In this document: positions 1 through 38,552 of the stretch, piece after piece
Layout of the letters: every line of letters starts with the position of its first letter
Numbering within the stretch: position 1 is the first letter of the stretch
Source: Escherichia phage vB_EcoP_PHB20
Sequence record: MN481366.1
Reading direction: 5' to 3' (one strand)
Length of the DNA stretch: 38,552 bases
Notes under the pieces: model-generated
Databases searched by the model: none
Seen by the model: the letters and a program-made list of their open reading frames with translations, nothing else
Told to the model about the DNA's origin: nothing
Made by a program: the position numbers and the translations under genes

Positions 1-47
1 TGAAATTAGTGATACAGGTCTAAGTATCTGATTCTAGACCATTATTC

Positions 48-70
48 TAATTCGACTCACTATAGGGAGA
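48..70 (+). promoter_or_regulatory. T7 RNAP promoter, phiOR-like (right-end promoter upstream of gene 19.5)
   Basis: taattcgactcactatagggaga matches the 23-bp T7 consensus with one mismatch at -13; +1 G at 65. Confidence 0.75.
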
Positions 71-164
71 AGCCTACCTAAAGATAACTATAAGACTTAA
101 AGTGTCCTATAAGGTAGGTTGTTATTATGATTATTAATACAACCAACATAAAGGGAGGAGACTC

Positions 165-314
165 ATGTTCCGCTTATTGTTGAACCTACTGCGGCATAGA
201 GTCACATACCGCTTTCTTATGGTACTTTGTGCTGCCCTTGGTTATGCAGCTTTTAGTGGGGACCTCAGTTCGCTGGAGTCTACCGTTTGCTCTTTACTCA
301 CTTGTATTGATTAA
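165..314 (+). CDS. 19.5: gene 19.5 protein (49 aa, small hydrophobic right-end protein)
   Basis: ATG 165 preceded by aagggaggag; translation MFRLLLNLLRHRVTYRFLMVLCAALGYAAFSGDLSSLESTVCSLLTCID, near-identical to T7 gp19.5 as recalled; below the 60-aa track cutoff. Confidence 0.8.
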   Translation: MFRLLLNLLRHRVTYRFLMVLCAALGYAAFSGDLSSLESTVCSLLTCID

Positions 315-554
315 GGTCTTACTGACCGACTGATGGCTCACCGAGGGATTCAGCGGTATGATTGCATCACACCACTTCATCCCTATAGAGTCAAGTCCTA
401 AGGTATACCCATAAAGAGCCTCTAATGGTCTATCCGTAAGGTCTATACCTAAAGATAGGCCATCCTATCAGTGGAACCTAAAGAGGGTCCTAGAGAGGGC
501 CTGAGGAGTCCCTAGAGGGTCCTTTAAAATATACCATAAAAATCTGAGTGACTA

Positions 555-704
555 TCTCACAGTTTAAGAACCCAAAGTTCCCCCCATAGGGGTCCCTAAA
601 GCCCAGCCAATCACCTTGAGTCAACTTTCAGTTGACCTTGAGGGGTCCCTAAGGGTTGGGGTTGACCCTTTGGGTGTTACCTTGAGTGTCTCTTCTTGTC
701 CCCT
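555..704. repeat. Terminal repeat homolog (single copy in window; physical genome end / concatemer junction)
   Basis: tctcacag...gtgtctcttcttgtcccct aligns to the 160-bp T7 direct terminal repeat; right-end sequence lies upstream and left-end sequence downstream. Confidence 0.7.
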
Positions 705-711
705 ATCTGTT
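705..711 (+). promoter_or_regulatory. ATCTGTT element (T7 RNAP class II pause/termination signal, CJ-like) at the repeat boundary
   Basis: atctgtt directly after the terminal repeat, same relative position as the T7 concatemer-junction site. Confidence 0.5.
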
Positions 712-932
712 CACCCTCCTAAAGTCACCTCCTAAAGTCACCTCCTAAAGTCACCTCCTAAAGTCACCTCCTAAAGTCACCTCCTAAAGTCACCTCCTAA
801 AGTCACCTCCTAAAGTCACCTCCTAAAGTCACCTCCTAAAGTCACCTCCTAAAGTCACCTCCTAAAGTCACCTCCTAAAGTCACCTCCTAAAGTCACCTC
901 CTAAAGTCACCTCCTAAAGTCACCTCCTAAAG
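711..932. repeat. Tandem array of 13-bp unit TCACCTCCTAAAG (one 14-bp variant then 16 perfect copies)
   Basis: Perfect copies start at 725 and recur every 13 bp to 932; first unit tcaccctcctaaag at 711-724; no spacers. Confidence 0.95.
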
Positions 933-1094
933 CCATTCCTACCGTCTACAGCCTAAAGACCACACTTAAAGACCCATTCAGTCAATCCCTATCTTAAAGT
1001 TTCCCAAAGACCAGACCCAAAGACCATACCCAAAGCTGCCCCGTTGTTACTTATAAAGAGATCACTTTAATCATTATCTTTAATCACTCCCATT

Positions 1095-1117
1095 TAATAT
1101 GACTCACTATAGAGAGA
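1095..1117 (+). promoter_or_regulatory. T7 RNAP promoter, phiOL-like (left-end promoter, off-consensus)
   Basis: taatatgactcactatagagaga; +1 G at 1112; mismatches at -12 and +2. Confidence 0.6.
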
Positions 1118-1172
1118 TTCTACTTAAAGAGGGCCAAAGAGAGAGATTAATCAAAATAATCTTAAAAGAGTG

Positions 1173-1201
1173 TTGACTTAAAGAGTACTAGGGGATATTA
1201 T
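1173..1201 (+). promoter_or_regulatory. Host sigma70 early promoter A1
   Basis: -35 ttgact at 1173-1178, -10 gatatt/tattat near 1194-1201; aligns to the T7 A1 region. Confidence 0.7.
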
Positions 1202-1300
1202 TCATCTCGTCAACGGGACAACGGCCTAAAAGCCACTCCCTGAGATACCGGGGTCAACCGGATAAGTAGACAGCCTGATAAGTCATACGAAAAACAGGCA

Positions 1301-1330
1301 TTGACAACACGAAGTAACATGCAGTAAGAT
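1301..1330 (+). promoter_or_regulatory. Host sigma70 early promoter A2
   Basis: -35 ttgaca 1301-1306, 18-bp spacer, -10 taagat 1325-1330. Confidence 0.75.
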
Positions 1331-1407
1331 ACACAGCGTCAACACGGTAGCACGGTGTCTTCTAGGTGACTTAAGCGCACCACGGCACACAAGGTGAAAC
1401 AAAACGG

Positions 1408-1436
1408 TTGACAACATGCAGTAAACACGGTACGAT
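1408..1436 (+). promoter_or_regulatory. Host sigma70 early promoter A3
   Basis: -35 ttgaca 1408-1413, 17-bp spacer, -10 tacgat 1431-1436. Confidence 0.75.
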
Positions 1437-1554
1437 GTACCACAAGCAGTAAGGGTGTAGGGATAGGAACCGAGAAACCTGCCCGTGACCCGCCAAGGAT
1501 AAGGCACTAGCCATGAGTCGAATTCGGTCACTCATCGCATAAAAGAATAACAGG

Positions 1555-1583
1555 TTGACAGCCTCCTTTAAAAGCTGTAAGAT
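1555..1583 (+). promoter_or_regulatory. Additional sigma70-like early promoter inside a ~150-bp segment absent from T7 at this position
   Basis: -35 ttgaca 1555-1560, exact 17-bp spacer, -10 taagat 1578-1583; flanks partly duplicate the A3 -10 region (gta[c/a]gatgtaccac). Confidence 0.55.
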
Positions 1584-1704
1584 GTACCACGAAATGACGG
1601 AACAGTGAGTCACCACACTGAAAGGTGATGCGGTCTAACGAAACCTGACCAAAGATGATCTTTAACAATCTGGTAAACGGCTCTTGAGTGTACACACGTA
1701 GCAG

Positions 1705-1740
1705 ATAACTCAAGGGTATCGCAAGGTGCCCTTTATGATA
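1705..1740 (+). promoter_or_regulatory. RNase III processing hairpin R0.3
   Basis: ataactcaagggtatcgcaaggtgccctttatgat, the T7-type actcaagg...ggcc hairpin just upstream of gene 0.3. Confidence 0.6.
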
Positions 1741-1770
1741 TCCACTAACAACACTATGAGGTAACACACA

Positions 1771-2133
1771 ATGGCTATGTCTAACATGACTTACAACAAC
1801 GTTTTCGATCACGCTTACGAAATGCTGAAAGAAAACATCCGTTATGATGACATCCGTGACGCTGATGATCTGCACGATGCAGTGCATATGGCAGCTGATA
1901 ATGCCGTTCCGCACTATTACAGCGACATTTTCAGCGTAATGGCAAGCGAGGGCATTGACCTTGAGTTCGAAGACTCTGGTCTGATGCCGGACACCAAGGA
2001 CGTAATCCGTATCCTGCAAGCACGTATCTATGAGCAATTAACGATTGACCTTTGGGAAGACGCTGAAGATTTGCTGAACGAGTATCTTGAGGAAGTCGAA
2101 GAGTCTGAAGAGTACGAAGAGGACGAAGAGTAA
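1771..2133 (+). CDS. 0.3: Ocr, DNA-mimic anti-restriction protein (gp0.3)
   Basis: 120-aa [25 protein letters not shown]... with acidic C-terminus; near-identical to T7 Ocr as recalled; first gene after the A promoters. Confidence 0.95.
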
Positions 2134-2288
2134 TGACTACTAACAACGTGCAATATGGTCTGACCGCTCAAACTGTACTGTTCTATAGCGACATGGTGCG
2201 CTGTGGCTTTAACTGGGCGCTCGCAATGGAACACCTTAAGGAACTGTACGAAAACAACAAGGCAATAGCCTTGGAGTCTGCTGAGTGA
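2133..2288 (+). CDS. 0.4: gp0.4 (51 aa; FtsZ inhibitor in T7)
   Basis: ATG overlaps the 0.3 stop (taATGa); [51 protein letters not shown]; below track cutoff. Confidence 0.8.
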   Translation: MTTNNVQYGLTAQTVLFYSDMVRCGFNWALAMEHLKELYENNKAIALESAE

Positions 2289-2321
2289 TAAACTCAAGGT
2301 CGCTCCTAGCGAGTGGCCTTC
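2289..2321 (+). promoter_or_regulatory. RNase III processing hairpin R0.5
   Basis: taaactcaaggtcgctcctagcgagtggcctt imperfect hairpin. Confidence 0.55.
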
Positions 2322-2483
2322 ATGATTATCACTTTACTTACGGGAGTAATGCATATGTTCACTATCGGTCTACTAACCGCTCTGGGTCTAGCTGTAGGAG
2401 CATCCTTTGGGAAGTCTTTGGGCGTAGCTGTAGGCGCTTACTTGGTCGCTTGTATCATTACGGGAGCACTGCGCAAATGCTGA
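2322..2483 (+). CDS. 0.5: gp0.5-like small membrane protein (53 aa)
   Basis: ATG 2322; hydrophobic MIITLLTGVMHMFTIGLLTALGLAVGASFGKSLGVAVGAYLVACIITGALRKC; position matches T7 0.5. Confidence 0.6.
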   Translation: MIITLLTGVMHMFTIGLLTALGLAVGASFGKSLGVAVGAYLVACIITGALRKC

Positions 2484-2554
2484 AACACTACGTTATGCCT
2501 ATCCACACCAAGAACGGTGCTACAGTTTGCACACCTGATGGCTTCGCAATGTAA
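2477..2554 (+). CDS. 0.6: gene 0.6-like short ORF (25 aa) ending at an in-frame TAA, followed by a 19-codon coding-like continuation to 2614
   Basis: MLKHYVMPIHTKNGATVCTPDGFAM then TAA, then in-frame QRIERLKRELRTNRKLNNI and a second stop. Confidence 0.4.
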   Translation: MLKHYVMPIHTKNGATVCTPDGFAM

Positions 2555-2641
2555 CAACGAATCGAACGCCTTAAGCGTGAACTGCGCACCAATCGCAAGC
2601 TCAACAATATCTAATCACATTAACACTGGAGAATGCACAAA

Positions 2642-3721
2642 GTGAACGCTATCGACATCATGAGCGCTATCGACGCAATAAAAGCACTGCCAATCTGTGA
2701 ACTTGAGAAGCATCAAGGTATGCTCATTGATTTTCTGGTTGAGATGGTCAACAGCGAAACGTGTGACGGTGAGATCACCAAGCTGGACAAGCCGCTTGAA
2801 TTCCAAGACTGGTGGACTACCTTAAAGTGCTTGACTGCGGACGCTGGATTTACGATGCTTGGTAATGGGCACTTCTCCGCTGCATATAGCCACCTACTGC
2901 TGCCTAACAGAGTGATTAAGGTGGGCTTTAAGAAAGAGGACTCAGGCGCTGCGTATACCGCATTCTGCCGCATGTATCAGGGTCGTGCTGGTATCCCTAA
3001 CGTCTACGATGTACAGCGTCACGCTGGATGCTATACGGTGGTATTGGATGCACTGAATGATTGCGAGCGTTTCGACAACGATGAGTGTTATAAATACGCT
3101 GAGATTGCAAGCGACATCATTGACTACAAATCCAATGAGCACGATATGTTAACTGGGTGGGATGGCGAGTTCGTCGAGACTTGCAAGCTAATCCGCAAGT
3201 TCTTTGAGGGCATCGCTTCGTTCGACATGCACAGCGGGAACATTATGTTCAGTGACGATGGTACGCCTTTCATTACCGACCCTGTGTCATTCTCACAGAA
3301 GAAAGACGGTGACGCATTCAGCATTGACCCTGAGGAACTCATCAAGGAAGTCGAGGAGGTCGCACACCAGAGAGCAATCGACCGCGATAAGGAACGTAAA
3401 GCACGTCATGTGGGTCGATTGGAGGCACGTAAAGTAAAGCGCCGTAACCGTAAGGCGCGTAAAGCACACCAAGAGAAGCACAAGCGAATGGTTGCTGCGT
3501 GGCGTATGGCTGAGCGCCAAGAACGACGTAACCATGAGGTAGCTGTAGACGTACTGGGAAGAACCAATAACGCTATGCTCTGGGTTAACATGTTCGCTGG
3601 GGACTTTAAGGCTCTTGAGGAACGAATTGCGGCGCACTGGTTTCAAGCTGACCGAATGGCTATCGCTAACGGTCTTCCGCTCAACATCGACAAGCAACTT
3701 GACGCAATGCTAATGGGCTGA
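2642..3721 (+). CDS. 0.7: gp0.7 serine/threonine protein kinase, host shut-off
   Basis: Track ORF 2633..3721; GTG at 2642 gives 359 aa as in T7 and better SD spacing (ggag 11 nt upstream); high identity to T7 gp0.7 as recalled. Confidence 0.9.
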
Positions 3722-3770
3722 TAGTCTTATCTTACAGGTCATCTGACTGGGGGTGGCCTGAATAGATACG
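3722..3770 (+). promoter_or_regulatory. RNase III processing site R1 upstream of gene 1
   Basis: tagtcttatcttacaggtcatctgactgggggtggcctgaatag hairpin, as before T7 gene 1. Confidence 0.5.
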
Positions 3771-3795
3771 ATTTACTAACTGGAAGAGGCACTAA

Positions 3796-6447
3796 ATGAA
3801 CACAATTAACATCGCTAAGAACGACTTCTCTGACATCGAACTGGCTGCTATCCCGTTCAACACTCTGGCTGACCATTACGGTGAGCGTTTGGCTCGCGAA
3901 CAGTTGGCCCTTGAGCATGAGTCTTACGAGATGGGTGAAGCACGCTTCTGCAAGATGTTTGAGCGTCAACTTAAAGCTGGTGAGGTTGCGGATAACGCTG
4001 CCGCTAAGCCTCTCATTACTACCCTGCTCCCTAAGATGATTGCGCGCATCAACGACTGGTTTGAGGAAGTGAAAGCTAAGCGCGGCAAGCGCCCGACAGC
4101 CTTCCAGTTCCTGCAAGAAATCAAGCCGGAAGCTGTAGCGTACATCACCATTAAGACCACTCTGGCTTGCCTAACTAGCGCAGACAATACAACCGTTCAG
4201 GCTGTAGCAAGCGCAATCGGTCGGGCCATTGAGGATGAGTCGCGCTTCGGTCGCATCCGTGACCTTGAAGCTAAGCACTTCAAGAAAAACGTTGAGGAAC
4301 AACTAAACAAGCGCGTAGGGCACGTCTACAAGAAAGCATTCATGCAGGTTGTCGAAGCTGACATGCTCTCTAAGGGTCTGATGGGTGGCGAGGCGTGGTC
4401 TTCGTGGCATAAGGAAGACTCAATTCACGTTGGGGTGCGCTGCATTGAGATGCTCATTGAGTCAACCGGAATGGTTAGCTTACATCGTCAAAACGCTGGC
4501 GTAGTGGGGCAAGACTCTGAGACTATCGAACTCGCGCCGGAATACGCTGAGGCTATCGCTACTCGCGCTGGGGCACTAGCGGGCATTTCCCCAATGTTCC
4601 AGCCTTGCGTAGTCCCTCCTAAGCCTTGGACTGGCATTACTGGTGGTGGCTATTGGGCTAACGGTCGCCGTCCTCTGGCGCTGGTACGCACTCATTTTAA
4701 GAAAGCACTGATGCGCTACGAAGATGTTTACATGCCTGAGGTGTACAAGGCGATTAACATTGCGCAAAACACCGCATGGAAAATCAACAAGAAAGTCCTA
4801 GCGGTCGCCAACGTAATCACCAAGTGGAAGCACTGCCCTGTAGAGGACATCCCAGCGATTGAGCGTGAAGAACTCCCGATGAAACCGGAAGACATCGACA
4901 CGAATCCTGAGGCACTCACCGCGTGGAAACGTGCTGCTGCCGCTGTGTACCGTAAGGACAAGGCTCGCAAGTCTCGCCGTATCAGCCTTGAGTTCATGCT
5001 TGAGCAAGCCAACAAGTTCGCTAACCATGAGGCCATCTGGTTCCCTTACAACATGGACTGGCGCGGTCGTGTTTACGCGGTGTCAATGTTCAACCCGCAA
5101 GGTAACGACATGACCAAGGGACTGCTGACGCTGGCTAAAGGTAAACCAATCGGTAAAGAGGGTTACTACTGGCTGAAAATCCACGGTGCAAACTGTGCGG
5201 GTGTCGATAAGGTTCCGTTCCCGGAGCGCATCAAGTTCATTGAGGACAACCACGAGAACATCATGGCTTGCGCTAAGTCTCCACTGGAGAACACTTGGTG
5301 GGCTGAGCAGGATTCACCATTCTGCTTCCTCGCGTTCTGCTTTGAGTACGCTGGGGTACAGCACCACGGCCTGAGCTACAACTGCTCGCTGCCTCTGGCG
5401 TTCGATGGGTCTTGCTCTGGTATTCAACACTTCTCCGCGATGCTCCGCGATGAGGTGGGTGGTCTTGCTGTTAACCTACTGCCTAGTGAAACCGTTCAGG
5501 ACATCTACGGGATTGTTGCCAAGAAAGTCAACGTGATTCTGCAAGAAGACGTAATCAACGGGACCGACAACGAAGTAGTTACCGTGACTGATGAGAACAC
5601 TGGCGAAATCTCTGAGAAAGTTAAGCTGGGTACTAAGGCACTGGCTGGTCAATGGCTGGCTTACGGTGTAACTCGTAGCGTGACTAAGCGTTCAGTCATG
5701 ACGCTGGCTTACGGGTCCAAAGAGTTCGGCTTCCGTCAACAAGTGCTGGAAGATACCATTCAGCCAGCTATCGATTCCGGCAAGGGTCTGATGTTTACTC
5801 AGCCGAATCAGGCTGCTGGGTACATGGCTAAGCTGATTTGGGAAGCTGTAAGTGTGACTGTGGTGGCTGCGGTTGAAGCGATGAACTGGCTTAAGTCTGC
5901 TGCTAAACTTCTGGCTGCTGAGGTCAAAGATAAGAAGACTGGAGAGATTCTTCGCAAGCGTTGCGCTGTGCATTGGGTGACTCCTGATGGCTTCCCTGTG
6001 TGGCAGGAATACAAGAAGCCCATCCAGACTCGCTTGAACCTGATTTTCCTCGGTCAGTTCCGTCTACAGCCTACCATTAACACAAACAAGGATAGTGAGA
6101 TTGACACACACAAACAGGAGTCCGGTATCGCTCCTAACTTTGTGCATAGCCAAGATGGTAGCCACCTGCGTAAGACTGTAGCGTGGGCGCATGAGAAGTA
6201 CGGAATCGAATCGTTTGCACTGATTCACGACTCCTTCGGGACCATTCCGGCTGACGCTGCCAACCTGTTCAAAGCTGTACGTGAAACTATGGTTGACACC
6301 TATGAGTCTTGCGATGTACTGGCTGACTTCTACGACCAGTTCGCTGACCAGTTGCACGAGTCTCAATTGGACAAAATGCCAGCACTTCCGGCTAAAGGTA
6401 ACTTGAATCTCCAAGACATCCTTAAGTCAGACTTCGCGTTTGCGTAA
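3796..6447 (+). CDS. 1: T7-type single-subunit DNA-dependent RNA polymerase (gp1)
   Basis: 883-aa ORF MNTINIAKNDFSDIELAAIPFNTLADHYGERLAREQ...; same length as and near-identical to T7 RNAP as recalled; consistent with T7-specificity promoters throughout. Confidence 0.98.
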   Translation: MNTINIAKNDFSDIELAAIPFNTLADHYGERLAREQLALEHESYEMGEARFCKMFERQLKAGEVADNAAAKPLITTLLPKMIARINDWFEEVKAKRGKRPTAFQFLQEIKPEAVAYITIKTTLACLTSADNTTVQAVASAIGRAIEDESRFGRIRDLEAKHFKKNVEEQLNKRVGHVYKKAFMQVVEADMLSKGLMGGEAWSSWHKEDSIHVGVRCIEMLIESTGMVSLHRQNAGVVGQDSETIELAPEYAEAIATRAGALAGISPMFQPCVVPPKPWTGITGGGYWANGRRPLALVRTHFKKALMRYEDVYMPEVYKAINIAQNTAWKINKKVLAVANVITKWKHCPVEDIPAIEREELPMKPEDIDTNPEALTAWKRAAAAVYRKDKARKSRRISLEFMLEQANKFANHEAIWFPYNMDWRGRVYAVSMFNPQGNDMTKGLLTLAKGKPIGKEGYYWLKIHGANCAGVDKVPFPERIKFIEDNHENIMACAKSPLENTWWAEQDSPFCFLAFCFEYAGVQHHGLSYNCSLPLAFDGSCSGIQHFSAMLRDEVGGLAVNLLPSETVQDIYGIVAKKVNVILQEDVINGTDNEVVTVTDENTGEISEKVKLGTKALAGQWLAYGVTRSVTKRSVMTLAYGSKEFGFRQQVLEDTIQPAIDSGKGLMFTQPNQAAGYMAKLIWEAVSVTVVAAVEAMNWLKSAAKLLAAEVKDKKTGEILRKRCAVHWVTPDGFPVWQEYKKPIQTRLNLIFLGQFRLQPTINTNKDSEIDTHKQESGIAPNFVHSQDGSHLRKTVAWAHEKYGIESFALIHDSFGTIPADAANLFKAVRETMVDTYESCDVLADFYDQFADQLHESQLDKMPALPAKGNLNLQDILKSDFAFA

Positions 6448-6455
6448 CGTCACAT

Positions 6456-6478
6456 TAATACGACTCACTATAGAGGGA
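6456..6478 (+). promoter_or_regulatory. T7 RNAP promoter phi1.1A, copy 1
   Basis: taatacgactcactatagaggga; +1 G at 6473. Confidence 0.85.
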
Positions 6479-6529
6479 CAAACTCAAGGTCACTTAATGA
6501 GTGGCCTTTATTATTGACCTTCTTCCGGT

Positions 6530-6552
6530 TAATACGACTCACTATAGAGGGA
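6530..6552 (+). promoter_or_regulatory. T7 RNAP promoter phi1.1A, copy 2 (duplicated)
   Basis: Identical 23-mer; +1 G at 6547. Confidence 0.85.
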
Positions 6553-6603
6553 CAAACTCAAGGTCACTTAATGAGTGGCCTTTATGATTGACCTTCTTCC
6601 GGT

Positions 6604-6626
6604 TAATACGACTCACTATAGGAGAA
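6604..6626 (+). promoter_or_regulatory. T7 RNAP promoter phi1.1B
   Basis: taatacgactcactataggagaa; +1 G at 6621. Confidence 0.85.
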
Positions 6627-6700
6627 CCTTAAGGTTTAACTTTAAGACCCTTAAGTGTTAATTAAAGATTTAAATTAAAGAATTACTAAGAGAGGACTTT
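6627..6700 (+). other. AT-rich region corresponding to the T7 primary origin of replication
   Basis: ccttaaggtttaactttaagacccttaagtgttaattaaagatttaaattaaagaattactaag directly downstream of the phi1.1 promoters, where T7 oriP maps. Confidence 0.5.
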
Positions 6701-6704
6701 AAGT

Positions 6705-6833
6705 ATGCGTAACTTCGAAAAGATGACCAAACGTTCTAACCGTAACGCTCATGACTTCGAGGCAACTAAGGGTCGCAAGTTTAATAAACCATTACGAACC
6801 CGTGCACATAAACGCTGCTGGGAGGGTCAATAA
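6705..6833 (+). CDS. 1.1: gp1.1 (42 aa, basic)
   Basis: ATG 6705 after gagagg SD; MRNFEKMTKRSNRNAHDFEATKGRKFNKPLRTRAHKRCWEGQ. Confidence 0.8.
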   Translation: MRNFEKMTKRSNRNAHDFEATKGRKFNKPLRTRAHKRCWEGQ

Positions 6834-6834
6834 G

Positions 6835-7086
6835 ATGGGACGTTTATATAGTGGGAACTTGAATGACTTCAAGGCTGTTTGCAACAGGCTCTACCAGTTA
6901 GACTTTGCTGTTATAGTTGTTGAGCAGGAAGGTTCACCAAACATAAAGGCGACCATGTACCTTCGGATTGAAGACCGTACTGGTCGCATAGTTGTTCAGG
7001 AGGAGATTCACCACTGCGACGAAGACGTTCTGTACAATATGGGAACCGCTTGGCTGAACCGTATGTACGACCAGTTGAAGCACTAG
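6835..7086 (+). CDS. 1.2: gp1.2, inhibitor of host dGTP triphosphohydrolase
   Basis: Internal ATG of track ORF 6751..7086 with gggagggtcaataag upstream; MGRLYSGNL... 83 aa. Confidence 0.85.
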   Translation: MGRLYSGNLNDFKAVCNRLYQLDFAVIVVEQEGSPNIKATMYLRIEDRTGRIVVQEEIHHCDEDVLYNMGTAWLNRMYDQLKH

Positions 7087-7089
7087 AAG

Positions 7090-7112
7090 TAATACGACTC
7101 AGTATAGGGACA
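7090..7112 (+). promoter_or_regulatory. T7 RNAP promoter phi1.3
   Basis: taatacgactcagtatagggaca (characteristic G at -5); +1 G at 7107. Confidence 0.8.
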
Positions 7113-7113
7113 A

Positions 7114-7148
7114 TGCTTAAGGTCGCTAATTGAGTGGCCTTAGTCATT
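7114..7148 (+). promoter_or_regulatory. RNase III processing hairpin R1.3
   Basis: gcttaaggtcgctaattgagtggccttagtc. Confidence 0.55.
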
Positions 7149-7170
7149 TAACCGATAGGAGATAAACATT

Positions 7171-8193
7171 ATGATGAACATTAAGACCAACCCATTCAAA
7201 GCTGTGTCTTTCGTAGAGTCTGCCATTAAGAAAGCTCTGGATAACGCTGGGTATCTTATCGCTGACATCAAGTACGATGGTGTACGTGGGAACATCTGCG
7301 TAGACAATACCGCTAACAGTTGCTGGCTCTCTCGTGTATCTAAAACGATTCCGGCACTGGAGCACCTAAACGGATTCGATGCACGCTGGAAGCGCCTTCT
7401 GAATGATGACCGTTGCTTCTACAAAGATGGCTTTATGCTTGATGGAGAACTCATGGTCAAGGGAGTAGACTTCAACACTGGGTCTGGCCTACTGCGCACC
7501 AAATGGACTGACACGAAGAACCAAGAGTTCCACGAAGAGTTATTCGTTGAACCAGTCCGTAAGAAAGACAAGGTTCCCTTTAAGCTGCACACTGGACACC
7601 TTCACGTCAAACTGTACGCTATCATCCCTCTGCACATCGTGGAGTCTGGAGAAGACTGCGATGTCATGATGTTACTCATGCAGGAACACGTTAAGAACAT
7701 GCTGCCTCTGCTACAGGAATACTTCCCTGAAATCGAATGGCAAGCGGCTGAGTCTTACGAGGTCTACGACATGGTTGAACTACAGCAACTGTATGAGAAG
7801 AAGCGTGAAGAAGGCCATGAGGGTCTCATTGTGAAAGACCCGATGTGTATCTATAAGCGCGGTAAGAAGTCGGGCTGGTGGAAACTCAAGCCAGAGAACG
7901 AGGCTGACGGTATCATTCAGGGTCTTGTGTGGGGAACCGAAGGTTTAGCGAATGAGGGTAAAGTAATCGGATTTGAGATGCTTCTTGAGAGTGGTCGTGT
8001 AGTCAACGCCACAAACATCTCTCGCACCTTAATGGATGAATTTACTAACACGGTTAGCATCGAAGGCGAAACCTACTACAGCGGACACGCTTGTCAGATT
8101 GCGTACATGGAGGAAACACCCGATGGCTCGCTGCGTCACCCATCATTCGTAATGTTCCGTGGCACCGAGGATAACCCTCAAGAGAAAATGTAA
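7171..8193 (+). CDS. 1.3: ATP-dependent DNA ligase (gp1.3)
   Basis: 340 aa; adenylation motif KYDGVRG; N-terminus as T7 ligase; shorter than the 359-aa T7 protein. Confidence 0.95.
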   Translation: MMNIKTNPFKAVSFVESAIKKALDNAGYLIADIKYDGVRGNICVDNTANSCWLSRVSKTIPALEHLNGFDARWKRLLNDDRCFYKDGFMLDGELMVKGVDFNTGSGLLRTKWTDTKNQEFHEELFVEPVRKKDKVPFKLHTGHLHVKLYAIIPLHIVESGEDCDVMMLLMQEHVKNMLPLLQEYFPEIEWQAAESYEVYDMVELQQLYEKKREEGHEGLIVKDPMCIYKRGKKSGWWKLKPENEADGIIQGLVWGTEGLANEGKVIGFEMLLESGRVVNATNISRTLMDEFTNTVSIEGETYYSGHACQIAYMEETPDGSLRHPSFVMFRGTEDNPQEKM

Positions 8194-8195
8194 AC

Positions 8196-8228
8196 ACACT
8201 GGCTCACCTTAGGGTGGGCCTTTCTGCG
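8196..8228 (+). terminator. Early (host RNAP) rho-independent terminator TE
   Basis: GC-rich hairpin ggctcaccttagggtgggcc followed by tttctgcgttt, immediately after the ligase gene. Confidence 0.75.
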
Positions 8229-8230
8229 TT

Positions 8231-8253
8231 TAATACGACTCACTAAAGGAGGT
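8231..8253 (+). promoter_or_regulatory. T7 RNAP promoter phi1.5
   Basis: taatacgactcactaaaggaggt; +1 G at 8248. Confidence 0.8.
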
Positions 8254-8260
8254 ACACACC

Positions 8261-8350
8261 ATGCTGTACTTAATGCCATTACTCATCGTAATCATAGGGT
8301 ACCTTGCGCTCTACTGTAGCGATGATGATATGCCAGATGGTCACGCTTAA
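8261..8350 (+). CDS. 1.5: gp1.5 (29 aa)
   Basis: ATG 8261 after aaggaggt; MLYLMPLLIVIIGYLALYCSDDDMPDGHA; same size and position as T7 1.5. Confidence 0.6.
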   Translation: MLYLMPLLIVIIGYLALYCSDDDMPDGHA

Positions 8351-8370
8351 TACGACTCACTAAAGGAGAC
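8348..8370 (+). promoter_or_regulatory. T7 RNAP promoter phi1.6
   Basis: taatacgactcactaaaggagac; +1 G at 8365. Confidence 0.8.
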
Positions 8371-8375
8371 ACTAT

Positions 8376-8635
8376 ATGTTTCGACTTCATTACAACAAAA
8401 GCATTAAGAATTTCACGGTTCGCCATGCTGACCGTTCAATCGTATGTGTGAGCGAGCGCCGAGCTAAGTTGCCTCTTATTGGTGACACAGTTCCTTTGGC
8501 ACCGAACGTCCACATCATTATCACCCGTGGTGACTTCGAGAAAGCAATAGACAAGAAACGTCCGGTTCTTAGTGTGGCAGTGACCCGCTTCCCGTTCGTC
8601 CGCCTGTTACTCAAACGAATCAAGGAGGTGTTCTG

Positions 8636-8636
<1 letters not shown>
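8376..8636 (+). CDS. 1.6: gp1.6 (86 aa)
   Basis: Track ORF directly after phi1.6; size and position match T7 1.6. Confidence 0.8.
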
Positions 8637-9255
<619 letters not shown>

Positions 9256-9258
<3 letters not shown>

Positions 9259-9278
9259 TACGACTCACTATTAGGGAA
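9256..9278 (+). promoter_or_regulatory. T7 RNAP promoter phi2.5 (A-initiating)
   Basis: taatacgactcactattagggaaga; the T7 phi2.5 variant with +1 A. Confidence 0.8.
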
Positions 9279-9323
9279 GACTCCCTCTGAGAAACTAAAC
9301 GAAACCTAAAGGAGATTAACATT

Positions 9324-10022
9324 ATGGCTAAGAAGATTTTCACCTCTGCGCTGGGTATTGCTGAACCTTACGCTTACATCTCTAAGCCGGACTACGGCAA
9401 CGAAGAGCGTGGCTTTGGGAACCCTCGCGGTGTCTACAAAGTTGACCTGACTATTCCCAACAAAGACCCGCGCTGCCAGCGTATGGTCGATGAAATCGTG
9501 AAGTGTCACGAAGAGGCTTATGCTGCTGCCGTTGAGGAATACGAAGCGAATCCACCTGCGGTAGCTCGTGGTAAGAAACCACTGAAACCGTATGAAGGTG
9601 ACATGCCGTTCTTCGATAACGGTGACGGCACTACTACCTTTAAGTTCAAATGCTACGCGTCTTTCCAAGACAAGAAGACCAAAGAGACCAAGCACATCAA
9701 TCTGGTTGTGGTTGACTCCAAAGGTAAGAAGATTGAAGACGTTCCGATTATCGGTGGCGGCTCTAAGCTGAAAGTCAAATACTCTCTGGTTCCGTACAAG
9801 TGGAACACCGCTGTAGGTGCGAGCGTTAAGCTGCAACTGGAATCCGTAATGCTGGTCGAACTGGCTACCTTTGGTGGAGGTGAAGACGATTGGGCTGACG
9901 AAGTTGAAGAGAACGGCTATGTTGCCTCTGGTTCTGCCAAAGCGAGCAAACCACGCGACGAAGAAAGCTGGGACGAAGACGACGAAGAGTCCTACGAAGA
10001 AGACGAAGACGGAGACTTCTAA
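9324..10022 (+). CDS. 2.5: Single-stranded DNA-binding protein (gp2.5)
   Basis: 232 aa with acidic C-terminal tail DEESWDEDDEESYEEDEDGDF; near-identical to T7 gp2.5 as recalled. Confidence 0.95.
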   Translation: MAKKIFTSALGIAEPYAYISKPDYGNEERGFGNPRGVYKVDLTIPNKDPRCQRMVDEIVKCHEEAYAAAVEEYEANPPAVARGKKPLKPYEGDMPFFDNGDGTTTFKFKCYASFQDKKTKETKHINLVVVDSKGKKIEDVPIIGGGSKLKVKYSLVPYKWNTAVGASVKLQLESVMLVELATFGGGEDDWADEVEENGYVASGSAKASKPRDEESWDEDDEESYEEDEDGDF

Positions 10023-10478
10023 GTGGCTGGCGCATACGCTGCGCGTGGTATCCGAAAGGTCGGGACATTCCGTTCCGGCCTAGAAGATAAGGTCTCTAAG
10101 CAGCTAGAGGGTAAGGGCATTAAGTTCGACTATGAACTCTGGAAAATCCCTTACGTTGTCCCTGCGAGCAACCATGTGTATACTCCAGACTTCCTGCTGC
10201 CTAACGGAATCTTCATTGAAACCAAAGGTTTATGGGAGAGTGACGACCGAAAGAAACACTTATTGATTCGCGAACAGTTTCCCGAACTGGACATCCGTCT
10301 GGTGTTCTCAAGCTCGCGCACAAAGCTGTACAAAGGGTCTCCGACCAGTTACGGCGAGTGGTGTGAGAAGCACGGTATCCTGTTTGCTGACAAATTAATT
10401 CCTGTGGAATGGCTCAAAGAACCCAAAAAGGAGGTGCCATTTGACAAGCTGAAACAATCGAAGGGAGGTAAGAAATAA
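10023..10478 (+). CDS. 3: Endonuclease I, Holliday junction resolvase (gp3)
   Basis: 151 aa starting at GTG directly after the 2.5 stop; ...PASNHVYTPDFLLPNGIFIETKGLWESDDRKKHLLIREQ... matches T7 gp3. Confidence 0.9.
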   Translation: MAGAYAARGIRKVGTFRSGLEDKVSKQLEGKGIKFDYELWKIPYVVPASNHVYTPDFLLPNGIFIETKGLWESDDRKKHLLIREQFPELDIRLVFSSSRTKLYKGSPTSYGEWCEKHGILFADKLIPVEWLKEPKKEVPFDKLKQSKGGKK

Positions 10479-10933
10479 TGTCTCGTGTACAGTTCAAACA
10501 ACGTGAATCCACTGACGCAATCTTTGTCCACTGCTCGGCTACCAAGCCAAGTCAGAACGTGGGTGTCCGTGAGATTCGCCAGTGGCATAAAGAGCAAGGT
10601 TGGCTCGATGTTGGGTATCACTTTATCATCAAGCGTGATGGCACTGTAGAGGCGGGTCGAGACGAGATGGCTGTAGGTTCTCACGCTAAGGGCCACAACC
10701 ACAACTCTATTGGTGTCTGCCTTGTGGGTGGTATCGACGATAAAGGTAAGTTCGAAGCTAACTTTACGCCAGCCCAAATGCAATCCCTTCGCTCACTGCT
10801 TGTCACACTTCTTGCTAAGTACGAAGGTGCTGTTCTTCGCGCACATCACGATGTGGCACCAAAGGCTTGCCCATCGTTCGACCTTAAGCGTTGGTGGGAG
10901 AAGAACGAACTGGTCACTTCTGACCGTGGCTAA
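10478..10933 (+). CDS. 3.5: Lysozyme / N-acetylmuramoyl-L-alanine amidase, T7 RNAP inhibitor (gp3.5)
   Basis: 151 aa MSRVQFKQRESTDAIFVHCSATKPSQNVGVREIRQWHKEQGWLDVGYHFII...; near-identical to T7 lysozyme as recalled. Confidence 0.95.
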   Translation: MSRVQFKQRESTDAIFVHCSATKPSQNVGVREIRQWHKEQGWLDVGYHFIIKRDGTVEAGRDEMAVGSHAKGHNHNSIGVCLVGGIDDKGKFEANFTPAQMQSLRSLLVTLLAKYEGAVLRAHHDVAPKACPSFDLKRWWEKNELVTSDRG

Positions 10934-10953
10934 TTGAACTCACTAAAGGGAGA
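10931..10953 (+). promoter_or_regulatory. T7 RNAP promoter phi3.8
   Basis: taattgaactcactaaagggaga; +1 G at 10948; followed by hairpin gggagaccacaacggtttccc (R3.8-like). Confidence 0.75.
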
Positions 10954-10985
10954 CCACAACGGTTTCCCTTTGTTCGCATTGTTGA

Positions 10986-12735
<1,750 letters not shown>

Positions 12736-12749
12736 AGGAGGTACACACC

Positions 12750-12962
12750 ATGTTTAAACTGATTAAGAAGTTAGGCCAACTGCTGGTTCGTATGTACAAC
12801 GTGGAAGCTAAGCGTTTGAACGATGAGGCTCGTAAAGAGGCCACACAGTCACGCGCTCTGGCTATTCGCTCCAACGAACTTGCCGACAGTGCATCAACTA
12901 AAGTTACAGAAGCTGCCCGTGTAGCCAACCAAGCTCAACAGCTTTCCAAATTCTTTGAGTAA
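12750..12962 (+). CDS. 4.3: gp4.3 (70 aa)
   Basis: MFKLIKKLGQLLVRMYNVEAKRLNDEARKEATQSRALAIRSNELADSASTKVTEAARVANQAQQLSKFFE; matches T7 gp4.3. Confidence 0.85.
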   Translation: MFKLIKKLGQLLVRMYNVEAKRLNDEARKEATQSRALAIRSNELADSASTKVTEAARVANQAQQLSKFFE

Positions 12963-12981
12963 TAAAACAGGAGAAACCATT

Positions 12982-13251
12982 ATGTCTAACGTAGCTGAAA
13001 CTATCCGTCTATCCGATACCACTGACCAGTGGAACCGTCGAGTCCACATCAACGTTCGCAACGGTAAGGCGACTATGGTTTACCGCTGGAAGGACTCTAA
13101 GTCCTCTAAGAATCACACTCAGCGTATGACGTTGACAGATGAGCAAGCACTGCGTCTGGTCAATGCACTTACCAAAGCTGCCGTGACAGCAATCCATGAA
13201 GCTGGTCGCGTAGATGAAGCTATGGCTATCCTCGACAAGATTGATAGCTAA
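12982..13251 (+). CDS. 4.5: gp4.5 (89 aa; Lon protease inhibitor in T7)
   Basis: Internal ATG of track ORF 12955..13251 after aggaga SD; MSNVAETIRLSDTTDQWNRRVHINVRNGKATMVYRWKD... Confidence 0.85.
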   Translation: MSNVAETIRLSDTTDQWNRRVHINVRNGKATMVYRWKDSKSSKNHTQRMTLTDEQALRLVNALTKAAVTAIHEAGRVDEAMAILDKIDS

Positions 13252-13257
13252 GAGTGG

Positions 13258-13292
13258 TATACTCAAGGTCGCCCAAGTGGTGGCCTTCATGA
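13258..13292 (+). promoter_or_regulatory. RNase III processing hairpin R4.7
   Basis: tatactcaaggtcgcccaagtggtggccttcatg. Confidence 0.55.
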
Positions 13293-13295
13293 ATA

Positions 13296-13318
13296 CTATT
13301 CGACTCACTATAGGAGAT
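13296..13318 (+). promoter_or_regulatory. T7 RNAP promoter phi4.7
   Basis: ctattcgactcactataggagat; +1 G at 13313. Confidence 0.8.
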
Positions 13319-13324
13319 ATTATC

Positions 13325-13732
13325 ACGCGTGACCCTAAAGTTATCCAAGCAGAAATCGCTAAACTGGAAGCTGAACTGGAGGACGTTAAGTACCATGAAG
13401 CTAAGACTCGCTCCGCTGTTCACATCTTGAAGAACTTAGGCTGGACTTGGACAAGACAGACTGGCTGGAAGAAACCAGAAGTTAATAAACTGAGCCACAA
13501 GGTGTTCGATAAGGACACTATGACCCACATCAAGGCTGGTGATTGGGTTAAGGTTGACATGGGAGTTGTTGGTGGATACGGCTATGTCCGCTCAGTGAGT
13601 GGTAAATACGCACAAGTGTCATACATCACAGGTGTTACTCCACGAGGAGCAATCGTTGCTGATAAGACCAACATGATTCACACAGGCTTCTTGACAGTTG
13701 TCTCGTATGAAGAGATTGTTAAGTCACGATAA
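13325..13732 (+). CDS. 4.7: gene 4.7 homolog (135 codons) with ACG at the conserved start position; possibly untranslated or starting downstream at ATG 13520
   Basis: Open frame to 13732 with T7 gp4.7-like sequence; codon at +12 from the phi4.7 start, where T7 has ATG, reads acg; no ATG/GTG/TTG in frame until 13520. Confidence 0.55.
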   Translation, partial: TRDPKVIQAEIAKLEAELEDVKYHEAKTRSAVHILKNLGWTWTRQTGWKKPEVNKLSHKVFDKDTMTHIKAGDWVKVDMGVVGGYGYVRSVSGKYAQVSYITGVTPRGAIVADKTNMIHTGFLTVVSYEEIVKSR

Positions 13733-13750
13733 TCAATAGGAGAAATCAAT

Positions 13751-15865
13751 ATGATCGTTTCTGACATCGAAGCTAACGCCCTCTTAGAGAGCGTCACTAA
13801 GTTCCACTGCGGGGTTATCTACGACTACTCCACCGCTGAGTACGTAAGCTACCGTCCGAGTGGCTTCGGTGCGTATCTGGATGCGCTGGAAGCCGAGGTT
13901 GCACGAGGCGGTCTTATTGTGTTCCACAACGGTCACAAGTATGACGTTCCTGCATTGACCAAACTGGCAAAGCTACAATTGAACCGAGAGTTCCACCTTC
14001 CTCGTGAGAACTGTATCGACACCCTTGTGCTGTCACGTTTGATTCACTCTAACCTGAAAGACACCGATATGGGTCTTCTGCGTTCCGGTAAGTTGCCGGG
14101 GAAACGCTTTGGGTCTCACGCTTTGGAGGCGTGGGGTTATCGCTTAGGCGAAATGAAAGGTGAATACAAGGATGACTTTAAGCGTATGCTTGAAGAGCAA
14201 GGTGAAGAATACGTTGACGGAATGGAATGGTGGAACTTCAACGAAGAGATGATGGACTATAACGTTCAGGACGTTGTGGTCACTAAGGCTCTCCTTGAGA
14301 AGCTGCTCTCTGATAAACATTACTTCCCTCCTGAGATTGACTTTACGGACGTAGGCTACACTACGTTCTGGTCAGAATCCCTTGAGGCCGTTGACGTTGA
14401 ACATCGCGCTGCGTGGCTACTCGCTAAGCAAGAGCGTAATGGGTTCCCGTTTGACACGAAGGCAATCGAGGAGTTGTACGTAGAGTTAGCTGCTCGCCGC
14501 TCTGAGTTGCTCCGCAAATTGACCGAAACGTTCGGCTCGTGGTATCAGCCCAAAGGTGGCACCGAAATGTTCTGCCATCCGAGGACTGGTAAGCCATTAC
14601 CTAAATACCCTCGCATTAAGATACCTAAAGTTGGTGGTATCTTTAAGAAGCCTAAGAACAAGGCACAGCGAGAGGGCCGTGAGCATTGCGAACTGGATAC
14701 CCGTGAGTACGTTGCTGGCGCTCCGTATACTCCAGTTGAGCACGTAGTGTTTAACCCTTCGTCTCGCGACCACATCCAGAAGAAACTCCAAGAGGCTGGA
14801 TGGGTCCCCACGAAGTACACCGATAAGGGTGCGCCTGTGGTGGACGATGAGGTACTCGAAGGAGTACGTGTAGATGACCCTGAGAAGCAAGCTGCAATCG
14901 ACCTCATTAAAGAATACTTGATGATTCAGAAGCGAATCGGACAGTCTGCTGAGGGAGACAAGGCGTGGCTTCGTTACGTTGCTGAGGATGGTAAAATTCA
15001 TGGTTCTGTTAATCCCAACGGCGCTGTTACTGGTCGCGCTACTCACGCTTTCCCTAACCTCGCACAGATACCCGGTGTCCGTTCTCCTTATGGTGATAAG
15101 TGCCGCGCTGCTTTTGGCGCTGAACATCACCTAGACGGTATTACTGGTAAGCCTTGGGTTCAGGCGGGTATCGACGCATCCGGCCTTGAGTTGCGCTGTT
15201 TGGCCCACTTCATGGCTCGCTTTGATAACGGTGAGTATGCTCACGAGATTCTCAACGGTGACATCCACACTAAGAACCAGATTGCTGCCGAATTGCCTAC
15301 CCGTGATAACGCCAAGACGTTCATCTATGGGTTCCTTTATGGCGCTGGTGATGAGAAGATTGGACAGATTGTAGGTGCTGGTAAAGAACGCGGTAAGGAA
15401 CTCAAGAAGAAATTCCTTGAGAACACCCCAGCGATTGCAGCACTCCGTGAGTCTATCCAACAGACACTTGTTGAGTCCTCTCAGTGGGTAGCTGGCGAAC
15501 AGCGAGTCAAGTGGAAACGCCGCTGGATTAAAGGTCTGGATGGTCGTAAGGTACACGTTCGTAGTCCTCACGCCGCATTGAATACCCTACTGCAATCGGC
15601 TGGTGCTCTCATCTGCAAACTGTGGATTATCAAGACCGAAGAGATGCTCGTTGAGAAAGGCTTGAAGCACGGCTGGGATGGGGACTTTGCGTACATGGCA
15701 TGGGTACATGATGAAATCCAAGTAGGCTGCCGTACCGAAGAGATTGCCCAGGTGGTCATTGAGACCGCACAAGAGGCGATGCGCTGGGTGGGAGACCACT
15801 GGAACTTCCGGTGTCTTCTGGATACCGAAGGTAAGATGGGTCCTAACTGGGCCGTATGTCACTGA
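13751..15865 (+). CDS. 5: DNA polymerase (gp5), family A with 3'-5' exonuclease
   Basis: 704 aa; exo motif MIVSDIEAN, polymerase motifs YGFLYGAG and VHDE; near-identical to T7 gp5 as recalled. Confidence 0.98.
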
Positions 15866-15884
15866 TTCTATAGGAGAAATTATT

Positions 15885-16184
15885 ATGGCTATGACAAAGA
15901 AATTTAAAGTGTCCTTCGACGTTACCGCTAAGATGACATCTGACGTTCAGGCAATCTTAGAGAAAGACATGCTACACCTGTGTAAGCAGGTTGGCTCTGG
16001 TGCTATTGTTCCTAACGGTAAACAGAAAGAGATGATTGTCCAGTTCCTGACACACGGCATGGAAGGGCTGATGACATTCGTGGTGCGTATAGCATTCCGT
16101 GAGGCAATCAAGGACATGCACGAAGAGTATGCCGATAAGGACTCCTTCAAACTCTCTCCTGCAACAGTACGGGAGGTGTTCTGA
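15885..16184 (+). CDS. 5.5: gp5.5 (99 aa; H-NS-binding protein in T7)
   Basis: ATG 15885 after taggagaaattatt; MAMTKKFKVSFDVTAKMTSDVQAILEKDMLHLCKQVG...; only 19 nt after the gene 5 stop. Confidence 0.9.
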   Translation: MAMTKKFKVSFDVTAKMTSDVQAILEKDMLHLCKQVGSGAIVPNGKQKEMIVQFLTHGMEGLMTFVVRIAFREAIKDMHEEYADKDSFKLSPATVREVF

Positions 16185-16393
16185 TGTCTGACTATCTGAA
16201 AGTGCTGCAAGCAATCAAAAGTTTCCCTAAGACTTTCCAGTCCAACTATGTACGGAACAATGCGAGCCTCGTAGCGGAGGCCGCTTCCCGTGGTCACATC
16301 TCATGCCTGACTACGAGTGGGCGCAACGGTGGCGCTTGGGAAATTACCGCTTCCGGTACTCGCTTTCTGAAACGAATGGGAGGGTGTGTCTGA
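16184..16393 (+). CDS. 5.7: gp5.7 (69 aa)
   Basis: MSDYLKVLQAIKSFPKTFQSNYVRNNASLVAEAASRGHISCLTTSGRNGGAWEITASGTRFLKRMGGCV; matches T7 gp5.7. Confidence 0.85.
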   Translation: MSDYLKVLQAIKSFPKTFQSNYVRNNASLVAEAASRGHISCLTTSGRNGGAWEITASGTRFLKRMGGCV

Positions 16394-16551
16394 TGGTTCG
16401 TGACACTGTAACAATTCCTCGTGATGCGTGGAACGATATGCAGGGCTACATCGACTCTCTGGAACGTGAGAACGATAGCCTTAAGAATCAACTTATGGAA
16501 GCTGACGAATACGTAGCTGAGCTAGAGGAGAAACTTAATGGCACTTCTTGA
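16393..16551 (+). CDS. 5.9: gp5.9 (52 aa; RecBCD inhibitor in T7)
   Basis: ATG 16393 overlapping the 5.7 stop; MVRDTVTIPRDAWNDMQGYIDSLERENDSLKNQLMEADEYVAELEEKLNGTS. Confidence 0.8.
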   Translation: MVRDTVTIPRDAWNDMQGYIDSLERENDSLKNQLMEADEYVAELEEKLNGTS

Positions 16552-17440
16552 CCTTAAACAATTCTACGAGTTACGCGAAGGTTGTGACGACAAGGGTATC
16601 CTAGTGATGGATGGTGACTGGCTGGTCTTCCAAGCGATGAGTGCTGCTGAGTTTGATGCCTCATGGGAGGAAGAGATTTGGCACCGCTGCTGTGACCACG
16701 CTAAGGCCCGTCAGATTCTTGAGGATTCCATCAAGTCCTATGAGACCCGTAAGAAGGCTTGGGTAGGTGCTCCGATTGTCCTTGCGTTCACCGATAGCGT
16801 TAACTGGCGCAAAGAACTGGTTGACCCGAACTACAAGGCTAACCGTAAGGCAACGAAGAAACCTGTAGGTTACTTTGAGTTCCTTGATGCACTATTTGAG
16901 CGAGAAGAGTTCTACTGCATCCGTGAGCCTATGCTTGAGGGTGATGACGTTATGGGAGTTATTGCTTCCAATCCGTCTGCATTCGGTGCTCGTAAGGCTG
17001 TAATCATCTCGTGCGATAAGGACTTTAAGACCATCCCTAACTGCGACTTCCTCTGGTGTACCACTGGTAACATCCTGACTCAGACCGAAGAGTCCGCTGA
17101 CTGGTGGCACCTCTTCCAGACCATCAAGGGTGACATTACCGATGGTTACTCAGGGATTGCCGGATGGGGCGATACAGCCGAGGACTTCTTGAATAACCCG
17201 TTCATAACCGAGCCTAAAACGTCTGTGCTTAAGTCTGGAAAGAACAAAGGCCAAGAGGTCACCAAGTGGGTTAAACGTGCCCCTGAGCCTCATGAGACGC
17301 TTTGGGACTGCATTAAGTCCATCGGTGCGAAGGCTGGTATGACCGAAGAGGATGTTATCAAGCAGGCACAGATGGCTCGCATCCTACGGTTCAATGAGTA
17401 CAACTTTATTGACAAGGAGATTTACCTGTGGAGGCCGTAG
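16538..17440 (+). CDS. 6: 5'-3' exonuclease (gp6)
   Basis: 300 aa MALLDLKQFYELREGCDDKGILVMDGDWLVFQ...; near-identical to T7 gp6 as recalled. Confidence 0.95.
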   Translation: MALLDLKQFYELREGCDDKGILVMDGDWLVFQAMSAAEFDASWEEEIWHRCCDHAKARQILEDSIKSYETRKKAWVGAPIVLAFTDSVNWRKELVDPNYKANRKATKKPVGYFEFLDALFEREEFYCIREPMLEGDDVMGVIASNPSAFGARKAVIISCDKDFKTIPNCDFLWCTTGNILTQTEESADWWHLFQTIKGDITDGYSGIAGWGDTAEDFLNNPFITEPKTSVLKSGKNKGQEVTKWVKRAPEPHETLWDCIKSIGAKAGMTEEDVIKQAQMARILRFNEYNFIDKEIYLWRP

Positions 17441-17541
17441 CGTATATTGGCATTGGTCTTTGTGTCCTCGGAATGTGCCTCATTGCGTGGGGCCTTTGGG
17501 ACTTAGCCCGAATAATCAAGGCGTTACAAGACTCTAAGTGA
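17428..17541 (+). CDS. 6.3: gp6.3 (37 aa, hydrophobic), GTG start
   Basis: GTG 17428 overlapping the gene 6 end; (M)EAVAYIGIGLCVLGMCLIAWGLWDLARIIKALQDSK, T7 gp6.3-like. Confidence 0.6.
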   Translation: MEAVAYIGIGLCVLGMCLIAWGLWDLARIIKALQDSK

Positions 17542-17600
17542 TAAACTCAAGGTCCCTAAATTAATACGACTCACTATAGGGAGATAGGGGCCTTTATGAT
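17541..17600 (+). promoter_or_regulatory. RNase III site R6.5 (hairpin enclosing phi6.5)
   Basis: ataaactcaaggtccctaaa ... gggagataggggcctttatgat flanks the promoter, as in T7. Confidence 0.5.
17562..17584 (+). promoter_or_regulatory. T7 RNAP promoter phi6.5
   Basis: taatacgactcactatagggaga, perfect consensus; +1 G at 17579. Confidence 0.85.
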
Positions 17601-17638
17601 TATTACTTTAAGATTTAACTCTAAGAGGAATCTTTATC

Positions 17639-17893
17639 ATGTTAACACCTATTAACCAATTACTTAAGAACCCTAACGATGTTCCAGACGTGCCTCGTGC
17701 GACTGCTGAGTATCTACAGGTTCGATTCAACTATGCGTACCTCGAAGCGTCTGGTCATATAGGACTTATGCGTGCTAATGGTTGTAGTGAGGCCCACATC
17801 TTGGGTTTCATTCAGGGCCTACAGTATGCCTCTAACGTCATTGACGAGATTGAGTTGCGCAAGGAACAACTAAGAGACGATGGGGAGGATTGA
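17639..17893 (+). CDS. 6.5: gp6.5 (84 aa)
   Basis: Track ORF after phi6.5; size and position match T7 6.5. Confidence 0.85.
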
Positions 17894-17897
17894 CACT

Positions 17898-18164
17898 ATG
17901 TGTTTCTCACCGAAAATTAAAACTCCAAAGATGGATACCAATCAGATTCGAGCCATTGAGCCAGCGCCTCTGACCCAAGAAGTGTCAAGCGTAGAGTTCG
18001 GTGGGTCTTCTGATGAGACGGATACCGAAGGCACCGAAGTGTCTGGACGCAAAGGCCTCAAGGTCGAACGTGATGATTCCGTAGCGAAGTATAAAGCCAG
18101 CGATAATGGCTCCGCTCGTATGAAATCTTCAATCCGTAAGTCCGCATTCGGAGGCAAGAAGTGA
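17898..18164 (+). CDS. 6.7: gp6.7 (88 aa, virion protein)
   Basis: Internal ATG of track ORF 17880..18164; MCFSPKIKTPKMDTNQIRAIEPAPLTQEVSSVEFGGSSDETDTEG... Confidence 0.85.
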   Translation: MCFSPKIKTPKMDTNQIRAIEPAPLTQEVSSVEFGGSSDETDTEGTEVSGRKGLKVERDDSVAKYKASDNGSARMKSSIRKSAFGGKK

Positions 18165-18565
18165 TGTCTGAGTTCACATGTGTGGAGGCCAAGAGTCGCT
18201 TCCGTGCAATCAGGTGGACTGTGGAACACCTTGGGTTGCCTAAGGGATTCGAAGGACACTTTGTGGGCTACAGCCTCTACGTGGACGAAGTAATGGACAT
18301 GTCTGGTTGCCGTGAAGAGTACATTCTGGACTCTACCGGAAAACATGTAGCGTACTTCGCGTGGTGCGTAAGCTGTGACATTCACCACAAAGGAGACATT
18401 CTGGACGTAACGTCAGTTGTCATTAATCCTGAGGCAGACTCTAAGGGCTTACAGCGATTCCTAGCGAAACGCTTTAAGTACCTTGCAGAACTCCACGATT
18501 GCGATTGGGTGTCTCGTTGTAAGCATGAAGGCGAGACGATGCGTGTATACTTTAAGGAGGTATAA
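18164..18565 (+). CDS. 7: gp7 (133 aa, host-range/virion protein)
   Basis: ATG 18164 overlapping the 6.7 stop (gTGATGt); track ORF 18161..18565. Confidence 0.8.
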   Translation: MSEFTCVEAKSRFRAIRWTVEHLGLPKGFEGHFVGYSLYVDEVMDMSGCREEYILDSTGKHVAYFAWCVSCDIHHKGDILDVTSVVINPEADSKGLQRFLAKRFKYLAELHDCDWVSRCKHEGETMRVYFKEV

Positions 18566-18591
18566 GTTATGGGTAAGAAAATCACGAAGCA

Positions 18592-18879
18592 GTGAAGAAA
18601 GTCACCAAGCCAATTACGAAAGCCGTGAAGAAAGTTACCAAGGAAGTGGCCAGTCCGATTAAACAGGTTGTAGGTGGTCTGGCTGGCGGTGCAGGTGAAG
18701 CACAGGTTGTGGAGGTCCCACAGGCTGCCACTCCTGCTGCACAGATTGGTGACATACCTGAGAAAGAGGTCTCCACCGAGGATGAAGCACAGACCGAAAG
18801 CGGACGTAAGAAAGCTCGTGCTGGCGGTAAGAAGTCCCTGAGTGTAGCTCGTAGCTCCGGTGGCGGCATCAATATTTAA
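18592..18879 (+). CDS. 7.3: gp7.3 (tail-associated), 5' end out of frame with the RBS-proximal ATG at 18569
   Basis: Body VKKVTKPITKAVKKVTKEVASPIKQVVGG...SLSVARSSGGGINI matches T7 gp7.3; ATG 18569 after aaggaggtataagtt opens MGKKITKQ then TGA at 18593-18595; body continues in the other frame from GTG 18592. Confidence 0.7.
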   Translation: MKKVTKPITKAVKKVTKEVASPIKQVVGGLAGGAGEAQVVEVPQAATPAAQIGDIPEKEVSTEDEAQTESGRKKARAGGKKSLSVARSSGGGINI

Positions 18880-18893
18880 ACAGGAGGTGACAC

Positions 18894-20504
18894 ATGGCTG
18901 AGAAGCGTACAGGTCTAGCCGAGGAAGGTGCAAAGTCCGTTTATGACCGATTGAAGAACGACCGCGCTCCTTATGAGACTCGTGCTCAAAACTGCGCTCA
19001 GTACACCATTCCGTCCCTCTTCCCTAAGGAATCCGATAACTCATCCACAGACTACACGACTCCGTGGCAAGCTGTGGGTGCTCGCGGTCTCAATAACTTG
19101 GCCTCTAAGCTCATGTTGGCGCTCTTCCCGATGCAAACGTGGATGAAGCTGACCATCTCTGAGTATGAGGCAAAACAGTTACTGAATGACCCCGATGGAC
19201 TCGCTAAGGTTGATGAGGGTCTATCGATGGTAGAGCGTATCATCATGAACTACATTGAGTCTAACAGTTACCGAGTAACTCTCTTTGAGGCTCTCAAGCA
19301 GTTAGTCGTAGCTGGTAACGTTCTTCTGTATCTACCGGAACCAGAAGGGTCAAACTACAATCCCATGAAGCTGTACCGATTGTCTTCTTATGTGGTCCAA
19401 CGAGACGCATTCGGCAACGTTCTGCAAATGGTGACTCGTGACCAGATAGCTTTTGGTGCTCTCCCTGAGGACATCCGTAAGGCTGTAGAAGGTCAAGGTG
19501 GTGAGAAGAAACCTGATGAGACCATCGACGTGTACACTCACATCTATCTGGATGAGGACAAAGGTGAATACCTCCGGTACGAAGAGGTCGAGGGCATGGA
19601 GGTCCAAGGCTCAGATGGGTCTTACCCTAAAGAGGCTTGCCCATACATCCCGATTCGCATGGTTCGACTGGATGGTGAATCCTATGGTCGTTCGTACATT
19701 GAGGAATACTTAGGCGACTTACGGTCACTTGAGAATCTCCAAGAGGCTATCGTTAAGATGTCAATGATTAGCTCTAAGGTTATCGGCTTAGTGAATCCTG
19801 CTGGTATCACCCAGCCACGCCGACTGACCAAAGCCCAGACTGGTGACTTTGTTACTGGTCGCCCAGAAGACATCTCGTTCCTCCAACTGGAGAAGCAAGC
19901 AGACTTTACGGTAGCCAAGGCTGTCAGTGACGCTATTGAGGCTCGACTTTCGTTTGCCTTTATGTTGAACTCTGCGGTTCAGCGCACAGGTGAACGTGTG
20001 ACCGCCGAAGAGATTCGGTATGTAGCTTCTGAACTTGAAGATACTTTAGGTGGTGTCTACTCAATCCTTTCTCAAGAATTACAATTGCCTCTGGTGCGAG
20101 TGCTCTTGAAGCAACTGCAAGCCACGCAACAGATTCCTGAGTTACCTAAGGAAGCCGTAGAGCCAACCATTAGTACAGGTCTGGAAGCAATTGGTCGAGG
20201 GCAAGACCTTGATAAGCTGGAACGGTGTGTCACTGCGTGGGCTGCGCTGGCTCCCATGCGCGATGACCCTGACATCAACCTTGCAATTATTAAGTTGCGC
20301 ATTGCGAACGCTATCGGTATTGACACTTCTGGTATCCTTCTTACCGAAGAACAGAAGCAACAGAAGATGGCTCAACAGGCTATGCAAATGGGTATGGATA
20401 ACGGTGCTGCTGCGCTTGGTCAAGATATGGCTGCACAGGCTACAGCTTCTCCTGAGGCTATGGCTGCTGCCGCTGATTCCGTAGGTTTACAGACGGGCAT
20501 TTAA
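18894..20504 (+). CDS. 8: Portal / head-tail connector protein (gp8)
   Basis: 536 aa, same length as T7 gp8; aggaggtgacacATG SD. Confidence 0.98.
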   Translation: MAEKRTGLAEEGAKSVYDRLKNDRAPYETRAQNCAQYTIPSLFPKESDNSSTDYTTPWQAVGARGLNNLASKLMLALFPMQTWMKLTISEYEAKQLLNDPDGLAKVDEGLSMVERIIMNYIESNSYRVTLFEALKQLVVAGNVLLYLPEPEGSNYNPMKLYRLSSYVVQRDAFGNVLQMVTRDQIAFGALPEDIRKAVEGQGGEKKPDETIDVYTHIYLDEDKGEYLRYEEVEGMEVQGSDGSYPKEACPYIPIRMVRLDGESYGRSYIEEYLGDLRSLENLQEAIVKMSMISSKVIGLVNPAGITQPRRLTKAQTGDFVTGRPEDISFLQLEKQADFTVAKAVSDAIEARLSFAFMLNSAVQRTGERVTAEEIRYVASELEDTLGGVYSILSQELQLPLVRVLLKQLQATQQIPELPKEAVEPTISTGLEAIGRGQDLDKLERCVTAWAALAPMRDDPDINLAIIKLRIANAIGIDTSGILLTEEQKQQKMAQQAMQMGMDNGAAALGQDMAAQATASPEAMAAAADSVGLQTGI

Positions 20505-20524
20505 TACGACTCACTATAGGGAGA
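20502..20524 (+). promoter_or_regulatory. T7 RNAP promoter phi9
   Basis: taatacgactcactatagggaga overlapping the gene 8 stop; +1 G at 20519. Confidence 0.85.
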
Positions 20525-20603
20525 CCTCATCTTTGAAATGAGCGATGACAAGAGGTTGGAGTCCTCGGTCTTCCTGTAGTTCAACTTTAAGGAGACAATA
20601 ATA

Positions 20604-21527
20604 ATGGCTGAATCTAATGCAGACGTATATGCATCTTTTGGCGTGAACTCCGCTGTGATGTCTGGTGGTTCCGTTGAGGAACATGAGCAGAATATGCTGG
20701 CTCTCGATGTTGCTGCCCGTGATGGCGATGATGCAATCGAGTTAGCGTCCGACGAAGCGGAAACTGAACGTGACCTGTATGACAACTCTGACCCATTCGG
20801 ACAAGAGGACGATGAGGGTCGCATTCAGGTTCGTATTGGTGATGGCTCTGAGCCGACCGATGTGGACGCTGGGGAAGAAGACTTTGAGGGCACAGAAGGT
20901 TCCGAAGAGTTTACCCCGCTGGGTGAGACTCCAGAAGAACTGGTAGCCGCCTCTGAGCAACTTGGTGAGCACGAAGAGGGCTTCCAAGAGATGATTAACA
21001 TTGCTGCCGAGCGTGGCATGAGTGCTGAGACAATTGAGGCTATCCAGCGTGAGTACGAGGAGAACGAAGAGTTGTCCGCTGAGTCCTACGCTAAGCTGGC
21101 TGAAATTGGCTACACGAAGGCTTTCATCGACTCGTACATCCGTGGTCAAGAAGCTCTGGTTGAGCAGTACGTAAACAATGTCATTGAGTACGCTGGTGGT
21201 CGTGAACGTTTTGACGCGCTGTACAATCACCTTGAGACGCACAACCCTGAGGCTGCACAATCGCTGGACAATGCGTTGACCAATCGTGACTTAGCGACCG
21301 TTAAGGCTATCATCAACTTGGCTGGTGAGTCTCGCGCTAAGGCGTTTGGTCGTAAGCCAACTCGTAGTGTGACTAGTCGCGCTATTCCGGCTAAACCTCA
21401 GGCTACCAAGCGTGAAGGCTTTGCGGACCGTAGCGAGATGATTAAAGCTATGAGTGACCCTCGGTATCGCACGGATGCCAATTATCGTCGTCAAGTCGAA
21501 CAGAAAGTAATCGATTCGAACTTCTGA
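20604..21527 (+). CDS. 9: Capsid assembly scaffolding protein (gp9)
   Basis: 307 aa, acidic; MAESNADVYASFGVNSAVMSGGSVEEHEQNMLALD...; T7 gp9-like. Confidence 0.95.
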   Translation: MAESNADVYASFGVNSAVMSGGSVEEHEQNMLALDVAARDGDDAIELASDEAETERDLYDNSDPFGQEDDEGRIQVRIGDGSEPTDVDAGEEDFEGTEGSEEFTPLGETPEELVAASEQLGEHEEGFQEMINIAAERGMSAETIEAIQREYEENEELSAESYAKLAEIGYTKAFIDSYIRGQEALVEQYVNNVIEYAGGRERFDALYNHLETHNPEAAQSLDNALTNRDLATVKAIINLAGESRAKAFGRKPTRSVTSRAIPAKPQATKREGFADRSEMIKAMSDPRYRTDANYRRQVEQKVIDSNF

Positions 21528-21540
21528 TAGGCTCTGAAAT

Positions 21541-21563
21541 TAATACGACTCACTATAGGGAGA
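21541..21563 (+). promoter_or_regulatory. T7 RNAP promoter phi10 (major capsid promoter)
   Basis: taatacgactcactatagggagaccacaacggtttccctctagaaat...aagaaggaga; +1 G at 21558. Confidence 0.9.
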
Positions 21564-21621
21564 CCACAACGGTTTCCCTCTAGAAATCATTCTTGTTTAA
21601 CTTTAAGAAGGAGACATATAT

Positions 21622-22653
21622 ATGGCTAACATGACTGGTGGACAGCAACTGGGTACTAACCAAGGTAAAGGCGCAAGCGGTTCTGATAAACTGGCGTTGT
21701 TCTTGAAGGTATTTGGTGGTGAAGTCCTGACCGCATTCGCTCGCACCTCTGTGACCACTTCCCGCCACATGGTCCGTACCATCTCCAGTGGTAAATCCGC
21801 TCAGTTCCCTGTTCTGGGTCGTACTCAGGCAGCGTATCTGGCTCCGGGTGAGAACCTCGATGATAAACGTAAAGACATCAAACACACCGAGAAGGTAATC
21901 ACCATTGACGGTCTCCTGACGGCTGACGTTCTGATTTACGATATTGAGGACGCGATGAACCACTACGACGTTCGCTCCGAGTACACCTCTCAGTTAGGTG
22001 AATCTCTGGCGATGGCTGCTGATGGTGCGGTTCTGGCTGAGATTGCAGGCTTGTGTAACTTGTCGAGCACCTCTGATGAGAACATTGCAGGTCTAGGCTC
22101 TGCCACTGTGATTGAGACAACTCAGGCCAAGTCTGTAATCACCGACCAAGTTGCTCTGGGTAAGGAGATTATTGCAGCTCTGACCAAGGCTCGCGCTGCT
22201 CTGACCAAGAACTATGTTCCGGCTGCTGACCGTGTGTTCTACTGCAACCCTGATAGCTACTCTGCGATTCTGGCAGCACTGATGCCTAACGCGGCAAACT
22301 ACGCTGCTCTGATTGACCCTGAGAAGGGTTCTATCCGCAACGTCATGGGCTTTGAGGTTGTAGAGGTCCCACACCTCACCGCTGGCGGCGCTGGCACTAC
22401 TCGTGAGGATGCTACGGGCCAGAAGCACGCCTTCCCAGCTACTGCGAGTGGTGACGACAAGGTTGCCAAGGACAACGTTATCGGCCTGTTCATGCACCGC
22501 TCTGCGGTAGGTACTGTTAAACTGCGTGACTTGGCTCTGGAGCGTGCTCGCCGTGCTAACTTCCAAGCTGACCAGATTATCGCTAAGTACGCGATGGGTC
22601 ACGGTGGTCTGCGCCCAGAAGCTGCTGGTGCGGTGGTTTTCGCGGCGGAGTAA
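21622..22653 (+). CDS. 10A: Major capsid protein gp10A
   Basis: 343 aa MANMTGGQQLGTNQGKG...; near-identical to T7 gp10A as recalled. Confidence 0.98.
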   Translation: MANMTGGQQLGTNQGKGASGSDKLALFLKVFGGEVLTAFARTSVTTSRHMVRTISSGKSAQFPVLGRTQAAYLAPGENLDDKRKDIKHTEKVITIDGLLTADVLIYDIEDAMNHYDVRSEYTSQLGESLAMAADGAVLAEIAGLCNLSSTSDENIAGLGSATVIETTQAKSVITDQVALGKEIIAALTKARAALTKNYVPAADRVFYCNPDSYSAILAALMPNAANYAALIDPEKGSIRNVMGFEVVEVPHLTAGGAGTTREDATGQKHAFPATASGDDKVAKDNVIGLFMHRSAVGTVKLRDLALERARRANFQADQIIAKYAMGHGGLRPEAAGAVVFAAE

Positions 22654-22814
22654 TGCTGGAAGTGGCCTCAACGGTCGCTGCTAGTCCCGAAGAGGTGAGT
22701 GTTACTTCACTCCAAGAGACCTTAACGCCAGCACAGAAGGCCGCACGCACACGCGCTGCTAACAAAGCCCGAAAGGAAGCTGAGTTGGCTGCTGCTGCCG
22801 CCGCTGAGCAATAA
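21622..22814 (+). CDS. 10B: Minor capsid protein gp10B via -1 ribosomal frameshift near the 3' end of 10A
   Basis: Slippery G GTT TTC at 22635-22641; the -1 frame stays open and encodes ...AARTRAANKARKEAELAAAAAEQ to TAA 22812-22814, like the T7 10B extension. Confidence 0.6.
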
Positions 22815-22862
22815 CTAGCATAACCCCTTGGGGCCTCTAAACGGGTCTTGAGGGGTTTTTTG
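22815..22862 (+). terminator. T7 RNAP terminator Tphi
   Basis: ctagcataaccccttggggcctctaaacgggtcttgaggggttttttg; the canonical Tphi hairpin plus U-run. Confidence 0.9.
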
Positions 22863-22879
22863 CTTAAAGGAGGAACTAT

Positions 22880-23470
22880 ATGAGCTCTTACGATATGAAC
22901 GTTGAGACTGCCGCTGAGTTATCCGCTGTGAACGACATTCTGGCATCTATCGGTGAACCTCCGGTATCAACGCTGGAAGGTGACTCTAACGCAGACGTAG
23001 CGAACGCTCGGCGTATTCTCAATAAGATTAACAGACAGATTCAGTCTCGTGGGTGGACGTTCAACATTGAGGAAGGCATAACGCTATTACCTGATGTTTA
23101 CTCCAACCTGATTGTATACAGTGATGATTATTTGTCCCTAATGGCTACTTCCGGTCAATCCGTCTACGTTAACCGAGGTGGCTATGTGTATGACCGAACG
23201 AGCCAGACAGACCGCTTTGACTCTGGCATTACCGTGAACATTATTCGCCTTCGTGACTACGATGAGATGCCTGAGTGCTTCCGCTACTGGATTGTCACTA
23301 AGGCTTCCCGTCGGTTCAACAACCGATTCTTTGGGGCACCAGAAGTAGAAGGTGTACTCCAAGAAGAGGAAGATGAAGCTCGACGTCTCTGTATGGAGTA
23401 CGAAGTGGACTATGGCGGGTATAACATGCTGGATGGCGATGCGTTCACTTCTGGTCTACTGACTCGCTAA
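22880..23470 (+). CDS. 11: Tail tubular protein A (gp11)
   Basis: 196 aa, same length and position as T7 gp11. Confidence 0.95.
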
Positions 23471-23491
23471 TTAATAAATAAGGAGGCTCTA

Positions 23492-25876
23492 ATGGCGCTC
23501 ATTAGCCAATCAATCAAGAACTTGAAGGGTGGTATCAGCCAACAGCCTGACATCCTTCGTTATCCAGACCAAGGGTCACGCCAAGTTAACGGTTGGTCTT
23601 CGGAGACCGAGGGCCTCCAAAAGCGTCCACCAATGGTTTTCATTAAGACACTTGGAGACAGAGGTGCGTTAGGTCAAGCTCCGTACATCCACCTGATTAA
23701 CCGTGATGAGAACGAACAGTATTACGCTGTGTTCACTGGTAATGGAATCCGTGTGTTTGACCTTGCTGGTAATGAGAAGCAAGTTAGGTATCCTAACGGT
23801 TCCGACTACATCAAGACCTCTAATCCACGTAACGACCTGCGAATGGTTACTGTAGCAGACTACACGTTCGTCGTTAACCGTAACGTTGTTGTACAGAAGA
23901 ACACAACGTCTGTAAACTTACCGAATTACAACCCTAAGCGAGACGGATTGATTAACGTCCGTGGTGGTCAATACGGCAGGGAACTAATTGTACACATTAA
24001 CGGTAGAGATGTTGCGAAGTATAAAATCCCAGATGGTAGTCAACCGGCACACGTAAACAATACGGATGCCCAATGGTTAGCCGAAGAGTTAGCCAAGCAA
24101 ATGCGCACTAACTTGTCTGGTTGGGCTGTAAATGTGGGGCAAGGGTTCATACATGTGGCAGCACCTAGCGGTCAACAGATTGACTCCTTCACGACTAAAG
24201 ATGGCTACGCAGACCAGTTGATTAACCCTGTGACCCACTACGCTCAGTCGTTCTCTAAGTTGCCACCTAATGCTCCTAACGGCTACATGGTGAAAGTCGT
24301 AGGGGACGCATCTAGGTCTGCCGACCAGTATTATGTTCGGTATGACGCTGAGCGGAAAGTTTGGGTTGAGACTTTGGGTTGGAACACTGAGGACCAAGTA
24401 CGATGGGAAACAATGCCACACGCTCTTGTGCGAGCCGCTGACGGTAATTTCGACTTCAAGTGGCTTGAGTGGTCTCCTAAGTCTTGTGGCGACATTGACA
24501 CCAACCCTTGGCCTTCTTTTGTTGGTTCAAGTATTAACGATGTGTTCTTCTTCCGTAACCGCTTAGGATTACTTAGTGGTGAGAACATCATATTGAGCCG
24601 TACAACCAAATACTTCAACTTCTACCCTGCGTCCGTTGCGAACCTTAGCGATGACGACCCTATAGACGTAGCTGTGAGTACCAACCGAATAGCAGTCCTT
24701 AAGTACGCCGTTCCGTTCTCAGAAGAGTTACTCATCTGGTCCGATGAAGCACAATTCGTCCTGACCGCTTCTGGCACTCTCACGTCGAAGTCGGTTGAGT
24801 TGAACCTAACGACTCAGTTTGACGTACAGGACCGAGCGAGACCTTATGGTATTGGGCGTAATGTCTACTTTGCTAGTCCGAGGTCCAGCTACACGTCCAT
24901 CCACAGGTACTACGCTGTGCAGGACGTAAGTTCCGTTAAGAACGCGGAGGACATCACAGCACACGTTCCTAACTACATCCCAAACGGTGTGTTTAGTATT
25001 TGTGGTAGTGGTACTGAAAACTTCTGTTCGGTACTATCTCAAGGGGACCCTAGCAAAATCTTCATGTACAAATTCCTGTACCTGAACGAAGAGTTAAGAC
25101 AACAGTCGTGGTCTCACTGGGACTTTGGGGAAAACGTGCAGGTTCTAGCTTGTCAGAGTATCAGCTCAGGTATGTACGTGATTCTTCGTAATGAGTTCAA
25201 TACGTTCCTAACTAAAATCGCTTTCACTAAGAACGCCATTGATTTACAAGGCGAACCTTACCGTGCCTTTATGGATATGAAGATTCGCTATACGATTCCT
25301 AGTGGAACATACAACGATGACAACTTCACTACCTCGATTCACCTACCAACAATCTATGGTGCAAACTTCGGGAGGGGCAAAATCACTATACTGGAGCCTG
25401 ACGGCAAGATAACTGTATTTGGGCAGCCTACTGCTGGGTGGAAAAGCGACCCTTGGCTGAGACTCGACGGTAACTTAGAGGGACGAATGGTATACATTGG
25501 GTTCAACATTGACTTCGTATACGAGTTCTCTAAGTTCCTCATCAAGCAAACTGCTGATGATGGGTCTACCTCCACGGAAGACATTGGGCGCTTGCAGTTA
25601 CGCCGAGCGTGGGTGAACTATGAGAACTCTGGCGCGTTCAATATTTATGTTGAGAACCAATCGTCCAACTGGAAGTACGCAATGGCTGGTGCTCGCTTAG
25701 GCTCTAACACGCTGAGGGCTGGGCGATTGAACTTAGGGACCGGACAATTCCGATTCCCTGTGGTTGGTAACGCCAAGTTCAATACCGTGTCCATCTTGTC
25801 TGATGAGACTACCCCATTGAACATCATTGGGTGTGGCTGGGAAGGTAACTACTTACGGAGAAGTTCCGGTATTTAA
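23492..25876 (+). CDS. 12: Tail tubular protein B (gp12)
   Basis: 794 aa, same length and position as T7 gp12. Confidence 0.95.
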   Translation: MALISQSIKNLKGGISQQPDILRYPDQGSRQVNGWSSETEGLQKRPPMVFIKTLGDRGALGQAPYIHLINRDENEQYYAVFTGNGIRVFDLAGNEKQVRYPNGSDYIKTSNPRNDLRMVTVADYTFVVNRNVVVQKNTTSVNLPNYNPKRDGLINVRGGQYGRELIVHINGRDVAKYKIPDGSQPAHVNNTDAQWLAEELAKQMRTNLSGWAVNVGQGFIHVAAPSGQQIDSFTTKDGYADQLINPVTHYAQSFSKLPPNAPNGYMVKVVGDASRSADQYYVRYDAERKVWVETLGWNTEDQVRWETMPHALVRAADGNFDFKWLEWSPKSCGDIDTNPWPSFVGSSINDVFFFRNRLGLLSGENIILSRTTKYFNFYPASVANLSDDDPIDVAVSTNRIAVLKYAVPFSEELLIWSDEAQFVLTASGTLTSKSVELNLTTQFDVQDRARPYGIGRNVYFASPRSSYTSIHRYYAVQDVSSVKNAEDITAHVPNYIPNGVFSICGSGTENFCSVLSQGDPSKIFMYKFLYLNEELRQQSWSHWDFGENVQVLACQSISSGMYVILRNEFNTFLTKIAFTKNAIDLQGEPYRAFMDMKIRYTIPSGTYNDDNFTTSIHLPTIYGANFGRGKITILEPDGKITVFGQPTAGWKSDPWLRLDGNLEGRMVYIGFNIDFVYEFSKFLIKQTADDGSTSTEDIGRLQLRRAWVNYENSGAFNIYVENQSSNWKYAMAGARLGSNTLRAGRLNLGTGQFRFPVVGNAKFNTVSILSDETTPLNIIGCGWEGNYLRRSSGI

Positions 25877-25906
25877 CTGAATGTTCTCCCTGTGGTGGCT
25901 CGAAAT

Positions 25907-25929
25907 TAATACGACTCACTATAGGGAGA
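25907..25929 (+). promoter_or_regulatory. T7 RNAP promoter phi13
   Basis: taatacgactcactatagggaga; +1 G at 25924. Confidence 0.85.
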
Positions 25930-25956
25930 ACAATACGACTACGGGAGGGTTTTCTT

Positions 25957-26373
25957 ATGATGATTATAAGACCTACTAAAAGTACAGACTTTGAGGTATT
26001 CACTCCGGCTCACCATGACATTCTTGAAGCTAAGGCTGCTGGTATTGAGCCGAGTTTCCCTGATGCTTCCGAGTGTGTCACGTTGAGCCTCTATGGGTTC
26101 CCTCTAGCTATCGGTGGTAACTGTGGGGACCAATGCTGGTTTGTTACGAGTGACCAAGTGTGGCGACTTAGTGGAAAAGCTAAGCGAGAGTTCCGTAAGT
26201 TAATCATGGAGTATCGCGATAAGATGCTTGAGAAGTATGATACTCTTTGGAATTACGTATGGGTAGGTAATACGTCCCACATTCGTTTCCTCAAGACTAT
26301 CGGTGCGGTATTCCATGAAGAGTACACACGAGATGGTCAATTTCAATTATTCACAATAACGAAAGGAGGGTGA
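25957..26373 (+). CDS. 13: Internal virion protein gp13
   Basis: 138 aa MMIIRPTKSTDFEVFTPAHHDILEAKAAGIEPSFPD...; T7 gp13-like. Confidence 0.9.
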   Translation: MMIIRPTKSTDFEVFTPAHHDILEAKAAGIEPSFPDASECVTLSLYGFPLAIGGNCGDQCWFVTSDQVWRLSGKAKREFRKLIMEYRDKMLEKYDTLWNYVWVGNTSHIRFLKTIGAVFHEEYTRDGQFQLFTITKGG

Positions 26374-26376
26374 TTT

Positions 26377-26967
26377 ATGTGTTGGGCAGCCGCAATCCCT
26401 ATCGCTATAGCTGGCGCTCAGGCCGTAGGCAGTCAGAACGCTCAAGCTAAAATGATTGCCTCACAGACAGCCGCTGGTCGCCGTCAAGCATTTGAACTTA
26501 TGAAGCAGACGAACATCCAGAATGCTGACCTATCGTTGCAAGCTAGGAGTCGCCTTGAGGAAGCGTCCTCTGAGTTGACCCCTCAGAACATGCAGAAGGT
26601 TCAGGCTATGGGGTCAATCCGAGCGGCTATCGGAGAGAGTATGCTTGAAGGTGCCTCAATGGACCGCATTAAGCGGGTCACCGAGGGCCAGTTCATTCGG
26701 GAAGCCAATATGGTAACTGAGAACTATCGCCGAGATTATCAAGCAATCTTCGCACAGCAACTTGGTGGTACTCAAAGTGCTGCAAGCCAGATTGACGAAA
26801 TCTATAAGGGCGAACAGAAACAGAAGAGTAAGCTACAGATGGTTCTTGACCCGCTGGCTATAATGGGGTCTGCCACTGCGAGTGCTTACGCATCCGGCGC
26901 GTTCGACTCTAAGTCAACAAATAAGGCACCTATTGTTGCCGCTAAAGGAACCAAGACGGGGAGGTAA
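26377..26967 (+). CDS. 14: Internal virion (ejectosome) protein gp14
   Basis: 196 aa MCWAAAIPIAIAGAQA...; T7 gp14-like. Confidence 0.9.
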   Translation: MCWAAAIPIAIAGAQAVGSQNAQAKMIASQTAAGRRQAFELMKQTNIQNADLSLQARSRLEEASSELTPQNMQKVQAMGSIRAAIGESMLEGASMDRIKRVTEGQFIREANMVTENYRRDYQAIFAQQLGGTQSAASQIDEIYKGEQKQKSKLQMVLDPLAIMGSATASAYASGAFDSKSTNKAPIVAAKGTKTGR

Positions 26968-26973
26968 TGAACT

Positions 26974-29217
26974 ATGAGTAAGATTGAATCTGCCCTCCAA
27001 GCGGTACAACCGGGACTCTCGCGGTTACGCGGTGGTACTGGTGGTATGGGCTATCGCGCGGCGACAACTTATGCTGAACAGCCAAAGTCCAGCCTATTGG
27101 ACACCATTGGTCGGTTCGCTAAGGCTGGTGCTGATATGTACGCCGCTAAGGAGCAACGAGCACGCGACCTAGCTGACGAACGCTCAAACGAGATTATCCG
27201 TAAGTTGACCCCTGAGCAACGCCGAGCGGCCCTCAACAACGGAACCCTTCTGTATCAGGATGACCCATACGCTATGGAAGCACTACGAGTCAAGACTGGT
27301 CGTAACGCTGCGTACCTTGTGGACGATGACGTTATGCAGAAGATTAAAGAGGGTGTCTTCCGTACTCGCGAAGAGATGGAAGAGTATCGCCATAGTCGTC
27401 TTCAAGAGGGCGCTAAGGCATACTCTGAGCAGTTCGGGATTGACCCTGATGACGTTGATTATCAGCGTGGGTTCAATGGGGACATCACCGAGCGTAACAT
27501 CTCACTGTATGGGGCACATGATAGCTTCTTGAGCCAGCAAGCCCAGAAGGGTGCCATCATTAACAGCCGAGTGGAACTAAACGGTGTCCTTCAAGACCCT
27601 GATATGCTTCGCCGCCCAGACTCTGCTGACTTCTTTGAGAAGTACATCGACAACGGTCTGGTCACTGGGGCAATCCCATCGGACGCTCAAGCCACACAGC
27701 TTATAAGCCAAGCGTTCAGTGACGCTTCTAGCCGTGCTGGTGGTGCTGACTTCCTGATGCGAGTCGGTGACAAGAAGGTAACACTTAACGGTGCCACTAC
27801 GACTTACCGAGAGTTAATGGGTGAAGAACAGTGGAATGCTCTCATGGTCACAGCGCAACGTTCTCAGTTTGAGAATGACGCTAAGATGAACGAGCAGTAT
27901 CGCTTGAAGATTAACTCTGCGCTGAACCAAGAGGACCCTCGTACTGCGTGGGAGATGCTTCAAGGCATCAAAGCTGAACTCGATAAGGTGCAACCTGATG
28001 AGCAGATGACACCGCAACGTGAGTGGCTAATCTCAGCACAGGAGCAAGTTCAGAATCAGATGAACGCATGGACGAAAGCTCAGGCCAAGGCTCTGGATGA
28101 CTCTATGAAGTCAATGAACAAACTTGACGTAATCGACAAGCAATTCCAGAAGCGAATTAACGGTGAGTGGGTCTCAACGGACCTTAAGGACATGCCAGTC
28201 AACGAGAACACTGATGAGTTCAAGCATAGCGATATGGTAAACTACGCCAATAAGAAGCTCGCTGAGATTGACCGTATGGACATTCCAGATGCTACCAAGG
28301 ACATGATGAAGTTGAAATACCTTCAAGCGGACTCTAAGGACGGTGCATTCCGTACAGCAATCGGGACTATGGTGACTGACGCTAGTCAAGAGTGGTCTGC
28401 CGCTGTGATTAACGGCAAGTTGCCAGAACGAACTCCAGCTTTGGATGCTCTACGCAGAATCCGTAATGCCGACCCTCAGTTGATTGCTGCGCTGTACCCA
28501 GACCAAGCTGAGCTATTCCTGACTATGGACATGATGGACAGGCAGGGCATTGACCCTCAGGTTATTCTTGATGCTGACCGACTGACTGCCAAACGTTCCA
28601 AAGAGCAACGCTTCGAGGACGATAAGGCGTTCGAGTCTGCACTGAATAGCTCTACGGCTCCTGAGATTGCCCGTATGCCAGCGTCACTTCGTGAATCTGC
28701 ACGTAAGATTTATGACTCCGTTAAGTACCGCTCAGGTAACGAAAGCATGGCTATGGAGCAGATGACCAAGTTCCTTAAGGAATCTACCTACACGTTCACT
28801 GGTGACGATGTTGACGGTGACACCGTTGGTGTAATTCCGAAGAACCTGATGCAAGTCAACTCTGACCCAAAATCGTGGGAGCAAGGTCGTGATATTCTGG
28901 AGGAAGCACGCAAGGGAATCATCGCGAACAACGAGTGGATAACCAACAAGCAACTGACCATGTATTCTCAAGGTGACTCAATTTACCTTATGGATACCAC
29001 TGGTCAAGTCCGAGTCCGGTACGACAAAGAGTTGCTATCGAAGGTCTGGAGCGATAACCAGAGGAAGCTCGAAGAGAAAGCTCGTGAGAAGGCACTGGCA
29101 GACGCGAACAAGCGAGCACCTATAGTTGCCGCTAAGAAAGCCCGTGAAGCTGGGGCCAGACGAGCGCGAGAGAAACGTAAACAGGCTCCTAAGTTCATCT
29201 ACGGACGTAAGGAGTAA
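26974..29217 (+). CDS. 15: Internal virion (core) protein gp15
   Basis: 747 aa, same length and position as T7 gp15. Confidence 0.95.
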   Translation: MSKIESALQAVQPGLSRLRGGTGGMGYRAATTYAEQPKSSLLDTIGRFAKAGADMYAAKEQRARDLADERSNEIIRKLTPEQRRAALNNGTLLYQDDPYAMEALRVKTGRNAAYLVDDDVMQKIKEGVFRTREEMEEYRHSRLQEGAKAYSEQFGIDPDDVDYQRGFNGDITERNISLYGAHDSFLSQQAQKGAIINSRVELNGVLQDPDMLRRPDSADFFEKYIDNGLVTGAIPSDAQATQLISQAFSDASSRAGGADFLMRVGDKKVTLNGATTTYRELMGEEQWNALMVTAQRSQFENDAKMNEQYRLKINSALNQEDPRTAWEMLQGIKAELDKVQPDEQMTPQREWLISAQEQVQNQMNAWTKAQAKALDDSMKSMNKLDVIDKQFQKRINGEWVSTDLKDMPVNENTDEFKHSDMVNYANKKLAEIDRMDIPDATKDMMKLKYLQADSKDGAFRTAIGTMVTDASQEWSAAVINGKLPERTPALDALRRIRNADPQLIAALYPDQAELFLTMDMMDRQGIDPQVILDADRLTAKRSKEQRFEDDKAFESALNSSTAPEIARMPASLRESARKIYDSVKYRSGNESMAMEQMTKFLKESTYTFTGDDVDGDTVGVIPKNLMQVNSDPKSWEQGRDILEEARKGIIANNEWITNKQLTMYSQGDSIYLMDTTGQVRVRYDKELLSKVWSDNQRKLEEKAREKALADANKRAPIVAAKKAREAGARRAREKRKQAPKFIYGRKE

Positions 29218-29243
29218 CTAAAGGCTACATAAGGAGGCCCTAA

Positions 29244-32200
29244 ATGGATAAGTACGATAAGAACGTACCAAGTGAGTATGATGGTCTGTTCCAGAAGGCG
29301 GCTGATGCCAACGGGGTCTCTTATGACCTTTTACGTAAAGTCGCTTGGACGGAATCGCGATTTGTACCAACAGCTAAATCTAAGACTGGACCGTTAGGAA
29401 TGATGCAATTCACCAAGGCTACCGCTAAGGCTATGGGGTTGCGAGTTACCGATGGTCCAGACGATGACCGATTGAATCCTGAGTTGGCTATTAATACTGC
29501 TGCCAAGCACCTTGCTGGACTGGTGAGTAAATTTGATGGCGATGAACTCAAAGCTGCCCTTGCGTATAACCAAGGCGAGGGACGCTTGGGTAATCCTCAA
29601 CTTGAGGCGTACTCCAAGGGAGACTTCGCGTCCATCTCTGAGGAAGGTCGTAATTACATGCGTAACCTTCTGGATGTCGCTCGGTCTCCTATGGCTGGAC
29701 AGTTGGAAACTTTTGGGGGTATCACCCCAAAGGGTAAAGGCATTCCGGCTGAGGTAGGTCTGGCTGGAATCGGTCATAGTCAGAAAGTAACTCAGGAACT
29801 TCCAGAGTCCACAAGTTTTGACGTTAAGGGTATAGAACAGGAGGCTCCGGAGAAACCGTTCGCCAAGGACTTTTGGGAGACCCACGGAGAAACACTTGAT
29901 GAGTACAACAAGCGTTCAACCTTCTTCGGATTCAAAGATGCTACCAAAGCTGAACTCTCCAACTCAGTCGCTGGGATGGCTTTCCGTGCTGGTCGTCTCG
30001 ATAATGGTTTTGATGTGTTTAAAGACACCATTACGCCGACTCGCTGGAACTCTCACATCTGGACTCCAGAAGAGTTAGAGAAGATTCGAACAGAGGTTAA
30101 GAACCCTGCGTACATCAACGTGGTAACTGGCGGTTCCCCTGAGAATCTTGATGACCTCATTAAGCTGGCTAACGAGAACTTTGAGAATGACTCCCGCGCT
30201 GCCGAAGCTGGCCTAGGTGCCAAACTGAGTGCTGGAGTTATTGGTGCTGGCGTGGACCCACTCAGTTATGTTCCTATGGTCGGTGTAACTGGTAAGGGCT
30301 TTAAGTTAGTCAATAAGGCTCTTGTAGTCGGTGCCGAGAGTGCTGCGCTGAACGTTGCATCCGAAGGCCTACGTACATCCGTAGCTGGCGGTGACGCTCA
30401 CTACTCAGAGGCTGCTTTAAGTGGATTCTTGTTTGGTGCTAGTATGTCCGCAATCAGTGACGCTGTAGCTGCTGGGCTGAAACGTAGTAAACCAGAAGCT
30501 GAGTTCGACAATGAGTTCATCGGTCCTATGATGCGAATGGAGGCACGCGAGACAGCACGTAACGCCAACTCTGCGGACCTCTCTCGGATGAACACTGAGA
30601 ACATGAAGTTTGAAGGTGAGCATAATGGTATTCCGTATTCGGACTTACCGACCGAGAAAGGTGCTGTGGTGTTACATGATGGCTCCGTTATAAGCGCAAG
30701 CAACCCAATCAACCCTAAGACTCTCCAAGAGTTCTCCGAGGTTGACCCTGAGAAGGCTGCGCGAGGAATCAACCTTGCTGGGTTCACCGAGATAGGCTTG
30801 AAGACCTTGGGGTCTGACGATGCTGACATCCGTAGAGTGGCTATCGACCTCGTTCGCTCTCCTACTGGTATGCAGTCTGGTTCCTCAGGTAAGTTCGGTG
30901 CAACAGCTTCTGACATCCACGAGAGACTTCACGGTACTGACCAGCGTACTTACAATGACCTGTACAAAGCAATGTCTGACGCTATGAAAGACCCTGAGTT
31001 CTCTACTGGTGGTGCTAAGATGTCTCGCGAAGAGGCCAGATACACTATCTATCGTAGAGCAGCATTGGCTATTGAGCGTACAGAGTTGCAGAGCGCACTC
31101 ACTCGGTCTGAGAGAACCGTTATGGACATCATTAAGCGTCACTTTGACACCAAGCGTGAACTTATGGAGAACCCAGCAATCTTCGGTAATACGAAGGCTG
31201 TTAGTATCTTCCCTGAGAGTCGCCACAAGGGGACTTACGTTCCTCATGTATACTGCCGACACGCTAAGGCGCTGATGATTCAACGCTACGGTGCCGAAGG
31301 TTTACAGGAAGGGATTGCTCGCTCATGGATGAACAGCTACGTCTCCAGACCTGAGGTCAAGGCGAGAGTCGATGAGATGCTTAAGGAATTACACGGGGTG
31401 AAGGAAGTAACGCCAGAGATGGTAGAGAAGTACGCTATGGATAAGGCTTACGGTATCTCCCATTCCGACCAGTTCACCAACAGTTCCATAATCGAAGAGA
31501 ACATTGAGGGCTTAGCAGGTATCGAGAACAACTCATTCCTTGAGGCACGAAACTTGTTCGATTCGGACTTATCCATCACTATGCCGGACGGACAGCAATT
31601 CTCAGTGAACGACCTAAGGGACTTCGATATGTTCCGCATCATGCCAGCGTATGACCGCCGTGTCAACGGTGACATCGCCATCATGGGGTCTACTGGGAAA
31701 ACCACTAAGGAACTTAAGGACGAGATTTCGGCTCTCAAAGCGAAAGCTGAGGGTGACGGTAAGAAGACTGGCGAGGTCCATGCTCTTATGGATACCGTTA
31801 AGATTCTTACTGGACGTGCTCGACGTAATCAGGACACTGTGTGGGAAACCTCGATGCGAGCTATCAATGACCTAGGGTTCTTCGCTAAGAACGCCTATAT
31901 GGGTGCTCAGAACCTTACTGAGATTGCTGGGATGTTTGCCACAGGTAACGTTCGTGCTCTCGGTCACGGTATCCCAATTCTGCGAGATACACTCTACAAG
32001 TCTAAACCAGTTTCCGCTAAGGAACTCAAGGAACTCCATGCGTCTCTGTTCGGGAAGGAGGTGGACCAGTTGATTCGACCTAAACGTGCTGACATCGTAC
32101 AGCGCCTAAGGGAAGCGACTGATACCGGACCTGCTGTGGCGAACATCGTAGGGACCTTGAAGTATTCCACACAGGAACTGGCTGCTCGCTCTCCGTGGAC

Positions 32201-33200
32201 TAAGGTGCTGAACGGAACCACTAACTACCTTCTGGACGCTGCGCGTCAAGGTATGCTTGGGGACGTTATTAGTGCCACCTTAACAGGTAAGACTACCCGC
32301 TGGGAGAAAGAGGGATTCCTTCGGGGTGCCTCCATAACTCCTGAGCAGATGGCTGGCATCAAGTCTCTCATCAAGGAACACATGGTACGTGGTGAGGACG
32401 GGAAGTTTACCGTTAAGGACAAGCAAGCGTTCTCTATGGACCCGCGTGCTATGGACTTATGGCGACTGGCTGACAAGGTGGCTGATGGGGCAATGTTGCG
32501 TCCGCATAAGGTGTCCTTACAGGATTCCCATGCGTTCGGAGCATTAGGTAAGATGGTGATGCAGTTTAAGTCTTTCACCATTAAATCCCTTAACTCTAAG
32601 TTCATTCGAACCTTCTATGATGGGTACAAGAACAACCGAGCGATTGACGCTGCGCTGACTGGTATCATCTCTATGGGTCTCGCTGGTGGTTACTACGCTA
32701 TGGCTGCACACGTCAAAGCGTATGGGATGCCTAAGGAGCAACGTAAAGAATACTTGGAGCGAGCACTGGACCCAACCATGATTGCCCACGCTTCGTTGTC
32801 TCGTAGTTCTCAATTAGGTGCTCCTTTGGCTATGGCTGACCTAGTGGGTGGTGTCTTAGGGGTCGAGTCCTCCAAGATGGTTCGCTCCACGATTCTACCT
32901 AAGGACACCATGAAGGAACGTGACCCAAACAAACCGTACACCTCTAGAGAGGTAATGGGAGCTATGGGTTCGAGCCTTCTGGAGCAGATGCCTTCGGCTG
33001 GCTTTGTGGCTAACGTTGGGGCCTCCCTAATGAACGCTGCTGGTGTGGTTAACTCACCTAACAAAGCAACCGAGCAGGACTTCATGACTGGCTTAATGAA
33101 CTCTACCAAAGAGTTAGTGCCTAACGACCCTCTTACTCAACAGCTTGTGGTTAAGATTTATGAGGCCAATGGTGTTAACTTGAAGGAGCGTCGGAAATAA
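29244..33200 (+). CDS. 16: Internal virion protein gp16 with N-terminal lytic transglycosylase domain
   Basis: 1318 aa; N-terminal SLT-like motif WTESRFVPTAKSKTGPLGMMQF; same length as T7 gp16. Confidence 0.95.
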   Translation: MDKYDKNVPSEYDGLFQKAADANGVSYDLLRKVAWTESRFVPTAKSKTGPLGMMQFTKATAKAMGLRVTDGPDDDRLNPELAINTAAKHLAGLVSKFDGDELKAALAYNQGEGRLGNPQLEAYSKGDFASISEEGRNYMRNLLDVARSPMAGQLETFGGITPKGKGIPAEVGLAGIGHSQKVTQELPESTSFDVKGIEQEAPEKPFAKDFWETHGETLDEYNKRSTFFGFKDATKAELSNSVAGMAFRAGRLDNGFDVFKDTITPTRWNSHIWTPEELEKIRTEVKNPAYINVVTGGSPENLDDLIKLANENFENDSRAAEAGLGAKLSAGVIGAGVDPLSYVPMVGVTGKGFKLVNKALVVGAESAALNVASEGLRTSVAGGDAHYSEAALSGFLFGASMSAISDAVAAGLKRSKPEAEFDNEFIGPMMRMEARETARNANSADLSRMNTENMKFEGEHNGIPYSDLPTEKGAVVLHDGSVISASNPINPKTLQEFSEVDPEKAARGINLAGFTEIGLKTLGSDDADIRRVAIDLVRSPTGMQSGSSGKFGATASDIHERLHGTDQRTYNDLYKAMSDAMKDPEFSTGGAKMSREEARYTIYRRAALAIERTELQSALTRSERTVMDIIKRHFDTKRELMENPAIFGNTKAVSIFPESRHKGTYVPHVYCRHAKALMIQRYGAEGLQEGIARSWMNSYVSRPEVKARVDEMLKELHGVKEVTPEMVEKYAMDKAYGISHSDQFTNSSIIEENIEGLAGIENNSFLEARNLFDSDLSITMPDGQQFSVNDLRDFDMFRIMPAYDRRVNGDIAIMGSTGKTTKELKDEISALKAKAEGDGKKTGEVHALMDTVKILTGRARRNQDTVWETSMRAINDLGFFAKNAYMGAQNLTEIAGMFATGNVRALGHGIPILRDTLYKSKPVSAKELKELHASLFGKEVDQLIRPKRADIVQRLREATDTGPAVANIVGTLKYSTQELAARSPWTKVLNGTTNYLLDAARQGMLGDVISATLTGKTTRWEKEGFLRGASITPEQMAGIKSLIKEHMVRGEDGKFTVKDKQAFSMDPRAMDLWRLADKVADGAMLRPHKVSLQDSHAFGALGKMVMQFKSFTIKSLNSKFIRTFYDGYKNNRAIDAALTGIISMGLAGGYYAMAAHVKAYGMPKEQRKEYLERALDPTMIAHASLSRSSQLGAPLAMADLVGGVLGVESSKMVRSTILPKDTMKERDPNKPYTSREVMGAMGSSLLEQMPSAGFVANVGASLMNAAGVVNSPNKATEQDFMTGLMNSTKELVPNDPLTQQLVVKIYEANGVNLKERRK

Positions 33201-33220
33201 TACGACTCACTATAGGGAGA
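33198..33220 (+). promoter_or_regulatory. T7 RNAP promoter phi17
   Basis: taatacgactcactatagggaga overlapping the gene 16 stop; +1 G at 33215. Confidence 0.85.
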
Positions 33221-33272
33221 GGTGAAAGAATCTTCTCCCTGTAGTCTCTTAGATTTACTTTAAGGAGGTCAA

Positions 33273-35237
33273 ATGGCTAACGTAATTAAAACCGTTTTGA
33301 CTTACCAGTTAGATGGCTCCACTCGTGATTTTAATATCCCGTTTGAGTATCTAGCCCGTAAGTTCGTAGTGGTAACTCTTATTGGTGTAGACCGTAAGGT
33401 CCTTACGCTTAATACAGACTATCGCTTTGCTACACGTACTACCATCTCACTGACTAAGGCTTGGGGTCCATCCGATGGCTACACGACCATTGTGTTACGC
33501 CGAGTAACCTCCACGACCGACCGCTTGGTTGACTTTACGGACGGCTCAATCCTCCGTGCGTATGACCTTAACGTTGCTCAGATTCAAACGATGCACGTAG
33601 CGGAGGAGGCGCGCGACCTGACTGCTGATACAATCGGTGTCAATAATGACGGTCACTTGGATGCCCGTGGTCGTAAGATTGTTAACTTGGCGTATGCCAC
33701 AGGTGACTATGATGCCGTCCCTTTAAAGCAGGTTAAAGAGCGTGAAACCTCTGCGTGGAATGCCGCAACAAAAGCTAACGAACACGCTGACCGTTCTAAT
33801 AGGGAAGCAAACCGTTCCCGTGATGAGGCCAATCGCGCTCAACGTGAAGCTGACCGCTCAACGCAACAGGCAGATGTCTCTAAGCAACAGGCAGTTGAGT
33901 CCAAGAAGCAAGCTGACCGCTCAGACGCTGAGGCTGACAGAGCTAAAGGTTATGTTGATAGCATGATCGCAAGTGTCGCTGAGGCCGAGAAGCAAGCTGA
34001 CCGTGCCGACTCTGAGGCAAATCGTGCCCGTGATGAGGCCGATCGTGCTGCCGGAGAAGTGACTAAAGCTGCTGCTGAGGTTGCCAAGGCTGCTGCACAT
34101 GTTGAGACCGCTAAGGGACATGCTGATAGGGCTAACACTGAGGCAAACCGCTCCAAAGGTGAGGCTGACCGTGCTAAGTCTGAGGCAGACAAGCTGGGGA
34201 ATATGAACAGCTTAGCTGGGGCTATTGACAGGGTTGAGGATCTTGATGTTTACTTCAAGCGCAAGGTGTCAGGTAAGGACTTTACGTTGCGGAATGATGC
34301 AAAGGGCGCTGATACTAAACCAGTTGAATTAGTATGGACCCAGTGGCGTGGAGAGGGAAGCAAGGAGACCGTATGGGAACAGTGGATTCAGGCTGGTCCA
34401 AAACGCATGGACTACTATACGTTCATCAATACAGACCCTGCCACATGGCCTGACGGACGATCTAATAGTAAAGGAAAACACACATTTTTTGGAGATGTTT
34501 TATTGGCTGGTGGGAACGTGGAAATGCACGGCAACCTTAAGGTTAATGCAGTCGAGTCTAAAAATACCGTTTCCCTTACAAATGAGGGTGCCAGCTTTAG
34601 GGCAAAAACACAAGGCGGCGGATGGAGCCAGTGGACAGGAAGTCTATCTCCAGACGTGCAGCACGATATTGCAGGGCAGGGGGATATAAACTATCTCCTT
34701 GAGCGAGCGACGATTTGGGGTAAAGAGCACCTGTATGCTAAGTGCTTATACAACAATGGAACAGGCGTTAACTTCTTTATCAGACATTATCTCCGTGGGA
34801 CTCACTTCGACTACAGGAGCGATGGTACTCTTCTCAGCTCGACTGGTTGGTATATTCCACCAGATGGCAACCTGTACATCAAAAAGTACAACGAGTATAT
34901 TGATGCGTGGGTCAACAAACGCCTTGATGAACACGCCTATAACAAAAGTACCGCCGATGGTCTCTATATCCGCAAGAATGCTGGGTGGAGTGAAGTGTGG
35001 AAAGGAAGAGTTGGTGGTGGTGTATCCGTATCTCTATCTCAAGATGTTCGTTGGAGAACCATCTGGATTCAGACCAACGATCACTGGAACCCGATAGAGA
35101 TTGGGGACGATGGTGCCTACTTTCTTTCCTCTATGGGTGGGTGGATTACATTCACTATCTCCAACGGCGGGAGAACCTTCAAGAATGACAGAGATGAGAA
35201 ATCTGTACCAACTAGCATTCTGGTGCGTAACAACTAA
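33273..35237 (+). CDS. 17: Tail fiber protein gp17, long mosaic form (654 aa)
   Basis: N-terminal ~150 aa MANVIKTVLTYQLDGSTRDFNIPFEYLARKFVVVTLIGVDRK... is T7-like; then a repetitive EANRxRDEADRA coiled-coil; C-terminal ~300 aa differs from T7 except the last ~60 aa. Confidence 0.95.
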   Translation: MANVIKTVLTYQLDGSTRDFNIPFEYLARKFVVVTLIGVDRKVLTLNTDYRFATRTTISLTKAWGPSDGYTTIVLRRVTSTTDRLVDFTDGSILRAYDLNVAQIQTMHVAEEARDLTADTIGVNNDGHLDARGRKIVNLAYATGDYDAVPLKQVKERETSAWNAATKANEHADRSNREANRSRDEANRAQREADRSTQQADVSKQQAVESKKQADRSDAEADRAKGYVDSMIASVAEAEKQADRADSEANRARDEADRAAGEVTKAAAEVAKAAAHVETAKGHADRANTEANRSKGEADRAKSEADKLGNMNSLAGAIDRVEDLDVYFKRKVSGKDFTLRNDAKGADTKPVELVWTQWRGEGSKETVWEQWIQAGPKRMDYYTFINTDPATWPDGRSNSKGKHTFFGDVLLAGGNVEMHGNLKVNAVESKNTVSLTNEGASFRAKTQGGGWSQWTGSLSPDVQHDIAGQGDINYLLERATIWGKEHLYAKCLYNNGTGVNFFIRHYLRGTHFDYRSDGTLLSSTGWYIPPDGNLYIKKYNEYIDAWVNKRLDEHAYNKSTADGLYIRKNAGWSEVWKGRVGGGVSVSLSQDVRWRTIWIQTNDHWNPIEIGDDGAYFLSSMGGWITFTISNGGRTFKNDRDEKSVPTSILVRNN

Positions 35238-35284
35238 GGGATGACCAATAGTCCACGGATGGACTCTTTGAGGGAGGACGCTAC

Positions 35285-35488
35285 ATGTTGTCTTTAGATT
35301 TTAATAATGAGTTAGTCAAGGCCGCACCTATTGTTGGCACTGGTGTGGCTGATGGCGCTGCGAGGCTTTTCTTCGGTCTGAGTCTTAATGAGTGGTTCTA
35401 CGTTGCCGCTATGGCCTACACAGTGGTTCAGATTGGTGCCAAGGTAGTCGATAAGATGATTGACTGGAAGAAAGCCAATAAGGAGTAA
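35285..35488 (+). CDS. 17.5: Holin (gp17.5)
   Basis: 67 aa with one hydrophobic segment and charged C-terminus; near-identical to T7 gp17.5 as recalled. Confidence 0.9.
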   Translation: MLSLDFNNELVKAAPIVGTGVADGAARLFFGLSLNEWFYVAAMAYTVVQIGAKVVDKMIDWKKANKE

Positions 35489-35491
35489 TAT

Positions 35492-35761
35492 ATGGAAAAA
35501 GATAAGAGCCTCATTACGTTCTTAGAGATGTTGGACACTGCGATGGCTCAGCGTATGCTTGCGGACCTTTCGGACCCTGAGCGGCGCTCTCCACAACTCT
35601 ATAACGCCATTAACAAACTGTTAGACCGTCACAAGTTCCAGATTGGTAAGTTGCAGCCGGATGTTCACATCTTGGGTGGCCTTGCTGGTGCTCTTGAAGA
35701 GTACAAAGAGAAAGTCGGTGAGAACGGTCTTACGGATGACGATATTTATACTTTACAGTGA
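35492..35761 (+). CDS. 18: Terminase small subunit (gp18)
   Basis: 89 aa MEKDKSLITFLEMLDTAMAQRMLADLSDPERRSPQLYNAINKLLDRHKFQIGKL...; T7 gp18-like. Confidence 0.9.
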   Translation: MEKDKSLITFLEMLDTAMAQRMLADLSDPERRSPQLYNAINKLLDRHKFQIGKLQPDVHILGGLAGALEEYKEKVGENGLTDDDIYTLQ

Positions 35762-35796
35762 TATACTCAAGGTCTCCTACGGGTGGCCTTTATGGA
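35762..35796 (+). promoter_or_regulatory. RNase III processing hairpin R18.5
   Basis: tatactcaaggtctcctacgggtggcctttatgg. Confidence 0.5.
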
Positions 35797-35853
35797 TGTC
35801 ATTGTCTACACGAGATGCTCCTACGTGAAATCTGAAAGTTAACGGGAGGCATT

Positions 35854-36297
35854 ATGCTGGAATTTTTACGTAAGCTGGTCCCTTGGGTTCTCGCTGGGAT
35901 GCTGCTCGGATGTGGATGGCAACTTGGGGCTGACTCAATGGACGCCAAGTGGAAACAGGAGGTACAGAATGAGTACGTTAAGAGAGTTGAGGCTACGGCG
36001 AGCACTCAAAGAGCAGTCAGTGAAATATCGGCTAAGTATCAAGAAGACCTTGCCGCGTTGGAAGGGAGCACTGATAGGATTATTTCTGATTTGCGTAGCG
36101 ACAATAAGCGGTTGCGCGTCAGAATCAAGACTACCGGAACCTCCGATGGTAAGTGTGGATTCGAGCCTGATGGTCGAGCCGAACTTGACGACCGAGATGC
36201 TAAACGTATTCTCGCAGTGACCCAGAAGGGTGACGCATGGATTCGTGCGTTACAGGATACTATTCGTGAACTGCAACGTAAGCAGGAAACCAAGTAA
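35854..36297 (+). CDS. 18.5: i-spanin, Rz-like (gp18.5)
   Basis: 147 aa with N-terminal TM segment LVPWVLAGMLLGCGW and coiled-coil periplasmic part; T7 gp18.5-like. Confidence 0.9.
   Translation: MLEFLRKLVPWVLAGMLLGCGWQLGADSMDAKWKQEVQNEYVKRVEATASTQRAVSEISAKYQEDLAALEGSTDRIISDLRSDNKRLRVRIKTTGTSDGKCGFEPDGRAELDDRDAKRILAVTQKGDAWIRALQDTIRELQRKQETK
35969..36220 (+). CDS. 18.7: o-spanin, Rz1-like lipoprotein (gp18.7), embedded in the +1 frame of 18.5
   Basis: Internal ATG of track ORF 35912..36220; 83 aa with lipobox TISGC and proline-rich mature part; fully embedded in 18.5. Confidence 0.8.
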   Translation: MSTLRELRLRRALKEQSVKYRLSIKKTLPRWKGALIGLFLICVATISGCASESRLPEPPMVSVDSSLMVEPNLTTEMLNVFSQ

Positions 36298-36306
36298 GGA
36301 GGTAAT

Positions 36307-38067
36307 GTGTCTACTCAATCCAATCGTAATTTGCTCGTTGTGGCGCAACTAAAGGGCGACTTCGTGGCGTTCCTGTTCGTCTTATGGAAGGCGTTAAACC
36401 TTCCGGTGCCCACTAAGTGTCAGATTGACATGGCTAAGGTGCTGGAGAATGGAGACAACAAGAAGTTCATCCTACAGGCTTTCCGTGGTATCGGTAAGTC
36501 GTTCATCACATGTGCGTTCGTTGTGTGGTCCTTATGGAGAGACCCACAGTTGAAGATACTCATTGTATCAGCCTCTAAAGAACGTGCAGACGCTAACTCC
36601 ATCTTCATTAAGAACATCATTGACCTGCTCCCATTCCTTGCTGAGCTAAAGCCAAGACCCGGACAGCGCGACTCTGTAATCAGCTTTGATGTTGGTCCTG
36701 CCAGTCCTGACCACTCGCCTAGTGTGAAATCAGTAGGTATCACTGGTCAGTTAACTGGTAGTCGTGCTGATATTATCATTGCGGATGACGTTGAGATTCC
36801 GTCTAACAGTGCTACTATGGGTGCCCGTGAGAAGCTATGGACTCTGGTTCAGGAGTTCGCTGCGTTACTTAAGCCGCTGCCTACTTCTCGTGTTATCTAC
36901 CTTGGTACACCTCAAACTGAGATGACTCTCTATAAGGAACTGGAGGATAACCGTGGGTACACCACTATCATCTGGCCTGCTCTGTACCCAAGGACTCGTG
37001 AGGAGAATCTTTACTATGCCCAACGTCTTGCCCCAATGCTCCGTGCGGAGTACGAGGAGAATCCTGAGGCTCTGGCTGGTACTCCTACAGACCCTGTTCG
37101 ATTCGACAGAGATGACCTACGTGAGCGTGAGTTGGAATACGGTAAGGCTGGCTTTACGCTACAGTTTATGCTTAACCCGAACCTGAGTGATGCCGAGAAG
37201 TACCCTCTGAGGCTCCGTGACGCTATCGTAGCGGCCTTAGACTTAGAGAAGGCACCGATGCATTACCAGTGGCTTCCGAACCGTCAGAACATCATTGAGG
37301 ACCTTCCTAACGTGGGCCTTAAGGGTGATGACCTGCACACCTACCACGAGTGCTCGAATAACTCTGGTCAGTATCAACAGAAGATTCTGGTCATTGACCC
37401 TAGTGGTCGCGGTAAGGACGAAACAGGTTACGCGGTGCTGTACACCCTCAATGGTTACATCTACCTAATGGAAGCTGGAGGTTTCCGTGACGGTTACTCC
37501 GATAAGACCCTTGAGTTGCTCGCTAAGAAAGCTAAGCAATGGGGAGTCCAGACGGTCGTCTACGAGAGTAACTTCGGTGATGGTATGTTTGGTAAGGTAT
37601 TCAGTCCTATCCTTCTTAAACACCACAACTGTGCTATGGAAGAGATTCGTGCTCGTGGTATGAAGGAGATGCGTATTTGTGATACCCTTGAGCCAGTCAT
37701 GCAGACTCACCGCCTTGTCATTCGTGATGAGGTCATTAGGGCAGACTACCAGTCCGCTCGTGACGTAGACGGTAAGCATGACGTTAAGTATTCACTGTTC
37801 TACCAGATGACCCGCATCACTCGTGAGAAAGGTGCTCTGGCTCATGATGACCGCTTGGATGCTCTTGCGTTAGGCGTTGAGTATCTCCGTGAGTCCATGC
37901 AGTTGGATTCCGTTAAGGTCGAGGGTGAAGTGCTTGCTGACTTCCTTGAGGAGCACATGATGCGTCCTACGGTTGCCGCTACGCATATCATTGAGATGTC
38001 TGTAGGAGGAGTTGATGTGTACTCTGAGGACGATGAGGGTTACGGTACGTCTTTCATTGAGTGGTGA
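36307..38067 (+). CDS. 19: Terminase large subunit (gp19)
   Basis: 586 aa, GTG start after taaggaggtaat; Walker A-like AFRGIGKS; near-identical to T7 gp19 as recalled. Confidence 0.98.
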
Positions 38068-38104
38068 TTTATGAGGCCAAGGAAGGCCACTTTAAGGAGG
38101 TAAT

Positions 38105-38548
38105 ATGATAAACAAGAAGAAGTATGTTGTTGATAAGGAGACTGGTTGCTGGAACTTTAAGGGATGTAAGACGAAGACTGGTTATGGTCGTATCCGTGTG
38201 AATGGTGTCCATTGGATGGCCCACAGGTATTCCCTGAGTTGTCATCTAGGCAGACCGATAGCTGACGGAATGGTTGTGATGCACCTGTGTGATAACCCTT
38301 CGTGTGTTAACCCTGAGCACCTTAAGGAAGGGACCCAGAAGGAAAACATAGAGGACTGCATCTCAAAGGGTCGCGCAACTAAGGCCACAGGTAAACGTGA
38401 TGCGTCGAAGAGAGACCCTAGCGAGGAACGTAAGGCTATAGTGATTCGTAGATACCATAAAGGCTGGAACGCAACGTCCATAGCGAGATACCATAAGCTC
38501 TCTGTGGCGTGGGTCAAGAGGGTCATTGAGGAGTACCTAAGTGATTGA
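38105..38548 (+). CDS. HNH-family homing endonuclease-like protein (147 aa), not at this position in T7
   Basis: Motif ETGCWNFKG..GYGRIRVNGVHWMAHR...VVMHLCDNPSCVNPEHLKEGTQKEN typical of phage HNH endonucleases, plus C-terminal HTH-like AIVIRRYHKGWNATSIARYHKLSVAWVKRV; SD taaggaggtaatATG; rare AGA/AGG/ATA/CTA codons. Confidence 0.85.
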   Translation: MINKKKYVVDKETGCWNFKGCKTKTGYGRIRVNGVHWMAHRYSLSCHLGRPIADGMVVMHLCDNPSCVNPEHLKEGTQKENIEDCISKGRATKATGKRDASKRDPSEERKAIVIRRYHKGWNATSIARYHKLSVAWVKRVIEEYLSD

Positions 38549-38552
38549 TATT

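Follow-up and report, generated by a model that had tools for sequence, protein, structure and literature searches.

What is a perfectly homogeneous 13-bp repeat array doing just inside the left end of a T7-like phage genome, and is it a recent expansion, a selected binding platform, or a product of assembly? We addressed this question for Escherichia phage vB_EcoP_PHB20 (MN481366.1), whose entire 38,552-nucleotide record was analyzed and is referred to below as the window. Direct reading and exact matching located 16 perfect tandem copies of TCACCTCCTAAAG at 725–932, with starts every 13 nt (725, 738 ... 920). They are directly preceded at 711–724 by a boundary unit, TCACCCTCCTAAAG, which is 14 bp long and has one extra C relative to the 13-bp unit. 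Tandem Repeats Finder reported a period-13 repeat at 715–932 with 16.8 copies, 100% matches and a score of 436, and the longest perfect period-13 run was the same stretch of 218 nt (715–932). All three approaches agree with an earlier note on this DNA, which had described 16 mismatch-free 13-bp copies and one 14-bp variant, and the 100% match over 16.8 copies is the perfect or near-perfect head-to-tail arrangement of a variable-number tandem repeat (VNTR). The unit ends in CCTAAAG, a motif present 17 times within 711–932, and on the minus strand each unit reads CTTTAGGAGGTGA. Exact matching over the whole window found no TCACCTCCTAAAG on either strand outside the array. A perfect 16-copy array cannot have arisen by chance.

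Several classes of element were considered for the array and set aside. Open frames within it reach 12 codons at most on both strands, and a stop codon occurs every 39 nt in all frames; coding sequence was therefore ruled out. The units are contiguous and have no spacers between them, which excludes a CRISPR array. An iteron reading was rejected; no iteron-binding initiator is known from T7-group phages. A terminator reading was rejected as well, as the scan found no terminator-like sites. An Rfam search of window positions 1–1800 returned no match, and folding of the RNA in the sense of the leftward promoter A0 gave weak, repeat-driven self-pairing (z = −2.5), which is no evidence of structure. 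The unit also resembles the T7 primase site (GTC) and part of a phage promoter (CTAAAG versus CTATAG), two similarities that were weighed as possible explanations of its sequence.

The position of the array follows from homology to T7. The window is a complete Teseptimavirus (T7-group) genome, circularly permuted and opened at an arbitrary point, and its two end bases adjoin each other in the record of Enterobacteria phage vB_EcoP_IME390. The sequence that starts the T7 genome, TCTCACAG, lies at window position 555 and opens a 150-bp terminal repeat (TR, 555–704) that ends in GTCCCCT, as T7 nt 1–160 do, its boundaries being assigned by homology. The TR is present as a single copy because the assembly was circularly collapsed. 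ATCTGTT follows directly on the plus strand (705–711), as at T7 161–167 and T3 232–238, and the order of TR and then ATCTGTT is common to T7 (TR ending at nt 160) and T3 (TR 1–231). The last T of this motif (711) is also the first base of the boundary unit. Homology to T7 thus bears out the earlier placement of the array after the terminal repeat and ATCTGTT. Because of the circular permutation, "just inside the left end" translates into genome nt 157–378, counted from window position 555.

The surrounding landmarks are those of a T7-type genome end. On the side of the right genome end lie the phage promoter φOR (48–70, plus strand; ACTCACTATAG at 55–65), positioned as in T7 upstream of gene 19.5, and the gene 19.5 homolog itself (165–314, plus strand; translation MFRLLLNLLRH..., product annotated in IME390), the last gene before that end. 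φOR reads rightward through gene 19.5, the TR and, in concatemers, the array. An ORF of 147 amino acids resembling an HNH/zinc-finger homing endonuclease (Pfam HNH_3; window 38104–38547, IME390 37251–37694) sits between the large terminase gene 19 and φOR/gene 19.5. Beyond the array, a leftward E. coli promoter, A0, was found on the minus strand at 957–985 (−35 TTGACT at 985–980, −10 TGGTCT at 962–957), homologous to A0 of T7, 13a and T3. It is followed by the phage promoter φOL (1095–1117, plus strand; ACTCACTATAG at 1102–1112), which aligns with φOL of T7 and 13a. A promoter scan placed the early E. coli promoters A1 (1173–1201), A2 (1301–1330) and A3 (1408–1436) on the plus strand. Past A3, in the region 1440–1600, there is a fourth sigma-70-type promoter-like site, TTGACA-17-TAAGAT, at 1555–1583, and the gap from A3 to gene 0.3 exceeds that of T7 by about 150 bp, which would fit the insertion or duplication of an additional early promoter.

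ATCTGTT is a class II pause and termination signal of T7 RNA polymerase, and the T7 concatemer junction (CJ) carries one such signal. The complex of T7 RNA polymerase and lysozyme paused at the CJ has been linked to terminase action, maturation and packaging. The motif at 705–711 lies on the non-template strand, as is typical of a class II site. The sequence downstream, CACCCTCCTAAAG, has no T-run and hence would not provide the U-run that efficient termination requires; a pause is therefore expected rather than termination, as at the T7 CJ. The copy at the CJ is the only ATCTGTT on the plus strand of the whole window. On the transcribed strand this single occurrence compares with about 2.4 expected by chance, and three occurrences lie on the other strand, a scarcity that would fit, if weakly, a tendency to avoid class II signals within transcription units.

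The SRL, the short repeats of the T7 concatemer junction, were reportedly described by Dunn and Studier in 1983 and have been known for about 40 years. In T7 (NC_001604), about 12 SRL units ending in (C/T)NTAAAG lie between nt 161 and 361. Judged by its sequence and surroundings, the array is the first slot of this T7-type SRL repeat region at the CJ. It lies to the right of the TR and ATCTGTT and ahead of φOL and A1–A3, and it is non-coding; its units belong to a series of 12–13-bp units that end in CCTAAAG or a close variant. A 14-genome alignment shows unit and flanks to be homologous to the SRL of Teseptimavirus, with TCACCTCCTAACG of T7 in the same column. The remaining degenerate units of the window (CCTAAAG, CTTAAAG and CCCAAAG types) occupy 933–1058, where they align with the SRL of 13 relatives. 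TCACCTCCTAACG, one degenerate copy, is all that T7 has as a homolog of the amplified unit. The array is thus absent from the T7 reference, the genome in which its presence would, according to the earlier note, have refuted the observation. The same note's remark that T7 has only a few degenerate repeats here needs correction, as T7 carries about 12 SRL units, one of them homologous to that of the array. T3 has ATCTGTT and about four SRL units with no TCACCTCC unit among them; the unit is therefore specific to Teseptimavirus.

Variation within the SRL extends to other units: 13a has ACCATACCTAAAG three times, and Tandem Repeats Finder detected a 2.5-copy array of the CCCAAAG type at window 1003–1035. 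In the laboratory-mutant T7 clones 180L, 80L and 250L (MZ375267, MZ375247 and MZ375281; nt ~140–260), one SRL unit was converted to the sequence of its neighbor and then lost, and this unit overlaps the A0 −10 region. In the same clones, 12 bp are deleted where the TR ends (CTCTCTGTGTCCCTATCTGTT to CTCTCTGTT), which removes ATCTGT and so destroys the CJ signal. Our search of the literature on SRL function found nothing directly relevant.

A megablast search revealed about 100% identity of the window to IME390 (MH779619.1, 38,396 bp, Teseptimavirus), with the next relatives at ≤95%. Outside the array, the window and the rotated IME390 genome differ over 38.4 kb by five substitutions (window 961, 5439, 23546, 35196 and 35201) and one 1-bp deletion. 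At the array itself, the window has 17 units against five and an extra C in the first unit, so that copy number differs between two close genomes that have six other differences (17 versus 5). Removing window 716–872 (157 bp, between two TCACC pentamers) yields the IME390 arrangement exactly. One such event is therefore enough to account for the 12 missing units as well as the extra C. Promoters A1–A3 sit 157 bp further from the genome end in the window than in IME390.

The other differences bear on how the two records are related. Relative to IME390, the substitution in gene 12 (23546) gives gp12 S19P, those in the tail fiber gene 17 (35196 and 35201) give gp17 K642E and N643K near the C-terminal tip, and the substitution in the RNA polymerase gene is synonymous. 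The non-synonymous changes indicate that the window and IME390 are separate lineages of one phage and not one read set assembled twice; going by so few differences, the two lineages are separated by very little time. The gp17 and gp12 changes have the look of adaptation in host range or adsorption, the genome being otherwise identical. Exact-protein look-ups aimed at independent assemblies matched gp19.5 to the IME390 record only and the gene 0.3 product to none. The 1-bp deletion relative to IME390 (18590, GG to G) frameshifts a gene 7.3-like ORF (18569–18879) at codon 8. It falls within a 33-bp tandem repeat (18580–18642), in the first copy, and a GTG overlapping the new stop could restart the original frame; in this tail protein, the frameshift reflects a sequencing error or else a genuine truncation of the N terminus.

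To place the two genomes in context, we read the CJ–SRL region in 19 further phage records and one metagenome assembly (ERZ1036441). The same 13-mer was found at the same slot in nearly all relatives read. The unit is absent from PHB19, and T7 (TCACCTCCTAACG), ESh2 and CICC 80001 have no exact unit and one degenerate copy each. One exact unit was present in EFA-2, KKE5P, ESh3 and Yep_15, two in 13a, pO111 and LNA7, three in ESh1, JB01 and PVN09, four in Pila and SYGE1, five in IME390, eight in Bas104 and nine in Bas103. The comparison of left-end repeats that had been proposed for T7-group phages thus shows the unit at one slot with a copy number that differs between isolates (0–9 exact copies). 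With 16 copies and one variant, the array of the window is the longest among the sequences read. A flanked-array search of a 50,697-record phage collection found no comparable span among the best 60 of 181 matching records, the largest being that of Bas104, and an exact-pattern scan for two tandem units found none in IMG/VR viral contigs or GTDB genomes. BLAST with the unflanked array as query gave no match, since low-complexity filtering masks the repeat. ESh1 and Pila also begin with a 14-nt unit, TCAGTCTCCTAAAG, so the boundary unit of the window looks ancestral. The distance from the CJ to φOL is 200–270 bp in most genomes, 319–329 bp in Bas103/104 and 407 bp in the window, compared with 244 bp in T7. 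In the 14-genome alignment, the array unit is as conserved as the CJ signal, with most of its columns invariant, while the flanks are about 80–88% identical. This pattern hints at some constraint on the sequence of the unit itself.

Taken together, we favor, with a probability of roughly two in three, the reading that the array is a hypervariable tandem repeat (VNTR) in the SRL, made by slippage or unequal recombination and tolerated rather than required. Slippage or unequal recombination is suggested by the perfect homogeneity of the array, the 13-bp steps among relatives and the 12-unit gap between near-identical genomes. The instability of SRL units in laboratory lines and the absence of the unit from PHB19, a viable natural phage, point the same way. 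The recent expansion by slippage or unequal recombination that had been proposed earlier is thus supported, both by the 0–9 copies in relatives and by the five units of near-identical IME390. From the structure, the SRL homology, the copy-number polymorphism and the near-identity to a five-copy genome, all of which are observed, we infer the mutational mechanism and the near-neutrality of the array.

In this mechanism, one SRL unit, TCACCTCCTAAAG, next to ATCTGTT would have been amplified to 16 perfect copies plus the boundary variant. The likely route would be slippage during replication, or misalignment of units followed by unequal recombination or single-strand annealing, with copy number changing far faster than point mutations accumulate. 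For T7 replication and recombination, Studier and colleagues, and Pierce and Masker, reportedly found deletion and duplication between short direct repeats to be efficient. Nicking or cutting of concatemers beside the array could further stimulate misaligned repair. The array would then be spacer-like DNA whose length is free to drift as far as packaging capacity allows and as the early promoters can be moved from the entering end. The first of these is no constraint here: even with a second 150-bp repeat added to its 38,552 bp, the genome stays below the 39,937 bp of T7.

Copy number is probably near-neutral, to judge from its variation. An essential role is made less likely by PHB19, which does without the unit, and by a copy number that ranges from 0 to 17. 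Wild-type infectivity was reported for an engineered T7 from which 2961 bp of the left-end region, A0 among them, had been removed, the report not stating whether the deletion reaches the TCACCTCC slot. Against neutrality stands the substitution at 961, one of only five relative to IME390, which alters the A0 −10 box at a distance of 29 bp from the array; the expansion could thus have a cost or a function.

Could the array instead be real and its count of 17, or the contrast of 17 with 5, be a product of assembly? We consider this unlikely, and several observations lend it weight. In the metagenome ERZ1036441, two SPAdes contigs stop or start inside the array, and one of them begins with exactly 55 nt of perfect repeat, the mark of a loop that assembly at k = 55 left unresolved. 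Perfect runs of 65 nt (IME390) and 64 nt (Pila) fit a single minimal loop traversal at k = 55, and the 131-nt run of Bas103 fits k = 127. The reads behind the Bas103 and Bas104 assemblies were 151 nt long, so that about 130 nt is near the resolvable limit for these two genomes. Repeat artifacts near terminal repeats have been documented in short-read assemblies of T7-like phages, and two of the differences, the extra C (CC to CCC) and the 1-bp deletion at 18590 (GG to G), look like homopolymer errors. However, the 218-nt perfect run of the window matches no common de Bruijn k. Inflating a tandem array would need reads lying wholly inside it, and a 65-nt template could not give 218 nt unless the reads were shorter than about 65 nt; collapse in the five-copy record is therefore likelier than inflation in the window. 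Collapse alone, in turn, would not have removed the unique 14-bp boundary unit, which IME390 does not have, and the non-synonymous tail-gene differences argue against one set of reads assembled twice.

Arrays of 3–9 units occur in independent isolates from several laboratories, and a wholly fictitious array is much less likely than a miscounted one. The earlier suggestion of an assembly artifact may thus apply to the exact count, whereas an array that is artifactual throughout is unlikely. These patterns suggest that database copy counts at this locus are often lower bounds. In the ERZ1036441 contig NODE-383 (nt 1–360), the sequence jumps shortly past φOL to what appears to be the acidic C-terminal end of gene 0.3. 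This contig appears to lack A1–A3 and most of gene 0.3, and is either a natural deletion variant or a misassembly.

A function at the RNA level is another possibility raised by the unit. The minus strand of the array reads AGGAGGTGA, a perfect Shine-Dalgarno (SD) core, and the plus-strand TCACCTCCT corresponds to 9 nt of the E. coli 16S rRNA 3′ tail. A leftward transcript from A0 would contain the repeat (CUUUAGGAGGUGA)n and hence 17 tandem perfect SD sequences (AGGAGGUGA), which could act as a decoy for 30S subunits in early infection; alternatively, rightward read-through by T7 RNA polymerase would produce 17 copies of the 16S 3′-tail sequence UCACCUCCU. The minus-sense unit AGGAGGUGA is complementary to the 16S 3′ end, and its predicted duplex with the tail GAUCACCUCCUUA has an energy of −15.9 kcal/mol, compared with −8.8 kcal/mol for the T7 gene 10 site. 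A0, which is annotated in T7 (start at nt 224), 13a (249–284) and T3, is conserved in 12 of 14 relatives as TTGACT-17/18-TAG(G/T)CT and points into the array. In the window it would fire leftward from a predicted start near 950, about 18 nt from the array. Its −10 hexamer is TGGTCT in the window only, versus TAGTCT in IME390 and TAG(G/T)CT in 12 relatives, owing to the change at 961 in the second position of the hexamer. This mutation could be compensation for an over-long SD decoy RNA, or it could be coincidence.

Even so, we hold such an RNA function to be highly improbable. No start codon or ORF follows any of the SD sites: the sole GTG overlaps the SD sequence and meets a stop within 10 codons, so that none lies 5–10 nt downstream, and for want of a start codon the array does not qualify as a ribosome-binding site. 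The A0 transcript of T3 does not contain the SD motif, the engineered T7 without A0 reportedly keeps wild-type infectivity, and the natural phage PHB19 does not have the unit. The Rfam search gave no match, and the resemblance to the 16S tail was noticed after the fact. A0 is, moreover, a weak promoter.

At the DNA level, the array could be a multi-site platform maintained by selection, in which the unit binds a protein such as the small terminase gp18, the terminase gp19 or the RNA polymerase–lysozyme complex paused at ATCTGTT and more sites improve end processing or packaging. The array shares its first base with the end of the CJ pause signal and adjoins the presumed right-end cut site, polymerase pausing at the CJ is linked to maturation and packaging, and the unit sequence is strongly conserved across the genus. 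Position alone makes terminase or the paused polymerase plausible candidates for proteins that the array would bind. We know of no protein that binds the SRL, and in the plasmid-packaging work of Chung and Hinkle (1990) the SRL was reportedly not found to be required. Against selection for such a platform, the unit is missing from PHB19 and degenerate in T7, copy counts span 0–17 with no preferred number, and T3 keeps ATCTGTT without a TCACCTCC unit among its few SRL units. We therefore regard a selected platform as improbable. The broader proposition that the array is functional and that its copy number matters is also distinctly improbable. It would have an A0-driven SD RNA soak up 30S subunits at the start of infection, or a putative DNA platform load RNA polymerase, lysozyme and terminase at the CJ; the A0 −10 change at 961 would then be compensatory.

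Length itself could also have been selected, with the array moving A1–A3 away from the entering left end, or the CJ away from φOL, and so adjusting the timing of genome entry or origin function. The distance from the CJ to A1 (−35) is 468 bp in the window, against 259–333 bp in most genomes and 388–399 bp in Bas103/104. According to Garcia and Molineux, roughly 850 bp of a T7-type genome reportedly enters without transcription, and A3 would lie about 854 nt from the inferred left end, at the edge of this length. On the other hand, there is no compensating shortening elsewhere, and the five-unit IME390 has a T7-like distance. The perfect homogeneity of the array indicates a very recent change rather than a maintained length. 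A length-tuning spacer is accordingly a reading to which we give hardly any credence.

On the favored reading of a tolerated VNTR, the array is a recent expansion of a known repeat, probably near-neutral, and reveals no new mechanism. The locus shows one SRL unit to be fast-evolving, with a copy number that ranges from 0 to 17 within the genus and is 5 in one and 17 in the other of two nearly identical genomes. It thereby offers a natural allelic series for probing the role of the SRL in packaging, entry and early transcription, and possibly a strain-typing marker for T7-like phages. It also flags a site at which short-read assemblies break or may under-count. Elsewhere in the window, three phage promoters (6463, 6537 and 6611) lie within a 74-bp tandem repeat at 6455–6621 (2.3 copies, 98%), which is another repeat expansion at a regulatory site. 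T7 has two promoters, φ1.1A and φ1.1B, at its primary replication origin.

Among known systems, the SRL of T7 shares with the array its position to the right of TR/ATCTGTT and upstream of A0/φOL, its 12–13-bp units and their CCTAAAG ending. It differs in composition: T7 has about 12 different degenerate units, whereas the window has one unit in 16 identical copies plus a variant and 24 units in total. The loci of Bas103 and Bas104 have the same unit at the same slot, in nine and eight perfect copies, and that of IME390 has it in five copies but without the 14-bp boundary unit. Repeats beside cut sites serve as terminase binding sites in the R sites of lambda cosB and in SPP1 pacL/pacR. These sites and the array have in common that short repeats flank a site of DNA end processing; in contrast to them, the copy number of the array is unconstrained (0–17) and its unit is absent in a natural relative. 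Contingency-type VNTRs differ from the array in that it is non-coding, lies outside any promoter spacer and has no phenotype linked to its copy number; as it is neither coding nor within a promoter spacer, no gene on/off switch is apparent. With VNTR or minisatellite loci of bacteria and viruses in general, the array shares perfect head-to-tail repeats, a copy number that differs between near-identical genomes, and assemblies that break within the repeat.

Follow-up and report, generated by a model that had tools for sequence, protein, structure and literature searches.

A conserved early-leader RNA fold and a probable fourth early promoter form a candidate portable cassette downstream of A3 in a T7-like coliphage

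Escherichia phage vB_EcoP_PHB20 (MN481366.1; the whole 38,552-nucleotide stretch analysed is referred to below as the window) carries an extra segment of 147 bp directly after the early promoter A3. With a probability of roughly 0.6, this segment is a portable early-leader cassette made of two separable parts, an RNA fold and a fourth early promoter. The first part (1453–1538) would make up the 5'-most ~95 nt of the A3 transcript and be contained in the A1 and A2 transcripts as well, its RNA being predicted to adopt three hairpins held together by a five-pair loop-loop contact. The second part (1539–1590) is a putative strong sigma70 promoter consisting of an A-rich stretch, TTGACA, a 17-bp spacer, TAAGAT and a GTACCAC discriminator, from which transcription would start at 1591. 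Tentatively, and at somewhat under even odds, the fold at 1453–1538 is proposed to represent a previously undescribed class of phage early-leader RNA, occurring in at least six genera of Autographiviridae coliphages, exchanged as a cassette and acting, within the first minutes after infection, on a host machine, be it elongating RNA polymerase, Rho or an RNA-binding protein.

Positions 1100–1800 of the window are 100% identical to vB_EcoP_IME390 (MH779619, Teseptimavirus) at an offset of 855 nt, and the MH779619 record annotates only CDSs across the early-promoter region. When the window was aligned with T7, T3, phiSG-JL2 and BA14, the extra segment was found in the window and in BA14 and was absent from the other three. 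The annotated A3 start of T7 (T7 position 750) corresponds to A1444 of the window, so the segment occupies 1444–1590 on the + strand, beginning at +1 of A3 and ending at -1 of the fourth promoter. The initial annotation had proposed an insertion of about 150 bp relative to T7 at 1445–1603, directly after A3; the alignment to T7, which lacks the segment, confirms an indel of 147 bp at this place and shows the earlier coordinates to be accurate to within a few bases. The term insertion holds as far as an indel is meant, and its direction does not stand: a gain here and a deletion in T7/T3 are not distinguishable, since the junctions fall in a repeat.

Promoter A3 itself (TTGACA-17-TACGAT, 1408–1436, + strand; predicted start A1444 by homology with T7 A3) contributes the left copy of this 10-bp direct repeat, GATGTACCAC (1434–1443, + strand), which covers the 3' half of the A3 -10 and the discriminator to -1. 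The right copy (1581–1590, + strand) closes the segment, and the geometry of T7 A3 places the predicted start of the fourth promoter at G1591 (or A1592). It had been stated earlier that the downstream flank repeats the A3 -10 region, and the -10 and discriminator of A3 do recur at the right end of the segment. Both copies sit in a 38-nt promoter-core repeat (1406–1443 versus 1553–1590; 76% identical). The partial duplication of A3 suggested on these grounds is not borne out, as the repeat is limited to the core; the other ~110 nt are unrelated to the A1–A2 or A2–A3 spacers and belong to a distinct cassette common to Berlin-, Kayfuna- and Przondoviruses. The first transcribed bases after A3 (ACAAGCAGTAAG, 1442–1453) recur in the spacer and -10 of A2 (1317–1328) and in the A3 spacer (1414–1425) as ACATGCAGTAAG/A, and AAGCAGTA is also found after the PGT2 and phiKT promoters. 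This recurrence suggests a common initial transcribed sequence or an ancient promoter junction.

The fourth promoter (1555–1583, + strand) comprises the -35 hexamer TTGACA (1555–1560), a 17-bp spacer and the -10 hexamer TAAGAT (1578–1583). It agrees with the consensus at 10 of 12 positions, the -35 being perfect, and its hexamers are identical to those of A2; the promoter scan thereby upholds the near-consensus sigma70 promoter with A2 hexamers that had been described at 1555–1583. The same consensus scan of the + strand returned A1 (1173–1201), A2 (1301–1330, TTGACA-18-TAAGAT) and A3 (1408–1436). Nine matches to TTGAC-N17-19-TANNNT are present genome-wide, four of these within 411 bp on the + strand; a loose promoter scan of positions 1–4000 gave no enrichment over shuffles (5 found, 5.1 expected). 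Upstream of the -35 lies an A-rich stretch, ATAAAAGAATAACAGG (1539–1554, + strand), which is near-invariant in the alignment, single-stranded in the RNA model and apparently UP-element-like.

The fourth promoter is located as A-type promoters are, in the first ~850 bp and ahead of both gene 0.3 and the RNase III site R0.3; in MH779619 coordinates its -35 is at position 700 and gene 0.3 starts at 916. The gene 0.3 product, an Ocr homologue encoded at MH779619 916–1278 (window ~1771–2133), is labelled 'protein kinase' in that record and 'ocr-like anti-restriction' in the RefSeq copy. At the other side of the early promoters, the window carries a perfect tandem array (715–932) of 16.8 copies of the 13-nt CCTCCTAAAGTCA, 100% identical to one another; the array is preceded by the terminal-repeat region and followed by the phage promoter that lies before A1.

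The fourth promoter is conserved in every carrier of the window-type cassette (16 aligned; 31 distinct phage names), with an invariant -35 and 17-bp spacing and a -10 of TAAGAT, TAAGCT or TAATAT. In Teseptimavirus PDP351P2 just two early promoters are left, namely A1 and a hybrid that joins A2-upstream sequence to the fourth-promoter core at AACAGG/TTGACA. Since this phage keeps the core as one of two early promoters, the core can be argued to work, and the fourth promoter is very probably active; the initial annotation had suggested that it could change early-gene dosage or bind a host factor. At PDP351P2 587–760, an apparent deletion between AACAGG..TTGACA microhomologies has taken out the A2 core, A3 and the RNA fold. 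A fourth early promoter has a precedent: the BA14 record (EU734171) annotates four 'host RNAP promoter' features, the fourth of which (834–870) is the homologue of 1555–1583, and the promoter is for this reason known and unremarkable. The literature search returned no description of the fourth promoter or of the RNA fold and no transcript data.

The three hairpins upstream of this promoter were first predicted from the minimum-free-energy fold of the window sequence alone. Hairpin A (1453–1491, + strand) consists of helix 1 (GGG 1453–1455 with CCC 1489–1491), a 4x4 internal loop and helix 2 (1460–1462 and 1464–1467 with 1478–1484), which is closed by the 10-nt loop AACCGAGAAA at 1468–1477. It is followed by the small hairpin 3 (1492–1505, + strand), GCC-AAGGAUAA-GGC, with GGA in its loop, and by hairpin B (1510–1538, + strand), in which 1513–1518 pair with 1530–1535 and 1520–1521 with 1528–1529 around the loop AUUCGG (1522–1527). 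Loops A and B are joined by a kissing contact between CCGAG (1470–1474) and UUCGG (1523–1527). Every homologue folded alone gives the same three-hairpin shape, with modest folding z-scores of -1.2 to -2.8. In the window the z-score is -2.05 for the + strand versus -1.04 for the minus strand, and G-U is invariant at two positions of the window-type fold; both features point to an RNA of the transcribed sense.

Hairpin B had been reported in the initial annotation as an EcoRI-centred palindrome. The inverted repeat at 1513–1535 (ATGAGT...ACTCAT with CGAATTCG in the centre) is present; its arms are too short for significance alone, it was not listed in a repeat search at seed 7, and it draws its support from conservation and covariation in relatives. 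As a DNA site the palindrome fares worse: G-U pairs, the series A-U, G-U, G-C at one position and the pairing of its loop with another loop make a + strand RNA hairpin the better reading. The EcoRI site (1520–1525), replaced by GAATTT in CHX131, is to judge from these sequences a by-product of hairpin B. The genome contains two EcoRI sites (1520–1525 and 2798–2803) in 38.5 kb versus 8.5 ± 2.9 expected from shuffles, and the former presumably persists because it falls within the upper stem and the loop of hairpin B and takes part in the loop-loop contact.

RNAalifold applied to 16 distinct window-type copies returned the same structure with 33 pairs, all 527 cells being paired. Three of these pairs are compensatory (G-C to U-A; A-U, G-U, G-C; C-G to U-A). 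Fifteen unpaired columns vary freely, and every change in a paired column preserves pairing. The closing pair of hairpin B is A-U in six sequences, G-U in six and G-C in four, with no broken cell. Slid controls contained no compensatory changes, and none of 500 shuffles reached the observed score. For the window-type form overall, all 607 cells of the 38 pairs are paired, and three of these pairs are compensatory. The slid and shuffle controls ignore relatedness, so more distant copies were sought; the shuffle result is thus to be read as uncorrected for kinship among ~20 distinct sequences in two forms.

A diverged copy that BLAST had missed in Berlinvirus Carena was revealed by aligning BA14 with Carena. 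Used as a query, it led to P1338 (unclassified, with T7-like A1–A3), to PGT2 and phiKT (Ermolevavirus) and to Minorna (Drulisvirus). A sigma70-like promoter precedes each of the diverged copies, all of which are in non-coding early leaders. In the window the fold begins 10 nt past the predicted A3 start, and P1338, Carena, PGT2 and Minorna show the same arrangement. The diverged form comprises 28 pairs, six of them compensatory (5 sequences). Hairpin A, considered across both forms (15 distinct sequences), has compensatory changes in three of ten pairs and 99.3% of cells paired, and these changes fall in helices predicted before the diverged sequences were seen. Hairpin B of the diverged form has a different sequence and is still a hairpin, with three compensatory pairs among the 5 copies, while in hairpin 3 GCU-A(N)GGA(N)-AGC replaces GCC/GGC with one compensatory pair (U-A to C-G).

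The loop-loop contact is fully paired in 13 of 13 phages checked, and two of its five positions covary. Its variants are CCGAG/UUCGG, CUGCG/UGCAG in the diverged form and CCGCG/UGCGG in Minorna, with one G-U arising from the GAATTT of CHX131. Hairpin B appears to have been replaced jointly with loop A because the two loops pair with each other. In total, compensatory changes occur at ten base pairs, two of them in the loop-loop contact (20 distinct sequences). Given the low sequence diversity, each compensatory change may be a single event, and template-switch repair in quasi-palindromes can yield seemingly compensatory changes without selection. Taken with these qualifications, the covariation indicates that the fold is probably a functional RNA.

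The window-type cassette was found in 44 records with 31 distinct phage names from a collection of 50,697 phage records, whereas the surrounding early region was matched by 465 records. Its carriers belong to Teseptimavirus, Berlinvirus, Kayfunavirus and, in one case, Przondovirus; together with the diverged form, the fold is conserved in six phage genera. In other genera, the cassette is 90.5–96.6% identical to the window, against 57–68% for the 290 nt upstream and 63–82% for the 180 nt downstream. Such high identity between genera could stem from recent horizontal spread instead of constraint. A covariance model of hairpin A detected a single copy in each carrier, and no copy in T7, T3, phiSG-JL2, K1F, Berlin, HK022, mEp460 or Eeyore. 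Most T7-like phages are devoid of the cassette, which is therefore dispensable.

The fold and the promoter occur in different combinations. P1338 has the fold directly after A3, with no match to TTGAC[ACGT]-16..18-TANNNT downstream in the stretch scanned; in Carena the fold is accompanied by a different promoter, which is T3-like; PDP351P2 retains the fourth-promoter core and has no fold. Judging by these genomes, the fold and the promoter are separable parts. Within Kayfunavirus, a single promoter in K1F occupies the place of promoter-cassette-promoter in ST31. All the junctions fall in repeated promoter sequence, which makes gain and loss indistinguishable in a given case; both evidently occur, as K1F versus ST31 and the PDP351P2 hybrid suggest.

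Another cassette adjoins the fold in Minorna (locus L035, 1170–1225) and phiKT (locus L034, ~1600–1660). It is 88–91% identical over 42–44 nt to lambdoid phages, namely mEp460_4F5 (L040, 2001–2042) and Eeyore (L041, 2001–2044), where the counterpart lies just downstream of a cI-like repressor gene, in the nut/put position of the PL leader. This neighbouring cassette also matches T5-like Providencia phages, has stem-forming ends in both contexts and gave no match in Rfam.

Searches for known elements in the extra segment returned little. Rfam 15 contained nothing overlapping the element at E<=10 for the window or at E<=1 for eight carrier loci, ARAGORN detected no tRNA or tmRNA genes at 1000–2000, and the cassette has no + strand ORF of at least 20 aa. 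Minus-strand ORFs were rejected because they extend into unconserved flanks, and a 9-codon (A/G)TG...TAA micro-ORF inside hairpin B was rejected because its stop is lost in EG1. As regards a host origin, blastn against 5,426 E. coli genomes gave no match, nor did a pattern search of the genomes of 185,579 bacterial or archaeal species. A metagenome scan returned eight loci, three of which (L026–L028) were chance matches, and added no new diversity. A miniature transposable element was rejected on the grounds that the ends are direct and not inverted, the flanking repeat is the promoter core and there is one copy per genome. No intrinsic terminator was detected after the fold.

The simplest competing explanation would be that the promoter alone matters and that the ~110 nt upstream of it are a hitch-hiking spacer recently spread between genera, in which hairpins are incidental. 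A cassette 90–97% identical amid diverged flanks is what recent transfer predicts, and neither the modest z-scores nor the inverted repeat, which is not significant alone, would require more. However, the diverged form in Carena, P1338, PGT2, phiKT and Minorna keeps the shape and the loop contact through compensatory changes, changes in paired columns always preserve pairing while the 15 unpaired columns vary, and in P1338 the scanned stretch downstream of the fold contains no promoter-like match. An incidental spacer is on this evidence distinctly improbable. Still more improbable, to the point that we give it hardly any weight, is that the palindrome and a dyad in the promoter spacer are DNA-level sites for a host or phage protein regulating the fourth promoter. 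There are inverted repeats at about -67 and within the promoter spacer, and the spacer dyad ACAGC/GCTGT becomes ACAGT/ACTGT in Berlin-type copies. Yet the G-U pairs (two invariant, and 6 of 16 at the closing pair of hairpin B) would count as mismatches if the dyad acted as DNA or if the opposite strand were the one folded, and covariation of the hairpin B loop with a loop 50 nt away is not predicted by dyad binding. CRP and LexA sites in the dyads were also rejected by eye, as their spacing does not fit the consensus.

Under another reading, the fold would bind or sequester a host RNA-binding protein such as CsrA. Hairpin 3, with its short covarying stem, would present its A(N)GGA(N) loop on a leader RNA that is highly abundant early in infection, and the ACGGAU hexaloop of PGT2 and P1338 matches the classical CsrA/RsmE site. 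The PGT2, phiKT and Minorna leaders are also GGA-rich and nearly free of TCC. On the other hand, the window element has only 3 GGA in 97 nt, a number reached by 19% of windows of the same size, and the rest of its leader is GGA-poor; of the three, two are partly sequestered in helix 2, and only hairpin 3 has a GGA in a loop. The phage would gain no obvious benefit, and the literature search turned up nothing on phage CsrA sponges, so that a CsrA decoy seems quite unlikely. The Ermolevavirus and Drulisvirus leaders (L033 1380–1640, L034 1400–1700, L035 1000–1260) have 46–61 GGA/kb on the transcribed strand and 0–1 TCC, against a background of 16–23/kb; this GGA density is similar to that of the CsrA sponges CsrB and CsrC.

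The fold could instead be a put-like processive antiterminator or anti-pausing RNA that binds its own host polymerase and carries it through the terminators and pauses of the early region. Like putL of HK022, it immediately follows a strong early sigma70 promoter and precedes all the early genes (PMC9378689). Its structure is compact and includes a tertiary contact, and the cassette next to it in phiKT and Minorna shares ~90% identity over 44 nt with the PL leader of the lambdoid phages mEp460 and Eeyore. Against this, putL, located in HK022 by the residues given in PMC9378689 and compared with the cassette by direct reading of both sequences, has no sequence similarity to it. Moreover, three hairpins with kissing loops are set against two stems with a triplex, and a boxA-type element is already present downstream in the leader. 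A put-like RNA in this strict sense is thus considered unlikely. We prefer a reading in which the fold would be a cis-acting module that aids processive transcription of the long untranslated leader by the host polymerase, for three reasons: its 5' position in a long leader made by that polymerase, its compact tertiary structure and the neighbouring cassette of phiKT and Minorna. This role is a guess and a rather doubtful one; the fold might act either on the elongating polymerase or by blocking the access of Rho and RNases.

In the proposed course of infection, the left genome end would enter and host RNA polymerase would load at four tandem promoters and not three. All four transcripts would then pass through a common leader of hairpin and boxA before reaching gene 0.3. 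The leader hairpin (1609–1629, + strand) is outside the cassette, would be transcribed from all four promoters and has an invariant loop, ACACUGAAA, with a covarying stem; the stem varies freely among T7, T3, BA14, K1F, ST31 and PDP351P2. It is followed by the boxA-like TGATCTTTAACAA (1656–1668, + strand), represented in relatives by TGCTCTTTAACAA or CGCTCTTTAACAA; the element is comparable to rrn boxA. The boxA-like GCTCTTTAACAAT is invariant in the same six phages, and the window alone has GATC, not GCTC (C to A, 1658). Recombination between the repeated promoter cores would allow the cassette to be gained, lost and re-assorted.

Taken alone, the fourth promoter is of little significance. 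The number of strong early promoters in T7-like phages ranges from two to four by way of core recombination, and the public annotation of most of these genomes leaves the promoters out. The fold is the more useful lead, being a well-supported structured RNA at the very start of the early transcript in relatives within the well-studied T7 group. Since it is small, dispensable in some phages and present in the easily grown BA14, IME390 and ST31, it is simple to approach experimentally, and its study could expose new ways in which phages tune host transcription or RNA-binding proteins.

The fourth promoter resembles A1, A2 and A3 of T7 and T3 in strand and region, in the -35 TTGACA, the 17–18-bp spacer, the TAAGAT/TACGAT -10 and the GTACCAC discriminator, as well as in the A-rich upstream stretch and in the downstream leader that is transcribed. 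It differs in being an extra member, absent from T7 and T3, that arrives together with a structured RNA unit having no counterpart between A1, A2 and A3. The fourth promoter of BA14 (834–870) is homologous in sequence and place, the BA14 cassette being 94.6% identical to that of the window; it differs in the -10 (TAAGCT) and in two spacer changes, and the BA14 record annotates the promoter alone and nothing for the upstream fold.

The put RNAs of HK022 are structured RNAs of 70–90 nt placed right after a strong early sigma70 promoter, upstream of early genes (PMC9378689). As cis-acting antiterminators after PL and PR they are like the present fold in their position after an early sigma70 promoter, whereas they form two stems arranged as a V with a triplex and the fold has three hairpins with kissing loops. 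Compared with the rrn-type leader (boxB hairpin plus boxA), which is found in all early leaders of the T7 group, the cassette sits upstream of the hairpin and the boxA-like element, has no boxA itself and is accessory, being carried by a minority of phages.

Classical T7 genetics offers a parallel in early-region deletions between short direct repeats. The present indel is similar in that its boundaries lie in a 10-bp direct repeat, and the PDP351P2 junction likewise falls in the AACAGG..TTGACA microhomology. Unlike in the classical deletions, the repeats are the promoter cores themselves, so that recombination between them alters the number of promoters and swaps cassettes between genera.

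Follow-up and report, generated by a model that had tools for sequence, protein, structure and literature searches.

Does Escherichia phage vB_EcoP_PHB20 carry an additional promoter and an additional RNA processing site in front of its primary replication origin and, if it does, is the addition a real part of the genome, how did it come about, and does it matter to the phage? The question is raised by the region between gene 1 and gene 1.1 of sequence record MN481366.1, which was analysed at its full length of 38,552 nucleotides and is called the window below. The module formed by the promoters phi1.1A and phi1.1B and the AT-rich DNA next to them is the textbook case of transcription-primed replication initiation, and R1.1 is a standard model substrate of RNase III. 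A sequence-only reading of the window had proposed three in-phase T7 promoters at 74-bp intervals in this region, the first two being phi1.1A copies that are each followed by the same RNase III hairpin, with one base of difference between the units, and the third being phi1.1B.

Each part of that description was borne out. The promoter-core pattern TAATACGACTCACTATAG ends at 6473, 6547, and 6621 with no mismatches at any of these positions, and the core match is 18 of 18 (-17 to +1) at all three sites. Searched with up to three mismatches allowed, the same pattern gives 17 matches in the window, where chance would give 0.01. At 6455-6621, Tandem Repeats Finder detects a repeat with a period of 74 bp, 2.3 copies, 98% matches, and a score of 327. 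In a repeat search, the units 6455-6528 and 6529-6602 are identical at 73 of 74 bases (99%), T6512 in the first against G6586 in the second being the only difference, and this agreement is far beyond chance. After each of the first two promoters comes AGGGACAAAC, an initiated sequence of the phi1.1A type. The third promoter of the array, spanning 6603-6621, is followed by GGAGAACC, the initiated sequence of the phi1.1B type (GAGAACC). Alignment with V01146, EU734174, and DQ100054 makes the same assignment, with the phi1.1A start GAGGGACAAAC in copies 1 and 2 and the phi1.1B start in copy 3. The spacer from gene 1 to gene 1.1 is 257 nt long in the window. We consider it probable that the window holds a real, lineage-specific tandem duplication of 74 bp, which places three promoters instead of two and a second R1.1 hairpin before the origin, and which was made by mispairing of phi1.1A with phi1.1B. 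Table 1 lists the features of the region.

Table 1. Features of the duplicated region and its neighbours, in window coordinates.
Feature	Position	Strand	Basis
Gene 1, T7-type RNA polymerase, 883 aa	3796..6447	+	Full-length match to T7 RNAP chains (1cez, others), 2008 bits
Duplication unit 1: phi1.1A copy 1 and R1.1 hairpin copy 1	6455..6528	+	Upstream flank TCACAT is the phi1.1A context of the unduplicated relative L019
phi1.1A promoter copy 1 (-17 to +6; +1 = G6473)	6456..6478	+	18/18 core; GAGGGA as in annotated T7 phi1.1A
R1.1-type RNase III hairpin copy 1 (as RNA)	6473..6522	+	Predicted fold; homologous to the RSL_R1.1 stem-loop of T7.1
T, sole difference between units; nucleotide marked as the RNase III cut site of R1.1	6512	+	T7.1 'C_R1.1'
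Duplication unit 2: chimeric promoter and R1.1 hairpin copy 2 (ancestral G6586)	6529..6602	+	Repeat searches, alignment
Middle promoter (+1 = G6547), chimera of CTTCCGGT phi1.1B-type upstream flank and GAGGGA phi1.1A-type start	6530..6552	+	Context comparison
R1.1-type RNase III hairpin copy 2	6547..6596	+	Predicted fold; from the stem onward identical to T7 and relatives
phi1.1B promoter (+1 = G6621)	6604..6626	+	Exact core; 6575-6650 is 100% identical to T7 5877-5952, with annotated phi1.1B
AT-rich segment of the primary-origin region, phi1.1B to gene 1.1	6622..6704	+	Low GC
Gene 1.1, 42 aa	6705..6833	+	ORF; exact protein on many T7-like contigs; Pfam PF08200
Gene 1.2, 83 aa, dGTPase inhibitor, next gene transcribed from the array	6835..7086	+	IME390 record 5980-6231, offset +855

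T7 itself (V01146) is annotated with one phi1.1A, at 5848, and one phi1.1B, at 5923, which lie 75 nt apart between genes 1 and 1.1. This is the layout that the sequence-only reading had given for T7, and the two phi1.1A copies in T7 that it had allowed for as a contrary case are not there. Phages 13a and T7.1 are annotated with the T7 layout, again one phi1.1A and one phi1.1B, and the record of T7.1, a refactored genome, also annotates an R1.1 stem-loop and a putative RNase III cut site between the promoters. Alignment to the T7 gene 1 to 1.1 region, which had been proposed as a check, places exactly one extra phi1.1A plus R1.1 unit in the window relative to T7, CICC 80001, ESh1, JacobBurckhardt, 13a, and T7.1. 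From the 3' arm of the hairpin through phi1.1B and into the AT-rich DNA (6575-6650), the window and T7 are 100% identical. The T7 gene 1-1.1 region (Dunn and Studier map; V01146, DQ100054, EU734174) offers the same elements in the same order and orientation and with near-identical sequence. The window differs from it by the one added unit, which makes three promoters and two hairpins, by a promoter spacing of 74 nt rather than 75 nt, by a hairpin loop that is 1 nt shorter (a variant common to ESh1 and JacobBurckhardt), and by U instead of G at the cut-site nucleotide of the upstream copy. JacobBurckhardt (MZ501078.1, comparison locus L005) has a peculiarity of its own: its phi1.1A reads CACTATATAGGGAC, with T where the others carry the initiating G, and phi1.1B starts with GGGGAACC in this phage. 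Initiation may be shifted in position or in strength as a result.

The array lies between the polymerase gene and the AT-rich origin segment. The RNA polymerase encoded by gene 1 aligns end to end with T7 RNA polymerase at about 98% identity, as estimated by eye from the printed alignment, and its specificity-loop segment is conserved except for A754T. The gene 1 polymerase is predicted to read the three promoters. Directly after phi1.1B, GC content is 0.25 over 6620-6719 (60-nt windows), and in alignment the AT-rich segment differs from T7 at one base. The window thus has the arrangement that marks the primary origin, T7 promoters with AT-rich DNA directly behind them in the interval from gene 1 to gene 1.1, as the sequence-only reading had held in placing the array next to an AT-rich origin. 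In T7, phi1.1A and phi1.1B are named as the primary origins, and secondary origins are used if the primary origin is deleted (PMC8373140). A coding role for the duplication was considered and rejected, since only open reading frames of 28 aa or less cross it on either strand. A host-signal scan of the duplication region found no sigma-70-like promoter.

The duplication is rare. A query spanning the joint was matched in one piece by only two accessions, both of IME390, among the 171 records that contain the region. In a separate megablast search, all other records gave two-piece matches spanning about 387 bp, which corresponds to one unit. Ten environmental T7-like contigs, found through the exact gp1.1 protein, have gene 1-1.1 spacers of 175-189 nt with two promoters each, and all 17 of 17 comparison loci have exactly two promoters, 72-78 nt apart. 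Exact patterns of 32 nt and 25 nt for the novel joint were absent from IMG/VR, from JGI metagenome contigs, and from GTDB genome contigs. As a positive control, the pattern of an ordinary phi1.1A was found in five IMG/VR contigs, one copy in each, and the negative result for the joint is therefore meaningful. Altogether, the duplication was absent from everything else that was compared: about 170 further T7-like records, the 10 environmental contigs, and the 5 contigs from IMG/VR. Exact-protein look-ups with the RNA polymerase, gp1.2, and the ligase brought up no independent assemblies on record, and the portions of the literature mentioning IME390 that were available to us gave no description of the duplication in the gene 1-1.1 region. 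In the records and collections searched, the duplication is confined to the IME390 lineage, whose sequences possibly come from one laboratory.

The joint between the two units suggests how the duplication was made. In the unduplicated relative L019, which shares the TCACAT upstream context and the 74-nt spacing of the window, phi1.1A and phi1.1B have in common an identical core of 19 nt, TTAATACGACTCACTATAG, repeated 74 nt apart, and the window has the same core; in T7 itself, the core common to the two promoters is 17 nt. The duplicated unit, 74 nt, is exactly the distance from core to core. In the middle promoter, the upstream flank of phi1.1B runs through the shared core into the initiated sequence of phi1.1A, with no bases inserted or lost, and the junction reads CCGG-TTAATACGACTCACTATAG-AGGGAC. 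A chimeric joint of this kind is the mark left by unequal recombination, or by slippage, from one promoter to the other. The novel joint requires a 21-mer (G, the 19-nt core, and A) that an unduplicated genome does not contain, and in reads the string CCGGTTAATACGACTCACTATAGAGGGAC would mark the duplication. In the event that we propose, phi1.1A and phi1.1B, both class II promoters, would have mispaired through the 19-nt core, either during recombination between genome copies or by slippage in replication. The product is phi1.1A-R1.1-(phi1.1B flank/phi1.1A start chimera)-R1.1-phi1.1B, in which the ancestral geometry of phi1.1A, R1.1, phi1.1B (74 nt), and AT-rich DNA is intact and the extra unit stands on its upstream side.

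The extra unit might instead have been imported by recombination with a co-infecting T7-like phage, rather than copied from the resident one; T7-like phages are mosaic, and R1.1 loop variants do differ between relatives. However, the two units agree at 73 of 74 positions and both carry the lineage's own loop variant, CACTTAATGAG, they repeat at the resident interval of exactly 74 nt, the joint falls in the shared promoter core, and a donor unit with T at the cut site was not found in the collections searched. Import is very improbable because both units share the lineage's own loop variant and spacing.

Mispairing of the two promoters also predicts a reciprocal product, and this product has been sequenced. 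The T7 mutant clone T7_1t1 (OL964748.1; comparison loci L021/L025, record positions 4254-4333) has a 75-bp deletion that removes R1.1. Its sole promoter here, GCCAAATC-AATACGACTCACTATAG-GAGAACC, joins a phi1.1A flank to a phi1.1B start, and its gene 1-1.1 spacer is 109 nt. The sibling clones T7_1t2 and T7_1t3 are wild type in this region and have both promoters. The deletion used the same repeat pair and the same crossover zone within the promoter core, and is the exact reciprocal of the duplication. It differs in being a loss and not a gain, in having occurred in T7 proper with its 17-nt core, and in having arisen during Cas9-driven reduction; the T7_1t clones come from CiPGr, a study that reduced genomes with Cas9 and used cassettes directed at genes (PMC9825161). 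As T7_1t1 demonstrates, a phage is viable with a single promoter and without R1.1 at this place. The reciprocal deletion joint was not found in the IMG/VR scan. Carriers of the deletion were sampled through sibling accessions, two-piece wild-type matches being ranked above one-piece matches in megablast.

Related events are on record for T7. In the evolved line T7:LME, a 154-bp tandem duplication with phi13 became fixed immediately downstream of gene 1, and the LME rearrangement swapped segments that are bounded by promoters, phi1.1B bounding one of them (PMC3737178, Cecchini et al. 2013). That case resembles ours in being a promoter-bearing tandem duplication just 3' of gene 1, and its authors considered it regulatory; it differs in that the genome was engineered and rearranged, the selection took place in the laboratory, the promoter and the length are others, and neither an RNase III site nor an origin context is described for it (PMC3737178). 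Promoters in this region act as recombination substrates that change its architecture in both directions. Studier's T7 deletion mutants and the 1991 work of Pierce, Kong and Masker reportedly concern deletion between short direct repeats in T7. Such deletions, by illegitimate or short-homology exchange between direct repeats of about 10-20 bp, would be the same class of event as the one proposed here, with deletion in the place of duplication.

The nearest record to the window is vB_EcoP_IME390 (MH779619 / NC_048082; Teseptimavirus; E. coli BL21, sewage), to which the window is rotated, with position 868 corresponding to record position 13 (megablast). In a full comparison with MH779619, we found five substitutions, one indel of 1 bp, and 12 extra copies of a 13-bp repeat (16 against 4); the repeat array accounts for the length difference of 156 bp. 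The substitutions are at 961, 5439, 23546, 35196, and 35201. They comprise one non-coding change, a synonymous change at RNA polymerase A548, S19P in gp12, and K642E and N643K at the C-terminal tip of the tail fibre gp17. This pattern, typical of host-range adaptation, suggests that the window is a sibling or derivative stock of MH779619. The indel is a 1-bp deletion in a GG run at window position 18588 (record 17734), which shifts the frame at codon 8 of a gene 7.3-like ORF (record 17714-18025; lysine-rich, 103 aa). Either the sequencing is in error at this homopolymer or a tail/adsorption protein has truly been knocked out. A near-repeat of 33 bp at 18580-18642 is a coding repeat of the same gene 7.3-like protein.

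The restriction of the duplication to one lineage makes it necessary to consider an assembly artefact. Only one true unit would then exist, and the 19-nt core would have formed a loop in a small-k assembly graph that was traversed twice, with a G/T polymorphism supplying the mismatch. The single mismatch would indeed be neatly explained by two alleles laid in tandem, and MH779619 is evidently an unpolished contig of the circular type: it starts inside the 13-bp array, its terminal repeat is collapsed, and it has 4 array copies where the window has 16. However, such a loop requires k of 20 or less, and the same 19-mer occurs, in TTAATACG contexts, at the promoters at 17562, 20502, 21541, and 25907. 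Because the 19-mer is present at several promoters, assembly with k of 20 or less should have scrambled the genome, yet the window is collinear with its T7 relatives. Moreover, the phi1.5/phi1.6 pair, 117 nt apart, has a longer shared core and shows no duplication, and the window and MH779619, two non-identical sequences, both have two units with T first and G second. We regard an artefact as unlikely; should it be one, the value of the observation would be as a correction to the RefSeq genome NC_048082. A direct repeat of 74 bp should, on the other hand, be recombinationally unstable in T7. Its persistence together with a substitution therefore needs a recent origin plus a chance mutation, or selection, or an artefact.

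If the duplication is genuine, as we think probable, the processing sites deserve a closer look. Both hairpin copies align to the RSL_R1.1 stem-loop of DQ100054 (T7.1). In predicted folds, the RNAs of both units have a 10-bp upper stem, then an internal loop, and below it a lower stem starting from +1, which is the topology of T7 R1.1; the folding energies are -19.5 kcal/mol for unit 1 and -19.7 kcal/mol for unit 2, compared with -21.1 kcal/mol for T7 R1.1, with z scores of -3.1 to -3.5. Rfam gave no match at E<=1 over 6300-6900, a result that says nothing on function. T7 R1.1 is cleaved by RNase III once, on the 3' side of the internal loop, between UUUAU and G. The cut-site feature 'C_R1.1' of T7.1 marks the G of TTTATGATTG (position 313 of comparison locus L007), and, allowing for the loop that is 1 nt shorter, this annotated site falls at 6512 in unit 1 and at 6586 in unit 2. 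Around the RNase III site, unit 2 is unchanged from T7. Its G is also found in every comparison locus with a recognizable motif, and the T variant is seen only in IME390 and is absent from the other records. The T at 6512 must therefore be viewed as derived, and G as ancestral. In the predicted structure, T6512 would sit in the 3' strand of the internal loop beside the scissile bond, and its modelled effect on the fold is negligible (-19.5 against -19.7 kcal/mol). Internal loops of the R1.1 type limit RNase III to one cut, and the 3' hairpin that is left after cleavage protects the upstream RNA (PMC1540722, PMC3867540).

The substitution has a second possible consequence. With T at 6512, hairpin 1 (6486-6518) has the tail UUUAUUAUU, with 5 T in 8 bases, and a simple consensus scan calls hairpin 1 alone terminator-like, hairpin 2 remaining below threshold. 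Given a weak stem with four G-C pairs, this call appears to be a marginal one, a threshold effect of the scan. When the 130-nt RNA of both units (6473-6602) is folded as a whole, the minimum free energy is -47.2 kcal/mol with the arms of the two hairpins swapped, against about -39 kcal/mol for two local hairpins. The arm-swapped form, if it occurs, would alter the RNase III substrates. It is unlikely to dominate as a long-range structure, because each hairpin can close as soon as it has been transcribed.

From the arrangement of these elements, the duplication would be expected to have three effects. T7 RNA polymerase would have a third start point for transcription into the origin and genes 1.1-1.3; RNAs that read through would be cleaved at two places, which would free a fragment of 74 nt (6512-6585); and the 3' end of the gene 1 mRNA would be set at the first hairpin, which has U rather than G as its cut-site nucleotide. 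For fitness, the outcome is probably neutrality or a mild benefit, and in either case a small net effect. The sequence-only reading had offered altered origin firing or altered gene 1.1/1.2 expression as a possibility, and any such change is likely to be slight. The number of promoters at this place is not critical, because the mutant with one promoter is viable and secondary origins exist, and a small effect is therefore to be expected.

An adaptive explanation would hold that the duplication is real and persisted for the extra transcription that a third promoter sends into the origin and genes 1.1-1.3, and that the G-to-U change was selected for altered RNase III processing or for a weak terminator-like signal. 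Several observations point this way. Of the 74 nt, only the annotated scissile-site nucleotide has changed, and it is G in all other loci with a recognizable motif and T in no other record; hairpin 1 with the tail UUUAUUAUU passes the terminator-like threshold and copy 2 does not; the duplication is retained in two diverged genomes; and in evolved T7 a duplication that includes a promoter became fixed at the corresponding position (PMC3737178). However, a single substitution would be expected to fall on that exact base about once in 74 by chance, about 185 other T7-like genomes manage with two promoters, and the terminator-like call concerns a marginal stem with four G-C pairs. Secondary origins are usable if the primary origin is deleted (PMC8373140), and the one-promoter mutant grows. 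On balance we find adaptation doubtful as the reason for the retention of the array. It is correspondingly improbable that the array is a selected change of promoter dosage at the primary origin, with the upstream RNase III site retuned toward weaker cleavage or partial termination.

If selection nevertheless did act, this phage would serve as a natural experiment in the control of origin firing and class II gene expression by transcription input. One promoter in T7_1t1, two in the wild type, and three in the window make an allelic series for the study of origin use, of gene 1.1-1.3 expression, and of 3'-end formation of the gene 1 mRNA. The three promoters and the two processing sites are unmarked in the GenBank record. 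The duplication is of minor novelty, a previously undescribed but simple change in the copy number of well-known T7 elements; it is a small structural variant of known parts and not a new kind of system.

Several further features of the window were observed in passing. A perfect tandem array of the 13-bp repeat CCTCCTAAAGTCA, 16.8 copies long, occupies 715-932 and adjoins, on the right, a collapsed terminal repeat. Evolved lines of T7 have been described with a '13 base duplication at base 183' (PMC3737178), apparently at the same locus, and the copy number of the array is either truly variable or unresolved by short reads. The window is circularly permuted. Within 1-1112, a phiOR-like promoter lies at 48-65, a left end of the T7 type, TCTCACAG, at about 554, a terminal repeat of about 160 bp, collapsed to one copy, at roughly 554-713, and a phiOL-like promoter at 1095-1112. 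As a linear molecule, the true genome would exceed the window in length by about 160 bp. Downstream of the array, 7089-7148 holds a promoter of the phi1.3 type, GTAATACGACTCAGTATAG, followed by a hairpin segment that is 79% identical to the upper stem region of R1.1; this is presumably the R1.3 site, a second, diverged module of promoter plus hairpin built on a similar plan. Finally, a phi3.8-like site, TAATTGAACTCACTAAAGGGAGA, at about 10931-10953 brings the 17 promoter-like sites (three mismatches or fewer) to 18. The T7 map has 17 T7 promoters, and the 18 of the window equal those 17 plus the one that was duplicated.

Follow-up and report, generated by a model that had tools for sequence, protein, structure and literature searches.

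The early terminator TE directly abuts promoter phi1.5 in a T7-like Escherichia phage without gene 1.4

In the genome of Escherichia phage vB_EcoP_PHB20 (sequence record MN481366.1; the whole analysed stretch of 38,552 nt is called the window here), the early terminator TE runs directly into the phage promoter phi1.5, which is in turn followed by gene 1.5. No equivalent of gene 1.4, which in the annotated T7 genome (NC_001604) lies between the early terminator and phi1.5, is present. An earlier note on this DNA had proposed this arrangement as well as the contrast to T7, and its description of both genomes was borne out when the coordinates were read from the sequence and aligned to T7. We consider it very probable that the site represents the ordinary boundary between host-polymerase-dependent early and phage-polymerase-dependent middle transcription of a T7-group phage, from which gene 1.4, an accessory cassette, is absent. 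To judge from the genomes compared below, the TE/phi1.5 junction without gene 1.4 is the usual layout of most T7 relatives, with T7 itself being the exception. The arrangement as such is already known on the basis of GenBank annotations.

The last gene upstream of TE is gene 1.3 (7171-8193, plus strand), an open reading frame (ORF) for an ATP-dependent DNA ligase of 340 amino acids that is named DNA ligase in the record NC_048082. With 1023 nt it is as long as the ligase genes of the phages 13a and phiA1122, whereas the T7 ligase comprises 359 amino acids. The gene ends with a TAA stop codon at 8191-8193, and in the alignment TE is located 8 nt past this codon, just as the T7 TE is found immediately after gene 1.3. 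Hereby, the hairpin (8201-8220, plus strand) is built from the stem strands GGCTCACC (8201-8208) and GGTGGGCC (8213-8220), which enclose the loop TTAG (8209-8212), yielding a G+C-rich stem of 8 bp with 6 G-C pairs. The adjoining tail TTTCTGCGTT (8221-8230, plus strand), assigned by alignment to T7, runs into phi1.5. The extent of 8196-8228 given for TE in the earlier note is thus essentially right, although its left boundary lies 5 nt ahead of the stem and its right boundary 2 nt short of the tail end. The termination point of T7, where TE is annotated at position 7588, aligns to C8227, four bases ahead of position -17 of phi1.5.

The hairpin folds with a predicted energy of -15.6 kcal/mol (z = -3.2), and none of 200 shuffled sequences was equally stable. 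Compared to the T7 terminator, stem and tail are identical, and the differences are restricted to one loop base (TTAG instead of TTCG) and one upstream base. A generic scan for sigma-70 promoters and terminators between positions 6000 and 10000, which demanded 5 T in 8 bases, did not call TE. This can be attributed to the atypical, interrupted tail UUUCUGCGUU, which contains 4 T in 8 bases and is a poor U tract, but has the same letters as the tail of the annotated T7 TE; the missing call is not evidence against TE. As far as sequence can tell, the identification of TE is one by homology to the annotated T7 terminator, and no variation of the TE stem was seen among the 22 related loci that were compared. 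We also considered whether the TTAG loop might represent a weakened TE. This idea was discarded, since the predicted stability is unchanged by the exchange of TTCG for TTAG (-15.4 vs -15.6 kcal/mol).

The class II promoter phi1.5 (TAATACGACTCACTAAAGGAGGT, 8231-8253, plus strand) begins without any spacer after the TE tail (8230 to 8231), exactly at the position proposed earlier. It is identical to T7 phi1.5 (T7 feature at 7778) in 23 of 23 positions, and by analogy with T7 its span was assigned to -17 to +6 with G8248 as +1. The Shine-Dalgarno motif GGAGG (8248-8252) precedes the start codon of gene 1.5, ATG at 8261, by 13 nt, and promoter and leader match those of T7 base for base through this ATG. 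Searching with the 23-mer class III consensus and up to 3 mismatches misses both phi1.5 and phi1.6, which deviate at 4 positions each; an 18-mer core with W at position -2 recovered both. With at most one mismatch allowed, the window contains 14 copies of the promoter core 18-mer TAATACGACTCACTAWAG, all of them on the plus strand, compared to 0 copies expected. Gene 1.5 (8261-8350, plus strand) is an ORF of 29 amino acids (MLYLMPLLIVIIGYLALYCSDDDMPDGHA), which matches PHROG 12128 (E = 2.6e-19) and is a hypothetical protein in NC_048082. Its TAA stop codon (8348-8350) at the same time forms nucleotides 1-3 of phi1.6 (8348-8370, plus strand), the class II promoter that comes next. This promoter-core match is the counterpart of T7 phi1.6 and precedes the ORF of gene 1.6 (8376-8636, plus strand; 86 amino acids; PHROG 1777, E = 3e-41). 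The cognate single-subunit polymerase is present as well: gene 1 (3796-6447), an ORF of 883 amino acids annotated as RNA polymerase, sits in a block that is 91% identical at the DNA level to the T7 gene 1 region.

A 74-bp tandem repeat extends over positions 6455-6621 of the window (2.3 copies, 98% match), and three phi1.1-type promoters are found at 6456, 6530 and 6604, while T7 possesses two (phi1.1A and phi1.1B). The first two repeat copies are of the phi1.1A type (TATAGAGGGA), each with a hairpin AAGGTCACTTAATGAGTGGCCTT. This hairpin is presumably the R1.1 RNase III site, in which case that site would be duplicated too. Gene 1.7 (8636-8950) encodes 104 amino acids compared to 196 in T7. 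Its residues 2-18 match residues 20-36 of T7 gp1.7 and its remainder matches from about residue 96, so that, relative to T7, the protein lacks 18 residues at its N-terminus and about 60 residues in an internal block. The product spans just the C-terminal half of the PHROG profile "nucleotide kinase", and the RefSeq name is still nucleotide kinase. At the position of T7 gene 1.8, an ORF of 46 codons (8904-9044) shows weak similarity to gp1.8 (37% over 27 amino acids, pairwise E = 4e-5); it carries no annotation in the IME390 RefSeq record.

In T7, gene 1.3 is followed by TE (7588), gene 1.4 (7608-7763), phi1.5 (7778) and gene 1.5, and T7 and the window share genes 1.5 and 1.6 as well as phi1.6 in the same order. 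Alignment of the T7 interval from gene 1.3 to gene 1.5, as suggested in the earlier note, reveals 169 extra bases in T7 at precisely this point. The match runs to ...GGGCCTTTCTGCGTT and resumes from TAATACGACTCAC..., with the additional T7 bases falling between ...CTGCGTT and TAATACGAC...; they hold the 51 codons of gene 1.4 along with its own Shine-Dalgarno sequence. Neither of the two observations that had been named as speaking against the proposal, namely a conserved small ORF with a start signal in the 30-nt interval or a T7 genome devoid of gene 1.4 at this position, was made. No plus-strand ORF of at least 20 amino acids is found between 8194 and 8260, and a tblastn search of the whole window for a homologue of T7 gp1.4 gave a best E value of 2.2.

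A 33-codon ORF with an ATG start does exist on the minus strand (8178-8279), extending across TE and phi1.5, and one may ask whether this ORF or a structured RNA constitutes a hidden element that takes the place of gene 1.4. However, the ORF is antisense to sequence that is already explained by a terminator and a promoter, all 14 promoter matches are located on the plus strand, and the annotated genes of the region that we examined are all oriented rightward. Moreover, a scan of the whole window against Rfam returned no family, and nothing is annotated at this place in IME390, 13a or phiA1122. We therefore regard such a replacement as extremely improbable.

Between 7100 and 9300, the window is 100% identical to Enterobacteria phage vB_EcoP_IME390 (MH779619/NC_048082, genus Teseptimavirus). 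The exact match extends over 5.2 kb (5600-10800), with IME390 coordinates corresponding to window coordinates minus 855; in total, the IME390 GenBank record (38,396 bp) falls 156 bases short of the window. The coordinates of TE, phi1.5 and phi1.6 presented here can be supplied to this record, which contains no regulatory annotation. In the case of 13a (NC_011045/EU734174), the depositors annotated TE (6304-6323), phi1.5 (6334-6356) and gene 1.5 with nothing in between. Its TE/phi1.5 junction is base for base that of the window and gene 1.4 is absent; differences are seen in the loop (TTCG), in gene 1.5, which is one codon longer, and in gene 1.7, which measures 540 nt vs 315 nt here. Yersinia phage phiA1122 (NC_004777) likewise lacks gene 1.4 and shares the junction, the TTAG loop and the gap of 67 nt between the ligase stop codon and gene 1.5. 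What sets it apart is its host and the presence of an HNH endonuclease in the 1.7 region; its record contains annotations of neither promoters nor terminators. Phage T3 (NC_047864), which belongs to the genus Teetrevirus, possesses a homologous TE hairpin after the ligase gene, behind which come, almost immediately, a phage promoter and then a small ORF, again without gene 1.4. In T3, stem end and promoter are 16 nt apart, compared to 10 nt in the window, with the promoter beginning 6 nt past the equivalent tail; this promoter has a T3-specific sequence (ATTAACCCTCACTAAC), and loop/stem (TTCAC) exceed those of the window in length.

A scan of IMG/VR for the exact junction yielded 7 contigs in which TE and phi1.5 are directly joined, one of them a metagenome contig and the others putatively derived from HZ2R8, phiA1122, HZP2, N30, CICC 80001 and C5. 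Three contigs contain an insert of about 169 bp, i.e. T7, EG1 and one metagenome contig. Across the related loci compared, the distance between stem end and promoter is exactly 10 nt in all 11 loci without insert and 179 nt in nine phages bearing gene 1.4 (178 nt in ESh1), the nine phages being represented by 11 loci because T7 was counted three times. These data also bear on the concern that the 169-bp segment collapsed between similar sequences during sequencing or assembly and that the real phage has gene 1.4. Nothing in its favour was found beyond a general ground, namely that repeated promoters can confuse assemblers. Yet the same junction, GCGTT joined to TAATACGAC with exactly 10 nt from stem to promoter, came out of independent sequencing of 11 loci, among them those of the Sanger-era genomes phiA1122 and 13a. 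Together with the identity of the window to the IME390 GenBank record over 5.2 kb, this renders the probability of an artefact practically negligible.

The phages 13a, phiA1122, CICC 80001, N30, C5, HZ2R8, HZP2 and T3 all lack gene 1.4, as does the phage studied here. In an evenly spread sample of junction-matching records, the insert is missing from about 23 natural phages and present in about 3. The difference to T7 that had been pointed out in the earlier note is real, but taking T7 as the norm misleads, given that the junction devoid of gene 1.4 is the commoner one among natural relatives. It is T7 that is atypical in carrying the gene, and awareness of this helps to avoid flagging T7-like genomes without it as anomalies.

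Gene 1.4 DNA was detected in 55 of 50,697 phage records. The majority of these records (41 of 55) represent T7 or laboratory derivatives of T7; the remaining 14 records, corresponding to 12 phages, are natural relatives. Where present, gene 1.4 is an intact ORF for a strongly hydrophobic protein of 51 amino acids that is always found at the same site, with length and frame being kept at a nucleotide divergence of up to about 29% (71% identity). The family corresponds to PHROG 17655, whose function is unknown. Taken at the level of sequence distribution, gene 1.4 is a patchily distributed accessory cassette of 169 bp, occurring in T7 and a minority of its relatives only. Engineered T7 clones without gene 1.4 have been deposited as complete mutant genomes, and the gene thus appears to be dispensable in the laboratory. 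In one of these deposits (MZ375239, T7_40L; locus L022, 401-498), the deletion also replaces positions -17 to -14 of phi1.5 (CACTT joined to TTACGACTCAC). Therefore, phi1.5 is probably damaged in this series of gene 1.4-deleted clones. A limited literature search for T7 gene 1.4 or gp1.4, which included the accessions of the engineered clones, retrieved no article.

Concerning the direction of change, the comparison suggests that the absence of gene 1.4 is the older state, because the outgroup T3 also lacks the gene. The opposite course would be a secondary loss. Here, an ancestor would have been organized as TE, a promoter with gene 1.4, phi1.5 with gene 1.5, and phi1.6 with gene 1.6; homologous recombination between the directly repeated promoters would have excised gene 1.4 in the lineage of the window, so that TE came to lie against a single promoter, while in T7 the gene would have been retained, with its promoter losing 13 nt from the upstream side. 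Several features of the T7-type locus are in line with this scheme. The TAA at the start of phi1.5 doubles as the stop codon of gene 1.4, and the stop codon of gene 1.5 has the same relation to phi1.6. The leader of gene 1.4 (AAGGAGACACTATATGTTT) is identical in 19 of 19 positions to that of phi1.6/gene 1.6 and is preceded by TATA, which resembles positions -4 to +4 of a T7 promoter. This leader identity suggests that gene 1.4 once had a promoter of its own. The identical stretch, which can be seen in T7 (locus L004) at 7594-7612 vs 7892-7910, includes the first two codons of gene 1.4, and the same identity is found between YpYeO9 (locus L017) and positions 8362-8380 of the window. In addition, YpYeO9 and AV103, which are among the closest relatives in this part of the genome, carry a diverged gene 1.4, and the TE loop alleles TTCG, TTAG and GAAA are all found with and without the gene, which makes the polymorphism mosaic. 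Against a secondary loss, T3, as a member of another genus, has no gene 1.4 and its TE lies next to its own promoter. Furthermore, neither the phage genome collection nor IMG/VR yielded a phage with a complete promoter before gene 1.4. A chimeric query composed of TE, promoter and gene 1.4 matched 55 records, with the matches listed spanning 88-90 nt and not 102 nt, and a pattern scan of IMG/VR for a full promoter before gene 1.4 gave 0 matches, so that an ancestral promoter of this kind is a speculative idea. Taken together, we view secondary loss as possible, albeit unlikely.

The loop of TE itself occurs in at least four alleles (TTCG, TTAG, GAAA and TTCT) across the loci compared (L001-L022). 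Three of them, TTCG, TTAG and GAAA, each occur with and without gene 1.4, which is just 18 nt away. This means that recombination or recurrent events must have taken place within a very short distance. Whichever the direction of change, the presence or absence of gene 1.4 is, in terms of the loci compared, a polymorphism that is mosaic within the genus.

Returning to the preferred reading, an ordinary early/middle boundary without gene 1.4, the following course of transcription can be envisaged by analogy with T7, from which termination by the host polymerase, read-through by the phage polymerase and the transcription start are inferred. The host RNA polymerase would transcribe the early genes through the ligase gene 1.3 and meet the intrinsic terminator TE, with release occurring at about position 8227, after the hairpin (8201-8220) and the interrupted U tract. 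The promoter phi1.5, four bases past the release point, would serve the phage-encoded T7-type RNA polymerase exclusively. Its transcripts, which encode gene 1.5, should start at G8248 and hence open with GGAGG. Phage polymerase molecules coming from the upstream class II promoters (the phi1.1 copies and phi1.3) would read through TE, as in T7, and initiation would also take place at phi1.6. Without gene 1.4, gene 1.5 is the first gene downstream of TE.

The immediate neighborhood of terminator and promoter could in principle have a function of its own. Hereby, a host polymerase that pauses or terminates at about 8227 would cover phi1.5 (8231-8253) and could in this way couple early shut-off to the firing of phi1.5. 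As a separate element of the same proposal, genes 1.4, 1.5 and 1.6 may constitute promoter-bounded tandem modules, whose gain and loss would result from promoter-to-promoter recombination. The observation behind the coupling is the zero spacer, with 10 nt from hairpin to promoter, which is kept in 11 loci. If true, early shut-off would be tied to the first strictly phage-polymerase-dependent promoter; we assign this proposal a low probability.

Gene 1.4 is one among several T7 accessory segments that, by alignment, are missing here, the others including the regions of genes 2.8, 5.3 and 7.7 as well as part of gene 1.7. In detail, the window has no blastn match to approximately T7 positions 1769-2022 (0.6 region), 8171-8543 (inside gene 1.7), 9860-10278 (gene 2.8), 11213-11742 (3.8 region), 16468-16834 (gene 5.3), 19843-20240 (gene 7.7) and 35075-36298 (distal tail fibre). 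Several T7 genes in the unmatched regions are annotated as endonucleases or HNH endonucleases. Finally, the window is circularly permuted with respect to T7: the right end of T7 maps to positions 142-702 and its left end to positions 555-812, which places the terminal-repeat (concatemer) junction at about 555-702.

Follow-up and report, generated by a model that had tools for sequence, protein, structure and literature searches.

The closest described counterpart of the locus considered here is gene 2.8 of phage T7 (NP_041971), which is treated in the literature as an HNH homing endonuclease. The window, i.e., the whole stretch of DNA that was analyzed (38,552 nucleotides of Escherichia phage vB_EcoP_PHB20, record MN481366.1), displays the 2.8-minus state of this same locus, matching it to the base; with the T7 2.8 site as the point of comparison, the window junction itself offers nothing new. 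Sporadically distributed intergenic nuclease genes that lie between conserved essential genes, and with which adjacent markers are co-inherited, are likewise represented by SegG and MobE of the T-even phages. Co-conversion of flanking markers is known for both of these free-standing nucleases (PMC10448857, PMC2790892), and trans-homing has been described for MobE (PMC2790892). Unlike SegG and MobE, gene 2.8 shares a start position, a ribosome-binding site and a stop codon with its neighboring gene. A further comparable element is the 397-bp HNH cassette of Hafnia phage Ca, which is present or absent within one population (PMC8861465). Like 2.8, this cassette is about 400 bp long, belongs to a member of the Autographiviridae, begins with GTG and has a reading frame overlapping the downstream gene; however, it is situated between lysis and terminase genes and constitutes a clean indel in a single phage stock. 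Finally, the His-Me finger enzymes I-HmuI and I-PpoI (PDB 1u3e, 1evw) align with gp2.8 at the sequence level across the same catalytic motif region, although they, in contrast to 2.8, are intron-encoded.

The initial annotation of the window had gene 3 opening with a GTG directly behind the stop codon of gene 2.5, and this is what the sequence contains: the junction reads GAC GGA GAC TTC TAA GTG GCT GGC GCA, with TTC at 10017-10019, TAA at 10020-10022 and GTG at 10023-10025, and a direct reading leaves 0 nt between the stop of one gene and the start of the other (Table 1). Homologues with the N-terminus MAGAYAARG use the same start codon in the form of ATG, either through a TAATG overlap or as an abutting TAA ATG, and because of this the GTG at 10023 is, on comparative grounds, the true start of gene 3. 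The gene 3 product belongs to the endonuclease I family by virtue of a full-length profile match from the proposed initiation codon, with residues 1-149 covering positions 1-148 of the 149 in Phage_endo_I (PF05367; 272.9 bits). The GGAG in the last codons of gene 2.5 is probably the ribosome-binding site of gene 3; the same bases precede gene 2.8 in T7. The chance that this arrangement is an annotation artefact, such that gene 3 starts elsewhere and the junction hides a short unrecognized gene or signal, appears negligible. The sole point in its favor is that GTG is a weaker start codon, and against it stand the zero bases separating stop and GTG, the Phage_endo_I match beginning at residue 1, the use of the same codon as ATG in homologues, and the lack of any alternative ORF (25 aa or longer), whether in frame with gene 3 or otherwise on this strand.

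Table 1. Features at and around the gene 2.5/gene 3 junction of vB_EcoP_PHB20 (window coordinates)
Feature	Position	Strand	Evidence or remark
Gene 2.5, single-stranded DNA-binding protein, left flank	9324..10022	+	ORF; Pfam SBB_T7, 299 bits; ends DEDGDF-TAA
GGAG, Shine-Dalgarno-like, in the last gene 2.5 codons	10011..10014	+	8 nt upstream of the gene 3 GTG
TAAGTGG, gene 2.5 stop plus gene 3 start	10020..10026	+	Last stretch common to T7; left edge of the polymorphic insertion
Gene 3, endonuclease I (Holliday-junction resolvase), GTG start, 151 aa	10023..10478	+	Pfam Phage_endo_I
Allele-specific gene 3 5' end GCTGGCGCATACGCTGCGCGTGGTATC, encoding AGAYAARGI	10026..10052	+	Junction table
TAATG, overlap of gene 3 stop and gene 3.5 start	10476..10480	+	Right end of the T7-divergent tract
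Gene 3.5, lysozyme/amidase, right flank	10478..10933	+	ORF; identity to T7 back to 92%

Between genes 2.5 and 3 of the window there is neither a gene nor a remnant of a nuclease gene, and the contiguous flanks at 10020-10026 have the form of an unoccupied allele. The description of this site as endonuclease-free accordingly stands for the junction and not for the genome, as an HNH_3 gene is encoded elsewhere in the window, at 38105-38548. The same junction is present in vB_EcoP_IME390 (Teseptimavirus), which is 100% identical to the window over 9324-10933 and whose RefSeq annotation already places gene 3 at the same GTG. Indeed, the window in its entirety is IME390 in circularly permuted form, with 868-38552 corresponding to IME390 13-37698 and 1-698 to 37699-38396.

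In T7 (NC_001604), gene 2.5 occupies 9158-9856, gene 2.8 occupies 9857-10276 and gene 3 occupies 10257-10706. The first codon of the 420-nt gene 2.8, a GTG, abuts the TAA of gene 2.5 and occupies the position homologous to that at which gene 3 opens in the window; gene 3 of T7 has an ATG of its own 400 nt beyond the 2.5 stop. T7 thus does possess a gene between 2.5 and 3, its gene 3 does not start at the shared GTG, and the arrangement that the initial annotation ascribed to T7, an HNH-like gene starting at exactly this point with gene 3 behind it, is confirmed by NC_001604 and the Pfam HNH_3 match. Gene 2.8 takes up both the start position and the upstream GGAG which gene 3 uses in the window, while the ribosome-binding site of the T7 gene 3, a strong one (AAGGGAGG), and its ATG are both supplied by the 3' end of 2.8. 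Gene 2.8 terminates 20 nt into gene 3, and its final six codons (HGRLRR) are gene 3 sequence read in another frame.

The window was compared with T7 by ungapped comparison, BLAST and gene-wise global alignments; a MAFFT alignment of the junction against the T7 2.5-2.8-3 region was unusable, as it forced gene 3 onto 2.8. The alignment proposed at the outset gave homology through TAAGTGG: T7 and the window are identical through this stretch, and a BLAST alignment of about 1.3 kb ends exactly at window 10026/T7 9860, the last G of the motif. Because so long an alignment terminates precisely there, the junction shared by the two phages represents homology rather than a chance likeness of a few bases.

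Inspection of the nuclease itself shows that gp2.8 (139 aa) matches Pfam HNH_3 with 26.1 bits, the cut-off being 24.8. When it is taken together with 11 relatives from the 2.5/3 or the neighboring site, all 12 proteins match HNH_3 (best E-value 3.6e-18), and H45, R46, H59, C61, C66, N68, H71 and N80 are invariant in their alignment. The protein accordingly has an HNH/His-Me finger nuclease domain in which the catalytic His and Asn and the zinc-binding Cys positions are conserved. A PDB sequence search with gp2.8 recovered I-HmuI and I-PpoI with only marginal similarity (E 0.03-0.06), and literature searches on gp2.8 found no cleavage or homing experiment. The notion that all four small T7 nuclease genes are of the HNH type was rejected, since Pfam shows 5.3 to be a PD-(D/E)XK protein.

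A survey of the junction across T7-group genomes, which had been suggested along with the initial annotation, establishes the empty state as the commoner one. The contiguous window-type junction was found in at least 124 phage records, from phages of Escherichia, Yersinia, Salmonella, Klebsiella, Enterobacter, Citrobacter, Erwinia, Serratia and other hosts; 13a, phiA1122, CICC 80001 and 120 or more other records are 2.8-minus like the window. T7-type 2.8 DNA was detected in 130 records; the identity is at least 95% in about 113 of these, and every one of the latter that was listed is a T7 record. In a second survey of 89 loci (80 IMG/VR loci found with the gp3 profile and nine GenBank loci), the junction is tight in about 60 of the 89, the two genes being -1 to 13 nt apart. 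Six distinct genomes in this set carry the 2.8 type, six further loci (L032, L044, L047 and L075-77) carry in the same position HNH_3 genes about 40% identical to gp2.8, and spacers of 19-76 nt are found at five. The empty junction is therefore the ordinary, already-annotated majority state, and it is T7 that is unusual.

The carriers of 2.8 include T7, AH67C600_Q5, KKE5P and SYGE1 within Teseptimavirus, and FE44 and BP12A (Berlinvirus), Kp_Pokalde_002 (Przondovirus) and fPS-59 (Helsettvirus) in other genera. Each natural carrier has a 420-nt gene between 2.5 and 3 with a 20-nt overlap with gene 3. The distribution of 2.8 is sporadic: four genera have it, always at the same exact site, and most relatives lack it. 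Longer matches of 427 nt in phiA1122, Yanou and JacobBurckhardt were rejected as occupants of the 2.5/3 site, being a different HNH gene, 3.3, which is located between genes 3 and 3.5; the 2.5/3 junction of these phages is empty. The TAATG at 10476-10480 of the window is the unoccupied state of this second HNH insertion site (gene 3.3 of phiA1122). Further, the history of gene 2.8 disagrees with that of its neighbors. Between T7 and FE44, dS is 0.74 for 2.8 as against values of at least 2 or saturated for genes 2.5, 3 and 3.5, while between FE44 and BP12A it is 0.19 for 2.5 and 0.81 for 2.8. Since these values conflict in both directions, the phylogeny of 2.8 is incongruent with that of the flanking genes, as would result from horizontal spread. 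We consider it very probable that the window junction is an unoccupied HNH site, which is filled in T7 and a minority of the Studiervirinae, and that the window allele was either never invaded or fully restored. The empty junction also confirms gene 2.8 as an optional insert.

The claim that the window displays a precise absence of 2.8 requires modification. It holds insofar as no gene or remnant intervenes, but it fails as a description of the flanking sequence, since gene 3 is only 73% identical to that of T7. With the 400 nt disregarded, identity between the two phages is 96.6% in gene 2.5 (699 nt, of which 24 are mismatched), drops to 73% in gene 3 and is back at 92% in gene 3.5, placing the identity trough squarely over gene 3. 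Synonymous sites of gene 3 are saturated (pS 0.93), as against a pS of 0.12 in gene 2.5; values of pS above 0.75 (up to 0.99) were rejected as a signal in their own right, as they correspond to the Nei-Gojobori saturation level where two-fold sites dominate. T7 stripped of 2.8 would read TAAGTGGCAGGTTACGGCGCTAAAGGA, whereas the window reads TAAGTGGCTGGCGCATACGCTGCGCGTGGT, the first 30 nt of gene 3 differing by a one-codon indel and about 10 substitutions. Given these differences and the disparity between genes 3 and 2.5, the window and T7 carry different alleles of the whole 2.5-to-3.5 interval and are not related by a clean 400-bp indel. Existing annotations are silent on this difference in the gene 3 allele between the 2.8-plus and 2.8-minus states. 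The window's gene 3 has 94-99% nucleotide identity to that of 20 or so nuclease-free Teseptimaviruses, while the T7 gene 3 allele appears only together with 2.8: that of AH67C600_Q5 is 91.6% identical, and KKE5P and SYGE1 are also carriers.

These observations bear directly on whether the window junction arose by secondary loss, i.e., by a precise deletion between flanking TGG repeats in a 2.8-bearing T7-like ancestor. Such a deletion would find suitable repeats, as TGG is present at both ends of the 400-nt insert of T7 (TAAGTGG...ACATGG), and the clade-specific TAAGTGG is common to both states. Loss of nuclease genes has moreover occurred at the same site in other phages and leaves traces, because the five spacers of 19-76 nt are, as judged from their sequence, remnants of nuclease genes. 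In L053, the initial 27 nt of an L047-type gene survive, joined to the 3' ribosome-binding-site region of that gene; what survives in L056 is the first 54 nt of an L076-type gene, and in L055 a diverged 5' end of the L044 type; L050 and L049 retain no more than the terminal ~20 nt of a 2.8-type and an L032-type gene, respectively. However, such losses have left scars of 19-76 nt beside a gene 3 that is still of the MAGYGAKGI type, and no scar like those of L049, L050, L053, L055 or L056 is seen in the window junction. Deletion further leaves unexplained the one-codon indel within the first 10 codons and a nucleotide divergence of 27% across all of gene 3, with saturated synonymous sites, and the window allele is 94-99% identical in the nuclease-free relatives just mentioned. 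A simple deletion of 2.8 is rejected on account of the unexplained gene 3 divergence, and secondary loss is to be regarded as highly improbable.

The coupling between occupancy and the gene 3 allele extends well beyond T7. Among phage pairs whose gene 2.5 is at least 90% identical (pairs that share ancestry and represent three or so backgrounds and at least two HNH groups), the median gene 3 identity is 96.1% for 211 empty/empty pairs, of which only those with JacobBurckhardt, whose nuclease gene adjoins the other side of gene 3, fall below 85%. In contrast, gene 3 identity is 82% or less in 79 of 79 occupied/empty pairs and in 16 of 16 scar/empty pairs, both being phylogenetically non-independent sets. 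Likewise, loci with a nuclease gene or scar for which a close HEG-free relative is available show 64.7-82% nucleotide identity to those relatives in gene 3. What the survey adds is thus that an occupied junction is in every case accompanied by a downstream gene 3 that has been replaced in part or completely.

The extent of the replaced segment was delineated by comparing eight HEG-bearing and two scar-bearing loci with close HEG-free relatives. All 10 comparisons give a divergent tract that sets in at the 2.5 stop and extends downstream for 180 to ~600 nt: for ~180 nt in L056, for ~270 nt in L075 and L076, to the end of gene 3 in T7, AH67C600_Q5 and BP12A, and ~135 nt into gene 3.5 in FE44 and L032. 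At the gene 3.3 site (phiA1122, Yanou and L036), a like divergence spans the first ~135 nt of gene 3.5. As the left boundary is fixed at the insertion and the far boundary is variable, the tracts fit break repair, that is, homing with co-conversion, the donors of the tracts being unsampled.

An alternative account of the same boundaries would see in 2.8 an element that has ceased to home or never did so, its presence or absence reflecting ordinary homologous recombination between modules whose limits are defined by the conserved end of gene 2.5 and the start of gene 3.5, with the gene being kept where it is useful, for example, against host defences. This accords with the sharp identity breaks at gene boundaries and with the known tendency of phage nuclease genes to mark exchange boundaries (PMC10448857). 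A benefit to the phage is also conceivable: loss of 2.8 together with 3.8 and 7.7 leaves T7 viable, yet the mutant is outcompeted by the wild type on hosts with the GAPS4 defence system (bioRxiv 10.1101/2025.09.07.674715), and gp2.8 is under purifying selection on the basis of a dN/dS of 0.08-0.38. Passive exchange nevertheless does not account well for the asymmetry of the tracts, the left boundary of which is base-exact in every pair while the right one varies over 180-600 nt, as break repair predicts. Nor would it readily lead at least two HNH groups to converge on the same base-precise site or keep the catalytic residues invariant. On balance, we regard it as an improbable explanation.

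Homing with co-conversion, by comparison, suggests the following history. The tight junction and the MAGAYAARG-type gene 3 would be native to the T7 clade, and 2.8 would have entered an ancestor of T7 through break-induced gene conversion, with a divergent phage as the donor. In the resulting occupied state, an insert of ~400 nt directly follows TAA(G)TGG, and the nuclease gene would have taken over the start position and ribosome-binding site of gene 3, bringing its own replacement signal and an ATG for the displaced gene. The same homing event would also have overwritten the downstream flank, which in T7 amounts to all of gene 3. The window would then represent a never-invaded allele or one restored by recombination, rather than a deletion derivative of T7; most likely, it keeps the native, never-invaded junction of its own clade. 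Co-conversion would also explain why the gene 3 of T7 is an outlier within its own genus. It leads to the prediction that enzymes of the gp2.8 family cleave on the downstream side of the insertion, with co-conversion of gene 3 as the outcome, for which phages of the IME390/13a type are natural candidate substrates in homing tests against T7.

A different perspective emerges from the gene 3 5' ends adjoining the nuclease genes. The sequence (ATG)GCAGGTTACGGCGCTAAAGGAATC forms the gene 3 5' end beside every 2.8-type gene and differs from the corresponding GCTGGCGCATACGCTGCGCGTGGTATC of the window. Most nuclease genes and scars, including every 2.8-type gene, adjoin this conserved 27-nt start, the exceptions being L049, L055, L056 and L075-77, and the nuclease-linked gene 3 alleles of different genera resemble each other only in these first 27 nt. 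It could hence be proposed that the true homing site is the 2.5 stop followed by a ATGGCAGGTTACGGCGCTAAAGGAATC-type gene 3 start, and that the window-type allele is a non-target, immune and never exposed to the nuclease. In favor of this, every nuclease gene or scar with a close relative adjoins that 5' end, which is identical over the 27 nt in T7, FE44, BP12A, L032 and L047 while the rest of gene 3 is ~70% identical. Alleles with the ATGGCAGGTTACGGCGCTAAAGGAATC-type start are nearly always occupied or scarred; among the loci surveyed, no tight nuclease-free junction with a MAGYGAKGI-type 5' end (ATGGCAGGTTACGGCGCTAAAGG start) was found. Additionally, HNH lineages appear to swap on one allele, as L053 has a type-2 scar, and FE44 has 2.8, on a gene 3 that is 98% identical.

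By an extension of this proposal, the window-type junction would be an escape allele, and HNH traffic at the 2.5/3 and 3.3 sites would drive turnover of the resolvase gene across the subfamily; phages of the IME390/13a type would in that case be immune to conversion by T7. We view both the non-target status of the window-type allele and this broader extension as unlikely. The first 20 of the 27 nt are dual-coding, comprising the last six codons and stop of the 2.8-/L047-type genes, and this may in itself explain their conservation. Tracts of variable length anchored at the insertion resemble instead co-conversion into genomes that were formerly window-like, and the nuclease gene of L075-77 adjoins quite different gene 3 starts.

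A single gene 3 allele has been occupied by different HNH lineages at the gene 2.5/gene 3 junction. The surveyed locus L053 carries at 1468-1500 a scar, the remnant of a lost nuclease gene, that derives from an L047-type gene (the HNH_3 type about 40% identical to gp2.8), and L053 shares 98% identity in gene 3 with phage FE44 (L006), even though FE44 bears a 2.8-type gene. Likewise, the gene 3 alleles of BP12A (L007), which carries the 2.8 type, and of L032, which carries the 40% type, are 90.5% identical.

The junction between gene 3 and the lysozyme/amidase gene 3.5 constitutes a second such site, unoccupied in the window. At exactly this position phiA1122, Yanou, JacobBurckhardt and the IMG/VR locus L036 contain gene 3.3, an HNH_3 gene of 426 nt, and in these carriers the divergent tract of gene 3.5 comprises its first ~135 nt. 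The three other small nuclease genes of T7, namely 3.8, 5.3 and 7.7, are all missing from the window. Comparison with T7 reveals clean indels at the 5.3 and 7.7 sites; at the 3.8 site a phi3.8-like promoter is retained, and no alignment to T7 is obtained over the 5'-terminal ~180 nt of gene 4. The window genome possesses an HNH_3 gene of its own, without a counterpart in T7, and is therefore not nuclease-free.

Nuclease genes and unoccupied nuclease sites in the window
Feature	Position	Strand	Content
HNH_3 + helix-turn-helix gene	38105-38548	+	147 aa; just after large terminase gene
Gene 3 stop/gene 3.5 start	10476-10480		TAATG overlap; second unoccupied HNH site
3.8 site	10934-11000		HNH_3 in T7; absent
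5.3 site	~15866-15884		PD-(D/E)XK by Pfam, not HNH; absent
7.7 site	~18881-18894		HNH_3 in T7; absent

The window is circularly permuted relative to the GenBank record of the Teseptimavirus phage IME390 (window 1-867 and 38549-38552 being concerned), with the cut lying 4 nt past the stop codon of the window's HNH gene. No IME390 counterpart of window 699-867 was found in the megablast alignment, and this segment may represent the terminal-repeat region. Separately, a tandem duplication of ~93 nt at window 6455-6621, downstream of the RNA polymerase gene, is visible as offset self-matches in the BLAST comparison of the window with IME390.

Follow-up and report, generated by a model that had tools for sequence, protein, structure and literature searches.

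The locus described here belongs to the genome of the Escherichia phage vB_EcoP_PHB20 (MN481366), a virulent T7-like phage growing on both BL21 and DH5alpha and used as a wild-type scaffold for engineering (PMC10004113). The whole stretch of DNA that was analysed, 38,552 nucleotides in length, is referred to as the window. Gene 4.7 sits there between genes 4.5 and 5, directly 3' of the RNase III processing site R4.7 and the promoter phi4.7; the coordinates of all the features concerned are collected in Table 1. The homologue of gene 4.5 is terminated by the TAA at 13249-13251 and is read in a frame different from that of gene 4.7, with which the annotation of the relatives agrees. A fused 4.5-4.7 product, also considered as a candidate, was rejected on account of both these features.

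Table 1. Features around the start of gene 4.7 in the PHB20 window
Feature	Position (nt)	Strand	Remarks
Gene 4.5 homologue	12982-13251	+	T7 gene 4.5 start maps here; ATG kept; 89 codons
In-frame TTG	13241-13243	+	Start of the IME390 CDS 12386-12877; product of 163-164 aa; overlaps the end of gene 4.5
R4.7 RNase III processing hairpin	13252-13301	+	Predicted fold; the equivalent of 13252-13300 is annotated in phage R
In-frame ATG, 12 codons upstream	13289-13291	+	Start in the PHB20 record; 147 aa, QHI00801.1
Promoter phi4.7, T7-type class II (-17 to +6)	13296-13318	+	+1 is G 13313; T7 annotation, phage R feature
Shine-Dalgarno GGAGA of gene 4.7	13313-13317	+	5' end of the phi4.7 transcript; intact
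In-frame near-cognate AUC, candidate leaky start	13322-13324	+	5 nt past GGAG; adjoins the ACG
ACG at the conserved gene 4.7 initiation codon	13325-13327	+	T>C at 13326
Gene 4.7 frame	13325-13732	+	135 codons plus TAA 13730-13732; PHROG 4023 / PF26857
Shine-Dalgarno-like TAAGGA (13510-13515) and in-frame ATG 13520 (Met66)	13510-13522	+	Possible internal product of 70 aa
Gene 5, DNA polymerase	13751-15865	+	Downstream of gene 4.7; ATG start intact

The segment leading from the promoter into the gene (13296-13330) reads ...TATTCGACTCACTATAGGAGATATTATCACGCGT, its part from 13313 to 13330 being GGAGATATTATCACGCGT. In the alignment, position 13313 corresponds to the annotated +1 of phi4.7 (T7 13915), and the triplet beginning 12 nt after it—an ACG—is aligned with the annotated ATG of gene 4.7 in T7 (V01146, 13927), phiA1122 (11979) and Yersinia phage R (11604). 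An earlier reading of the window, made from the sequence only, had claimed that an ACG occupies the place of the T7 start codon and that the change creates an MluI site; the alignment with the three phages bears out the former claim and the site ACGCGT was found at 13325-13330. The AUG expected of the gene 4.7 family at the conserved M1-R2 position is thus absent, ACG being present instead. Concerning the two substitutions with regard to T7 noticed in the same reading, both exist, with the restriction that a single one, T>C at 13326, is peculiar to the lineage; the other one, C>T at 13324 (position -3; ATTACC>ATTATC), is present also in the phages 64795_ec1, vB_YpYeO9 and JacobBurckhardt as well as in two IMG/VR contigs, all of them possessing ATG.

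The loss of a start codon is an exception in this genome. When 46 CDS starts of T7 were mapped onto the window, the T7 start codon was found at 44 of them, the two remaining cases being gene 4.7 and ORF 19.3, a doubtful nested frame in which the altered base is a wobble position of gene 19. Gene 4.7 is therefore the sole free-standing gene with a lost start codon among the mapped ones.

The distribution of the ACG allele was followed at the level of both nucleotide and protein sequences. When 61 nt with the codon in the middle were used as the query, 116 phage records were matched; identity was limited to two entries of Enterobacteria phage vB_EcoP_IME390, i.e. a single genome present in both GenBank and RefSeq, and the records with one mismatch—those of the three phages sharing the change at -3—read ATTATC-ATG. 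With the codon left open as NNN, the pattern matched nine contigs of IMG/VR, every one of which has ATG. The ACG allele was absent from metagenomes in a scan with the strict pattern, and from metagenomes and viral contigs in a scan with a looser pattern allowing a free spacer. In the protein database, 104 clusters of homologues were found, all with the precomputed assignment to PF26857; each of the 16 clusters of unusual length that were inspected (143-159 aa, or truncated to 74-92 aa) has a methionine at the canonical position, in the context ...GDITMRDPKV or ...GDIIMRDPKV, and the canonical methionine is kept also, in the cluster to which the window protein belongs, by the two members of 172 aa. 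No variation at M1 and R2 was seen among 52 aligned homologues, down to 37% identity, which argues that the T7 gene 4.7 starts where it is annotated; a T7 start located elsewhere, the circumstance in which the claim of the sequence-only reading would fall, is contradicted by this invariance. Among the records covered, ACG is a derived state limited to PHB20 and IME390.

As far as the relationship between the two phages is concerned, positions 13-37698 of IME390 (MH779619) and 868-38552 of the window were aligned with 99.984% identity, the window representing a circular permutation of a genome nearly identical to that of IME390. The two genomes differ by five SNPs, by an indel of 1 nt and by 12 extra copies of a tandem repeat with a unit of 13 bp. 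According to its record, IME390 was obtained from sewage, with BL21 as the host; both phages, which are viable and lytic, were grown on E. coli BL21, and they may have a common recent source. Since they are nearly identical and form one lineage, their ACG represents a single mutational event, and the second genome confirms it only in a partly independent manner. On the other hand, the occurrence of the ACG in two non-identical assemblies makes a random base-calling error unlikely. As a separate observation, the window assembly exhibits at least one dubious indel, a 1-nt deletion in gene 7.3 at position 18589; the per-base accuracy of this assembly is therefore imperfect.

Apart from the start codon, the gene is well preserved. 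The 135-codon frame continues uninterrupted up to its TAA and matches phrog_4023 with E = 3.7e-62 over residues 1-134, so that its description as intact and 4.7-like proved correct. Besides codon 1, a single residue differs from T7 gp4.7, i.e. N54 instead of T54, the former being present in phiA1122, too. Pairwise dN/dS values between the window gene and 11 other alleles range from 0.01 to 0.16, indicating strong purifying selection acting on the family. In comparison with the same 11 alleles, T>C at 13326 is the sole private nucleotide in 408 nt. The start mutation must therefore be very recent and, as a consequence, the intactness of the frame is not yet informative with regard to the continued use of the gene. 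Secondary decay, in terms of private changes beyond the start mutation, was not seen, the lineage being too young for such a test to have power.

The protein itself has been described as being of unknown function (PMC12798971), and 'unknown function' is the label of PHROG 4023, too. From the local copy of Pfam, nothing but a match to HicA_toxin below the threshold was obtained (E = 0.073; 13.6 bits vs the cut-off of 27). The AlphaFold2 model of gp4.7 (mean pLDDT 84.6) predicts an N-terminal helix (residues 4-37) followed by a hairpin (41-49), a linker of low confidence (approximately 51-70) and a confidently modelled beta domain (74-126). When the model was compared with the PDB by Foldseek, weak matches to generic SH3/KOW/Tudor-like barrels were obtained, the best one with E = 0.011; they suggest a fold class for the modelled domain without assigning a function.

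The elements responsible for the expression of the gene are unaffected. The phi4.7 promoter is identical to that of T7 in the alignment, and an effect of the substitutions on the promoter was rejected, since they are located at +12 and +14, i.e. outside the segment from -17 to +6. The GGAG at 13313-13316 is the site of the strongest anti-Shine-Dalgarno pairing in the region (-7.3 kcal/mol), situated 7-8 nt 5' of the ACG, and both the Shine-Dalgarno sequence and the start are predicted to be unpaired (P about 0.8-0.9); a Shine-Dalgarno sequence at a productive distance and an accessible start region are thus both present. A further candidate, the new palindrome CACGCGTG altering the mRNA 5' structure or the access to the Shine-Dalgarno sequence, was rejected, too: for the initial 70 nt transcribed from phi4.7, the predicted structure and the unpaired probabilities are the same with ACG as with ATG. 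Since the predicted structure is unchanged, the mutation would act via the codon-anticodon pairing only. A scan of the segment 12900-13900 with Rfam gave no match to an RNA family.

In E. coli, ACG has been assigned to the class of codons initiating at approximately 0.1-1% of the AUG level, whereas AUC reaches approximately 1-2%; GFP started by ACG and expressed from a T7-promoter plasmid in BL21(DE3) was found to carry an N-terminal methionine (Hecht et al., bioRxiv 10.1101/063800). The AUC is relevant here because the shared polymorphism at -3 (ACC>AUC) makes AUC 13322 and ACG 13325 neighbouring candidates for weak starts.

Gene 4.7 is non-essential and has repeatedly been lost in laboratory T7. 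Parallel deletions of 769-1019 bp removing genes 4.5-4.7 were fixed in heat-adapted T7 (PMC8923235), mutants of T7 with a disrupted gp4.7 gained in frequency over long serial transfer (PMC9825161) and a reduced T7 was built by the designed removal of gp4.3-4.7 (PMC12153263). The mutant clone T7_1t1 (OL964748) combines a 100-bp deletion inside gene 4.7 with a G>A substitution in the promoter phi4.7.

Based on the above results, it is probable that a recent natural T>C change has left transcription, processing, the Shine-Dalgarno sequence and the ORF of gene 4.7 intact, that gp4.7 is made by leaky initiation in a small fraction of its normal amount, and that this is tolerated, the gene being dispensable. 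According to this explanation, a single transition would have converted the initiator AUG of the class II gene 4.7 to ACG in the PHB20/IME390 lineage, with the phi4.7 promoter, the R4.7 site, the GGAG, the predicted 5' structure of the mRNA and the coding frame all unaltered, so that its sole effect would be a start codon mismatched with the anticodon of fMet-tRNA. From the reporter studies and from another gene of T7 we infer, by extrapolation, that the synthesis of full-length gp4.7 would drop by about two orders of magnitude or more. The residual trickle probably stems from initiation with methionine at ACG 13325 and/or the in-frame AUC 13322, to which the 70-aa C-terminal domain made from the internal ATG 13520 might be added, if that start is used at all. 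Such a change would be tolerated by the phage since gp4.7 can be dispensed with on BL21 and similar laboratory hosts, and the gene would look perfect because there has been too little time for decay. The gene 4.7 of PHB20 and IME390 is most likely a hypomorph or an incipient pseudogene. As a counterpoint, the intact frame with zero private non-synonymous changes fits also the selection on a still expressed gene. Of the alternatives proposed in the sequence-only reading, a silenced gene and translation from a non-canonical or downstream start stay live, not so much as separate choices but rather as joint parts of this explanation, i.e. a strong knock-down with possible leaky or internal initiation.

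With regard to the downstream starts, it had also been claimed that no canonical in-frame start precedes ATG 13520. This holds for ATG codons downstream of the ACG, but neither for TTG and GTG nor for the upstream part of the frame. The in-frame TTG 13427 and GTG 13502 have very weak predicted Shine-Dalgarno pairing (+1.5 and -1.9 kcal/mol, respectively); a canonical start with a Shine-Dalgarno sequence equivalent to the lost one was not found on the phi4.7 transcript, the next in-frame ATG so equipped being codon 66.

It might be that the gene yields mainly or only the 70-aa C-terminal SH3-like domain from ATG 13520. This is rather doubtful as a full account, while being compatible with the leaky knock-down. 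The TAAGGA (-5.9 kcal/mol) precedes the ATG by 3-4 nt, which is a short and sub-optimal spacer. Met66 is nearly invariant in the alignment of the 52 homologues and falls into the low-confidence linker just before the compact, confidently modelled beta domain; an internal product of 70 aa is, with respect to the model, structurally plausible. At the nucleotide level, the AAG-GAC is conserved in close relatives, the neighbouring wobble sites being variable (five distinct nucleotide haplotypes). However, a constraint at the protein level explains the conservation of Met66 and of the K-D pair equally well. A step further would be to regard 4.7 as a nested gene with two products, comparable to 4A/4B, in which the full-length gp4.7—the N-terminal helix plus the SH3/KOW-like domain—would be accompanied by the 70-aa C-terminal domain starting at Met66. 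This arrangement, suggested by sequence features, is quite improbable. If true, PHB20 and IME390 would represent natural separation-of-function mutants, keeping the short product and making the long one just as a trickle from ACG/AUC, and the change of the start would mean a selected re-balancing of the isoforms instead of a simple loss of the gene.

Alternatively, the ACG, with or without the AUC, could be a functional weak start maintained by selection, gp4.7 being needed in low amounts. The E. coli gene infC, with its AUU, is an example of such a regulatory non-AUG start. The intact, well-spaced and predictedly unpaired Shine-Dalgarno sequence, the perfect frame free of private amino acid changes and the fact that both ACG and AUC measurably start with methionine in E. 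coli, including on T7-promoter transcripts in BL21(DE3), would all agree with this possibility. Moreover, its occurrence in two deposited phages shows that the allele is stably propagated; it could be neutral, beneficial or tuned. Against it, no other relative keeps a non-AUG codon, all the 52 homologues have methionine and no other carrier was found in the DNA searches; one lineage with one mutation does not provide evidence of maintenance, and laboratory passage tolerates, or even favours, the loss of gene 4.7. Selection for a weak start is hence considered improbable, and the preferred explanation remains the tolerated knock-down.

Both GenBank records place the start of the gene upstream of the ACG. 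The frame of gene 4.7 is open back to ATG 13214, with the TTG 13241 and the ATG 13289 in between, and an exact protein look-up identified the product of the ORF 13289-13729 as QHI00801.1. If one of the annotated starts were used, an N-terminally extended protein of 147 aa (from ATG 13289) or 163-164 aa (from TTG 13241) would be produced, beginning with MNTIRLTIGDIITR... or MIAKSG..., and the gene would not be silenced at all. Besides the open frame and the two annotations, this would be favoured by a weak GGUGG located 5 nt before ATG 13289. The extension, however, is nothing but the translated R4.7 hairpin and phi4.7 promoter. ATG 13289 and TTG 13241 precede the +1 of phi4.7, so that they are missing from the phi4.7 transcripts. 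In the RNase III hairpin, at which read-through transcripts get processed, the AUG at 13289-13291 occupies the 3' side of the internal loop; the cut in T7, which we take to be at about T7 13892, would correspond to position 13290 of the window. The Shine-Dalgarno pairing is -4.9 kcal/mol for ATG 13289, its GGUGG being sequestered in the upper stem, and just -1.5 kcal/mol for TTG 13241. Finally, the relatives with the canonical ATG have the same upstream codons and the same open frame, which are thus not compensatory. ATG 13289, TTG 13241 and ATG 13214 were accordingly rejected as real starts, all of them being located upstream of the +1, weak in Shine-Dalgarno pairing and unchanged in relatives with the canonical ATG, with 13252-13301 occupied by the RNase III hairpin; a gene rescued by any of them is very unlikely. 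The annotated starts TTG 13241 and ATG 13289 are judged to be gene-caller artefacts.

That the ACG results from faulty sequencing or assembly, or from the deliberate introduction of an MluI site or a knock-out of gene 4.7, is hardly credible: the change does give rise to ACGCGT, the window does contain the suspect indel in gene 7.3 and PHB20 does serve as an engineering scaffold, but both assemblies carry the ACG in spite of the SNPs, the indel and the different repeat arrays, the site lies outside homopolymer runs, the deposited PHB20 genome is that of the wild-type scaffold, the published edits being made on its derivatives and limited to the tail-fibre gene (PMC10004113), IME390 is recorded as a sewage isolate and the change at -3 is a natural polymorphism. 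The window contains two copies of ACGCGT vs about 7.8 expected from shuffles; the MluI site is thus not the only one, nor are such sites in excess, which makes it unremarkable and incidental. The suggestion of an engineered change found no support, this being a single transition in two separately deposited phages next to a natural polymorphism; neither a construct provenance, nor a unique diagnostic site, nor other scars were found.

With respect to its consequences, the event is of a well-known type, ordinary in nature, and reveals no new mechanism. Its main value consists in the correction of the annotation in both GenBank records, which carry artificial, N-terminally extended 4.7 proteins of 147 and 163 aa created by translating the promoter and the RNase III site, and in the caution that follows, since several gene-caller-derived clusters in large protein databases are likewise over-extended, even with the ATG present. 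In addition, the allele would offer a ready-made probe of gp4.7, as a natural knock-down that is minimally invasive and affects a gene both conserved and of unknown function.

Among the known systems, the closest precedent for the ACG of gene 4.7 is Studier's ACG mutant of T7 gene 0.3. In that mutant, the change of AUG to ACG retained the recruitment of ribosomes, whereas the synthesis of the protein, in vitro as well as in vivo, was severely reduced (Dunn et al. 1978, PNAS 75:2741, as summarized in PMC5499595). The two cases share the phage group, the base change and an otherwise intact ribosome-binding site. They differ, however, in that the gene 0.3 mutant was selected in the laboratory and concerns an early gene transcribed by the host RNA polymerase, whereas the allele of PHB20 and IME390 comes from deposited wild-type isolates and belongs to a class II gene whose leader, transcribed from a T7 promoter, measures 12 nt.

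The T7 lines lacking, or disrupted in, genes 4.5-4.7 resemble the present case in the loss of the same gene with viability kept, the disruption being able to rise during passage. These lines exhibit deletions of 100-1019 bp, some of them selected for a smaller genome, whereas PHB20 and IME390 have retained the DNA, with translation initiation alone affected. The likeness to the regulatory non-AUG starts of E. coli lies in a near-cognate codon behind a good Shine-Dalgarno sequence, with initiation by fMet at a low level; those starts are conserved in relatives, whereas the ACG of gene 4.7 is found in one lineage only. As for the annotated pair 4A/4B of T7, it has, like gene 4.7 with its ATG 13520, an in-frame internal ATG with a Shine-Dalgarno sequence of its own within a class II gene; the 4B protein is an experimentally established product, whereas the internal product of gene 4.7 is a possibility drawn from sequence.

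The laboratory T7 mutant clone T7_1t1 (OL964748.1; locus L019) is an independent case of gene 4.7 loss, carrying a deletion of 100 bp inside the gene (nt 246-345 of T7 gene 4.7; locus position ~574/575). The core of its phi4.7 promoter also exhibits a G>A substitution that changes TTCGACTCAC to TTCAACTCAC (locus position ~306), and this promoter, too, has possibly been lost. As for the product itself, the AlphaFold2 model of gp4.7, read from 13325-13729, predicts a long helix at the N terminus, followed by a small hairpin and a flexible linker, and at the C terminus a β-barrel resembling the SH3/KOW folds; a Pfam match of residues 31-60 to HicA_toxin is sub-threshold (E = 0.073).

Concerning annotation, gene 4.7 is often called too long upstream, across the phi4.7 promoter and the R4.7 processing site, giving products of 147, 163 and 172 residues, and such calls occur even in phages with the canonical ATG intact. 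The database clusters concerned are P0001, P0006, P0007, P0017, P0020, P0107 and P0115; one cluster, with 331 members, has the over-extended form as its representative. An ACG in place of ATG is found also at the start of the T7 'gene 19.3' (37490-37492), a doubtful ORF nested out of frame within gene 19. The altered base occupies a third-codon position of gene 19, and the change is consistent with a lack of constraint on 19.3 as a gene.

Among the differences from the near-identical phage IME390, the one in gene 7.3 consists of a single G missing at 18589 (position 17734 in IME390), turning AAGGCAG into AAGCAG. The loss cuts the gene 7.3 homologue, starting with the ATG at 18569, to eight codons and leaves a remainder of 95 residues from the GTG at 18592, where a Shine-Dalgarno sequence is not obvious. 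Because gp7.3 is needed for virion infectivity, according to the note in the T7 RefSeq record, the PHB20 record has probably been misassembled at this point; were the deletion real, gene 7.3 would need a downstream start.

Coordinates of the features compared with related phages
Feature	Window position	Remark
13-bp array	715-932	perfect tandem repeat, unit CCTCCTAAAGTCA, 16.8 copies
Permuted ends of the window	1-700 and 38300-38552	
Over-extended 4.7 ORFs	13241-13732 and 13289-13732	
Gene 7.3 indel region	18569-18595	comparison with IME390
Duplicated 93-nt stretch	6455-6621	direct orientation, offset 74 nt, 98.9% identity

Compared with both T7 and IME390, the window is a circular permutation; it opens within the right-end region, where a phiOR-like T7 promoter lies at ~48-70 and gene 19.5 at 165. 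Its first 698 nucleotides are the final 698 nucleotides of IME390, and the physical genome end is therefore placed, from this correspondence of sequence, probably near 698/699. When the window's two ends were compared, they shared no exact terminal direct repeat 21-400 nt long. The 13-bp array adjoins the presumed genome end and has 12 copies fewer in IME390, which accounts for the gap of 156 bp in length between the two records; the difference could reflect either repeat collapse in one of the assemblies or genuine variation in copy number.

With regard to T7 itself, probes for the start regions of its genes 5.3 and 7.7 found nothing in the window genome-wide, and those for 1.4, 1.8 and 3.8 recovered short fragments only, in which the start codon was not included. 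The ORFs 0.6A and 1.7 are shorter in the window than in T7 (25 versus 53 and 104 versus 196 codons, respectively), whereas ORF 17, encoding the tail fibre, exceeds its T7 counterpart in length (654 versus 553 codons). These differences in gene content and ORF length are ordinary mosaicism of T7-like phages. Finally, the direct 93-nt duplication lies upstream of the window's gene 1.1 start (6705); T7 possesses the tandem promoters phi1.1A and phi1.1B directly upstream of gene 1.1.

Follow-up and report, generated by a model that had tools for sequence, protein, structure and literature searches.

Why do the DNA polymerase gene (gene 5) and gene 5.5 lie nearly side by side in this T7-like genome, when T7 has a further small gene at the same place? 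We asked whether the short junction is peculiar to this phage or is the ordinary state of the locus, what occupies the boundary in other phages, and what the bases flanking it may say about the elements that are found there. Positions refer to the window, that is, the whole 38,552-nt stretch of DNA that was analysed.

The Gene 5/5.5 Junction

Direct reading of the sequence placed 19 nt between the stop codon of gene 5 (TGA at 15863–15865, the open reading frame ending TGT CAC TGA) and the start codon of gene 5.5 (ATG at 15885–15887, reading ATG GCT ATG ACA), in agreement with the preliminary description of this DNA, which had the two genes separated by only this distance (Table 1). Because the gap is an exact statement of coordinates, chance is irrelevant to it. 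The gene 5.5 product was assigned to PHROG 1452 (“Gp5.5-like host HNS inhibition”), and its family is described as an H-NS-binding protein.

Table 1. Features at and near the gene 5/5.5 junction of the window.
Feature	Position	Strand	Basis
Gene 5, family A DNA polymerase, 704 aa	13751..15865	+	ORF list; Pfam DNA_pol_A, E 2e-47
Empty intron-insertion site in gene 5, codons V-H|D-E, polymerase motif C	15709..15710	+	blastn break
Last four codons and stop of gene 5, GCC GTA TGT CAC TGA (A-V-C-H-stop)	15851..15865	+	
Intergenic spacer TTCTATAGGAGAAATTATT, unoccupied insertion site	15866..15884	+	Sequence; T7 comparison; blastn break point
Shine-Dalgarno sequence AGGAG of gene 5.5	15872..15876	+	Sequence; 8 nt 5' of ATG
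Gene 5.5, 99 aa, T7 gp5.5 family	15885..16184	+	Pfam Phage_T7_55, E 5e-66, full length

Comparison With T7

The same flanking genes are present in T7 (V01146, NC_001604) at approximately 94% identity, and the ribosome-binding site and start of gene 5.5 (CTATAGGAGAAATTATTATGGCTATGACAAAG) are identical in the two phages. The interval between genes 5 and 5.5 in T7, however, is 383 nt, of which gene 5.3 accounts for 357 nt, with 15 nt of gap before it and 11 nt after it; the V01146 coordinates are 16467 for the end of gene 5, 16483–16839 for gene 5.3 and 16851 for the start of gene 5.5. The preliminary description had held that the same 19-nt spacing in T7 would speak against it; since the T7 interval is 383 nt, that objection falls away. 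Its statement that in T7 a small gene, 5.3, separates the polymerase gene from gene 5.5 and that this gene is missing here was likewise borne out.

Whole-genome blastn gave an exact boundary for this indel, with 1 nt at 15866/15868 of the window corresponding to 365 nt at 16468/16834 of T7. The boundary had been set by eye and was confirmed by blastn, whereas a MAFFT alignment of the window and T7 misplaced the gap inside gene 5.5. The single base T15867 thus stands opposite 365 nt of T7 that comprise a Shine-Dalgarno sequence of their own (AGGAGG) and the 118-aa gene 5.3, both of which are absent from the window. T7 carries a self-contained 365-bp cassette at this position, the stop codon of which abuts the ribosome-binding site of gene 5.5.

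Family and Dispensability of gp5.3

The missing gene had been described beforehand as HNH-like, a designation which our profile searches contradict. PDDEXK_5 (PF11645) was the only Pfam family above threshold for T7 gp5.3 (E 1.1e-10; 42.1 bits versus a cutoff of 26.1), and no HNH profile matched the protein at E up to 1. The gp5.3 homologues of PA45-9 and PJNS034 scored 40.3 and 34.2 bits, respectively, with PDDEXK_5, while HNH_3 matches were obtained for T7 gp2.8, gp3.8 and gp7.7 and for T3 gp5.3. Four residues (E12, D37, Q50, and K52) are invariant in seven gp5.3 homologues that are 38–79% identical.

Among solved structures, T7 gp5.3 matched 2OST best, an entry deposited under the name “Putative endonuclease,” and the D...QVK motif falls within the alignment. 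We take 2OST to be I-Ssp6803I, an intron-encoded PD-(D/E)XK homing endonuclease; in this comparison, which is one of sequences, D37 and Q50-x-K52 of gp5.3 align with its DLV and KVQVK. I-Ssp6803I is encoded within a cyanobacterial tRNA-fMet group I intron, whereas genes of the 5.3 type are free-standing and lie immediately 3' of phage family A polymerase genes. Taken together, these results identify T7 gene 5.3 as a predicted PD-(D/E)XK endonuclease of the I-Ssp6803I type and not an HNH endonuclease, which corrects a common assumption about its family. The gene is dispensable, as T7 clones engineered without it exist and mutants with disrupted gp5.3 overtook serial-transfer populations (PMC9825161).

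Occupancy of the Junction Among Relatives

Phage vB_EcoP_IME390 (NC_048082 / MH779619) is 100.0% identical to the window over positions 868–25000 and 15300–16500, so that its locus is indistinguishable from the one described here; its record differs in length (38396 nt) and in the start point within the genome. The IME390 annotation places DNA polymerase I at 12896–15010 and, after 19 nt, a gp5.5 homologue at 15030–15329. The sequence TTCTATAGGAGAAATTATT is identical in 10 other loci, namely those of IME390, 13a, AH67C600_Q5, EFA-2 and the IMG/VR contigs L004–L006 and L009–L011, and the same 19-nt spacer is also found in 3A_8767, CICC 80001 and numerous contigs of viral origin.

A spacer of 15–21 nt was present in 52 of the 57 IMG/VR viral contigs that share the polymerase 3' end. 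Contigs were counted only where the polymerase C-terminal context was present, pattern scans having also given many chance matches in unrelated contigs, and two of the counted loci, which have short downstream sequence, were classified from the spacer sequence alone. The short layout with nothing but a Shine-Dalgarno sequence also occurs in named phages of four genera, and 15–21 nt is the rule in other Studiervirinae genera. Of 50,697 phage records, on the other hand, only 100 had a T7-type gene 5.3; for 57 of these, nearly all labelled as T7 laboratory strains, the identity was at least 95%. Given this predominance of short spacers and the rarity of gene 5.3, the near-contiguity of genes 5 and 5.5 is not special. 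The earlier reading of the junction as an endonuclease-free allele beside an essential gene thus stands insofar as the allele is one without gene 5.3, but not insofar as it was taken for a special allele, since it is the default among relatives. The 19-nt gap is ordinary and was already known, being the annotated gene order of the deposited phage IME390 and the default in the subfamily.

When the junction is occupied, its content varies. In five Studiervirinae genera, homologues of gene 5.3 follow the polymerase gene directly on its 3' side, with close relatives that are without them; the same holds for their position in two phages whose records give no Studiervirinae classification. Differences of this kind between close relatives have already been described for gene 5.3 among phages related to phiYeO3-12 (PMC4925675). 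A PD-(D/E)XK gene stands at the junction in T7, 64795_ec1, KP32, Kvp1 and others, an HNH endonuclease gene in T3, and small ORFs in NC-A and some Klebsiella phage contigs; the ORFs among the other occupants are of 76/75, 53, and 63 aa. Across Studiervirinae, the gene 5/5.5 boundary is a hotspot at which insertions recur. It has at least five occupants that are unrelated to one another, and most genomes leave it empty; selfish endonuclease genes, and small ORFs of other kinds, have repeatedly landed there.

Insertion or Loss

We consider it very probable that the 19-nt interval is the ordinary unoccupied gene 5/5.5 junction of a T7-like phage, with T7 bearing an extra cassette at a boundary that acts as a hotspot; T7 is the unusual one, because an extra, dispensable gene sits at its junction. 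The direction of the event, that is, insertion in T7 as opposed to loss in the IME390 lineage, was inferred from the distribution of the two states rather than from a rooted phylogeny. The empty state would accordingly be the ancestral one, and the occupied states would have arisen by insertion, probably through endonuclease-driven homing. The same pattern would be left by an empty allele replacing an occupied one by recombination in a mixed infection.

It is very unlikely that the IME390 lineage instead descends from a 5.3-bearing, T7-like ancestor through a precise deletion, with the 19-nt spacer as the scar. No classical relative is closer than T7 (93.6% identity), and loss of a dispensable gene such as 5.3 can be favoured in culture. 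In addition, T7 gene 5.3 ends, stop codon included, in the same CTATAGGAG that follows T15867 in the window, so that a deletion ending there is conceivable. However, the last polymerase codons of the window are GCC GTA TGT CAC, whereas those of T7 are GCG ATT TGC CAC; the GTA TGT CAC ending is of the empty-allele type, and a simple deletion would have kept ATT TGC CAC. Moreover, an engineered T7 deletion has a 51-nt junction that begins with T7's own TGATACAGGAGGCTACTC and left a 45-nt scar, the same 19-nt spacer is shared by many independent phages, and an ATT TGC CAY ending next to an empty junction was seen in none of the contigs within the Teseptimavirus or Przondovirus range.

Content of the Spacer

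Upstream of gene 5.5, AGGAGAAATTATTATG is identical in T7, T3, 64795_ec1 and 13a, regardless of the sequence that precedes it. Judged from its bases, the sole recognisable function of the 19-nt spacer is the predicted initiation of gene 5.5 translation via AGGAG.

That the conservation of the spacer reflects not simply this ribosome-binding site but an extra element (a phage promoter, an RNase III site or a terminator) seems to us highly improbable. Two features would suit such an element: the spacer does not differ by a single base among phages whose flanking genes are ~92–95% identical, and CTATAGGAGA is similar to the -5 to +6 part of the T7 promoter (CTATAGGGAGA). Yet the promoter specificity region is missing from the spacer, where only 2 of 13 positions match by eye from -17 to -5, and in T7 the stretch from gene 5 to gene 5.5 is annotated with neither a promoter nor an RNase III site. 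A search for T7-type promoters with at most 3 mismatches gave none in the spacer and 11 matches elsewhere, the nearest at 7090 and 17562, although a very weak phage promoter would escape this search because only 3 mismatches were allowed. CTATAGGAGA was not among these matches, and its reading as a promoter was rejected. No terminator-like site (a stem with a T-run) was found in the spacer, and the 80-nt RNA fold at the spacer had a z-score of -0.01, which is no better than that of shuffled sequence; a reading as RNA structure was rejected as well. Rfam searches at gathering thresholds returned no matches for the window or for the insert of AH67C600_Q5 considered below.

A Candidate Target for gp5.3

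The 3' codons of the polymerase gene differ with the state of the junction. Empty alleles end TGT CAC TAA/TGA and 5.3-bearing alleles end TGC CAT TGA, a synonymous difference which holds in four genera (Teseptimavirus, Przondovirus, Berlinvirus, and Kayfunavirus); variants among the occupied alleles are CAC for CAT in T7 and TAA for TGA in 64795_ec1. Whereas gene 5.3 was carried by none of 57 contigs ending GTA TGT CAY, it was present in 4 of 5 ending ATT TGC CAY (Fisher p = 9e-6, phylogeny not corrected for). There are two exceptions, as Emajogi has gene 5.3 and yet ends TGT CAC TGA, while contig L044 ends ATT TGC CAT without gene 5.3. The junction fits the pattern of a homing locus, in which an endonuclease gene is sporadically present at a fixed position by a conserved gene and flanking differences travel with it.

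On this basis, positions 15851–15884 may represent the site that the T7 gp5.3-type enzyme naturally recognises or homes to; this enzyme would then be a free-standing homing endonuclease directed at the extreme 3' end of family A polymerase genes. We offer this tentatively, as something a little short of an even chance. T7 DNA polymerase needs its C-terminal His for function, and the 3' end of the gene would consequently be a well-conserved target. Were gp5.3 to home in this manner, the changes from TGT CAC TAA to TGC CAT TGA would be marks of self-immunity or co-conversion, and a mixed infection of IME390 and T7 would be expected to convert the locus, more often than under Mendelian inheritance, to the form that carries gene 5.3. 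If the association between the codons and gene 5.3 holds, it provides a candidate, testable target for an uncharacterised T7 protein, with IME390 as a natural “empty” recipient.

The Intron Site in Gene 5 and Other Endonucleases

A second selfish element is known from gene 5, namely the PhiI/W31-type group I intron with its HNH endonuclease (13a, AH67C600_Q5, T7M), the site of which precedes the polymerase stop codon by 156 nt. This insert is absent from gene 5 of the window, where the sequence is continuous across 15709|15710. Exactly at this position, 13a, AH67C600_Q5 and contig L009 have a 601-nt insert with an HNH ORF (HNH_3, E 6.6e-17), and blastn of the window against contigs L016, L003 and L009 breaks at query 410/411, which corresponds to window 15709/15710. 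Gene 5 of 13a is annotated as a two-piece join with an internal “endonuclease”; we take the intron label of the insert from this annotation and from the literature, since no Rfam group I model reached threshold in AH67C600_Q5. In the intron-bearing 13a and AH67C600_Q5, the gene 5/5.5 junction is empty and has the same 19 nt that it has in the window.

The gene called 5.3 in T3 occupies the same position as T7 gene 5.3, between the polymerase stop and AGGAGAAATTATTATG of gene 5.5, but the two products are unrelated, and the window has neither gene. T3 gp5.3 is an HNH_3 protein (E 4.6e-19) that shares 48% identity with the ORF encoded in the 13a intron. Bonocora and Shub, in 2009, reportedly described T3 gene 5.3 as F-TslI, an HNH homing endonuclease of the free-standing kind; it cuts polymerase genes that have no intron, at the position where the intron would insert. 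Gene 5 of the window would be a potential F-TslI substrate, because it is intronless at that site. Free-standing endonucleases that target intron-insertion sites have been described in a review (PMC3984707). As to the genome at large, the view that it is wholly endonuclease-free was rejected, as the window has an HNH_3 ORF of its own at 38105–38548.

The gene 5-gene 5.5 junction

The gap of only 19 nt that the preliminary description placed between gene 5 and gene 5.5 proved exact, coordinates included, when read from the sequence. Gene 5 encodes a family A DNA polymerase (Pfam, E 2e-47) and gene 5.5 a full-length T7 gene 5.5 protein (Pfam, E 5e-66), with homologues of genes 5.7, 5.9 and 6 (Pfam) following downstream.

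Features of the window at the junction and at sites of endonuclease genes
Feature	Position	Length	Detail
T7 gene 2.8 (HNH_3) absent	10026-10047	20 nt	417 nt in T7
T7 gene 3.8 (HNH_3) absent	10981-11178	196 nt	528 nt in T7
Gene 5 ORF	13751-15865	704 aa	ends GCC GTA TGT CAC TGA; stop at 15863-15865
Empty intron-insertion site	15709/15710		between V-H and D-E codons of polymerase motif C
Spacer	15866-15884	19 nt	TTCTATAGGAGAAATTATT
Shine-Dalgarno AGGAG	15872-15876		8 nt before gene 5.5 ATG
Gene 5.5	starts 15885		begins ATG GCT ATG ACA
T7 gene 7.7 (HNH_3) absent	18888-18894	5 nt	396 nt in T7
ORF with HNH_3	38105-38548 (+)	147 aa	Pfam HNH_3 (E 9e-9) and C-terminal HTH_23

The sole evident function of the spacer is that of gene 5.5 ribosome-binding site, and no element besides the AGGAG was detectable in it. 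It contains none of the 11 matches to the T7-type promoter consensus (up to three mismatches), the nearest being at 7090 and 17562, and no terminator-like site; the single sigma-70-like match, on the minus strand, equals chance expectation. The computed fold of an 80-nt RNA across the junction is no more stable than that of shuffled sequence (z -0.01), and Rfam gave no match there.

The T7 coordinates are 16467 for the end of gene 5, 16483-16839 for gene 5.3 and 16851 for the start of gene 5.5; T7 therefore lacks the 19-nt spacing, and the original observation stands. Aligned by eye, the window reads TGAT-T-CTATAGGAGAAATTATTATG and T7 reads TGAT-ACAGGAGGCTACTC-ATG...(gene 5.3)...AAAA-CTATAGGAGAAATTATTATG, so that 365 nt in T7 replace the single window base T15867; whole-genome blastn breaks at the same place (window 15866/15868 versus T7 16468/16834). 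The extra T7 segment is a complete cassette, with its own Shine-Dalgarno and ORF; at its 3' end, gene 5.3 runs with its last codons and stop (CTA TAG) into the ribosome-binding site of gene 5.5.

Distribution of the empty junction

Enterobacteria phage vB_EcoP_IME390 (Teseptimavirus IME390) is 100.0% identical to the window over 15300-16500, as it is over 24 kb of the first 25 kb, and its record annotates DNA polymerase I, then 19 nt, then a gp5.5 homologue; the arrangement is therefore already public. The identical spacer, behind TAA as well as TGA stops, occurs in 13a, AH67C600_Q5, EFA-2, IME390 and six IMG/VR contigs, among them the 3A_8767 and CICC 80001 genomes, with 16-17-nt versions in two further contigs. 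The equivalent spacer is 18 nt long in Przondovirus phages of Klebsiella and 19 nt in Yersinia phage Berlin, while in K1F the two genes abut. When IMG/VR was scanned with the polymerase ending of the window (TGGGCN GTA TGT CAY TRA), counting only contigs with polymerase context, 52 of 57 had spacers of 15-21 nt and none of the 57 carried a T7-type gene 5.3. A tblastn search with T7 gp5.3 matched only 100 of 50,697 phage records, 57 of them at 95% identity or more and, among those listed, nearly all T7 and its laboratory derivatives. Because the empty layout (no gene between the polymerase stop and gene 5.5) is widespread and T7-type 5.3 is rare, near-contiguity is the default and T7 the exception; the window carries an ordinary empty allele that had been annotated before.

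Gene 5.3 of T7 and T3

The preliminary description correctly placed gene 5.3 of T7 between genes 5 and 5.5, but its characterization as HNH-like has to be replaced: the sole significant Pfam family of T7 gp5.3 is PDDEXK_5 (PF11645; 42.1 bits, cutoff 26.1), in contrast to HNH_3 in T7 gp2.8, gp3.8 and gp7.7 and in T3 gp5.3. Its top solved-structure match is 2OST, deposited as 'Putative endonuclease' (I-Ssp6803I), in which DLV and KVQVK align with D37 and Q50-V-K52 of gp5.3. E12, D37, Q50 and K52 are invariant in seven homologues (38-79% identical to T7 gp5.3); in PHROGs the family (phrog_5018) has no assigned function.

The polymerase gene of the window is continuous and intronless at the site where 601 nt containing a 131-aa HNH ORF are inserted in 13a, AH67C600_Q5 and database contig L009; the insert of AH67C600_Q5 gave no group I intron match in Rfam. 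T3 gp5.3 is 48% identical to the endonuclease from the 13a insert. T3 gp5.3 is F-TslI, reported by Bonocora and Shub in 2009 as a free-standing homing endonuclease that cleaves polymerase genes lacking the intron, at the place where the intron inserts. This kind of 'collaborative homing' has been set out in general terms in a review (PMC3984707). T7 can do without its gene 5.3, and mutants with a disrupted gp5.3 rose to dominance under serial transfer (PMC9825161).

An insertion hotspot behind the polymerase gene

The junction is a hotspot: from the polymerase stop codon to the ribosome-binding site of gene 5.5, five unrelated occupants were observed, namely the PD-(D/E)XK gene (T7, 64795_ec1, KP32, KpV767, KP13MC5-2, Kvp1, YZ1, ST37 and Emajogi), the T3 HNH gene, a 76- or 75-aa ORF that lacks annotation (phage NC-A and one IMG/VR contig, L014; phrog_18049), a 53-aa ORF in Klebsiella-phage-like contigs (phrog_20928) and, in a further contig of this kind, a 63-aa ORF. 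Every occupant read at the junction (T7, 64795_ec1, T3, NC-A, L014) has its own Shine-Dalgarno and extends as far as the ribosome-binding site of gene 5.5. A PD-(D/E)XK gene also lies directly 3' of a family A polymerase gene in PJNS034 (65.7 kb) and PA45-9 (44.5 kb), whose records give no classification in Studiervirinae, the subfamily of the T7-like phages; such placement suggests a specific link to polymerase genes.

The 76/75-aa ORF, whose protein begins MATWKYRIVELEYTDG, fills the 265/259-nt 'intergenic' gap of NC-A (L017, 1067-1331) and L014 (2742-3000); it matches phrog_18049 (E 9e-26), a family without an assigned function, and nothing in Pfam. The 53- and 63-aa occupants were found in IMG/VR contigs similar to Klebsiella phages (L067, L106, L128, L100); the former begins MKTYSEQEVKDLMY, and the latter (MVIDKTLADEV...) has no PHROG match. 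The Kayfunavirus 5.3 homologues of YZ1 (L022, 886-1215; not annotated) and ST37 (L026, about 883-1257; partly annotated) begin immediately at the stop codon of the polymerase gene and have neither an in-frame ATG, GTG or TTG nor a Shine-Dalgarno (in-frame reading ...GCC ATT GAC GGA AAG...); they could be decaying copies, initiate at ATT or require recoding.

The last polymerase codons vary with occupancy. Empty alleles end TGT CAC TAA/TGA in Teseptimavirus and TGT CAC TAA in Przondovirus, Berlinvirus (Berlin) and Kayfunavirus (K1F); with the PD-(D/E)XK gene the endings are TGC CAC TGA (T7) and TGC CAT TAA (64795_ec1) in Teseptimavirus, and TGC CAT TGA in Przondovirus, Berlinvirus (Kvp1) and Kayfunavirus (YZ1, ST37). 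All of these are synonymous differences. One codon earlier, Teseptimavirus and Przondovirus additionally switch from GTA (Val) to ATT (Ile), and beyond these ~12 nt the upstream polymerase sequence follows its own genus. In IMG/VR, the PD-(D/E)XK gene is present in 4 of 5 contigs ending ATT TGC CAY versus 0 of 57 ending GTA TGT CAY (Fisher's exact p = 9e-6, relatedness ignored and two genera only). Exceptions are Emajogi, which has the gene together with TGT CAC TGA, and a distant contig (L044), which has ATT TGC CAT without it. Such a codon pattern is as expected if the polymerase 3' end were part of the endonuclease target or co-conversion tract, and this candidate target site of a T7 gp5.3-type endonuclease is the one lead worth an experiment.

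Comparison of these sequences favours insertion into an ancestrally empty junction, because the distribution is patchy, the occupants are diverse and the empty layout is common to several genera. Simple deletion of gene 5.3 in a T7-like ancestor is improbable: the polymerase gene of the window ends GTA TGT CAC, typical of empty alleles, whereas that of T7 ends ATT TGC CAC, and an engineered T7 deletion retains T7 sequence (TGATACAGGAGGCTACTC) directly after the polymerase stop, plus a 45-nt scar. Replacement of an occupied allele through recombination with an empty phage is possible. The closely related Citrobacter phages SH1 and SH2 are reported to differ in whether they have a gene 5.3 homing endonuclease (PMC4925675).

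Endonuclease genes and other features of the genome

The junction had been described as 'another' endonuclease-free allele; genes 2.8, 3.8, 5.3 and 7.7 are all missing relative to T7. The genome as a whole is nevertheless not endonuclease-free, since it encodes the 147-aa HNH_3 ORF, which shares 45% identity with T7 gp7.7 and 38% with T7 gp2.8; this ORF lies 38 nt past the large terminase gene (36307-38067), at a position where T7 has no gene. The window likewise lacks, or has diverged versions of, T7 gene 1.4 and part of gene 1.7.

Three matches to the T7-type promoter follow each other at 74-nt intervals (6456-6478, 6530-6552 and 6604-6626), where T7 has two promoters (phi1.1A and phi1.1B) 75 nt apart; the blastn alignments to T7 overlap at this place, which would fit a single additional repeat unit. 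The order of the window is permuted relative to T7 (1-900 and 38074-38552): the T7 right end (39366-39897) aligns to 142-675 and the left end (1-265) to 555-812, overlapping by about 120 nt in the window, as a terminal repeat would predict. In the tail-fibre (gene 17) region, ~1.6 kb (33674-35249) without a megablast-level T7 match, opposite a T7 gap of 1285 nt, probably encodes a different receptor-binding domain. The host label of 'Enterococcus phage EFA-2' (MT350293), recorded as an Enterococcus faecalis phage, looks doubtful; its genome is ~92% identical to this coliphage region and shares the 19-nt junction, with 115 nt extra between its genes 5.5 and 5.7.

Follow-up and report, generated by a model that had tools for sequence, protein, structure and literature searches.

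Gene 7.3 of bacteriophage T7 is needed for plaque formation on Escherichia coli B and K-12 (PMC3276506) and is considered essential in BL21 (PMC12798971). T7 particles devoid of gp7.3 carry their fibers and do not adsorb (PMC3276506; PMC11784390, citing Kemp et al. 2005). Six copies of the protein are anchored between the subunits of the gp12 nozzle, with residues K84 and K85 contacting the DNA end; only residues 84-98 were resolved by cryo-EM, and residues 1-83 are disordered and basic (PMC11784390). The protein is needed solely during assembly, not in the mature virion (PMC11784390). It is also a frequent target of mutation in evolving T7, where in-frame deletions appear readily and are tolerated (PMC12798971).

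A ribosome that has terminated at an internal stop codon can begin again at an in-frame start codon close by (PMC6728339, PMC12548453). Reinitiation has been documented in E. coli where the two codons overlap, a -4 overlap being the standard bacterial geometry, and a Shine-Dalgarno (SD) sequence usually helps but is not always needed (PMC6728339, PMC12548453). When the SD was removed from five E. coli gene pairs, reinitiation fell by 60-90% in three and was abolished in one; the fifth, which was uncoupled in that construct, showed no effect (PMC6728339).

We analyzed the gene 7.3 locus of Escherichia phage vB_EcoP_PHB20 in record MN481366.1, the whole stretch of 38,552 nucleotides being called the window hereafter. 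The locus and its neighborhood comprise the following features.

17562..17584, plus strand: T7-type class III promoter, perfect 23-nt consensus (0 mismatches to TAATACGACTCACTATAGGGAGA; 0 expected by chance)
18164..18565, plus strand: gene 7 homologue, to which the CDS at 17309-17710 of phage IME390, annotated 'host range and adsorption protein', maps
18554..18560, plus strand: SD sequence AAGGAGG of gene 7.3, identical in close relatives
18569..18595, plus strand: remnant ORF of 8 codons (MGKKITKQ and TGA), the original gene 7.3 start, out of frame as a result of the missing base
18592..18879, plus strand: remainder of gene 7.3, 95 codons and a stop, corresponding to residues 9-103 of the intact protein
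18894..20504, plus strand: gene 8 (portal, head-tail connector), the downstream neighbor, which confirms the gene order

The six-frame ORF list contains a single long ORF for the body of gene 7.3, of 95 amino acids (MKKVTKPITKAVKKVTKEVASP...SSGGGINI), with a GTG start and in the -1 frame relative to the ATG at 18569. This ORF matches Pfam family PF11653, VirionAssem_T7 ('Bacteriophage T7 virion assembly protein'), over profile positions 6-99 of 99 (E = 4.8e-42; 142.9 bits against a gathering cut-off of 25), and residues 6-99 of PDB entry 9JYZ, 'Protein 7.3' (E = 5e-37). The PHROG assignment is phrog_1320 ('host range and adsorption protein'). Over the last 26 residues, which include the conserved nozzle-binding segment (T7 residues 84-98, with K84 and K85), the sequence is the same as in T7 gp7.3. 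The position is also that of gene 7.3, between gene 7 and the portal gene 8 and 3' of a class III promoter. The gene 7 homologue ends 3 nt upstream of the gene 7.3 ATG, and the ribosome-binding site of gene 7.3 lies inside the 3' end of gene 7. The locus thus shares with T7 the protein family, the place between genes 7 and 8, the ribosome-binding site and the C-terminal 26 residues. It differs in that the canonical ATG is out of frame with the gene body and the long ORF encodes only profile positions 6-99. The initial annotation had called the protein non-essential, a description at odds with the requirement for gene 7.3 in T7 plaques and infective particles (PMC11784390, PMC3276506, PMC12798971).

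The promoter at 17562..17584 is the nearest phage promoter upstream of gene 7.3 and, to judge by the order of genes in T7, is probably responsible for the transcription of genes 6.5 to 7.3. Perfect 23-nt matches to the T7 class III consensus occur at five sites of the window (17562, 20502, 21541, 25907 and 33198), which argues that the phage RNA polymerase almost certainly has the promoter specificity of the T7 enzyme. Three further T7-type promoter-like sites (6456-6478, 6530-6552 and 6604-6626) follow the RNA polymerase gene at a spacing of 74 nt, in a tandem 74-nt repeat that shows as off-diagonal matches in the genome comparison. In T7, two promoters, phi1.1A and phi1.1B, follow the RNA polymerase gene.

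The canonical start codon of gene 7.3 is located 8 nt downstream of AAGGAGG, and its predicted anti-SD pairing of -13.4 kcal/mol places it in the strongest class in this genome. The frame that it opens reads ATG GGT AAG AAA ATC ACG AAG CAG TGA, i.e., MGKKITKQ followed by a stop at 18593-18595. Hence no continuous ORF runs through the gene from the canonical ATG and SD, the ATG frame ending after eight codons. In the frame of the gene body, no other ATG, GTG or TTG is found between the TAA at 18574-18576 and position 18592. All coordinates given previously for the ATG with its strong SD, for MGKKITKQ and for the TGA were reproduced, and the description of the gene body as lying in another frame from a GTG at 18592 devoid of an SD also held, with a predicted pairing of -2.8 kcal/mol at that codon.

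A megablast search of positions 18400-18900 against 50,697 phage records returned a match of at least 99% identity only to Enterobacteria phage vB_EcoP_IME390 (MH779619 / NC_048082), and that match is one base longer than the query. The window as a whole is 99.98% identical to IME390. Positions 868-38552 align with IME390 13-37698 over 37,686 columns with five mismatches and a single one-base gap, and positions 1-698 correspond to IME390 37699-38396 with no differences, indicating the same genome with another cut point. The sole gap in the long alignment is a missing G at codon 8 of gene 7.3, which turns AAGGCAG into AAGCAG. IME390 thus reads ACG AAG GCA GTG AAG (T K A V K) where the window reads ACG AAG CAG TGA. 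That the region is one nucleotide short of T7 (AAGAAGGCCGTGAAG) had been noticed before and is correct; the difference is sharper against the near-identical IME390 (ACGAAGGCAGTGAAG, compared with ACGAAGCAGTGAAG in the window). Three features define the site.

18580..18642, plus strand: imperfect 33-nt tandem duplication encoding ITKAVKKVTK(P/E) twice, with the missing base in copy 1
18589..18590, plus strand: deletion site, where relatives have GG then C and the window G then C
18592..18595, plus strand: GTGA, in which the Val9 GTG of gene 7.3 overlaps the new TGA, the candidate restart site

Apart from that base, the DNA of the gene is the same as in IME390, whose GG yields one continuous ORF of 103 codons (YP_009814096.1, NC_048082 17714-18025) in place of the split frames produced by the single G of the window. 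The intact gp7.3 of this lineage has 103 amino acids, with a duplicated ITKAVKKVTK unit, compared with 99 in T7.

The extra base is present in the outgroups 3A_8767, 64795_ec1 and EG1 as well as in T7, which identifies the deletion as the derived state on the branch of the window. The frameshift was common to none of about 100 relatives checked. In all 34 relatives from IMG/VR, gene 7.3 is continuous behind an ATG and a strong SD; nearly all of the proteins start with MG, and almost all keep the MGKK motif. For every full-length GenBank match listed, the span minus the query length equals 1 modulo 3 (31 distinct spans in one megablast listing and a further spread that included T7 isolates and evolved T7 lines), as expected if all relatives are in frame and the window alone is one base short. 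Gene conversion between the two copies of the 33-nt repeat was rejected as the cause, because the second copy has 12 bases where 12 are expected in the first, and it cannot explain a loss to the 11 found in the window. Two papers naming IME390 (PMC11433858, PMC7598189) do not describe the variant with the missing base.

The initial annotation had offered an inactivating event, a recoding event or a sequencing error. A genuine mutation and a sequencing error are indeed the main alternatives, but inactivation is not implied: loss of function need not follow, because the new stop overlaps the in-frame Val9 GTG. This overlap is what the present analysis adds to the earlier account. The reading that we favor, with confidence not quite reaching even, is that the deletion is real, the gene damaged rather than dead, and gp7.3 supplied by a candidate restart at GTG 18592. 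An otherwise near-IME390 phage would have lost one G of the GG pair from codon 8 of gene 7.3. Ribosomes would load at the unchanged, strong ribosome-binding site, translate MGKKITKQ and terminate at the TGA at 18593-18595; as this TGA shares bases with the GTG of Val9, some of them could reinitiate there with a -4 overlap. The product, probably made in lower amounts, would be a 95-residue gp7.3 starting with (f)MKKVTKPITKAVKKVTKE and lacking residues 1-8 (8 of 103), with the C-terminal segment complete and the basic N-terminal repeat largely retained. Three steps of this reading we infer: a deletion in the phage DNA, a restart, and a working short protein.

The configuration has much in common with described termination-reinitiation systems. 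The GTGA at 18592-18595 provides the 4-nt stop/start overlap, the upstream ORF would be heavily translated, and the situation is that of the experiments in which ribosomes arriving at an internal stop reinitiated at a nearby in-frame start (PMC6728339). According to the annotation, six native gene pairs of this genome type have a one-base stop/start overlap. The window differs from those systems in that the restart codon is a GTG rather than an ATG and has essentially no SD motif before it, as judged from predicted anti-SD pairing: the median over 45 annotated IME390 starts is -9.5 kcal/mol, and only 1 of the 45 is weaker than GTG 18592. It also differs in that its GTGA is an accident of the deletion, not a conserved gene junction. 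A strong upstream SD combined with virtually none at the GTG makes a restart plausible and probably inefficient. The stricter proposition, that a viable T7-like phage makes the essential gp7.3 solely by termination-reinitiation at an accidental, SD-less GTGA, we regard as possible and somewhat less than an even prospect.

A shortened, 95-residue gp7.3 that works is plausible. The predicted restart product aligns to residues 6-99 of T7 gp7.3 and keeps all of the C-terminus that is ordered in T7, at the cost of the conserved MGKK start. The loss of this conserved MG/MGKK N-terminus argues against the restart reading. Natural gp7.3 proteins of IMG/VR relatives range from 79 to 122 amino acids and vary in the number of KxVKKVTK units, and gene 7.3 of T7 record OL964749 is 12 nt shorter. 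The 79-residue homologue, from a 37,555-nt contig, begins MGKVVKKVVKEVTRPVKQ; the predicted restart product is longer, and less of the basic repeat is missing from it. Were the deletion real, the window would represent a small natural experiment, showing that gp7.3 tolerates the loss of its first eight residues and that an SD-less restart can yield a low-copy virion assembly protein in sufficient amounts. The conserved MGKK N-terminus would then be dispensable.

The sequence GTGAAG (Val-Lys) occurs at codons 9 and 20 of the intact gene (18592-18597 and 18625-18630 in the window), the recurrence being due to the 33-nt tandem duplication. Any loss of a single base within codons 2-19 of that gene would lead to a stop on a GTGA with an in-frame GTG. 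If the restart occurs, the repeated Val-Lys codons would therefore make the 5' end of the gene robust to frameshifts. Such robustness seems to be incidental to the repeat and not a matter of design.

The strongest competing explanation is a sequencing or assembly error, the phage having an intact, IME390-identical gene 7.3 from which one G was dropped in the consensus; we give it a substantial weight that stays below one half. The requirement for gp7.3 in T7 infectivity (PMC11784390, PMC3276506) and the integrity of the gene in every relative examined both speak for it, and what differs is the length of a short run of G. A second difference of one base, CCC instead of CC at about 714-716, lies beside an array of 13-nt repeats, so that small indel errors may be present in one of the two assemblies, that of the window or that of IME390. 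The resolution of 16.8 copies of that array suggests long, indel-prone reads or assembly trouble, and the arbitrary start of the window (IME390 position 37699) looks like uncurated assembler output. Neither allele has independent confirmation: a pattern covering both the deleted and the intact form found no match in IMG/VR, JGI metagenomes or GTDB genomes, and megablast against complete E. coli assemblies found no copy of either. Similarly, an exact-sequence look-up of the 95-residue product, with V or M as its first residue, gave no match, as did one with the gp17 of the window.

Other observations do not fit an error. Consensus errors should appear as indels spread over the genome and at long homopolymers, yet there is one coding indel in 37.7 kb. 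Indel-prone platforms fail first at long homopolymer runs, and all 13 runs of at least 5 nt are unchanged relative to IME390, with no ambiguous bases. The GG affected is a two-base run, of which there are 6,094, and no hot spot for errors. Moreover, the deletion falls within the 24-nt stretch of gene 7.3 where it would be least harmful, and a random error has no reason to be there. The window also has derived substitutions of its own, a C at 961 and, within the RNA polymerase gene, a synonymous G at 5439, indicating a separate lineage with real mutations. We lean, only slightly, toward a real deletion over an error.

An improbable explanation is a real deletion that abolishes useful gp7.3 altogether (a true null), the loss being either tolerated or, in defective genomes, complemented in a mixed lysate. 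A restart at a GTG with essentially no SD could be negligible, the mature T7 virion does not need gp7.3 even though assembly does (PMC11784390), and the protein is often mutated in evolving T7 (PMC12798971). This is countered by the need for gene 7.3 in T7 plaques on E. coli B and K-12 (PMC3276506) and by the preservation of the gene in all relatives, from Teseptimavirus to more distant genera. Further decay would also be expected after a true loss, whereas the downstream 95 codons are identical to those of IME390.

Programmed recoding, in which ribosomes would shift by -1 in the first eight codons or the RNA polymerase would slip to yield full-length gp7.3, is largely refuted and very unlikely: T7-like phages do use -1 frameshifting elsewhere (gene 10A/10B) and the region is A-rich (AAGAAAA), but the eight codons (ATG GGT AAG AAA ATC ACG AAG CAG), and with them the zero frame at 18577-18592, are free of any X XXY YYZ heptamer, no run of A exceeds four bases, which is too short for transcriptional slippage, and every relative examined has a single frame in place of the two-frame layout. 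No stable RNA structure was predicted in the 120 nt around the site (-17 kcal/mol, z = -0.15; 78 of 200 shuffled sequences fold as well or better), and no Rfam family matched the site at E <= 1. With no heptamer, structure, Rfam match or conservation, both programmed frameshifting and transcriptional slippage were rejected, and the recoding option of the initial annotation found no support. The T7 gene 10A/10B frameshift, in the same phage group, also joins two frames in one gene; it does so at a conserved slippery sequence, G GTT TTC, in contrast to the gene 7.3 site, which has neither slippery sequence nor structure nor conservation. The window has a genuine T7-type 10A/10B site of this kind, G GTT TTC at 22635-22641, where gene 10A ends, which illustrates how such a site appears in this genome; the 10B extension ORF (22653-22814) that follows is annotated on its own in IME390, as 'head protein'.

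The lesion is therefore an ordinary one-base deletion or a miscall. Both the gene and the type of phage are known, and there is no special recoding signal. It has little import beyond this genome and opens no new question. In annotations, gene 7.3 should either carry a frameshift flag or start at GTG 18592.

Of the four coding substitutions that separate the window from IME390, three are non-synonymous, all of them in tail genes, at window positions 23546 (gp12 codon 19) and 35196 and 35201 (gp17 codons 642-643). The gp12 residue P19 of the window is present in 80 of 80 relatives, IME390 having P19S. In gp17, E642/K643 of the window match E/R of EG1, and IME390 carries E642K and K643N, in adjacent codons near the fiber tip. 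These outgroup states indicate that the tail substitutions arose on the IME390 branch, and the frameshift is thus not part of a same-branch set of tail changes. We had considered the window as an adsorption-adapted derivative with the frameshift as part of a host-range adaptation, and rejected this because polarizing with the outgroups shows the window to be ancestral at these positions. IME390 was grown on BL21, and its tail substitutions may reflect adaptation of the reference stock to that host.

A perfect 13-nt tandem array (CCTCCTAAAGTCA) has 16.8 copies at window 715-932 and 5.0 copies at the corresponding place in IME390 (13-77), which accounts for nearly all of the 156-nt difference in length between the two genomes. 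The array adjoins the start and end of the IME390 record and hence is probably in or near the terminal-repeat region. At its left edge, in non-coding DNA, window 712-718 reads CACCCTCC where IME390 has CACCTCC, a difference hidden from BLAST because the alignment starts inside the array. At window 698/699, the last base of IME390 is directly joined to its first, and the window has the same collapsed, circular-looking assembly as IME390 in rotated form. The window begins 5 nt after the stop codon of an HNH endonuclease gene, not at a genome end.

Follow-up and report, generated by a model that had tools for sequence, protein, structure and literature searches.

We identified near the end of gene 10 of Escherichia phage vB_EcoP_PHB20 a locus that is very probably the ortholog of the T7 gene 10 programmed -1 ribosomal frameshift cassette, and that would direct synthesis of a 397-amino-acid form of the capsid protein, 10B. 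The locus has the anatomy of the T7 cassette, is homologous to it, and carries signatures of selection at both the coding and the RNA level. The recoding signal is that of T7 10A/10B, present here in a close relative of T7, and as such is already known. Coordinates refer to the window, the whole 38,552-nucleotide stretch of DNA that was analysed (sequence record MN481366.1), and the features described lie on its plus strand.

A megablast search with positions 21540-22900 aligned this region at 100% identity over its full length with Enterobacteria phage vB_EcoP_IME390 (MH779619 / NC_048082, Teseptimavirus). Phage EG1 is 96.8% identical over the same region, and T7 and phiA1122 are ~91% identical at the nucleotide level. 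Upstream of gene 10, a phi10-type T7 RNA polymerase promoter (TAATACGACTCACTATAGGGAGA) can be read at 21541..21563. We take this sequence to fit the T7 class III promoter consensus, and promoter phi10 is annotated at the homologous position in the record of phage 13a. A T7-like gene 10 leader and ribosome-binding site precede gene 10A (ORF at 21622..22653), whose zero-frame product is the major capsid protein of 343 amino acids and 36.1 kDa, and which ends with a TAA at 22651-22653. Residues 61-339 match the Pfam family PF21703 (Gp10A-like, E=9e-113), identifying the host gene as T7 Gp10A-like, and the gene is labelled major head protein in NC_048082. The T-phi terminator was located by a terminator scan at 22822..22862 and consists of a hairpin (22822-22857; 15 pairs with a loop of 6) followed by a U-run, with a sequence the same as that of T7 throughout. 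The 5' side of T-phi contains a CCCC (22824-22827), a distal element implicated in T7 frameshifting (PMC5009743), that lies 182 nt from the slippery heptamer in PHB20 vs 179 nt in T7. Gene 11 begins at 22880.

The slippery heptamer occupies 22635..22641 and falls in the gene 10A phase as G_GTT_TTC. In the mRNA (G_GUU_UUC) the P-site tRNA-Val and the A-site tRNA-Phe would re-pair with GGU_UUU. Nine bases separate the heptamer from the 10A stop codon. The distance of 10 nt given in a preliminary description of this DNA is a fair one, as the stop codon starts 10 nt after the last heptamer base. The first codon following a -1 slip is CGC (22641-22643), and the -1 frame extension of 10B (22641..22814; RGGVMLEV...AAAAAAEQ) comprises 57 sense codons, 53 of them beyond the 10A stop, and a TAA at 22812-22814 that adjoins T-phi on its 5' side. 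The 54 additional open codons counted earlier correspond to these 53 sense codons plus the stop codon, and the early -1 stop codons that the same description had looked for after the slip site are absent, with none before 22812-22814. The full predicted 10B joins 21622-22641 to 22641-22814 and has a mass of 41.6 kDa.

The heptamer is not a perfect X_XXY_YYZ sequence. The A-site shift from UUC to UUU is unproblematic, while the P-site shift from GUU to GGU keeps two of three positions. The G_GU of T7 is counted as an accepted intermediate for the X_XX part of the slip site (PMC5009743), and relatives with A_GUU_UUC or C_GUU_UUC retain the extension. We saw no clear Shine-Dalgarno-like element upstream of the slip site in PHB20.

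GGTTTTC is found three times on the plus strand of the window, where chance predicts about 2.1 copies, and the heptamer is not significant on its own. A second in-phase copy is located at 23635 in gene 12, where the -1 frame shuts one codon later. The open -1 frame after the heptamer is moderately unusual. The -1 frame within 10A is interrupted by 36 stops over 337 codons and nowhere stays open beyond 23 codons, but 13% of composition-matched shuffles of the tail remain open. Given the chance frequency of the heptamer and this proportion of open shuffles, the signal is established by homology and comparison rather than by single-sequence statistics.

Our comparison set consisted of 80 IMG/VR loci, 63 metagenome loci, and 18 annotated phage records. 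Of the gene 10 3' ends compared, 121 are distinct, and among these an extension of at least 35 codons accompanies an in-phase U_UUC or A_AAG motif at the same or adjacent codons. In the seven exceptions the -1 ORF starts with its own ATG and resembles a separate downstream gene. G_GTT_TTC occurs in about 75 sequences, and A_ or C_GTT_TTC is found in 5, G_CCA_AAG in 2, and G_GTA_AAG in 2; the motif of the T3-like clade is C_CCA_AAG. The frameshift signal was called conserved at the outset, and N_GTT_TTC is retained by about 80 distinct relatives spread over several clades. In extension carriers, the substitutes for the heptamer at these codons are C_CCA_AAG, G_CCA_AAG or G_GTA_AAG, never non-slippery synonyms. 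Eighteen relatives that lack a U_UUC or A_AAG motif are also without the extension, and the sole relative that spells Val-Phe otherwise (L035, GTA TTT) likewise has no extension. The distance from the heptamer to the stop codon ranges from 6 to 18 nt among the relatives.

Within the T7 group, all 31 sequences have the GTT codon and 30 have TTC. However, 4 of 18 Val codons and 5 of 9 Phe codons of the close T7 group do not vary in any case, so the invariance of GTT-TTC there is not significant alone and the argument rests on the wider clades. The pattern across the full set of relatives indicates an extension that depends on the slippery site and not on a start codon of its own.

Several features of the alignments support translation of the tail in the -1 frame. 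All indels in T7-group tails are multiples of three, and the -1 stop codon is always directly 5' of T-phi. Variable columns of the T7-group tail alignment are distributed 14, 9, and 28 over -1 codon positions 1, 2, and 3. Pooling the comparisons of PHB20 with 19 relatives gives a pN/pS of 0.44 for the -1 frame, against 1.14 and 1.24 for the other frames; the value for the 10A C-terminus is 0.17. The signal is unevenly distributed along the tail. Over 22656-22715 there is no periodicity, with 7, 5, and 8 of 20 codons variable at positions 1, 2, and 3, and third positions are suppressed relative to 10A (Fisher p=3e-4). Over 22716-22811 coding periodicity is clear, with 8, 3, and 22 of 32 variable (chi-square p=1.5e-4). 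The lower pairwise dS of the whole tail relative to 10A was traced to suppression in the first 60 nt only. From the contrast between these segments we conclude that the tail has two parts, the first of which may be constrained mainly as RNA, while the second is constrained as protein.

The second part contains a predicted C-terminal alpha-helix (PAQKAARTRAANKARKEAELAAAAAAE, encoded by 22728..22808), which is the Ala-rich and basic portion of the tail. In a single-sequence AlphaFold2 model the tail is predicted to be a coil or linker followed by a single helix, formed by residues 26-52 of the 53-aa ORF; along most of the helix the block-mean pLDDT is 87-94. The tail had been characterized from the sequence as Ala-rich and basic. 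The first term applies to the whole tail (Ala 16/57), whereas the second applies only to the last 27 residues (6 K/R, 3 E, pI 10.3); the entire tail is neutral (7 K/R, 7 E, pI 6.4). The motif LTPxQKAAxTRAxNKA is kept across clades despite many synonymous changes. A Pfam search with the 57-residue tail returned no match. With 57 residues, no Pfam match and a different slip site, the PHB20 tail does not correspond to the T3-type Ig-like extension.

The first part of the tail overlaps a predicted structured RNA (22647..22713) that folding and third-position suppression mark as a candidate stimulator of frameshifting. In both an RNAalifold consensus and a constrained fold, a 5-nt spacer (22642..22646) separates the slip site from the first base pair of the predicted structure. 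The consensus, built on 17 T7-group sequences, consists of a closing helix (22647-22656/22699-22708), a central hairpin (22658-22667/22673-22682), and a small hairpin. However, its closing helix, the form predicted in most relatives, has only about 4% probability in PHB20's own ensemble. When the heptamer and four further bases are held unpaired as they would be by the ribosome, PHB20 adopts a predicted fold of -25.9 kcal/mol closed by a different helix, GGAGU (22647-22651) with ACUCC (22709-22713). This helix likewise begins 5 nt downstream of the heptamer, and both the central hairpin and a second hairpin (about 22692-22708) lie within it. The ACUCC is specific to PHB20 and arises from an LQ-for-TE substitution. 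The central hairpin (22658..22682; 9 pairs with the loop UCAAC) is the most robust predicted element, with pair probabilities in PHB20 of 0.78-0.99.

Across 27 distinct sequences, 98.3% of cells in the predicted structure are paired (97% in the central hairpin), and the variation preserves pairing save for nine cells. One G-C to U-A double change occurs, in phage JeanTinguely, and both of its substitutions are synonymous in the -1 frame. The observed values were matched by 9-11 of 500 shuffles. The conservation of pairing and the single compensatory change are suggestive of a local structure, but not decisive. The strongest support is independent of folding and comes from a scan of third-position variability in a sliding window of 12 codons across all 396 codons of gene 10. 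With 17 sequences the minimum (2/12) is at 22659-22697; with 31 sequences it is at 22680-22715 (3/12), and windows from 22659 to 22718 show 4/12. The mean for gene 10 is 74-78%. The suppression coincides exactly with the predicted 3' structure.

The phiYeO3-12-like, Kvp1-like, and K11-like clades have unrelated stable folds at the equivalent place (z about -4), and that of the K11-like clade includes two compensatory pairs. A scan of 22400-22950 against Rfam at a permissive threshold returned only noise, namely eiav_FSE at 22417-22436 (E=2.4) and an lncRNA fragment. In the literature consulted, we found no local structure proposed as a T7-group stimulator and only the unexplained effect of the distal CCCC. 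We tentatively suggest that the first 60 nt of the T7-group extension (22647-22713 in PHB20) may be constrained mainly as RNA and act as a multi-hairpin local stimulator, with the tail as a linker dictated by this RNA followed by a helix selected as protein; the odds are somewhat against this reading in full.

Pairings over longer distances were also considered. PHB20 lacks the G-run that T7 and most relatives have after the heptamer or the stop codon, and any long-range CCCC:GGGG pairing would therefore be weak here. In a global fold GCGGCGG (22642-22648) pairs with CCGCCGC (about 22795-22801), and together with the GUGG/CCAC of T7 this looked like covariation. However, the pairing is broken in 13a (GGGG vs CCACC) and phiA1122 (ACGAAG vs CCACC), and we rejected it as a by-product of the Ala-codon repeat. 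The bases following the heptamer can also form a duplex with the T-phi 5' flank and arm, UAGCAUAACCCCUUGG, which is their best partner in the gene 10 mRNA for 21 of the 31 T7-group sequences, with energies of -15 to -20 kcal/mol. The duplex is not the best in T7 (-12.1, with 23 other windows as good or better) or in PHB20 (-11.1, with 26 other windows), and it was therefore rejected both as the cause of the T7 CCCC effect and as a feature of PHB20.

The tail could instead be made separately, by ribosomes that stop at the UAA and restart at the overlapping AUG (22653..22655), yielding a free 53-aa peptide and no fusion. This AUG is the public start of a separate 53-aa 'head protein' CDS. The UAAUG overlap has a GGAG immediately upstream, the ATG is kept in 30 of 31 T7-group sequences, and the tail is filed as a stand-alone CDS in most public records and in PHROG 12582, which simply mirrors the split-ORF annotations. 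However, the GGAG is just 2 nt from the AUG, and the conservation of UAAUG is explained by the use of the same bases in the stop codon and helix 1; in L023 the ATG has been lost via two changes that preserve pairing. The ATG is confined to the T7 core; it is also absent from L016, L024, and all other clades, including the phiYeO3-12-like, K11-like, and T3-like ones. In these and in L023 the -1 ORFs are conserved and open for 37-92 codons. Additionally, the tail has been found fused to the capsid protein in T7 and in Kvp1 (Kvp1: PMC2579914). Re-initiation could coexist with frameshifting, but as the sole origin of the tail we consider it unlikely, and the separate 53-aa CDS in public records is probably a mis-annotation.

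It is more doubtful still that the cassette is a relic, in which the heptamer is kept for the Val-Phe of 10A, the frame is open through RNA constraint, and no 10B is made. The dispensability of 10B in T7 and T3 (PMC3276506, PMC5592923) would fit such a relic, as would a constraint at the RNA rather than the protein level over the initial 60 nt of the tail, and the non-significant heptamer codon invariance in the close group. However, the last 96 nt show -1 coding periodicity (8, 3, 22 of 32 variable, p=1.5e-4), the pN/pS of 0.44 is found in the -1 frame alone, and LTPxQKAAxTRAxNKA persists across clades through many synonymous changes. The replacement and loss of the slip site also follow the extension. 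That the longer protein arises because the phage RNA polymerase slips on the T-run during transcription is scarcely credible, as the run at 22637-22640 has four T, far below the homopolymer lengths known for productive slippage (established knowledge; PMC5009743), relatives use CCA AAG or GTA AAG, which are tetramer-type ribosomal slip motifs, and the T7 literature ascribes the event to ribosomal frameshifting (PMC5009743, PMC1635266).

Under programmed ribosomal frameshifting, the gene 10 mRNA would span the phi10 promoter to T-phi, and the majority of ribosomes would translate 10A to the UAA at 22651-22653. A minority would slip by -1 at 22636-22641, where the P-site tRNA-Val would move from GUU to GGU and the A-site tRNA-Phe from UUC to UUU. 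These ribosomes would then read CGC and add the 57-residue tail. The resulting 10B (397 aa, 41.6 kDa) would be assembled together with 10A as a minor component of the capsid. The predicted RNA structure at 22647-22713, which begins 5 nt downstream, probably stimulates slippage, and the 5' side of the T-phi hairpin possibly contributes, as in T7. Both the shift at the Phe codon and the presence of the fusion in virions are carried over from T7 and Kvp1. Tryptic peptides expected of 10B are YAMGHGGLRPEAAGAVVFR at the junction (shift at Phe, then Arg from CGC) and GGVMLEVASTVAASPEEVSVTSLQETLTPAQK in the tail.

In wild-type T7, about 10% of translations give 10B. A reporter carrying the bare GGTTTTC frameshifts at <1% (PMC1635266), and therefore the 3' context matters. 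By analogy, we would expect 10B to be produced in PHB20 at an efficiency of about 10%, and this rate to depend on a partly understood 3' context. A 2016 review describes the 3' stimulator of T7 gene 10 as still unexplained, with the CCCC of T-phi reported to be needed (PMC5009743).

The identification is of modest value as an annotation fix for PHB20 and most T7-group records, in which the 52-53 aa 'head protein' would be redescribed as a frameshift product. By analogy with T7, a T7Select-style C-terminal display site should exist in PHB20. For the study of recoding, the points of interest are that synonymous-site variation is suppressed over a predicted structure beside the slip site and that U_UUC and A_AAG motifs have naturally taken each other's place among relatives. 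Only the predicted local RNA structure, with its conservation, might be new.

The programmed -1 frameshift of T7 gene 10A/10B was reportedly described by Condron, Atkins and Gesteland in 1991 and by Dunn and Studier in 1983. The match to the T7 mechanism recognized in the preliminary description extends to an identical heptamer, the nine-base gap between G_GUU_UUC and the 10A stop, and T-phi with its CCCC, and 48 of the 57 tail residues are identical to those of the T7 10B tail. The UAAUG overlap and the 397-aa length of 10B are also shared. However, the three 10A residues after Phe are AAE in PHB20 and KVE in T7, and the first -1 codon is therefore CGC (Arg) in PHB20 and CAA (Gln) in T7. In addition, the PHB20 tail contains one extra Ala and carries LQ where T7 has TE, the GGGGG after the T7 stop is GGAAG in PHB20, and the predicted closing helix uses the PHB20-specific ACUCC.

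Gp10B of Kluyvera phage Kvp1 arises by a -1 shift on TTTTC at a Phe codon, and the fusion has been proven by mass spectrometry (PMC2579914). Kvp1 is likewise a T7-like phage with a TTTTC slip run and a short tail containing a LTPAQKAARTRAANKA-type motif. However, the two phages differ in sequence in the first half of the tail and in the RNA fold that follows the slip site. T3 also makes its 10B, a dispensable minor capsid protein, by shifting to the -1 frame close to the 3' end of the major capsid gene (PMC3276506). The T3 shift occurs at C_CCA_AAG on Pro-Lys codons, two codons further on than the slip site of PHB20, and its extension is 85-92 residues long and is termed Ig-like (PMC5009743), compared with 57 residues in PHB20. 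Outside of phage, the E. coli dnaX signal resembles that of PHB20 in being a tandem slip on the bacterial ribosome with a stem-loop a few nucleotides downstream, which in PHB20 is predicted. However, dnaX has a perfect A_AAA_AAG heptamer and an upstream Shine-Dalgarno stimulator, and it frameshifts with about 50% efficiency (PMC1635266).

A peptide motif that opens the predicted C-terminal helix of the 10B tail, LTP(A/Q)QKAA(R/I)TRA(A/R)NKA, was identified at 22722-22769. We compared the window with the gene 10 3' ends of relatives (loci L016, L021, L026-L034 and L047-L058), and the motif, whose codons show numerous synonymous changes, is kept across the T7-like, phiYeO3-12-like, Kvp1-like and short-tailed K11-like clades. 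It follows that the tail, though dispensable, is under selection for some protein function. Within 10A itself, third-codon-position variability dips a second time at 22225-22269 (4/12, versus a gene mean of 74-78%); apart from this stretch, no part of the gene comes near the level of suppression found 3' of the slip site.

The annotation of the 10B tail was compared for 22653-22814 of the window and for loci L001, L002, L005 and L150-L161. In 13 of the 18 T7-group GenBank and RefSeq records fetched the tail appears as a separate CDS of 52-53 aa that starts at the ATG of TAATG, under product names such as 'head protein', 'capsid and scaffold protein' and 'hypothetical protein', and PHROG 12582 is made up of these split ORFs. 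A joined frameshift CDS is given only for T7 (NC_001604) and phiA1122, the phage 13a record has a note, and the JeanTinguely record is without a tail CDS.

A further in-phase G_GTT_TTC is found in gene 12 (23635-23641), where the -1 frame stops one codon later. This copy serves as an internal control, and given the short -1 frame behind it the heptamer by itself is not diagnostic. Among the relatives examined (L037-L044, L045, L096, L099, L140 and L035), the slip site is replaced at or adjoining the same codons. The substitutes are C_CCA_AAG, found in T3-like relatives with an extension of 85-92 aa, G_CCA_AAG and G_GTA_AAG. In L035 Val-Phe is written GTA TTT, and the extension is lost.

In 21 of 31 T7-group sequences UAGCAUAACCCCUUGG, at the 5' side of the terminator hairpin T-phi, where a CCCC has been reported as required in T7, finds its best partner in the entire gene 10 mRNA in the bases directly following the heptamer (AAGGGG...AUGCUG), with pairing energies of -15 to -20 kcal/mol. 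The corresponding segments in the window are 22642-22658 and 22816-22831. The G-run is absent from T7 and the window, and the corresponding pairing reaches only -12 and -11 kcal/mol, respectively. The window also has CTCCAA at 22710-22715, encoding Leu-Gln where relatives encode Thr-Glu. This window-specific sequence provides a perfect 5-bp complement to GGAGU (22647-22651), so that the predicted closing helix is displaced relative to the T7-group consensus. Phage vB_YpYeO9 (L153) carries a comparable CACTCG.

The K11/KP32-like clade (L046, L051-L086) has the same G_GTT_TTC, but it is followed by a different long hairpin approximately 20-62 nt beyond the heptamer. Compensatory changes affect two base pairs of this hairpin (AU/GC and CG/UA), both covering amino-acid-changing positions of an extension of 90-92 aa.
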